Below are positions 1-24,208 of a stretch of DNA of 24,208 bases, piece by piece. The stretch lies in the IMG/VR virus record IMGVR_UViG_3300040985_000165, positions 1 through 24,208 of that record; one strand, given 5' to 3'. Below the pieces are notes generated by a model. It was not told the origin of the DNA. It saw nothing but the letters and a program-made list of their open reading frames with translations, and searched no databases. The DNA comes from a virus (taxonomy: Duplodnaviria; Caudoviricetes). Within the stretch, counting starts at the first letter, position 1. Each line of letters begins with the position of its first letter. A program made the translations under genes and the position numbers.

Positions 1-11
1 CGCCAGAGGAA

Positions 12-1943
12 ATGCCATCGGCGGGCATGGAAAGCGCAGGCTTTGCCATGCTTGGCGCAGGCTCAATTCCTGCACGGCTGCGCGTACCAGATCCTGGCGG
101 TCAAACCGTCGGCACTAACTTTGGCGGCGTCGGCCACAACCAAGGCCCACCGCTTGAGCCAGACGAGCTGATCGACCCGGCGCGCCTTGTCGATATACCA
201 ACCTATTCCCCAAGTGTCCGCGCGGCTGAACAACTGCCGCAGGAAAGAGGCACTTATGAGCAATTCCGCAAAATGCTGCTGGATCGAGGGGCAAAGGAGG
301 ATGAGCTGGAGTGGAGCGGTTTTGACGCCTATTTCCGCGACCAGGAGAGAGTGACCAAGGCAGGCGTTTTGGCCTACCTCATGGACAACGCCGGTGAAAA
401 GATGATCGACGTTGAAAGCAACACCGCCGAGGGTATTCTTGATGAGGACAGCTCCGTTGATATTGATGATCTGTTAGTTAGATATCACGAGGCCAATTAT
501 GACGCGGAATATGATTATGTCCGCGACGAATGGCGGCCAGAGCTATTTGACCGAGGCGACAACAATTTTATTAAGGCCAGCGATCTGACCCATGAGCAAG
601 GTTTGGATTTAATCCAATACTATCGTGAGGACGCTATAGACTTTAACCCAGCCCAATTGACCGACGACGACTATGTGTACTTGCCCGACAAGGGAAGGAT
701 GACTTTTGCCGGTGAGCTGCCAGAAAAACTGACGCGCGAGGAAGCCCTAGACCGTTTTATGGATGACGATGACATAAAAGACGGAGCAAACTCTAGGATA
801 TATGACGCGGCTGGAATGATGGACGTTGTTGAGCTGCGGGAAGCCCTCGGCCTTGGTGGCACGGCGGACGCGGCAAGCAGCGGCGTGCAATTCTCAGAGT
901 ATTTTACCCCCGGAGCGCGCGACTACACTGAAAACCGCTTTGTTTACAGCCCCGTTGATGATGCCTCACGCGGCCCAACCTTTGACGCTGCCCACCACGA
1001 CGAAAGCGACATAATGGTTCACACGCGCACAGCTCAATTCCCGCTGTCGCTTCGCTCAGGCAATGCTTACCACGTCGGTGAGGTGCAGTCAGACTGGGGG
1101 CAGCAGCTACGCCGCGAGGCAGAGGCTTTTGGCGAGCATGGCAAAATCTATCGTTCAAGGACGTTTGACGAGCAAAAAGGGATTGCCGAGGGTATTGCGG
1201 CGTCAAGCGAGCTATTCAAGTTGCGAGAGCATGCAAAAAATGTTTACCGCCACGAAAGCAGTTTTGACGATGTTGATGACCCGTCTACCGGCTTAGACGC
1301 TGATATTTACAAGCATCATTATGGCGTGCCCATTACAACGAGAGACCCCGACGCGCGGCCGTTTAACCCCGACGACCAGCAAATTTTAGATTATTTCCTA
1401 GACTGGTCTGTCAAAACAGACGCCGCTGTAAAGATGAAAGAGCAGTACGGCGATCAATACGAAAAGCTCTCAAGGGCGCGCAGCACGGGCTTAGACATAG
1501 ATAAGCAAAAAGCCAAAACCGGCGGCCCGCTCATTGCCTCCACCAACAAATGGGTGGATTTTGCGCTGCGCCAAGAGCTTCGCAACGCCGTGCAGTCAGG
1601 CAACGAATGGTTGACCATCAGCAGCCCTGAGATGGTGCAAAAGATGACCATGGGTCAAACCCACGGCCAAGGTGAGTTTTACGGCAAGATCGTGCCGCAG
1701 CGCCTGCAAAAAATCATCCGCAGTTTTGACAAAAACGCCAAGCTTCAAAAGACCTCAATTTTAACCGGCGACGGGGATAAAGAGGTGCTTGGCATCCGCC
1801 TGACGGACGACCTGGTGCGCAAGATTGCGGACAAGGGCATGCCGATATTCAGCAACGCCTCCGCGCCAGCCGCCTCAATCGGGCTTCTTTCGGCGACAGA
1901 TACGCAACAACAGCAGCAACCCATGAGAGGGCTTTTGCAATGA
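12..1943 (+). CDS. Large probable internal virion/ejected (polyvalent-type) protein, likely 5'-truncated
   Basis: 643 aa; the frame stays open to the window edge (cca gag gaa atg). Motifs GHNQGPP, GAKEDELEWSG, HxR...GEVQSDW, an acidic middle and a Q-rich GLL C-terminus resemble large phage ejected proteins. Confidence 0.6.
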   Translation: MPSAGMESAGFAMLGAGSIPARLRVPDPGGQTVGTNFGGVGHNQGPPLEPDELIDPARLVDIPTYSPSVRAAEQLPQERGTYEQFRKMLLDRGAKEDELEWSGFDAYFRDQERVTKAGVLAYLMDNAGEKMIDVESNTAEGILDEDSSVDIDDLLVRYHEANYDAEYDYVRDEWRPELFDRGDNNFIKASDLTHEQGLDLIQYYREDAIDFNPAQLTDDDYVYLPDKGRMTFAGELPEKLTREEALDRFMDDDDIKDGANSRIYDAAGMMDVVELREALGLGGTADAASSGVQFSEYFTPGARDYTENRFVYSPVDDASRGPTFDAAHHDESDIMVHTRTAQFPLSLRSGNAYHVGEVQSDWGQQLRREAEAFGEHGKIYRSRTFDEQKGIAEGIAASSELFKLREHAKNVYRHESSFDDVDDPSTGLDADIYKHHYGVPITTRDPDARPFNPDDQQILDYFLDWSVKTDAAVKMKEQYGDQYEKLSRARSTGLDIDKQKAKTGGPLIASTNKWVDFALRQELRNAVQSGNEWLTISSPEMVQKMTMGQTHGQGEFYGKIVPQRLQKIIRSFDKNAKLQKTSILTGDGDKEVLGIRLTDDLVRKIADKGMPIFSNASAPAASIGLLSATDTQQQQQPMRGLLQ

Positions 1944-2560
1944 CCATAACCACATTTGCCGAGCTTAAAACAGCGGTTGCAGATTTCCTTAATCTTGACA
2001 ATCTAACGTCGCGCATCCCCACGTTTATCCAGCTCGCCGAAACTGACCTCAACCGACAGGCTCGCCATTGGCGCGCCGAAAAGCGCAGCACTGCCACGAT
2101 TGACACGCAGTACAGCGCAGTGCCCAGCGATTTCGTTGAGGCGATCCGCTTTTATATCACATCGAATGACACCCGCCCGCTGGAGCTGATCAGCCAATCG
2201 GAGCTGTTGAGCCGCAAAGCCAACACGCTCAATACTTCTGGGGAACCCGGATATTACGCGGTCACCGCCGGTGAGTTTGAGGTCTACCCCGTGCCAGACG
2301 GCAGCTATACGGCCGAGCTGTATTATTACAGCCGCCTTACCGCGCTCAGCGACAGCAACACGTCGAACTGGATGCTGACGTATTTCCCCGACGCATATCT
2401 CTATGGCGCGCTTGTCCACAGCGCCCCATATCTAATCGAAGATGCCCGATTAGCTGTGTGGCAAACTTTGTATGGAAACGCCGTAAGTGGTATTCTTATG
2501 GACAATGAACAGGCAAAATTTGGTGGATCAGGCCGCCGAATGAAAATTAACAGTTATTGA
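1940..2560 (+). CDS. Head-tail adaptor protein (P22 gp4/SU10 adaptor-like)
   Basis: N-terminus MTITTFAELKTAVADFL...IPTFIQLAE plus YPVPD and PDAYLYGAL are typical of podovirus adaptors; ATGA overlap with the upstream gene. Confidence 0.75.
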   Translation: MTITTFAELKTAVADFLNLDNLTSRIPTFIQLAETDLNRQARHWRAEKRSTATIDTQYSAVPSDFVEAIRFYITSNDTRPLELISQSELLSRKANTLNTSGEPGYYAVTAGEFEVYPVPDGSYTAELYYYSRLTALSDSNTSNWMLTYFPDAYLYGALVHSAPYLIEDARLAVWQTLYGNAVSGILMDNEQAKFGGSGRRMKINSY

Positions 2561-2569
2561 GGTAACACA

Positions 2570-2959
2570 ATGGCGGCTTTGAGCGACTACGCAGAAAACT
2601 TAATATTAAACTGGCTGATGAAAAACACCGGGTCAGCCCCCTCGACCACTCATCTGGCTTTATTTACCGCCGCGCCCAGCGATAGCGGCGGAGGAACTGA
2701 AGTCAGTGGCAACGGCTACGCCAGACAAGCGGTGACGTGGGATACAGCTAGCGGAACTGGCGGGACTACCTCTAACAGCACAGCCGAAACCTTCACCGCA
2801 TCTGGCGGGTCGTTTGGCACTGTCACGCATATCGGTATTTTCGACGCGGCCACAACCGGCAATTTGCTGTGGTGGGGCGCGATGACTTCTAGCAAAGCAG
2901 TCGCAGATGGTGACAGCTTGCAGTTTGCTATCGGCGCAATCGACCTGACTATCGCTTGA
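2570..2959 (+). CDS. Small tail structural/fibre-associated protein
   Basis: MAALSDYAENLILNW...GGTEVSGNGYARQAV...VTHIGIFDAATTGNLL is a widespread phage tail beta-protein pattern; RBS GAGGT upstream. Confidence 0.7.
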   Translation: MAALSDYAENLILNWLMKNTGSAPSTTHLALFTAAPSDSGGGTEVSGNGYARQAVTWDTASGTGGTTSNSTAETFTASGGSFGTVTHIGIFDAATTGNLLWWGAMTSSKAVADGDSLQFAIGAIDLTIA

Positions 2960-2977
2960 TAAGATAGGATCGACTTA

Positions 2978-3352
2978 ATGGTGAAGCTAGTCAATAGAGC
3001 TAAGATGACGACCAGTACGACAGGCACTGGCACGATTACTCTTGGCAGCGCAAGTGACGGCTACCAGACCTTTGCTGATGCAGGTGTGAGCAATGGTGAC
3101 GAACTGCGGTACGCAATAGAAGATGGAAACGGATTTGAGCTAGGAGTTGGGCAATACACGGCTTCCGGCACATTACTAACCCGCACAGTCAGCGAAAGCT
3201 CAAACTCAAACAATGCTCTGAATTTATCGGGCAATGCTGTGGTTTTCGTCACGGCAGCAGCCGACGATATTATAGATAGACTTATTGATGGCGGGGCAGC
3301 GGCTTCTGTGTACGACACGACACTGGGCGATATTGATGGAGGTTCTGCCTGA
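2978..3352 (+). CDS. Tail fibre N-terminal (virion-attachment) module
   Basis: NRAKMTTSTTGTGTITLGSA..GYQTF..YAIEDG..ELGVG is a common fibre N-terminal domain; ends with two IDGGxA motifs; TGATG coupling to the next gene. Confidence 0.65.
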   Translation: MVKLVNRAKMTTSTTGTGTITLGSASDGYQTFADAGVSNGDELRYAIEDGNGFELGVGQYTASGTLLTRTVSESSNSNNALNLSGNAVVFVTAAADDIIDRLIDGGAAASVYDTTLGDIDGGSA

Positions 3353-5532
3353 TGGCAAACAAAATACAACTGCGCAGAGATACTTCATCTAACTGGACTA
3401 GCAGCAATCCTACGCTGTCTCAGGGTGAACTTGGGCATGAAACAAACACTGGCAAGCTAAAGGTTGGCGATGGCTCGACGGCATGGACTAGCTTGGGCTA
3501 TGTTGACACAACTTACACATCCTCAAATTTTACGCATGATGACTTAACTGGTTTTGTAGCAAACGAGCATATTGATTGGACTGCGGATCAAGGCTCAACA
3601 AACATTCATGCAGGTAATTACACCGATACAACTTACACGCACCCAAACCACTCAGGTGAGGTCACTAGCACAGGCGATGGCGCTACGGTCATAGCTGACA
3701 ACGTGGTCGATGAGGCCAACCTCAAGGTCAGCAACTCGCCCACCAACGGTTATGTTCTGACTGCGCAATCAGGTAACACTGGCGGTCTGACTTGGGCAGC
3801 AGCTTCAGGTGGTGGTGCTGCGTTAGAGCTATATGCTGAAAACCCAAGTACGCCTACTGCGCCTAGTGCCACTGGAACCAATGCAGTAGCCATTGGAGAA
3901 AATTCTACATCTAGCGGGAACCGATCAACAGCAATAGGCAGAAACTCTTTTTCTGGTTCTGCTGATGCAACAGCGGTTGGGGCTTATTCTATCGCAACAA
4001 CTGGAAGCTATGCCAATGCTTTCGGACACCATGCTTACAGCTACGGACAAGACGGAACGTCAATCGGTAGAGCATATTCTTCTGGCACAGACAGCTTCGC
4101 AGCAGCTATAGGTACTAACTCTTCAAGTTATGGGGCTAGTGGTGTTAGTAGTATTGCGATGGGCGAAGATGCCAAGGCAAATGCAGCCTATGCAATTTCC
4201 ATGGGCTATCTTACTACCGCCTCTGGTATTTCTTCAGCCGTGTTTGGCGCTGTTGGCTCAACGGCTTCTGGCACAAGAAGCCTAGTAGTTGGCGGTCAGG
4301 GTCAAACCGCAAGCGGTGATTATTCGGCTGTTCTAGGCGGTCAAGGGAACACAGCATCTGGTGAACACTCCGCTGTGATTGGAGAAAGTTCTACTGCATC
4401 TCATGCAAATTCAGTTTCAATTGGGGACAGCGTTACAAGTACGGCAGCAAACCAAGTTAATCTTGGTGGAACAACTGATACAGTACGCATCTCAGAAAGT
4501 TATACCCTGCCAACCACAGACGGCTCTGCAAACCAAGTGCTTCAAACTAATGGCTCAGGGGTCTTATCCTTCGCTACTGTAAGTGGCGGGGGTTCTCCTG
4601 ATCTTTTTGCTGAAAACTACGATGGATTATCTACCTTACCATCTGCTACTGGTACAAATGCTTTTGGAATAGGGGTTGGCGCAATTTCTTCAGCCTCTTT
4701 GAGCATTGCTTTGGGTACGTCTAGGGCTTACGGCACTGAAAGTTTTGCTTGTGCCATTGATAACAACAGTACCACATTTGGTGCTGGCGGTTCTCAGGCC
4801 ATTGCAATAGGAAGAATTAGTCGAGCGCACGGAAACCAAGCAATTGCGATTGGCTCTGCGGCAAATTGTAGTGGAAACGATGCACTTAGCATTGGCGAAA
4901 ATAGTACAACGTCAGGCCGTTATGGTTCTACTCTTGGAAATTCCTCTTCAACAAGTGCTGAAGGGGCGTCTAGTATTGGCTATGGTAATACAATTAACTC
5001 AGGCGCAAATAGTTCAGTAGCTTTAGGCGCTGATAATAAAAACAATTCAGTAGCTGGTAAATTAACGTATGGAGCTAATGATACTGTAGGTAGTGGTGAG
5101 CCTGCGGGAAGCCCTAAGACTGGCATACAAGTTATTGTAGCTCACACAACAGACGCTACCGCTACTGTTGCAACAACCCCAACTAGCTCTGGTCAAGCTA
5201 CAGCAGCAAGTGACACAATACCGGCACTGCCCAACAACTCTGCGTTTGCGTTCCACGGCACAATCATTGCTCGCGAAAGTGCAGCGGCTGGCAGCGACTA
5301 CGCAAGCTGGGAAATCAAAGGTGCATTGCTGCGTGATGCAAATGCTGCATCGACTGTTTTGGGCAACGGCATTGTGAACTCTCTTTACCATACAGCAGGT
5401 GCATCAGCGTGGGCGGTTGCCTTATCAGCGGATACAACAAACGGCGGTCTTAAAGTTGAGGTTACTGGTGCAGCAGCTACGAATATACGTTGGGCTGCAA
5501 CTGTTAATACAAGCGAGGTTATATACGCATAA
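3352..5532 (+). CDS. Tail fibre/adhesin: Mtd_N-like N-terminus, two YadA-head repeat blocks and a C-terminal beta domain
   Basis: IQLRRDTSSNWTSSNPTLSQGELGHETNTGKLKVGDG (Mtd/hyaluronidase N-terminal motif); about 14-aa repeats such as SATGTNAVAIG and SSGNRSTAIG (YadA head/Hep_Hag). Confidence 0.8.
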   Translation: MANKIQLRRDTSSNWTSSNPTLSQGELGHETNTGKLKVGDGSTAWTSLGYVDTTYTSSNFTHDDLTGFVANEHIDWTADQGSTNIHAGNYTDTTYTHPNHSGEVTSTGDGATVIADNVVDEANLKVSNSPTNGYVLTAQSGNTGGLTWAAASGGGAALELYAENPSTPTAPSATGTNAVAIGENSTSSGNRSTAIGRNSFSGSADATAVGAYSIATTGSYANAFGHHAYSYGQDGTSIGRAYSSGTDSFAAAIGTNSSSYGASGVSSIAMGEDAKANAAYAISMGYLTTASGISSAVFGAVGSTASGTRSLVVGGQGQTASGDYSAVLGGQGNTASGEHSAVIGESSTASHANSVSIGDSVTSTAANQVNLGGTTDTVRISESYTLPTTDGSANQVLQTNGSGVLSFATVSGGGSPDLFAENYDGLSTLPSATGTNAFGIGVGAISSASLSIALGTSRAYGTESFACAIDNNSTTFGAGGSQAIAIGRISRAHGNQAIAIGSAANCSGNDALSIGENSTTSGRYGSTLGNSSSTSAEGASSIGYGNTINSGANSSVALGADNKNNSVAGKLTYGANDTVGSGEPAGSPKTGIQVIVAHTTDATATVATTPTSSGQATAASDTIPALPNNSAFAFHGTIIARESAAAGSDYASWEIKGALLRDANAASTVLGNGIVNSLYHTAGASAWAVALSADTTNGGLKVEVTGAAATNIRWAATVNTSEVIYA

Positions 5533-6731
5533 TGGGTAAAATTGAATTAGATCATACTGGCTCTGGCAGCGGGATTACACTTAGCTCTGATGGTACTAAC
5601 CTACTGCTAGGCGGCACAGCAATTGGTGGCGGCGGTGGCGACCCAGACCTCTACCGTGATAATCCAGTGTCCGCTACGACACCTACGGCGAGTGGTAATA
5701 ATGCTGTAGCAATAGGGACAAATGCCCAAGCCACAAATACAAATGCAGTGGCCTTAACAAGAAACGCCCTAGCCAGTGGAAATGCATCATTCGCAGCGGG
5801 AAATAATGCGGCGGCAACTGGCACAAATGCTGTGGCCCTTGGCTCCAGTACGGATGCGGCAGAACGCGCAGTGGCTATTGGTAGCGGCTCTCAAGCAGTG
5901 CAGCAAAATACAACCGCAATTGGTACTAACTCATCTTCTCAAGCCCCAGTTGCAGGTAAGTTCGGTGGCGGCGCAGGTGCAATTGCGCTTGGTGGTTCGT
6001 ACAGCGCGGGAACTGACAGTTTTGCGGCGGGAATTGCTAACAACACCTCAAGCTATGGGGCGCAAAGCAACAATGGCATCGCAATGGGGATGCAAGCAAA
6101 AGCCCACGACAGTCAGTATTCTATTGCAATAGGTAGAAACAATATTAGTTCTGGTGGCTCTGGCTGTACTGTTATCGGCGGTCAAAATAACGAAGCAACT
6201 TCCACAAGCAGCATTATCACTGGCGGTGCGAATTGTTCAATTACTGGCGGTGCTCAGTATGCTAGGGCGGGAGGCGGTTATTCTAAAGCAGCAGTTCATG
6301 GTAAGGATGTATTTGCAAGTGGGCAGTTCTCGTCTGTTGGAGATGCTCAAGGCGCTAAATACATATTAAGAGCGGACACCACCGATGCAACTGCAACTGT
6401 CTTGACTACAAGCAATGGAAACCCTGCTAGTTGGAACCAAATCGTAGCTGCATCTGACACTTGTATCACCTTCGACGGTACAATCACTGCCATGCAAAAT
6501 GGCGCACAAGCCTATGCTTCATGGAGAATAGAGGGCTTGCTAGTAAATGACGGCGGGACAACTACCCTCGCCAACTCTGCAACCACAGTCATCCAGAACG
6601 CATCTAGTTGGGGTATGGCTCTCTCAGCAGATAACACGAACAACGCGCTAACTATTACTTGCACTGGTGAAGCAAGTCACAATATTCGATGGGTAGCAAA
6701 TATCCGAACTTCAGAAGTAACCTACGCCTAA
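5532..6731 (+). CDS. Second YadA-head repeat adhesin/tail fibre, paralogous to 3352..5532
   Basis: ASGNNAVAIG and ATGTNAVALG repeats; C-terminus NIRWVANIRTSEVTYA versus NIRWAATVNTSEVIYA in the upstream gene; TAATG coupling. Confidence 0.78.
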   Translation: MGKIELDHTGSGSGITLSSDGTNLLLGGTAIGGGGGDPDLYRDNPVSATTPTASGNNAVAIGTNAQATNTNAVALTRNALASGNASFAAGNNAAATGTNAVALGSSTDAAERAVAIGSGSQAVQQNTTAIGTNSSSQAPVAGKFGGGAGAIALGGSYSAGTDSFAAGIANNTSSYGAQSNNGIAMGMQAKAHDSQYSIAIGRNNISSGGSGCTVIGGQNNEATSTSSIITGGANCSITGGAQYARAGGGYSKAAVHGKDVFASGQFSSVGDAQGAKYILRADTTDATATVLTTSNGNPASWNQIVAASDTCITFDGTITAMQNGAQAYASWRIEGLLVNDGGTTTLANSATTVIQNASSWGMALSADNTNNALTITCTGEASHNIRWVANIRTSEVTYA

Positions 6732-6744
6732 AAGGAGTTAACCT

Positions 6745-7050
6745 ATGGCTATACAACACAATATCTCAGAGGCCGCATCAGACTATGCTGTGCCTTTCGA
6801 CAACGCCTACTATAGGATCGTGACAGCAAGCATCTCTCGTCAACGTGGGTCAGACCCAAAGTTCACCGTGATGATTGACTTGTCGGCATATGCAACCAAC
6901 TCACCCACAGATGACACCAGAGAGGTCGATTTTAAAAGGATGAACGCAAACCTAGAGGACATCAACGCAGCATCAGGCGATGCCTTCTTGGACAAGTGTT
7001 ATTCTTGGGTCATGGCGCAATCTGAAATGGACGGATCAACGGCGGTATAA
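6745..7050 (+). CDS. Small acidic protein, putative tail fibre chaperone/accessory
   Basis: 101 aa, strong RBS AAGGAG, directly after the fibre genes; function inferred from position only. Confidence 0.5.
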   Translation: MAIQHNISEAASDYAVPFDNAYYRIVTASISRQRGSDPKFTVMIDLSAYATNSPTDDTREVDFKRMNANLEDINAASGDAFLDKCYSWVMAQSEMDGSTAV

Positions 7051-7053
7051 ACA

Positions 7054-7194
7054 ATGAGCCTCACGATAAATCACCAGACGAATGACATCAGCGCTACCAG
7101 TGGCTACGTTGCCATTGGTGGCTACAAGATTGCTGTAGTGGCAGCACTACCGTCATCTCCAGACAGCAACACGATTTACTTTGTGACAGGATAA
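7054..7194 (+). CDS. 46-aa mini tail-fibre connector peptide (missing from the ORF track)
   Basis: ATG 7054 to TAA 7194 encodes MSLTINHQTNDISATSGYVAIGGYKIAVVAALPSSPDSNTIYFVTG. It fills the gap with 3 nt on each side, and its ALPxxPDxNTIYFV end resembles upper-tail-fibre C-terminal motifs. Confidence 0.75.
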   Translation: MSLTINHQTNDISATSGYVAIGGYKIAVVAALPSSPDSNTIYFVTG

Positions 7195-7197
7195 GCG

Positions 7198-8094
7198 ATG
7201 GTTCAGACTGCATACCTTGGCTCTACTGCATTTAGCAATATAACTGTCGGAAGCACAACCGTATCTGCTGTCTACGTTGGAAGCACTAAGATATGGGAGG
7301 CAGGGTCTAGTTGGACTAACCCAGATTTGTCTAGTGCTAGTTACGACAGTGTTAGCTTTGATTTAACGACACAGGATAGTCTGCCGTTTGAAATTCGTTT
7401 TAATAACGACGGCACAAAAATGTATATGGTTGGGAATAGCAATGATAGTGTTTATGAATATACATTAAGCACTGCTTATGATGTATCAACTGCATCATAT
7501 AATAGTGCAAGTCTGTCAGTTACATCTCAAGAAACGGTGCCAGTCGGGTTATTTTTTAAGCCAGATGGTACAAAAATGTATATTAGCGGCTTAGTAAATG
7601 ATGCTATTTTCCAATATTCATTAAGCACAGCTTGGGATTTATCAACAGCATCGTATGACAGTGTTAGTTTTTCAGTTAGCTCACAAGACGGCATACCATA
7701 TACATCCTTTTTTAAACCAGATGGTACAAAGTTTTATGTGATTGGACTAGATACAGATAATGTATTTCAATATTCTCTCAGCACTGCTTGGAATTTATCA
7801 TCAGCATCGTATGATAGTGTTTCATTTAATGTAACTACTCAAACGACTACCCCTTGTTCAGTAGTTTTTAATCCTAACGGAGATAAAATGTACATAAGTG
7901 ATTTTAGTGCTGATGATGTATTTCAATATTCATTAAGCACTGCTTGGGATGTTTCAAGCGCAAGCTATGACAGTGTTTCGTTTGATGCATCTACTCAAGT
8001 AAGCAACGCAACAAGCCTTGAGTTTAAGCCAGATGGTTCAAAGATGTATATCACCGATAATATGAATGGCATCGTCTACCAATATTCAACGTAA
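7198..8094 (+). CDS. Putative receptor-binding beta-propeller protein (five 52-aa repeats)
   Basis: N-terminal ITVGSTTVSAVYVGSTKIW motif followed by repeats DLSTASYDSVSF...FKPDGTKMY...QYSLSTAW; low GC. Confidence 0.7.
   Translation: MVQTAYLGSTAFSNITVGSTTVSAVYVGSTKIWEAGSSWTNPDLSSASYDSVSFDLTTQDSLPFEIRFNNDGTKMYMVGNSNDSVYEYTLSTAYDVSTASYNSASLSVTSQETVPVGLFFKPDGTKMYISGLVNDAIFQYSLSTAWDLSTASYDSVSFSVSSQDGIPYTSFFKPDGTKFYVIGLDTDNVFQYSLSTAWNLSSASYDSVSFNVTTQTTTPCSVVFNPNGDKMYISDFSADDVFQYSLSTAWDVSSASYDSVSFDASTQVSNATSLEFKPDGSKMYITDNMNGIVYQYST
7324..8091 (+). repeat. Five degenerate 156-nt (52-codon) tandem coding repeats
   Basis: ccagatggtacaaa at 7561 and 7717 (156 nt apart); caatattcattaagcac recurs; the five protein repeats align without gaps. 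Confidence 0.9.
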
Positions 8095-8104
8095 GGAGTA
8101 ACAC

Positions 8105-9103
8105 ATGCTTGGCTTCAGCCCCTTAGCGTCAGCTACCCTTGCAGATGATGGCGCTGGGGTAGGCATTGCATCCGCCTCCCTAACAGCGTCTAGCGGCCTA
8201 AGTGCGGTTGGGGCAGTAACCCGCCTTGCATCAAGCACATTAAGTGCATCTAGCAACCTAAGCGCTACACCAGAGGCGGCGCTGGGCGCAGCGTCCCTTG
8301 TTGCGTCCAGCAGCCTAAGTGCCGCGCCTCAAGTTTCGTTTGGCACGGCTTCCCTAACATCAAGCACAAGCTTTACGGCTTCTGCCAGCCTGACCCAGCC
8401 AGCCAGCGCAAGCCTAGCAAGCCAAGGCTCGAAGCTAAGCGCCGCAACCATTGGCCGCGCTGGCAGTGCAGCACTATCGGCAACCGGCGCGCTTGCAGCC
8501 GCGCCTCTGTTGGCTATTGGTGCAGCGACTAGCCTGACTGCAAGCTCAGCGACAAGCGCAGCGCCAACGAAAACAAACGCTGCCAGCACAAGTTTAACTG
8601 CAAGCGGTCAGGTAAGCGCAGCGCCAACGCGGGTACAGCCAGCGGCGTCAACTCTAAGCGCGGCAGGTAGCGTTGCTGCGAATGGCCAGCGCGTCAAGCA
8701 CGGGGCGGCATCGTTGAGCGCGTCTAGCACATGCGTTTCCTCTGCCAATAAGATCAATCTGGGCGCTGCCAATCTAAACGCAAGTTCAGCCATAAGCGCG
8801 GCTGCAACGCAAAACCTTGTCGGCGTATCAGCGCTAAGCTCCACGGCCAGTATCGCGGTCGCCAGCAAGGCCAGCATGTTCAACACTGCGGCGCTGCAAA
8901 GCACGACCGTAGTGGTGGCGAATGGGCGGCTTGTGTGGGAGCCTACCTTAACGACTGTCGAAACGTGGACAGACCAGCCGTCTAACGCTGAAGTGTGGAC
9001 AGAACAAACAAACGGCGGTGAAACGTGGACAGACGCCACAGCAGCGTCAGACATTTGGACAGAGCAGCCCGGCACGTCAGAGCTTTGGTCGCAGGCCGCT
9101 TAG
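8105..9103 (+). CDS. Ala/Ser-rich repetitive virion structural (fibre-like) protein
   Basis: MLGFSPLASATLADDG start; about 20-aa repeats (aagcgcagcgccaacg at about 8554 and 8614, 60 nt apart); C-terminal 10-aa W-T-[DE] repeats; RBS AAGGAG. Confidence 0.65.
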   Translation: MLGFSPLASATLADDGAGVGIASASLTASSGLSAVGAVTRLASSTLSASSNLSATPEAALGAASLVASSSLSAAPQVSFGTASLTSSTSFTASASLTQPASASLASQGSKLSAATIGRAGSAALSATGALAAAPLLAIGAATSLTASSATSAAPTKTNAASTSLTASGQVSAAPTRVQPAASTLSAAGSVAANGQRVKHGAASLSASSTCVSSANKINLGAANLNASSAISAAATQNLVGVSALSSTASIAVASKASMFNTAALQSTTVVVANGRLVWEPTLTTVETWTDQPSNAEVWTEQTNGGETWTDATAASDIWTEQPGTSELWSQAA

Positions 9104-9149
9104 GCGTTTTAACCGTTCTGATATATAATAGACCAAACGGAGTAAACCG
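9101..9149 (+). promoter_or_regulatory. Putative sigma70-like promoter nested in an RBS-occluding hairpin
   Basis: Perfect TATAAT at 9124-9129 with a weak -35 (TAGGCG, 9101-9106) 17 nt upstream; CCGTT (9113-9117) can pair with AACGG (9136-9140), which overlaps the GGAG RBS. Confidence 0.45.
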
Positions 9150-9605
9150 ATGGCAACGACGACAAATTACAGCTTCAACAAGCCGACTGTTGGCGGCTCA
9201 ACGAATAGCTGGGGCACGGATTTAAACGCAAACTGGGACAGCATCGACAGCACGTTACACAACGCGCTGACAGGTGCGTCCGCCATAACGCCCAACCTCA
9301 CTGCCGGATCCTGGAAGGTGAGCGGCACGGCCATCACATCAACGGCCGCACAAGTGAATTATCTGACAGGCGTGACGAGCGCGATCCAGACGCAGATTGA
9401 CGCAAAAGCGGCAACGGCTGGCTCAAGCTCTCAGGCGTTTAGTGCCAGCACGTTGAATGCGACCACAGTGGATTTGGGCGATTGGACAATCACCCAATCT
9501 GGAAGCGACCTTAAATTTTCATACCAGGGGACTGATCGATTAAAGTTGACATCAGACGGGGCGCTTACAGTTGAGAATAACATTACAGCTTATGGATCGG
9601 CTTAA
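9150..9605 (+). CDS. Short tail fibre/spike proximal protein
   Basis: MATTTNYSFNKPTVGGSTNSWGTDLNANWDSID tail-anchor motif; TAAQVNYLTGVTSAIQTQIDAK coiled segment. Confidence 0.65.
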   Translation: MATTTNYSFNKPTVGGSTNSWGTDLNANWDSIDSTLHNALTGASAITPNLTAGSWKVSGTAITSTAAQVNYLTGVTSAIQTQIDAKAATAGSSSQAFSASTLNATTVDLGDWTITQSGSDLKFSYQGTDRLKLTSDGALTVENNITAYGSA

Positions 9606-10568
9606 ATGGCCCTACAGACTTCTGGCTCAATATCGCTAAACGAAATTCACATTGAGGCCGCTGGCACAACTAGCACAGAGGTTACCCTGAATGATGCAGA
9701 TGTGCGCGGGTTGATTGACAAGTCAGCGGCGACACAAATGGCTTTTAATGAGTGGTATGGAGCTAGTGCTGTAACTGCCCCCGTTTGGAATGGTTCAACT
9801 TATACATTCGACCTCGGCACTCCCGACACCATTGAAACTAAGACAGGCAACTTCAGTCTGTCCCAAGGCGGCGCTGTTGCGATCATCGCTATCGGCGGCG
9901 GCGGTGGTGGTGCGGGTATGCTAGACACCTCCCAAATATCAACCGCAGCGGCTGAAAGGTCGGCGGGCGGCGGCGGCGGCGGTGTATCTATTAAGGGGTT
10001 TATCGGTACGTCTGGTGACACATATACCGTTTCTGTTGGAAGCGGCGGGGCAGGTCACAGTTATTCCCCTGCTAGCGGCCCTGGTAGCTCAGGCGGCAAC
10101 ACTACAGCGAGTGGTAACAGCGTTTCATTGACCGCTAACGGTGGGAGTGGTGGCCCATATAGGTCAAGCTACTCCGGCACATATGAAGGGTCTGGCGGCT
10201 CTGCAAGCGGCGGCGATGCTAATTATACTGGTGGGAAGGGTCGGAACGTCACCACAGGATATGGAAACAATGGTGGCTCTGGCGTAAGCGGCGGCGGCGG
10301 TGCAGGGGGCGGCGATAGCGGTCAATCATCAACAGCGAATGGGCCTGCCGCTAGAGGCACTTCACCCTTAGACACCGGGTGGCTTGCCACTTACATCGGC
10401 AATGGTGGTCGCGGGGCAGTCGGAAGTTGGCCTAGCACAGTTGGCGAGGCTGGGCAAAGTTACGGTGGTGGCGGTGGCGCGGGCGGCACAAACGCTGACA
10501 GCCCAAATAGCGCGGGTAACGGTGCCAGCGGTGCGGCAGGTATCGTCCTAGTTTGTTATTGGAATTAA
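9606..10568 (+). CDS. Glycine-rich adhesin (polyglycine domain; fibre-tip protein)
   Basis: MALQTSGSISLNEI N-terminus and multiple GGGGGG runs (IGGGGGGAG, YGGGGGAGG, GAAGIVLV), as in phage Gly-rich tip adhesins such as T-even gp38. Confidence 0.7.
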   Translation: MALQTSGSISLNEIHIEAAGTTSTEVTLNDADVRGLIDKSAATQMAFNEWYGASAVTAPVWNGSTYTFDLGTPDTIETKTGNFSLSQGGAVAIIAIGGGGGGAGMLDTSQISTAAAERSAGGGGGGVSIKGFIGTSGDTYTVSVGSGGAGHSYSPASGPGSSGGNTTASGNSVSLTANGGSGGPYRSSYSGTYEGSGGSASGGDANYTGGKGRNVTTGYGNNGGSGVSGGGGAGGGDSGQSSTANGPAARGTSPLDTGWLATYIGNGGRGAVGSWPSTVGEAGQSYGGGGGAGGTNADSPNSAGNGASGAAGIVLVCYWN

Positions 10569-10586
10569 AATGTTTGGATCGACCGC

Positions 10587-12065
10587 ATGACGCTTGTCCC
10601 TCTTGATATACCCGCAGGGGTTTACCGCAACGGCACAGACCTCGACGCCTTTGGCCGTTGGCGTGACGCAAGCCTTGTGCGGTGGAGGGACGGATCGCTG
10701 CGCCCTGTTGGCGGTTGGCGCACTCGATCAACAAGCGCAATAAATACAGTTGCGCGCGGCAGTCACGCTTGGATCACAAACAACTCCAGCAGTTGGCTCG
10801 CCATTGGCGCGTATAACCAGCTTAAAGTCGTAAACCAAGGCGGAACGGCGTACACCATTACGCCGGTGGGATTTACCAATGGGCTGCTAGACGCGGCGGT
10901 TTTAACGGGCTACGGCAACAGCACATACGGCACGTCATACTACGGCACATCGCGCCCGGACACCGGCAACTATTCGGAGTGCAGCACCTTTGCCTTGGAC
11001 AACTGGGGTGAATATCTGGTGGCCTGCTCACACAGCGACGGCAAGCTGTACGAATGGCAGCTCAACACCTCGGCGGTGGCCGCAGCAATTACCAATGCAC
11101 CAACCTCAAACCTCGGCCTGATCGTCACAGAAGAGCGTTTCCTGGTGGCGCTTGGCGCGGGCGGCAACCCACGCAAGCTGCAATGGTGTGACCGCGAAAA
11201 CAATACCGTTTGGACAGCAGCCGCGACAAATGAGGCGGGTGACATTGAACTGCAAACGTCTGGCAGAATAATGACTGCCGTCAGGACGCGCGGCCAAACG
11301 CTCATCCTAACCGATGTAGACGCCCATACGATGCGATACCAAGGGCCGCCCTATGTGTTTGGGGTTGAGCGCGTTGGCACAGCTTGCGGGATTATTTCAC
11401 GCAAGGCGGCAGTGGATGTGGACACAGGCGTGCTGTGGATGGGTCAGCGCGGCTTTTACGGGTTTGACGGCAACAGCGTGCAGGAAATCCCATGTGAGGT
11501 TCACGACTACGTTTTCGCCGACATTAACCCTGCACAAGTGAGTAAAACGTGGGCGGTCACAAACAGCCAATTTGGTGAGGTGTGGTGGTTTTACTGTAGC
11601 AATGACAGCACTGAAATCGACAGCTATGTGGCATTTGATTATAAAGAAAATCACTGGATGACCGGCGAGCTGTCACGTTCAACTGGCGTGGATCGCGGCA
11701 TATTCAAATATCCGCTGATGATGACAACTAGCGGCAACGTGATTGAGCATGAGGTCGGCCTTAACTATGACAGCGCGCCGATCTACGCTGAAACCGGCCC
11801 GTTTTCAATCGGCACTGGCGAGCAAGTTATGAGCGTCACCAAGCTGATCCCTGATGAGCAAACGCAGGGCGATGTCACCGCCACGTTCAAGACGCGGCTT
11901 CACCCCAACGACACCGAGCGCAGCTATGGGCCTTTCACCATGGCGAACCCCACGTCGGTCAGATTTACCGGGCGGCAGGCGCGCATGAGGATAGACGCGG
12001 CACGTCAGGCTGATTGGCGCGTCGGGACGATGCGCGTTGAAACCAAGGTGCGGGGTAGCCGCTGA
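10587..12065 (+). CDS. Tail hub/nozzle, packaged DNA stabilization protein (P22 gp10-like)
   Basis: 492 aa, Trp-rich beta-propeller-like sequence, typical size, positioned just before the ejection genes. Confidence 0.7.
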   Translation: MTLVPLDIPAGVYRNGTDLDAFGRWRDASLVRWRDGSLRPVGGWRTRSTSAINTVARGSHAWITNNSSSWLAIGAYNQLKVVNQGGTAYTITPVGFTNGLLDAAVLTGYGNSTYGTSYYGTSRPDTGNYSECSTFALDNWGEYLVACSHSDGKLYEWQLNTSAVAAAITNAPTSNLGLIVTEERFLVALGAGGNPRKLQWCDRENNTVWTAAATNEAGDIELQTSGRIMTAVRTRGQTLILTDVDAHTMRYQGPPYVFGVERVGTACGIISRKAAVDVDTGVLWMGQRGFYGFDGNSVQEIPCEVHDYVFADINPAQVSKTWAVTNSQFGEVWWFYCSNDSTEIDSYVAFDYKENHWMTGELSRSTGVDRGIFKYPLMMTTSGNVIEHEVGLNYDSAPIYAETGPFSIGTGEQVMSVTKLIPDEQTQGDVTATFKTRLHPNDTERSYGPFTMANPTSVRFTGRQARMRIDAARQADWRVGTMRVETKVRGSR

Positions 12066-12421
12066 TGCCGTCACCCGTTTTCCCACCGCTCGGCCCTGAC
12101 TGGAAAGCATGGGCGCGCCAATTTACTGCGGCGATCCAACGACAAGCAGCAAAGCTTTATACCAAAACGAGCGATGACAACCCGTCAGAAAACGGGGTCA
12201 TTCTGTGGGATGAACAAAACAAATATCCAGTGGTTTCATCTAGCAACGCCTTTTTAGAGGTGCTTGTTAAAACCGCTGCGCCAACTTCAAGCGTCGGAGC
12301 TGCCGGTGATAAATCTGGCATGATCTCGTTTGACACAAATTACATCTACGTTTGCACGGCCGCACACGATGGATCGGCAAACATATGGAAGCGCGCGGCG
12401 CTCACTGGTGGTTCATGGTAG
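12065..12421 (+). CDS. Putative tail needle/tip protein
   Basis: Sits where P22 gp26 lies (after the gp10-like gene); C-terminal PTSSVGAAGDKSG..FDTNYIYVC..WKRAAL..W resembles a small fibre-tip module. Confidence 0.45.
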   Translation: MPSPVFPPLGPDWKAWARQFTAAIQRQAAKLYTKTSDDNPSENGVILWDEQNKYPVVSSSNAFLEVLVKTAAPTSSVGAAGDKSGMISFDTNYIYVCTAAHDGSANIWKRAALTGGSW

Positions 12422-12783
12422 AGCTGCAATCAGAGCTAGATCGTTGCCGCCCGTGGATCGAGGCGGCGCTGGAATACTCCGCAGGCACTCACGATTTTAT
12501 CGACGTGTGCGAGGGCATTTATAAAGGGACAATGCAGCTCTGGCCTGCCCCGGATGGATGCCTCATTTCGGAGATTATCAACTACCCCAAGAAGCGCGTT
12601 TTAAACATATTTCTTGGCGGGGGCGAACTCAGCCAAATTATGGATATGCATGCAGATGTGATAAATTGGGCACAACAACAGGAATGCGCGGCTCTGACGA
12701 TGACGGGCCGTTTTGGTTGGAAAAAACCACTGGCAGAATACGGCTGGACGCCGCTGCACGCATCCTACCAAAAGGAGATATAG
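12415..12783 (+). CDS. GNAT-fold-like virion assembly protein (P22 gp14-type position)
   Basis: Probable start ATG 12415 (GGTGG upstream); LNIFLGGG..WAQQQEC..TGRFGWKK..GW pattern; lies between the tail hub and the ejection genes. Confidence 0.55.
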   Translation: MVELQSELDRCRPWIEAALEYSAGTHDFIDVCEGIYKGTMQLWPAPDGCLISEIINYPKKRVLNIFLGGGELSQIMDMHADVINWAQQQECAALTMTGRFGWKKPLAEYGWTPLHASYQKEI

Positions 12784-12784
12784 A

Positions 12785-13513
12785 ATGAGCGGCGGAAAAG
12801 GTGGATCACAAACCTCAGAGGTTACAGTTCCGCAGTACATTGAAGATGCGGCAAAGCGGAATTTACACAAAGCCGACATGGTTAGCGAGCTTGGCTATGT
12901 CCCAAATTATGGCCCTGACGTTGCCGCCTTTACGCCAGCCCAACTAGCGGCGATGATGAACACCAACGACACGGCAAGCGCCTTTGGTCTAAACGTGCCA
13001 GAGACATCTGGCATCCCGACCCCAACCGAATATGCAGGCGGCGTTTCGGGGTATTCCGCACTGCCAATCTACGAGCAGGCGCTGGAAGAGTTCAGAGCGG
13101 CGAGACCAGGACAGGCCGATTATATTGATAGTTTCTTTATTGATCCTATGACTGGGGAGTCAAACTATGTGCCTCCTGCCCCACCTGTGGCGGCGAGCAG
13201 CTCAAGCGGCGGCTCTGGCCCGTATATCCCGCCGCCACCGCCTGATTACGTCCACAACGGCCAAACCTACAAGGGCAGCGATTTGATCACAGACCACATT
13301 GCTGGAGCTGAAAAGCCGGGAATTCTGGACAGTTTGTTTTTCACCCCGACGGTCAGCTCAATGGCGAACAACGCAGTGGCTGGCTCAGCCTATAACCCAA
13401 CCACTGGCGGGTATGACCGCACGCACACAGCTCCGGGGGGCAGCTTGCGGCCACGCAGCAAAGCGCAAGGCGCGCCCACAAGCATCTTTGATAAATTTAG
13501 AGGGCCATTCTAA
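12785..13513 (+). CDS. Ejection/DNA pilot protein 1
   Basis: Start ATG 12785 after RBS AAGGAG; MSGGKGGSQTSEVTVPQYIEDAAK N-terminus typical of podovirus DNA-transfer proteins; Pro-rich linker. Confidence 0.6.
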   Translation: MSGGKGGSQTSEVTVPQYIEDAAKRNLHKADMVSELGYVPNYGPDVAAFTPAQLAAMMNTNDTASAFGLNVPETSGIPTPTEYAGGVSGYSALPIYEQALEEFRAARPGQADYIDSFFIDPMTGESNYVPPAPPVAASSSSGGSGPYIPPPPPDYVHNGQTYKGSDLITDHIAGAEKPGILDSLFFTPTVSSMANNAVAGSAYNPTTGGYDRTHTAPGGSLRPRSKAQGAPTSIFDKFRGPF

Positions 13514-14232
13514 TGGGACAGCAAGGATTAGCAGGCGGCGGACAGCCTTTATCTCCGCAGAATGGCTTTAACATCAACAACGCGGCGGCCGGCGGATTAC
13601 AGCAGGCGATGCATGGCGCGCAGGCGGGGATGCAATACAACCCAATGAGCGCTGCGGCTGGCATGGTAAACTATGCCAACCCTTACGAAAACCAAGTGGT
13701 GCAGCGCACGCTCGGCGACCTCAACGACATGCAACAGCAATCGCTCAACCAGATGGGCGCGGACGCTACAGCGGCCAACGCCTTTGGCGGATCGAGGCAC
13801 GGCATCGCAGAAGCAGAAACACGCAATAACTACGCGCGCACAGCGGCTGATGCGGCAAATGCGATGCGCCAGCAGGGCTTCAATACGGCCCTTGGCGCAT
13901 CACAGTTTGACGTGAACTCTGGCTTGCAGGGCGCGCAGCAGAGGCTGTCAGCGGCCAATCAGCTCGGCGCGCTGGGCAATCAGGCGTTCAACACAGGCCA
14001 AGCGGTTAGCCAGCAACAGATGCGCGACGGCGCAATGGTGCAGGGCTTGCAGCAACTTTTGATAGACGCAGCAAAAAATCAGTATGCAGGCTACACCGGC
14101 GCGCCAGCAAATGCGCTGACCGTGCCGAACACGACGATGGGCGTCACGCCTGTGCCAGAGTCAATGACCGAGCAAAAAAATCCGGGGCTGTTTGATTATC
14201 TCAAGCTGCCGTTCATGTTAGCAGGAGCGTAA
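13513..14232 (+). CDS. Ejection/DNA transfer protein 2 (Gln/Ala/Gly-rich)
   Basis: NPYENQVVQ..AFGGSRHGIAEAE..QQGFNTA motifs; helical low-complexity composition; TAATG coupling. Confidence 0.65.
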   Translation: MGQQGLAGGGQPLSPQNGFNINNAAAGGLQQAMHGAQAGMQYNPMSAAAGMVNYANPYENQVVQRTLGDLNDMQQQSLNQMGADATAANAFGGSRHGIAEAETRNNYARTAADAANAMRQQGFNTALGASQFDVNSGLQGAQQRLSAANQLGALGNQAFNTGQAVSQQQMRDGAMVQGLQQLLIDAAKNQYAGYTGAPANALTVPNTTMGVTPVPESMTEQKNPGLFDYLKLPFMLAGA

Positions 14233-14237
14233 ACACA

Positions 14238-15530
14238 ATGGCTCTGTCCGAATTTCCGCTTACACAAGACATCATCGACAGATTTTCGCCGGTCATTCCA
14301 TCGCTCAGAGGCGCTATGGCTGGAGAAATGGCGCAAGCAGGAAACGAGCTGCGAAGCATCCAAGCCGCCCAAGCAGCCTTGGCGGCAAACCCAAACGCAA
14401 ACGTCGATGAAATTCAGCGGGCAATAGCCTTGGCTCTTCAAACTCCGCCTCCTGCCGCCCCCGCTAGCAACCCGCAGACTGTTGACCAAATAACGGCCAC
14501 AGCTAACACAGCGCTGCAAGACCCGACTGTATCGACAACATCACGCCCTGTCGCTCCACAACAACAGCAACGCGGCGGTGGGCTGCTGGAAATGTTTGGC
14601 CTGCAAAAAATGCAGCCGGAGGCGCAAGGTGAAACTGGACAAAAGTTTTACGAGCGCGACAGGTTCAAAGATTTTAGCGGCACGATGGCCAACTGGCTCA
14701 ACTCAATGACGCTGAACCCTGACCCAAATCTGGCGGCGAATATGGACGCTGGGAAGCAGCGGCGGACTGCCAACAAATCACGAAATAGAACCGTGGACAT
14801 GCTCACGCAAAAGGCGGAAAGCGGTGATACTGTGGCGGCCGCCGTGTTAAGCGCTTTAAACACTGGCGCGATCACCGCTAAAGACGCAATCAGCACTTAT
14901 TTAAGCCAGACGCTGACTGACCCCAAAACGCAGTCTCAAATGTTTAAGAGGGTTATGGACGCGCGTAAAGAATTTTCTGGCCGCGCGGAGGCAAAAGGCT
15001 TTTCTGAGGTTTCCTTTGCCTACGGGCGCATTGCATCATCAATTCAAGGCGGGCCAACGGCGGCTGGCGACTTGTCACTGATATTTAACTTTATGAAAAT
15101 GCTTGATCCCGGTTCTGTCGTAAGGGAAAGCGAATTTTCTGCGGCGGCAAGCGCTGGCTCATACGGCGAGCGCATTAAGGCGTTGGTCGGATCAATCGAA
15201 GATGGCACACTTTTGTCAGCGGCACAGCGAGCTGATTTTGTGGCGCGGGCGACTGGCCTTTATAACAGCGCGCAGGGGCAGTATGACAAAGTTGCCAACC
15301 AGTACCGTGACTTTGCGGTGCAGGCAGGGCTAGACCCCAACTTAGTCGTGCCAGACATCAGCTATGCCGGTGAATTGCTAAAACGGCCAACAATTTTAGA
15401 CGTACCGCCACGGCCGACAACTGGCGCAGCCGCGACAAGTTTCCCAACAGACGAGGCTTGGCAAAAACATTGGCGCGAAGGTTTTACAGAGCAACAGCGC
15501 AAAGATTACCTCCAAGCATTAGGAAACTAG
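14238..15530 (+). CDS. Ejection/internal virion protein 3
   Basis: 430 aa; GDLSLIFNFMKMLDPGSVVRESEF motif recurrent in phage internal virion proteins; position in the cluster. Confidence 0.6.
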   Translation: MALSEFPLTQDIIDRFSPVIPSLRGAMAGEMAQAGNELRSIQAAQAALAANPNANVDEIQRAIALALQTPPPAAPASNPQTVDQITATANTALQDPTVSTTSRPVAPQQQQRGGGLLEMFGLQKMQPEAQGETGQKFYERDRFKDFSGTMANWLNSMTLNPDPNLAANMDAGKQRRTANKSRNRTVDMLTQKAESGDTVAAAVLSALNTGAITAKDAISTYLSQTLTDPKTQSQMFKRVMDARKEFSGRAEAKGFSEVSFAYGRIASSIQGGPTAAGDLSLIFNFMKMLDPGSVVRESEFSAAASAGSYGERIKALVGSIEDGTLLSAAQRADFVARATGLYNSAQGQYDKVANQYRDFAVQAGLDPNLVVPDISYAGELLKRPTILDVPPRPTTGAAATSFPTDEAWQKHWREGFTEQQRKDYLQALGN

Positions 15531-15531
15531 A

Positions 15532-17466
15532 ATGGCCAAGACAGCAGAGCAAATTTTAGCGGAGACAATGCAAGCTGCCGAGGAAGAGGTTGCGCGCAAA
15601 GCCGCAACCCCAACCCAGCGCACCAGATCAACCCTGCAAGGGCTGACCTTTGGCGGGGCTGACGAGGCGGAAGCTTATTTGCGCTCGCTTGGAGGCCGCG
15701 ACTATGACGAGGTTGTGGCGGAGGTGCGCGGTCAGCTCAAAGATTACCAAAATGCACGGCCGCTAGAGGCTATCGGCTATGAGGTCGGCGGCGCGGTTTT
15801 GCCCGCTATCGTTGGCTCACTGTTTTCTGGCGGCACTGCTGGCGGCGCTACTTTGGCGCGCCTCGCTGCAAAATATCCGCGCCTTGCAAAAATTGCAGGC
15901 GTTTCAGCTCCGACTAGCATCGGCGATGCTGCAATCACTGCCACAGCGCAGGGCGCTTTGTCGGGGTTTGGCCACGGTGAGGGCAACGCATTAGATCGGA
16001 TGTACGGCACTGGCGTTGGCGGGGTCGTCGGCGGCGTGGGCGGCACAGCTCTGTACGCAGGAGCGCCCATGGTGACAAAGCCATTCGTGGCGCTTGTGGA
16101 CATTGCGCGGCGCAAGCTAGGCAACACCGGCGGCAAAGCGGTTGAAACAGAGTTGCAGCGCCTTGCCACCGAGGGCGGCATGACAGTTGATGAGGTTGTG
16201 GAGGGCGTTCTTAACGGCAAGATCATGGCGGAAAACAGAACGCTGCTCGATGCTGTTAAAACCTTTAGGGCAACCGGCGGCAAAGCCGCAGGGATGCTTA
16301 GAGAAACGCTTGAGCGACGCCCCGGTGAAACGCGGCAAGTTGCTATGGGGGAAATACAAGAATATCTTTCCGAAATTGACGACCCCAACATCTTGCGCGG
16401 CATGAAAGCAAACGATGATCAGGCAAGAGTTTTGGAAAAAGAGGCTTACGCGCAATTTAAGGAAGTGCCGGTCGGCACTGACGATTTGTTCCGACAGCTT
16501 GAGCTTGTGCTAGAGCGCGCACCAGAGGCGGCAAAACAGGTTGAGCAGGCTTTGTTCTTGCGTAGCGGGCAAAAGCCGTATTTTACGGTGGCGGACGATG
16601 GCAGCATTATATTCACGCGGCAGCCCACCATGGAGGAAGCTGAACAGGTTAGACGCTCGCTTCAGCAAATAACGACAAATCTTTATAAAGGTGGCGCAGG
16701 CATTGTTGCCGATGAGGCGGTTCCTTTGGAGCAAGGGCTGCGCGCCGCGATTGACGACGCCTCCCCGGAAATGGCGGCGACCAGAGCGCAGGCGGCAACG
16801 GTACGCGAAGCGCGCGACGCCTTCCAAGACGGCCAAAAAGCTTTAACAAAATCACCTGATTACGTTGTGAATGAATTTGACAGAATGAAAGGTCTCGGCG
16901 CGTCGGCCGTCAGCGCATATCGAGCTGGCGTGATGCAGGCGTATCGCAATACTGCTAGCACTGGCTCAAAGGCCAGCCTGATGAAAAACCTCGCTGATGA
17001 AGAACACAAGCTAGGGGCAATCCTGCGCATCGTCATACCAGAGGATCAACTACCGCAAGTTTTGCAAAAAGTTGACGTTGCCGCCGGTGCGCAGAACGCT
17101 AGAAGTGCGGTGCTTGGCGGGTCTGACACTCAGGTCTTGCGGGAGTTGGGTAAACGGCAAGGCATGAACATTGGCGGCGACGAAATTGCCGAGGTTGTTA
17201 CAAGCCCTAACCCGATCAACGTTTACCGGCTTTTGCGAAAAGTCACACAGCGCGCCGCACCGGGACTGACCGACGCCGAAAGAGAACAGGTGGTCAAAGT
17301 GCTGATCAGCCGCGACCCGGACATGGTGCGCAATGCGCTGAACGATACTAGCGGCATGGCTGTGCTACACCGCGCGATTGAAGGCTTGGCGCAGACCTTC
17401 CAGAGCGGCGCGACAAACGTGGGCGCGCGGCAGACGCAAGGCGTTTTGGACGCAGTAATGCAGTAG
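15532..17466 (+). CDS. Large ejection/internal virion protein 4
   Basis: 644 aa; LQGLTFGGADE motif and Gly/Ala-rich hydrophobic segments (possible membrane-inserting helices), followed by a helical body. Confidence 0.6.
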   Translation: MAKTAEQILAETMQAAEEEVARKAATPTQRTRSTLQGLTFGGADEAEAYLRSLGGRDYDEVVAEVRGQLKDYQNARPLEAIGYEVGGAVLPAIVGSLFSGGTAGGATLARLAAKYPRLAKIAGVSAPTSIGDAAITATAQGALSGFGHGEGNALDRMYGTGVGGVVGGVGGTALYAGAPMVTKPFVALVDIARRKLGNTGGKAVETELQRLATEGGMTVDEVVEGVLNGKIMAENRTLLDAVKTFRATGGKAAGMLRETLERRPGETRQVAMGEIQEYLSEIDDPNILRGMKANDDQARVLEKEAYAQFKEVPVGTDDLFRQLELVLERAPEAAKQVEQALFLRSGQKPYFTVADDGSIIFTRQPTMEEAEQVRRSLQQITTNLYKGGAGIVADEAVPLEQGLRAAIDDASPEMAATRAQAATVREARDAFQDGQKALTKSPDYVVNEFDRMKGLGASAVSAYRAGVMQAYRNTASTGSKASLMKNLADEEHKLGAILRIVIPEDQLPQVLQKVDVAAGAQNARSAVLGGSDTQVLRELGKRQGMNIGGDEIAEVVTSPNPINVYRLLRKVTQRAAPGLTDAEREQVVKVLISRDPDMVRNALNDTSGMAVLHRAIEGLAQTFQSGATNVGARQTQGVLDAVMQ

Positions 17467-17475
17467 AGGAATATC

Positions 17476-19551
17476 ATGGAACTGAAGCCCAAAACCCGTG
17501 ACGAGATTGAAAGCATTGTGCAGGCCGCCGTGGATGACGCGGTGTCGTTTGTTGAGGCGGAGATCAGCGAGGACAGGATCAAGGCGCAGCGCTACCTTGA
17601 TGGCCGCGTTGATATTGGCCATGAGGACGGGCGCAGCAAAGTGGTTGCGACGAAAGTTCGGGATGTTGTGCGCGCGACCAAGCCGAGCCTGATGCGCGTT
17701 TTTCTGAGCAGCTCGCGGCCGGTGGAATTCGTACCGCGCACGCCTAACGCCGTGGCGATGTGTGAGCAGGCTACGGAGATGATGCACCATGAGTTTGTCC
17801 GCCTGGGGGGATACCGTGCGCTGAACGACGCTTTCAGCGATGCCATGGTCAAAAAGCAGGGCATCATCAAGGCATATTGGCACACCTACCCAGAGGCCAG
17901 TATTCACACGTTCACCGATCTGTCTGATGAAGAGCTGATGCTGCTGACCTCAGATGACGGCGTTGACGTGCTGGAGCAGTCCACCGAAATGTCGATCACA
18001 GTTGACGAATTTGGCGCGGAGGTTGAAATGCCTGTCCACGCCGTGAAGCTCAGCCGCAGAAAGATGAAAGGCGAGCTGTGCATGGAAAGTGTGCCCCCGG
18101 AGGAATTCTTTGTGAACCGCTCCGCGCGGTCGATGCAGGACGCCTTTGTGGTCGCGCACCGCACTGAAATGCGCGCCGGGGACGTGATCGGCATGGGCTT
18201 TGACCCGCAGGTCATCAACAAGCTTGACGCCTTTGACGGCGGCTCTGAGATGACGGAAACGGAGCAGTTTGAGCGCGACGGATTTAGCCACGACGTTGAC
18301 GAGGATGACCTAGACCCGTCGATGAAAAACGTCAGTATCACAGAGGCATATATGCGCTGTGATGTGGACGGAACGGGCGTTCCAATTCTGCACAAATTTC
18401 TGCTTGGCGGTACGAAATATGAGCTGCTGGATTTTGAACCGTGCGACGAAATACCATTCGCCAAGTTTGAGGTTGACCCAGAGCCGCACAGTTTCTACGG
18501 CCGCAGCCTAGCTGAAATCGTCATGGACGATCAGGACGCCGCAACGTCAATTCTGCGTGGGATCCTGGACAACGTGGCAATGACCAACAATCCGCGAATT
18601 GGGATCGTCGATGGTCAGGTTTCGATCGACGATGTTTTAAACAATGAGATAGGCGCGATTGTGCGGATGCGCCAAGCCGGGGCTGTGCAGGATTTGGCCG
18701 TGCCATTTACCGCTGGTCAGACGCTCGGCGCGCTTAGCTACATGGACACGCTTGTGGAGCAAAAAACAGGGGTGACGCAGAACGTGGCGCTGAACCCGGA
18801 TGCGATGCAAAGCACCACCAAGGCCGCCGTCACCGCAACGGTTGAAGCAGCGGCAGGGCAGATTGAGGTGATGGTGCGCAATCTGGCGGACGGGCTGCGC
18901 GATCTGTTTGGGATCATGCTGCGCCTGATGCACAAGAATGTTGATGAAGAGCAGATGATGCGCCTCAACGGCCAGTTTGTGCCGGTTGACCCGCGCGTCT
19001 GGGACACGTCAATGGACTGCCAGATCAACGTGGGCTTGGGCACAGGCCGCGAAGAAGAGCGTCAGGCAGCTCTGGCGCAGGCGCTTCAAATGCAGACGAT
19101 GGTTTATCAGAATTACGGGCCGATGAACGGCTTGGTCAGCTTGACGAATATCCGCAACACTCTGGCGGACAGCTTAGCGCTGTCTGGCGTCAGAAATGCT
19201 GACCGCTACTTTGCGCCGATCACGCCAGAGATTGAGCAGCAGATGCTCCAGATGCAGCAGCAGGCGCAGGCGCAGCAGGGTCAGCAAGACCCCAACGCGG
19301 CGTTCATCCAAGCTGAGCAAGTCAAAGCGCAGGCCAAGATGGCGAGCGATATGGCGAAGCTGCAACTGGATGCGCAGAAAGCGGTGGCCGAGGATGATCT
19401 GAAACGCGATCAGATGGCGCAAGACCTGATGGTGGATGCGGCGAAAGTCGTGGGCCAGTACGGCACTGCCGTGGACATCGCCAGAGTTAAAGCAGAGCAA
19501 GAAAAGCTGCGCACAGTCGCCGGGATTGCTCAACCTCAACAGGTGCAATAA
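17476..19551 (+). CDS. Portal protein (P22/SU10-like) with Gln-rich C-terminal barrel
   Basis: 691 aa; ESVPPEEFFV, PHSFYGRSLAE, LRGILDNVAMTNNPR and INVGLGTG motifs, C-terminal Q-rich coiled coil; RBS AGAGGA. Confidence 0.9.
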   Translation: MELKPKTRDEIESIVQAAVDDAVSFVEAEISEDRIKAQRYLDGRVDIGHEDGRSKVVATKVRDVVRATKPSLMRVFLSSSRPVEFVPRTPNAVAMCEQATEMMHHEFVRLGGYRALNDAFSDAMVKKQGIIKAYWHTYPEASIHTFTDLSDEELMLLTSDDGVDVLEQSTEMSITVDEFGAEVEMPVHAVKLSRRKMKGELCMESVPPEEFFVNRSARSMQDAFVVAHRTEMRAGDVIGMGFDPQVINKLDAFDGGSEMTETEQFERDGFSHDVDEDDLDPSMKNVSITEAYMRCDVDGTGVPILHKFLLGGTKYELLDFEPCDEIPFAKFEVDPEPHSFYGRSLAEIVMDDQDAATSILRGILDNVAMTNNPRIGIVDGQVSIDDVLNNEIGAIVRMRQAGAVQDLAVPFTAGQTLGALSYMDTLVEQKTGVTQNVALNPDAMQSTTKAAVTATVEAAAGQIEVMVRNLADGLRDLFGIMLRLMHKNVDEEQMMRLNGQFVPVDPRVWDTSMDCQINVGLGTGREEERQAALAQALQMQTMVYQNYGPMNGLVSLTNIRNTLADSLALSGVRNADRYFAPITPEIEQQMLQMQQQAQAQQGQQDPNAAFIQAEQVKAQAKMASDMAKLQLDAQKAVAEDDLKRDQMAQDLMVDAAKVVGQYGTAVDIARVKAEQEKLRTVAGIAQPQQVQ

Positions 19552-19597
19552 CTACTACATGTAGTTTTTCACACCGTTTTTAGACTATATATAGTGT
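19552..19597. promoter_or_regulatory. Tandem palindromic operators resembling NrdR boxes
   Basis: ctACTACATGTAGTtt (19552-19567) and agACTATATATAGTgt (19582-19597): perfect 12-bp palindromes 30 bp apart; recalled NrdR consensus acaCwAtATaTwGtgt. Confidence 0.65.
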
Positions 19598-19609
19598 TTC
19601 TGGTATTAT
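19581..19609 (+). promoter_or_regulatory. Putative sigma70 promoter for the scaffold/capsid operon
   Basis: -35 TAGACT (19581-19586), 17-nt spacer, extended -10 TGgTATTAT (19601-19609), in an AT-rich intergenic gap. Confidence 0.6.
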
Positions 19610-19635
19610 CTTAGCGACTGAAATCGCTAGGATAA
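19606..19635 (+). promoter_or_regulatory. RBS-sequestering hairpin
   Basis: TTATCTTAGCGA-ctgaaa-TCGCTAGGATAA: 12-bp stem with one G-U pair; the 3' arm contains the AGGA RBS of the TTG start at 19639. Confidence 0.65.
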
Positions 19636-19638
19636 ACA

Positions 19639-19884
19639 TTGAAAAACGACATCCGAATTGAGGCAGAGGAAGCCCGCCGCCTAAAAAGCGACACGGCATT
19701 CAAGCATTTCCTTGATCTGGTGCGTGAAAATCAAATCCAAGCGTTCAAGTCCAGCGCCGCCGACGACATCGACGGCCGTGAAGAGGCGCACGCAATGATG
19801 CGTGCCGTCGATTTGATTGAGGTACAGCTCGACGCGGCAATTGCCGCAGAGGTGCTTCTGAAACGTAAAAAAATAAGAGGTTAG
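19639..19884 (+). CDS. Small helical protein between portal and scaffold
   Basis: 81 aa, TTG start with AGGA RBS; a small gene at this position is common in podovirus head modules. Confidence 0.65.
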   Translation: MKNDIRIEAEEARRLKSDTAFKHFLDLVRENQIQAFKSSAADDIDGREEAHAMMRAVDLIEVQLDAAIAAEVLLKRKKIRG

Positions 19885-19888
19885 CACC

Positions 19889-20878
19889 GTGGAAACGACT
19901 GACTTAGACAGTGCTGTTGACAGCATCTTACAAGACCCAGACATAAAGTCTGATGAAACTAATCCAAGCGAAACTGCGGAAATTGAGGTTGAGCCAACTG
20001 ACGACGGTCAGAGCGACGCCCCGGAGGAAACAGCGGAAAGCGAGGATGTTGTCGAAGCGTCCGACGACGCCGATACCGGCGAAGAATTAGACGTTGAAAT
20101 TGATGACGATGATCTAGCAGAGCCAATTGAAACGACCAACCTCATCCCCGTCAAAATTGACGGCAAAGAAGAGCGTTGGACATTGGATCAACTGAAGCAA
20201 TCTGCGGCTGGTCAGGGGTACATCAACAAACGGATGCAGGAAGTTGCTGCGCTTGAAAAGCAATACAAGCAGCAATTCGAAGCATTAGCCCAACAGCAAC
20301 AGCAAGCTCTGGAGCTGTACCAACGTGCGGAAGAAGGCGGTCTGATAGCCCCTGCCCCACCGTCCAAAGAGGATTTCACAGCCGATCCAATTGGCTACAT
20401 GGAAAAGAAATTCGAATTTGACGAGGTCAAGGCGCAGTATGACCGAGATGTCGCGGTGTTACAACAAACGCAGCGTCAGCAAAGCGCGCAAGAACAACAG
20501 CAAGAACAAGCCTATTTGGCGGATCAAGCGGAGCAGCTCAAGCGGCTGATCCCAGAAATTGCGCACCCCGAAAAGGGCGCTCAATTACGTCAACAGCTCA
20601 TCGACACAGGCGTTGAATACGGATTTTCCCCAGAGGAAATTCAAGGCGTCAAGGATAGCAGGCATGTGTTGGCGCTGAACGATGCGCGCAAATATCGGCA
20701 GCTCTTAGCCAAGAAGAAAGCTGCAAAAAAAGAGAAGGGTGAAACCCTCCAACCAGTCCGCGCTGGTGCAAAAAAACGTCCAGAAAATGCTGCGGCTACC
20801 AACCGCAAAAAGGCGCAACAGCGCCTGCAAAAGTCAGGCCGCATCGAAGATGCAATTGACCTGATTATGAACAGCTAG
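19889..20878 (+). CDS. Capsid scaffolding protein
   Basis: GTG start with GAGG RBS; acidic disordered N-terminus, VKIDGKEE..TLDQLK motif, coiled coil, basic C-terminus; directly upstream of the capsid gene. Confidence 0.82.
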   Translation: METTDLDSAVDSILQDPDIKSDETNPSETAEIEVEPTDDGQSDAPEETAESEDVVEASDDADTGEELDVEIDDDDLAEPIETTNLIPVKIDGKEERWTLDQLKQSAAGQGYINKRMQEVAALEKQYKQQFEALAQQQQQALELYQRAEEGGLIAPAPPSKEDFTADPIGYMEKKFEFDEVKAQYDRDVAVLQQTQRQQSAQEQQQEQAYLADQAEQLKRLIPEIAHPEKGAQLRQQLIDTGVEYGFSPEEIQGVKDSRHVLALNDARKYRQLLAKKKAAKKEKGETLQPVRAGAKKRPENAAATNRKKAQQRLQKSGRIEDAIDLIMNS

Positions 20879-20891
20879 AAAGGACGATCCA

Positions 20892-21848
20892 ATGGCTCAG
20901 CCGAGTAACACGTTTGACAGCTATGATGCTGTCGGTCTGAAGGAAGACATTTCCTCGCAGATCACCCAAATTAGCCCCCAGGACACGCCGTTTTACAGCA
21001 AGTCCAAAAGGACTAGCGCCAGCAACACTTTGCACGAATGGCAGACCGATGCGCTAAGAAGCAGCGCGGCCAATTCTCACATTGAAGGTGATGCAACCAC
21101 AGCAGAGGCGCGCACAGCGACCACACGCTTGGGTAACTACACCAACATCTTCAAAAATGCCGTTGTTGTTCCAGACACCGATGAGGGCACAGATAAGCAT
21201 GGCCGAAATCGGGATTTAGCATATCATGTGCTAAAGGTCGGTGTTGAGCAAAAGCTCGATATAGAAAAGGCGATGTTTGCATCCAACGCAAAGGTTGCGG
21301 GTAACTCCACAACTGCGCGTGAAATGGCAGGCGCACCTGCTTGGATAAAAACCAACACTTCCTACGGCGCTAACCAAGGCGCTGACCCAGCGGGCACTGG
21401 CGCGGATACGCGGACAGATGAGACAACTACCCTCATCGCGTTTTCGCAAGCCAGGTTTGACACCGTTATGCAGTCAATTTGGGAAGAAGGCGGAAAGCCT
21501 GACACCGTGTATCTATCTGCATTCCAGATGGATAAAGCCCTCGGCTTCACGGGTAACAATAATCAGCGTTCAGCCGTGCAGGCCGGTGACGAGCGTGTAA
21601 TCAAATCGCTGGCGGTTTACGTCACTCCGTGGGGTTCTATCGAATTCGTGCCATCGCGCGAAAACCGCTCACGGGACGTGTTCGTAATGCAAGACGACAT
21701 GTGGAACGTGGCAGTGCTGCGCCCCACCAAAAACGTCGCCTTGGCGAAAACTGGCGATAATACCACCAGGCAGATCACCACAGAACTCACAATGGTCTGC
21801 AAAAATGAAGCAGCAAGTGGTGGAATTTTCGACAACACCACATCTTAA
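20892..21848 (+). CDS. Major capsid protein (DUF5309/SU10-type HK97 fold)
   Basis: 318 aa; EDIS..I..ISPQDTPF, HEWQTDAL, EG.A, NYTNIF, E.KLDIE and LAKTGD motifs; RBS AAGGA; followed by a terminator. Confidence 0.9.
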   Translation: MAQPSNTFDSYDAVGLKEDISSQITQISPQDTPFYSKSKRTSASNTLHEWQTDALRSSAANSHIEGDATTAEARTATTRLGNYTNIFKNAVVVPDTDEGTDKHGRNRDLAYHVLKVGVEQKLDIEKAMFASNAKVAGNSTTAREMAGAPAWIKTNTSYGANQGADPAGTGADTRTDETTTLIAFSQARFDTVMQSIWEEGGKPDTVYLSAFQMDKALGFTGNNNQRSAVQAGDERVIKSLAVYVTPWGSIEFVPSRENRSRDVFVMQDDMWNVAVLRPTKNVALAKTGDNTTRQITTELTMVCKNEAASGGIFDNTTS

Positions 21849-21854
21849 AACTTA

Positions 21855-21889
21855 GGTGGGGGCGGCTTTGCTGCCCCCTCCCCTTTTTT
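21855..21889 (+). terminator. Rho-independent terminator after the capsid gene
   Basis: GGGGGCGGC-ttt-GCTGCCCCC stem (21858-21878) with a T6 tract at 21884-21889. Confidence 0.8.
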
Positions 21890-21899
21890 GGAGCTTCAG

Positions 21900-22109
21900 A
21901 TGAAAAAAATATTGGTAAACAGGATCAAGATCAAATGCAGCAAGGGCCGCATTGAAAAGGGCGAAACCGTGGTTTTACCCGATGCCGAGGTGCAGGACAT
22001 CATTAACTATCGTGCGGATTCAATCACCGTTTTGGAGGATGTGGCAGAGCCGCAGCCTGCGAAAAAAGAAAAGACACGCAAGGTGACGAATGGCAAGACC
22101 GGCGCATAG
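21900..22109 (+). CDS. Small hypothetical protein with basic C-terminus
   Basis: More likely start is ATG 21900 with a GGAG RBS at 21890-21893; the track start (TTG 21888) lies in the terminator T-tract. Confidence 0.6.
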   Translation: MKKILVNRIKIKCSKGRIEKGETVVLPDAEVQDIINYRADSITVLEDVAEPQPAKKEKTRKVTNGKTGA

Positions 22110-22398
22110 CACAAAGATTGGTCAGCGGCTCAGCCTCGATGGCGATCAGCTTATAGTAAAGCAGACGTTTGACGGCTCGCAGATGCTGAAAGACGCCGCA
22201 AAGGCGCGCGAGCTTAGCCCAAATACCTTTGGCTCTGAACATAAGCTCGCCGGGTTTGTTGATCTGGCGATGGTAAACGAATGGTGCAAGGAGGCAGGCG
22301 TTCAATGGACTGATACGGCTGCCGTCAAAGAGGTCATAAAAAAGAAAATGCTCAGCAATGAATTTGGATCGTTGCGCGTTTGGGAGGGCACTTGGTGA
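22090..22398 (+). CDS. Phage hypothetical protein
   Basis: 102 aa, AAGGTG RBS, overlaps the upstream gene; protein-like composition. Confidence 0.65.
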   Translation: MARPAHSTKIGQRLSLDGDQLIVKQTFDGSQMLKDAAKARELSPNTFGSEHKLAGFVDLAMVNEWCKEAGVQWTDTAAVKEVIKKKMLSNEFGSLRVWEGTW

Positions 22399-22399
22399 C

Positions 22400-22636
22400 A
22401 TGGAATATTCCACTCTCTGGACTGTTGGCCTCACCGCGCTGCTTGGGCTTTTCGGATGGGCTTTGCGCGCCACCTACGCAGAAATCCAGCGCATGCAAAT
22501 TCTGCTGAACAGGACGCGCGAAGAAATACCCCGCGAATATGTCACCAAATCAGAGCTGCGCGACGACATGAGCCGCGTGATTAACCGTCTGGAGGCGCTG
22601 GACGCCAAACTGGACAGAATAATAGAGAACCGCTGA
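22400..22636 (+). CDS. N-terminal TM plus coiled-coil protein (lysis-associated)
   Basis: Start ATG 22400; hydrophobic LWTVGLTALLGLFGWAL followed by a YVTKSEL..RLEALDAKLD heptad region. Confidence 0.65.
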   Translation: MEYSTLWTVGLTALLGLFGWALRATYAEIQRMQILLNRTREEIPREYVTKSELRDDMSRVINRLEALDAKLDRIIENR

Positions 22637-22637
22637 A

Positions 22638-23096
22638 ATGCTCGCCGAGCTTGCCGCCTTTAACGCCGCTTTTGCCACTGTAAAAGCTGCCCTGTCAGCG
22701 GGGCGTGATATTACAGATTGCGCGAAGGGCATCGGCGATATGATCGGTGCGCAAGAAACTCTCCGGGCGCGCGGCGAAAAAAAGCAGAACAGCATTTGGT
22801 CGGCCTTGGCGGGACGGGACACCAACGATTTTGAAGAATTCATGGCGCTGGAGAAAATCAAAACGCAGCGCGCCGAGCTGATCCAGACGCTACAATTATA
22901 CGGCCGTCCTGGTCTGAAAGATGATTTTCTAAAGTTTGAGGCAGACGCGCGGAAAAAGCGCCGTCAGGCTGCGCAAGAGGCAGAGGATCAGCGGGAAAAT
23001 ATCTTAACTTGGGTGCTGTTTGGGGCAGTCGCTATCGCCGCGCTTGGCGGCATTGGCGGCCTGCTTTGGATGGCGCTGTATCTAAGGAGTTTGTGA
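22638..23096 (+). CDS. Coiled-coil protein with C-terminal TM anchor
   Basis: 152 aa; basic patch RKKRR followed by hydrophobic ILTWVLFGAVAIAALGGIGGLLWMALYL. Confidence 0.65.
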   Translation: MLAELAAFNAAFATVKAALSAGRDITDCAKGIGDMIGAQETLRARGEKKQNSIWSALAGRDTNDFEEFMALEKIKTQRAELIQTLQLYGRPGLKDDFLKFEADARKKRRQAAQEAEDQRENILTWVLFGAVAIAALGGIGGLLWMALYLRSL

Positions 23097-23296
23097 TGAA
23101 CATAGCGATGGAACGAGTTTTGGCATGGAAAATCATGCCGCGCCTGATGATGCTAGTTATGACGCTAGTTTATTGGCGAGTAATTGAGTTTGCGATTAGC
23201 CAAGATGAGTTATCAACCCAGCACGCTGCGGTTGTATCGGTCGTCACAGGGGCGATGACAGGTGCTTTTGCCTCCTGGTTGGGGCATGAGAAATGA
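23096..23296 (+). CDS. Small two-TM holin-like membrane protein
   Basis: Start ATG 23096 (TGATG overlap, AAGGAG RBS); 66 aa with two hydrophobic helices. Confidence 0.6.
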   Translation: MNIAMERVLAWKIMPRLMMLVMTLVYWRVIEFAISQDELSTQHAAVVSVVTGAMTGAFASWLGHEK

Positions 23297-23694
23297 GTAT
23301 TGTCAGCGCCCTCATCGGGCCGGTCAGCGGATTGCTCGACAAATTTGTTGAGGACAAAGACCAAAAAGCAGCTCTGGCGCATGAGATTGCCACAATGTCC
23401 GAGCGTCACGCCCAGGAGCTGGCCAAAGGTCAGCTCGCAATAAACGCTGAAGAGGCAAAATCAAGAAACATATTTGTGGCGGGCTGGCGGCCTTTCGTGG
23501 GCTGGTCATGCGGCCTTGCAATGTTCTGGCATTTTCTGGGCTTGCCCCTCACGCTGTTCATCACCGGGTGGCTTGGCCTAGAGCATCCGCCACTGCCAGA
23601 GTTTGACATGGACACGCTGCTGACGGTGCTGCTCGGCATGCTCGGCCTTGGTGGCCTCAGAACTTTTGAAAAGGTGCAGAAGGTGGCCAAATAA
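23293..23694 (+). CDS. Holin, GTA-type 3TM family
   Basis: GWRPFVGW motif, N-terminal amphipathic region, LLGMLGLGGLRTFEK end; close to the endolysin. Confidence 0.85.
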   Translation: MSIVSALIGPVSGLLDKFVEDKDQKAALAHEIATMSERHAQELAKGQLAINAEEAKSRNIFVAGWRPFVGWSCGLAMFWHFLGLPLTLFITGWLGLEHPPLPEFDMDTLLTVLLGMLGLGGLRTFEKVQKVAK

Positions 23695-23783
23695 TGGAAG
23701 TTTGGCAAATGCTTCTGCTTGCGCTTGTTGCGATTAACACGGCCGCGAACTGCTATCGGCTGCTTTTGGAGCTAGACAGATGA
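23694..23783 (+). CDS. 29-aa single-TM peptide (missing from the ORF track)
   Basis: MEVWQMLLLALVAINTAANCYRLLLELDR; coupled by TAATG to the holin and by ATGA to the endolysin. Confidence 0.6.
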   Translation: MEVWQMLLLALVAINTAANCYRLLLELDR

Positions 23784-24208
23784 AACAGAACTTTGACAAT
23801 TGTTTGGCCATGTTGCTGCACCACGAAGGTGGATACGTCGATCATCCAGAGGATCCTGGAGGGGAGACAAATCACGGCGTGACGCGCGCCGTGTATGAGC
23901 AATGGCTCGGCCGTCAGGTCATGGACGGCGAAATGAAAGCCTTGACCCACGCCGACGTAGCTCCGATCTACCGCAAGAATTACGCCGACCGAGTGCGCTT
24001 TGACGATCTGCCCAGTGGGGTGGACTGGAGCTGCTTTGATTGGGCGGTGAATTCCGGGGTGTCACGCAGCGCCAAGGTACTGCAACGCATCGCCGGGGTT
24101 ACAGCCGATGGCGCAATAGGGCCGCAGACGCTGCGCGCCGTTGGCAATGTTGAGCCACGAAAAATCATTGAGGACATGCACCAGGCGCGGCAGGCGTTTT
24201 ACGAGCGG
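23780..24208 (+). CDS. Endolysin, glycoside hydrolase family 108 (3'-truncated; missing from the ORF track)
   Basis: MKQNFDNCLAMLLHHEGGYVDHPEDPGGETNHGVT...FDWAVNSG...LQR..GVTADGAIGPQTL: EGGY/DPGGETN catalytic signature; GGAG RBS; open to the window end. Confidence 0.93.
   Translation, partial: MKQNFDNCLAMLLHHEGGYVDHPEDPGGETNHGVTRAVYEQWLGRQVMDGEMKALTHADVAPIYRKNYADRVRFDDLPSGVDWSCFDWAVNSGVSRSAKVLQRIAGVTADGAIGPQTLRAVGNVEPRKIIEDMHQARQAFYER

Follow-up and report, generated by a model that had tools for sequence, protein, structure and literature searches.

Bacterial operators of the repressor NrdR, such as those of nrdAB, nrdHIEF and nrdDG in E. coli, nrdRJ and nrdAB in S. coelicolor, and nrdJ in Rhodobacteraceae, consist of two 16-bp boxes with an AT-rich centre, about three helical turns apart, which overlap the RNA polymerase site (PMC13584703, PMC12051234, PMC9110341; here and below, a citation stands for the sections and tables of the paper drawn upon). 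The highly conserved positions of a box are C4, A6, A8, T9, T11, and G13 (PMC13584703). For DNA binding, NrdR needs both dATP and ATP, and the dATP level goes up in cells with little DNA synthesis (PMC9110341). Binding has been seen with linkers of 14–17 bp between the boxes, and efficient repression in vivo with linkers of 15–17 bp (PMC12051234). The phage locus described here shares this architecture. It differs in that it precedes head genes in a genome where no ribonucleotide reductase (RNR) gene was found, and in that its linker is 14 bp instead of 15–16 bp.

Two phage systems are comparable in other respects. Spo0A boxes on the Bacillus phages phi29 and Nf also place a host factor on phage promoters, so that host physiology restrains the lytic programme, in Nf including late transcription (PMC2731898). 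There, the signal is sporulation and the sites lie mainly on early promoters and origins, whereas a dATP/ATP signal acting on virion-gene promoters is proposed here. At gene e and I-TevI of phage T4, the ribosome site is buried in a hairpin when transcripts read through, whereas transcripts begun at the adjacent late promoter are unable to fold this way (PMC3014915). The present locus resembles T4 late genes in its proposed tie to replication and in a predicted hairpin over the ribosome site, whose left arm is cut by the predicted start. However, T4 couples the two processes via its own sigma factor and co-activator, gp55 and gp33 (PMC3014915), while here the coupling would come from a host metabolic repressor. 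Host-factor control of phage genes is a known kind of regulation; what would be new is an NrdR-type operator on a head-gene promoter. No published account of NrdR sites in promoters of phage virion genes was found in a search by title and start of abstract that covered few subscription papers. A few NrdR candidates outside RNR genes are reportedly listed by Rodionov and Gelfand 2005.

The window and its paired boxes

The window, i.e. the whole 24-kb stretch of DNA analysed (24,208 nt), is a piece of a marine podovirus-like phage with all genes on one strand, in the order tail and fibre genes, ejection proteins, portal, an 81-aa gene, scaffold, capsid, small genes, holin, and endolysin. The nearest cultured phage is Octadecabacter Antarctic DB virus 2 (MW805364; OANV2), with 69.5% identity in the capsid and 44.7% in the portal. 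It has the same order of tail genes, portal, small gene, scaffold, capsid, and lysozyme but, unlike the window, no box pair, its best pair scoring below zero. Because the closest cultured phage is an Octadecabacter virus, the host is presumed to belong to the Rhodobacteraceae, a placement that goes back to the 69.5% capsid match only. Capsid relatives in genome contigs are spread over bins of several groups, and a scaffold query against metagenome contigs gave zero confirmed relatives. Elsewhere in the window, a gene for a 298-aa repeat protein among the fibre genes (7198–8094) has a low GC content (0.35 in 7501–8000) and no PHROG match, and is likely a recent acquisition. The features around the box pair are as follows.

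17476..19551, + strand: portal gene (phrog_1216 portal, E 8e-132), which closes the long upstream tail/ejection/portal operon
19552..19567, no strand: NrdR-type box 1, 16 bp, immediately after the portal stop codon; C4, A6, A8, T9, T11, and G13 present
19582..19597, no strand: NrdR-type box 2, 16 bp, covering the -35 region and spacer; the six conserved positions present
19601..19609, + strand: extended -10, TG-n-TATTAT, of the predicted head-gene promoter (promoter scan)
19606..19635, + strand: 12-bp hairpin; the left arm starts inside the -10 and the right arm carries the SD-like AGGA (19629–19632) of the 81-aa gene
19639..19884, + strand: conserved 81-aa gene with a TTG start, function not known; first gene behind the predicted promoter
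19889..20878, + strand: head scaffolding protein (phrog_3927, E 8e-39)
20892..21848, + strand: major capsid protein (phrog_1328; 69.5% identity to the OANV2 capsid)
21858..21887, + strand: intrinsic-terminator-like hairpin and T-run 3' of the capsid gene, with a 9-pair stem of which 8 pairs are G-C

The original prediction placed two perfect 12-bp palindromes, 30 bp apart, at 19554–19565 and 19584–19595, and these coordinates were verified. It also put them in the longest intergenic gap. The 87-bp gap (19552–19638) is indeed the longest without a visible reading frame, but a gap of 147 bp (7051–7197) is longer and contains a 46-codon ORF, as read by eye; another long gap, at 23695–23779, measures 85 bp. 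Box 2 matches the NrdR consensus used in that prediction at 15 of 16 positions by hand count, as had been claimed, and its positions 4–16 are those of box 1 of E. coli nrdAB (PMC13584703, Table 1). Between C4 and G13, A or T occupies 6/8 positions in box 1 and 8/8 in box 2, for a guide value of at least ~63%.

The boxes were scored with an alphaproteobacterial NrdR matrix derived from 40 upstream regions of the long nrdJ gene, in genomes from the family of one Rhodobacteraceae bin. The six conserved positions are fixed in this matrix by construction, since the 37 of the 40 stretches that were used all held them. The two best sites of the window are the two boxes, box 1 at the top with 17.3 bits and box 2 second in the 24 kb with 15.9 bits. 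Host nrdJ boxes score 11.4–24.6 bits (n=37), so the phage values fall in the lower part of the proximal-box range. The host nrdJ promoters themselves (L357-L396, Rhodobacteraceae) combine a degenerate upstream NrdR box, lying over the -10, with a strong downstream one. First-order Markov resampling of the window gave no pair above 11 bits in 1000 trials, the best reaching 7.2 against 15.9 for the weaker of the actual boxes, and resampling of the AT-rich spacer gave 0/20,000 pairs above 5 bits. A single 15.9-bit box appears in 2.6% of window resamplings. Judged by its sequence, the pair is not a product of chance and is a real, non-random NrdR-type operator. CtrA, GANTC, and LexA motifs are absent from the spacer.

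The original prediction noted that NrdR boxes typically lie about three helical turns apart; the two boxes here are paired, but their 30-bp distance is one short of the canonical 31–32 bp, the linker (19568..19581) being 14 bp long against the usual 15–16 bp. For four NrdR proteins, affinity at 14 bp is ~2- to 17-fold below that at 15–16 bp (PMC12051234). The KD of the E. coli protein is 169 nM at 14 bp versus 82–91 nM at 15–16 bp; the corresponding values are 154 versus 28–45 for S. coelicolor (3- to 5-fold weaker), 699 versus 41–55 for S. pneumoniae (13- to 17-fold), and 2 versus 1 for Listeria (about 2-fold) (PMC12051234). Given these affinities and the in vivo data, the window operator should be usable but probably weakened. 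A 14-bp linker is also noted for T. maritima nrdJ (PMC13584703, Table 4). Among the host nrdJ promoters, a second, degenerate box (C4 and G13) lies at 31 bp in 23/37, at 30 bp in 4, and at 29 bp in 11, and the 30-bp spacing recurs within this phage clade.

The predicted promoter and its hairpin

The promoter scan listed the proposed TAGACT-17-TATTAT promoter, with a TG before the -10, at 9/12, a match that is weak on its own because the scan gave 7 sites versus 3.6 expected. The predicted promoter does lie upstream of the scaffold and capsid genes, as stated originally, but the conserved 81-aa gene sits between it and the scaffold gene. This small gene has zero matches in PHROG and Pfam and 249 related stretches among viral contigs. 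Box 2 ends 3 bp before the TG-n-TATTAT, transcription is predicted to start near 19616, and the main head transcript likely ends at the terminator-like hairpin at 21858..21887. In the 46-bp gap before gene 9150 (9104–9149), an AT-rich stretch with TATAAT is possibly a further internal promoter, without boxes.

Comparison with related spacers divides the promoter elements: TAGACT is not kept, whereas the spacers have in common the (extended) -10 and a T-tract near -40. In the eight correctly placed spacers the -10 occupies the same place, 33–35 nt before the start codon (35 nt in six, 33 nt in two). When 11 spacers are aligned on the -10, the T-tract is shared by pair-bearing and box-less ones, and TG or GG mostly precedes the -10. 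The tract, often CG-n-n-ATTTTGG-like, lies ~22–23 bp before the -10 in the window (19572–19583) and in G094 (near 5370–5412), and also in the L296, L302, L319, L322, L624, and L626 spacers. It may serve as an UP-like element or be bound by a late activator of the phage. It is probably an older late-promoter element; since it falls in the linker in the window, the boxes flank it.

The hairpin at 19606..19635 is more stable than expected (z -5.5, 0/200 shuffles). Folding predicts that the ribosome site is paired in read-through RNA and about half open in RNA from the predicted start site. The same holds across spacers: in read-through folds, the unpaired fraction of the ribosome site is at most 0.03 in 7/8 correctly placed spacers, versus 0.14–0.57 from the predicted start. 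The position of the hairpin is kept across spacer-bearing relatives, and its sequence is not.

Distribution of the pair among relatives and other phages

A redundant set of 174 loci was examined, of which 124 showed the portal and the 81-aa gene and 50 were not classifiable. In 113 of the 124 classifiable loci the gap between these genes is at most 15 bp, i.e. there is no spacer, and conservation of the spacer throughout the family was rejected on this count. The remaining classifiable loci comprise two with the window's spacer, six with spacers of 50–79 bp that have a -10 and no boxes, and three with inserted genes. A second, partly overlapping set gave 63/80 loci with a gap of at most 15 bp. 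The junction accepts insertions, namely a 2-kb gene block, a 331-bp gene, or a methylase-like gene (L023:1457-3434, L275, L284, L579, L078, L079). Among 24 larger related records, 22 have no pair anywhere, so that the pair is an optional add-on and no family trait.

The relative G001, whose genome is complete (39.5 kb, about 92% identical), also has the spacer, which differs there by three changes. Box 1 takes two of these, at its positions 5 and 15. The A/T content of box 1 in G001 is 5/8, at the ~63% limit. Two sequencing runs show a change at position 7 of box 2 (among the 40 of 463 difference rows viewed), and strain changes within the boxes thus hit positions 5, 7, and 15. The A5C change is neutral in published work, in which positions 5 and 7 are neutral (PMC13584703, Table 6). 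The spacer is not significantly more conserved in G001 than neighbouring silent sites (3/87 versus 9/160 changes, p 0.27).

A motif scan returned 21 loci, six of which are portal spacers with a pair: two window twins and four members of a sister lineage (G094/G097/G098/L543) with 71% portal identity. The sister lineage matches the window at 10/16 positions in box 1, 7/14 in the linker, and 12/16 in box 2. It nevertheless retains box 1, the 14-bp linker, box 2, the distance to the extended -10 (box 2 again ending 3 bp before the TG), a hairpin of different sequence, and the 35 nt from the -10 to the start codon. Alignment of the portal-scaffold spacers, proposed as a check on the boxes, therefore gave a divided answer, as the layout is kept in the sister lineage with changed letters but the pair is absent from most relatives. 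The predicted operator is conserved in one subclade, and given the sister-lineage layout a recent functionless insertion was dropped as a reading of the boxes. A quick portal tree, built on the 75 of 166 rows left after removal of near-copies, unites all spacer-bearing close relatives in one group (support 97). It places the two pair lineages together with the spacer-less row L611 (support 87), which makes a single gain followed by loss possible.

G001 carries a second pair (L205:15945-15991, 15-bp linker) directly before the first gene of a long structural operon; the window's counterpart would fall just past its left edge. The top four matrix sites of G001 are the four boxes of its two pairs, each pair directly before a virion operon. 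Extra pairs occur in the sister lineage too: the homolog of window gene 10587 has one upstream, and in G097 one also follows the terminase gene. In G001 as in G094, each of the two pairs overlaps the extended -10 of a virion operon. Two candidates were not counted: a regex pair in G078/G087, whose better box has only 5.8 bits, and a 33-bp pair of G097 that lies inside a coding gene. G097 also has a strong lone box of 17.8 bits upstream of the small terminase gene (L632:2602-2617), with no partner at 29–34 or 41–42 bp.

Similar pairs occur further afield. Two distant phages of the same portal family (33% portal identity) have a pair at the portal end that overlaps coding sequence, the boxes lying over the last codons of the portal gene (L439:1801-1844, L445:1801-1845). 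The tandem pattern was found at no fewer than 120 viral loci, with spacings among the matches listed of 31 bp (73), 32 bp (30), and 30 bp (7), versus one match for a reversed control pattern. Many of these matches belong to one group of large gut phages (90–215 kb, L082-L201), whose genomes carry several near-identical pairs each, in front of diverse and mostly non-structural genes. A second pattern matched 121 loci (32 bp, 52; 31 bp, 22; 30 bp, 13; 33 bp, 12; 28 bp, 11; other, 11). The first 80 of these loci held 70 distinct pairs, of which 26 precede packaging, head, tail, or lysis genes, 10 other known genes, and 34 unassigned ones; these are raw counts, with labels set by hand. Two of the 26 (L453, L459) should be dropped, as they lie inside coding sequence. 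The 129 proteins scanned next to second-pattern pairs include zero RNR; among 73 hand-picked proteins from the first pattern set, terminase, portal, or capsid stands beside nine loci, and there is one nrdG.

Binder and proposed role

Identity as NrdR boxes, pairing, and placement over the head-gene promoter, the core of the original prediction, were all borne out by computation. The genes behind the promoter are head genes, unlike the RNR genes of the classical NrdR regulon. As the prediction also held, no nrd gene is nearby: the RNR large subunit of class I or II is found in 0/5 pair-bearing records, three of which are at least 90% complete. In the same five records neither nrdR nor an ATP-cone gene was found, and nrdR is present in 60/61 genomes of the likely host family. 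Since nrdR, ATP-cone, and RNR genes were not found in these five records, the boxes are most likely bound by host NrdR.

The reading that we prefer, with a probability of roughly two in three, is that the 81-aa gene, scaffold, and capsid are transcribed from an internal late promoter in the spacer, over which this lineage has placed a functional operator for host NrdR, and that NrdR silences the head genes there until dATP falls or the repressor is outnumbered. In a cell making little DNA, NrdR loaded with dATP and ATP would bind both boxes as a tetramer and block RNA polymerase. Once phage replication starts, dATP would be drawn down, and the operator would be copied with the genome (at least two pairs per copy); NrdR would then leave or be outnumbered, and the head genes would come on. 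Behind the -10, the hairpin would prevent translation of the first gene from transcripts that read through from the portal, so that synthesis of the 81-aa protein would depend on the predicted promoter. Lytic infection by the pneumococcal phage SpSL1 raises the host NrdR regulon (PMC6755750), and phage growth can therefore lift NrdR repression. Since derepressed host RNR would replenish dATP, a switch based on dATP alone could shut off once more during packaging. For this phage we infer the identity of the host, the start site, binding in vivo, repression, and the trigger of relief (a fall in dATP versus titration or another). Contigs of one metatranscriptome cover the portal and scaffold-capsid and none lies at 19483–19909; as assembled contigs cannot rank genes or show a start, they were set aside.

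Of the other readings, the one that survives best keeps host NrdR as repressor and assigns it to a quiet state, either a prophage or a non-growing, high-dATP cell, the operator being irrelevant after the choice of lysis. It would fit the rise of dATP at low DNA synthesis (PMC9110341), an internal promoter with a good extended -10 that would otherwise leak, and the tyrosine integrase, resolvase/recombinase-like protein, and several HTH proteins encoded by G001. We consider it unlikely, as no prophage of the lineage was found among genome contigs (the best matches reach 75% and are mostly on short MAG contigs) and no homolog of the G001 integrase was found in the pair-bearing G097, which is 93% complete.

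The pairs could also be decoys by which replicating genomes soak up NrdR and derepress host RNR, the effect on head genes being secondary. The missing RNR of the five pair-bearing records, the response of the host regulon to SpSL1 (PMC6755750), and the several pairs before varied genes in large gut phages would agree with this. A decoy, however, could sit anywhere, and the pairs of G001 and G094 all overlap the extended -10 of virion operons, which makes this a rather unlikely account.

A phage-encoded late activator or repressor that binds the palindromes, with a convergent likeness to NrdR sites, was the alternative originally offered. It could draw on small winged-helix/HTH-like genes shared by G001 and G097 (LexA-DNA-binding-like and MarR-like, by weak Pfam matches), on the recurrence of the odd 30-bp spacing in the clade, and on the T-tract near -40, which suggests a phage-specific promoter factor. 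This alternative has lost ground and now appears improbable: no ATP-cone gene was found in the five pair-bearing records, and changes in the boxes are confined to positions that NrdR leaves free, namely 5, 7, 10, and 12. As in NrdR sites, positions 4, 6, 8, 9, 11, and 13 are kept, partly by construction, as these positions were used in finding the boxes. Moreover, unrelated phages have the same pairs at NrdR spacing, and box-less sister spacers retain the T-tract and -10 without the palindromes. Finally, boxes without a function, arising as a by-product of the AT-rich promoter, are very improbable: TGTGGTAATAT, a frequent extended -10 here, by itself gives half a box, a single box of this strength does turn up in 2.6% of window resamplings, and most relatives manage without boxes, but no spacer resampling in 20,000 held a pair above 5 bits, and the genomes of two lineages that differ in box letters each have pairs at two to three promoters.

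Returning to silencing of the head genes until replication, we lean, by a little, towards a broader proposal, in which small phages with neither RNR nor a late sigma factor have, on repeated and independent occasions, made NrdR a replication-coupled switch for late genes. The steps visible in this family would lead from coupled genes without a spacer to an internal promoter with a hairpin over the ribosome site, then to NrdR boxes around the promoter, and lastly to copies at two or three virion operons. How virion genes are delayed until replication is unexplained for most marine phages that use host RNA polymerase. If the proposal is true, borrowing NrdR would give such phages a delay that costs no gene, with burst timing tied to the nucleotide status of the host. 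The site spans 60 bp and follows published binding rules, and sister phages with and without boxes provide natural controls; in Caulobacter, a strain deleted for nrdR has been made (PMC12186491). The role of NrdR, described as specific to RNR genes, would then extend to phage development.
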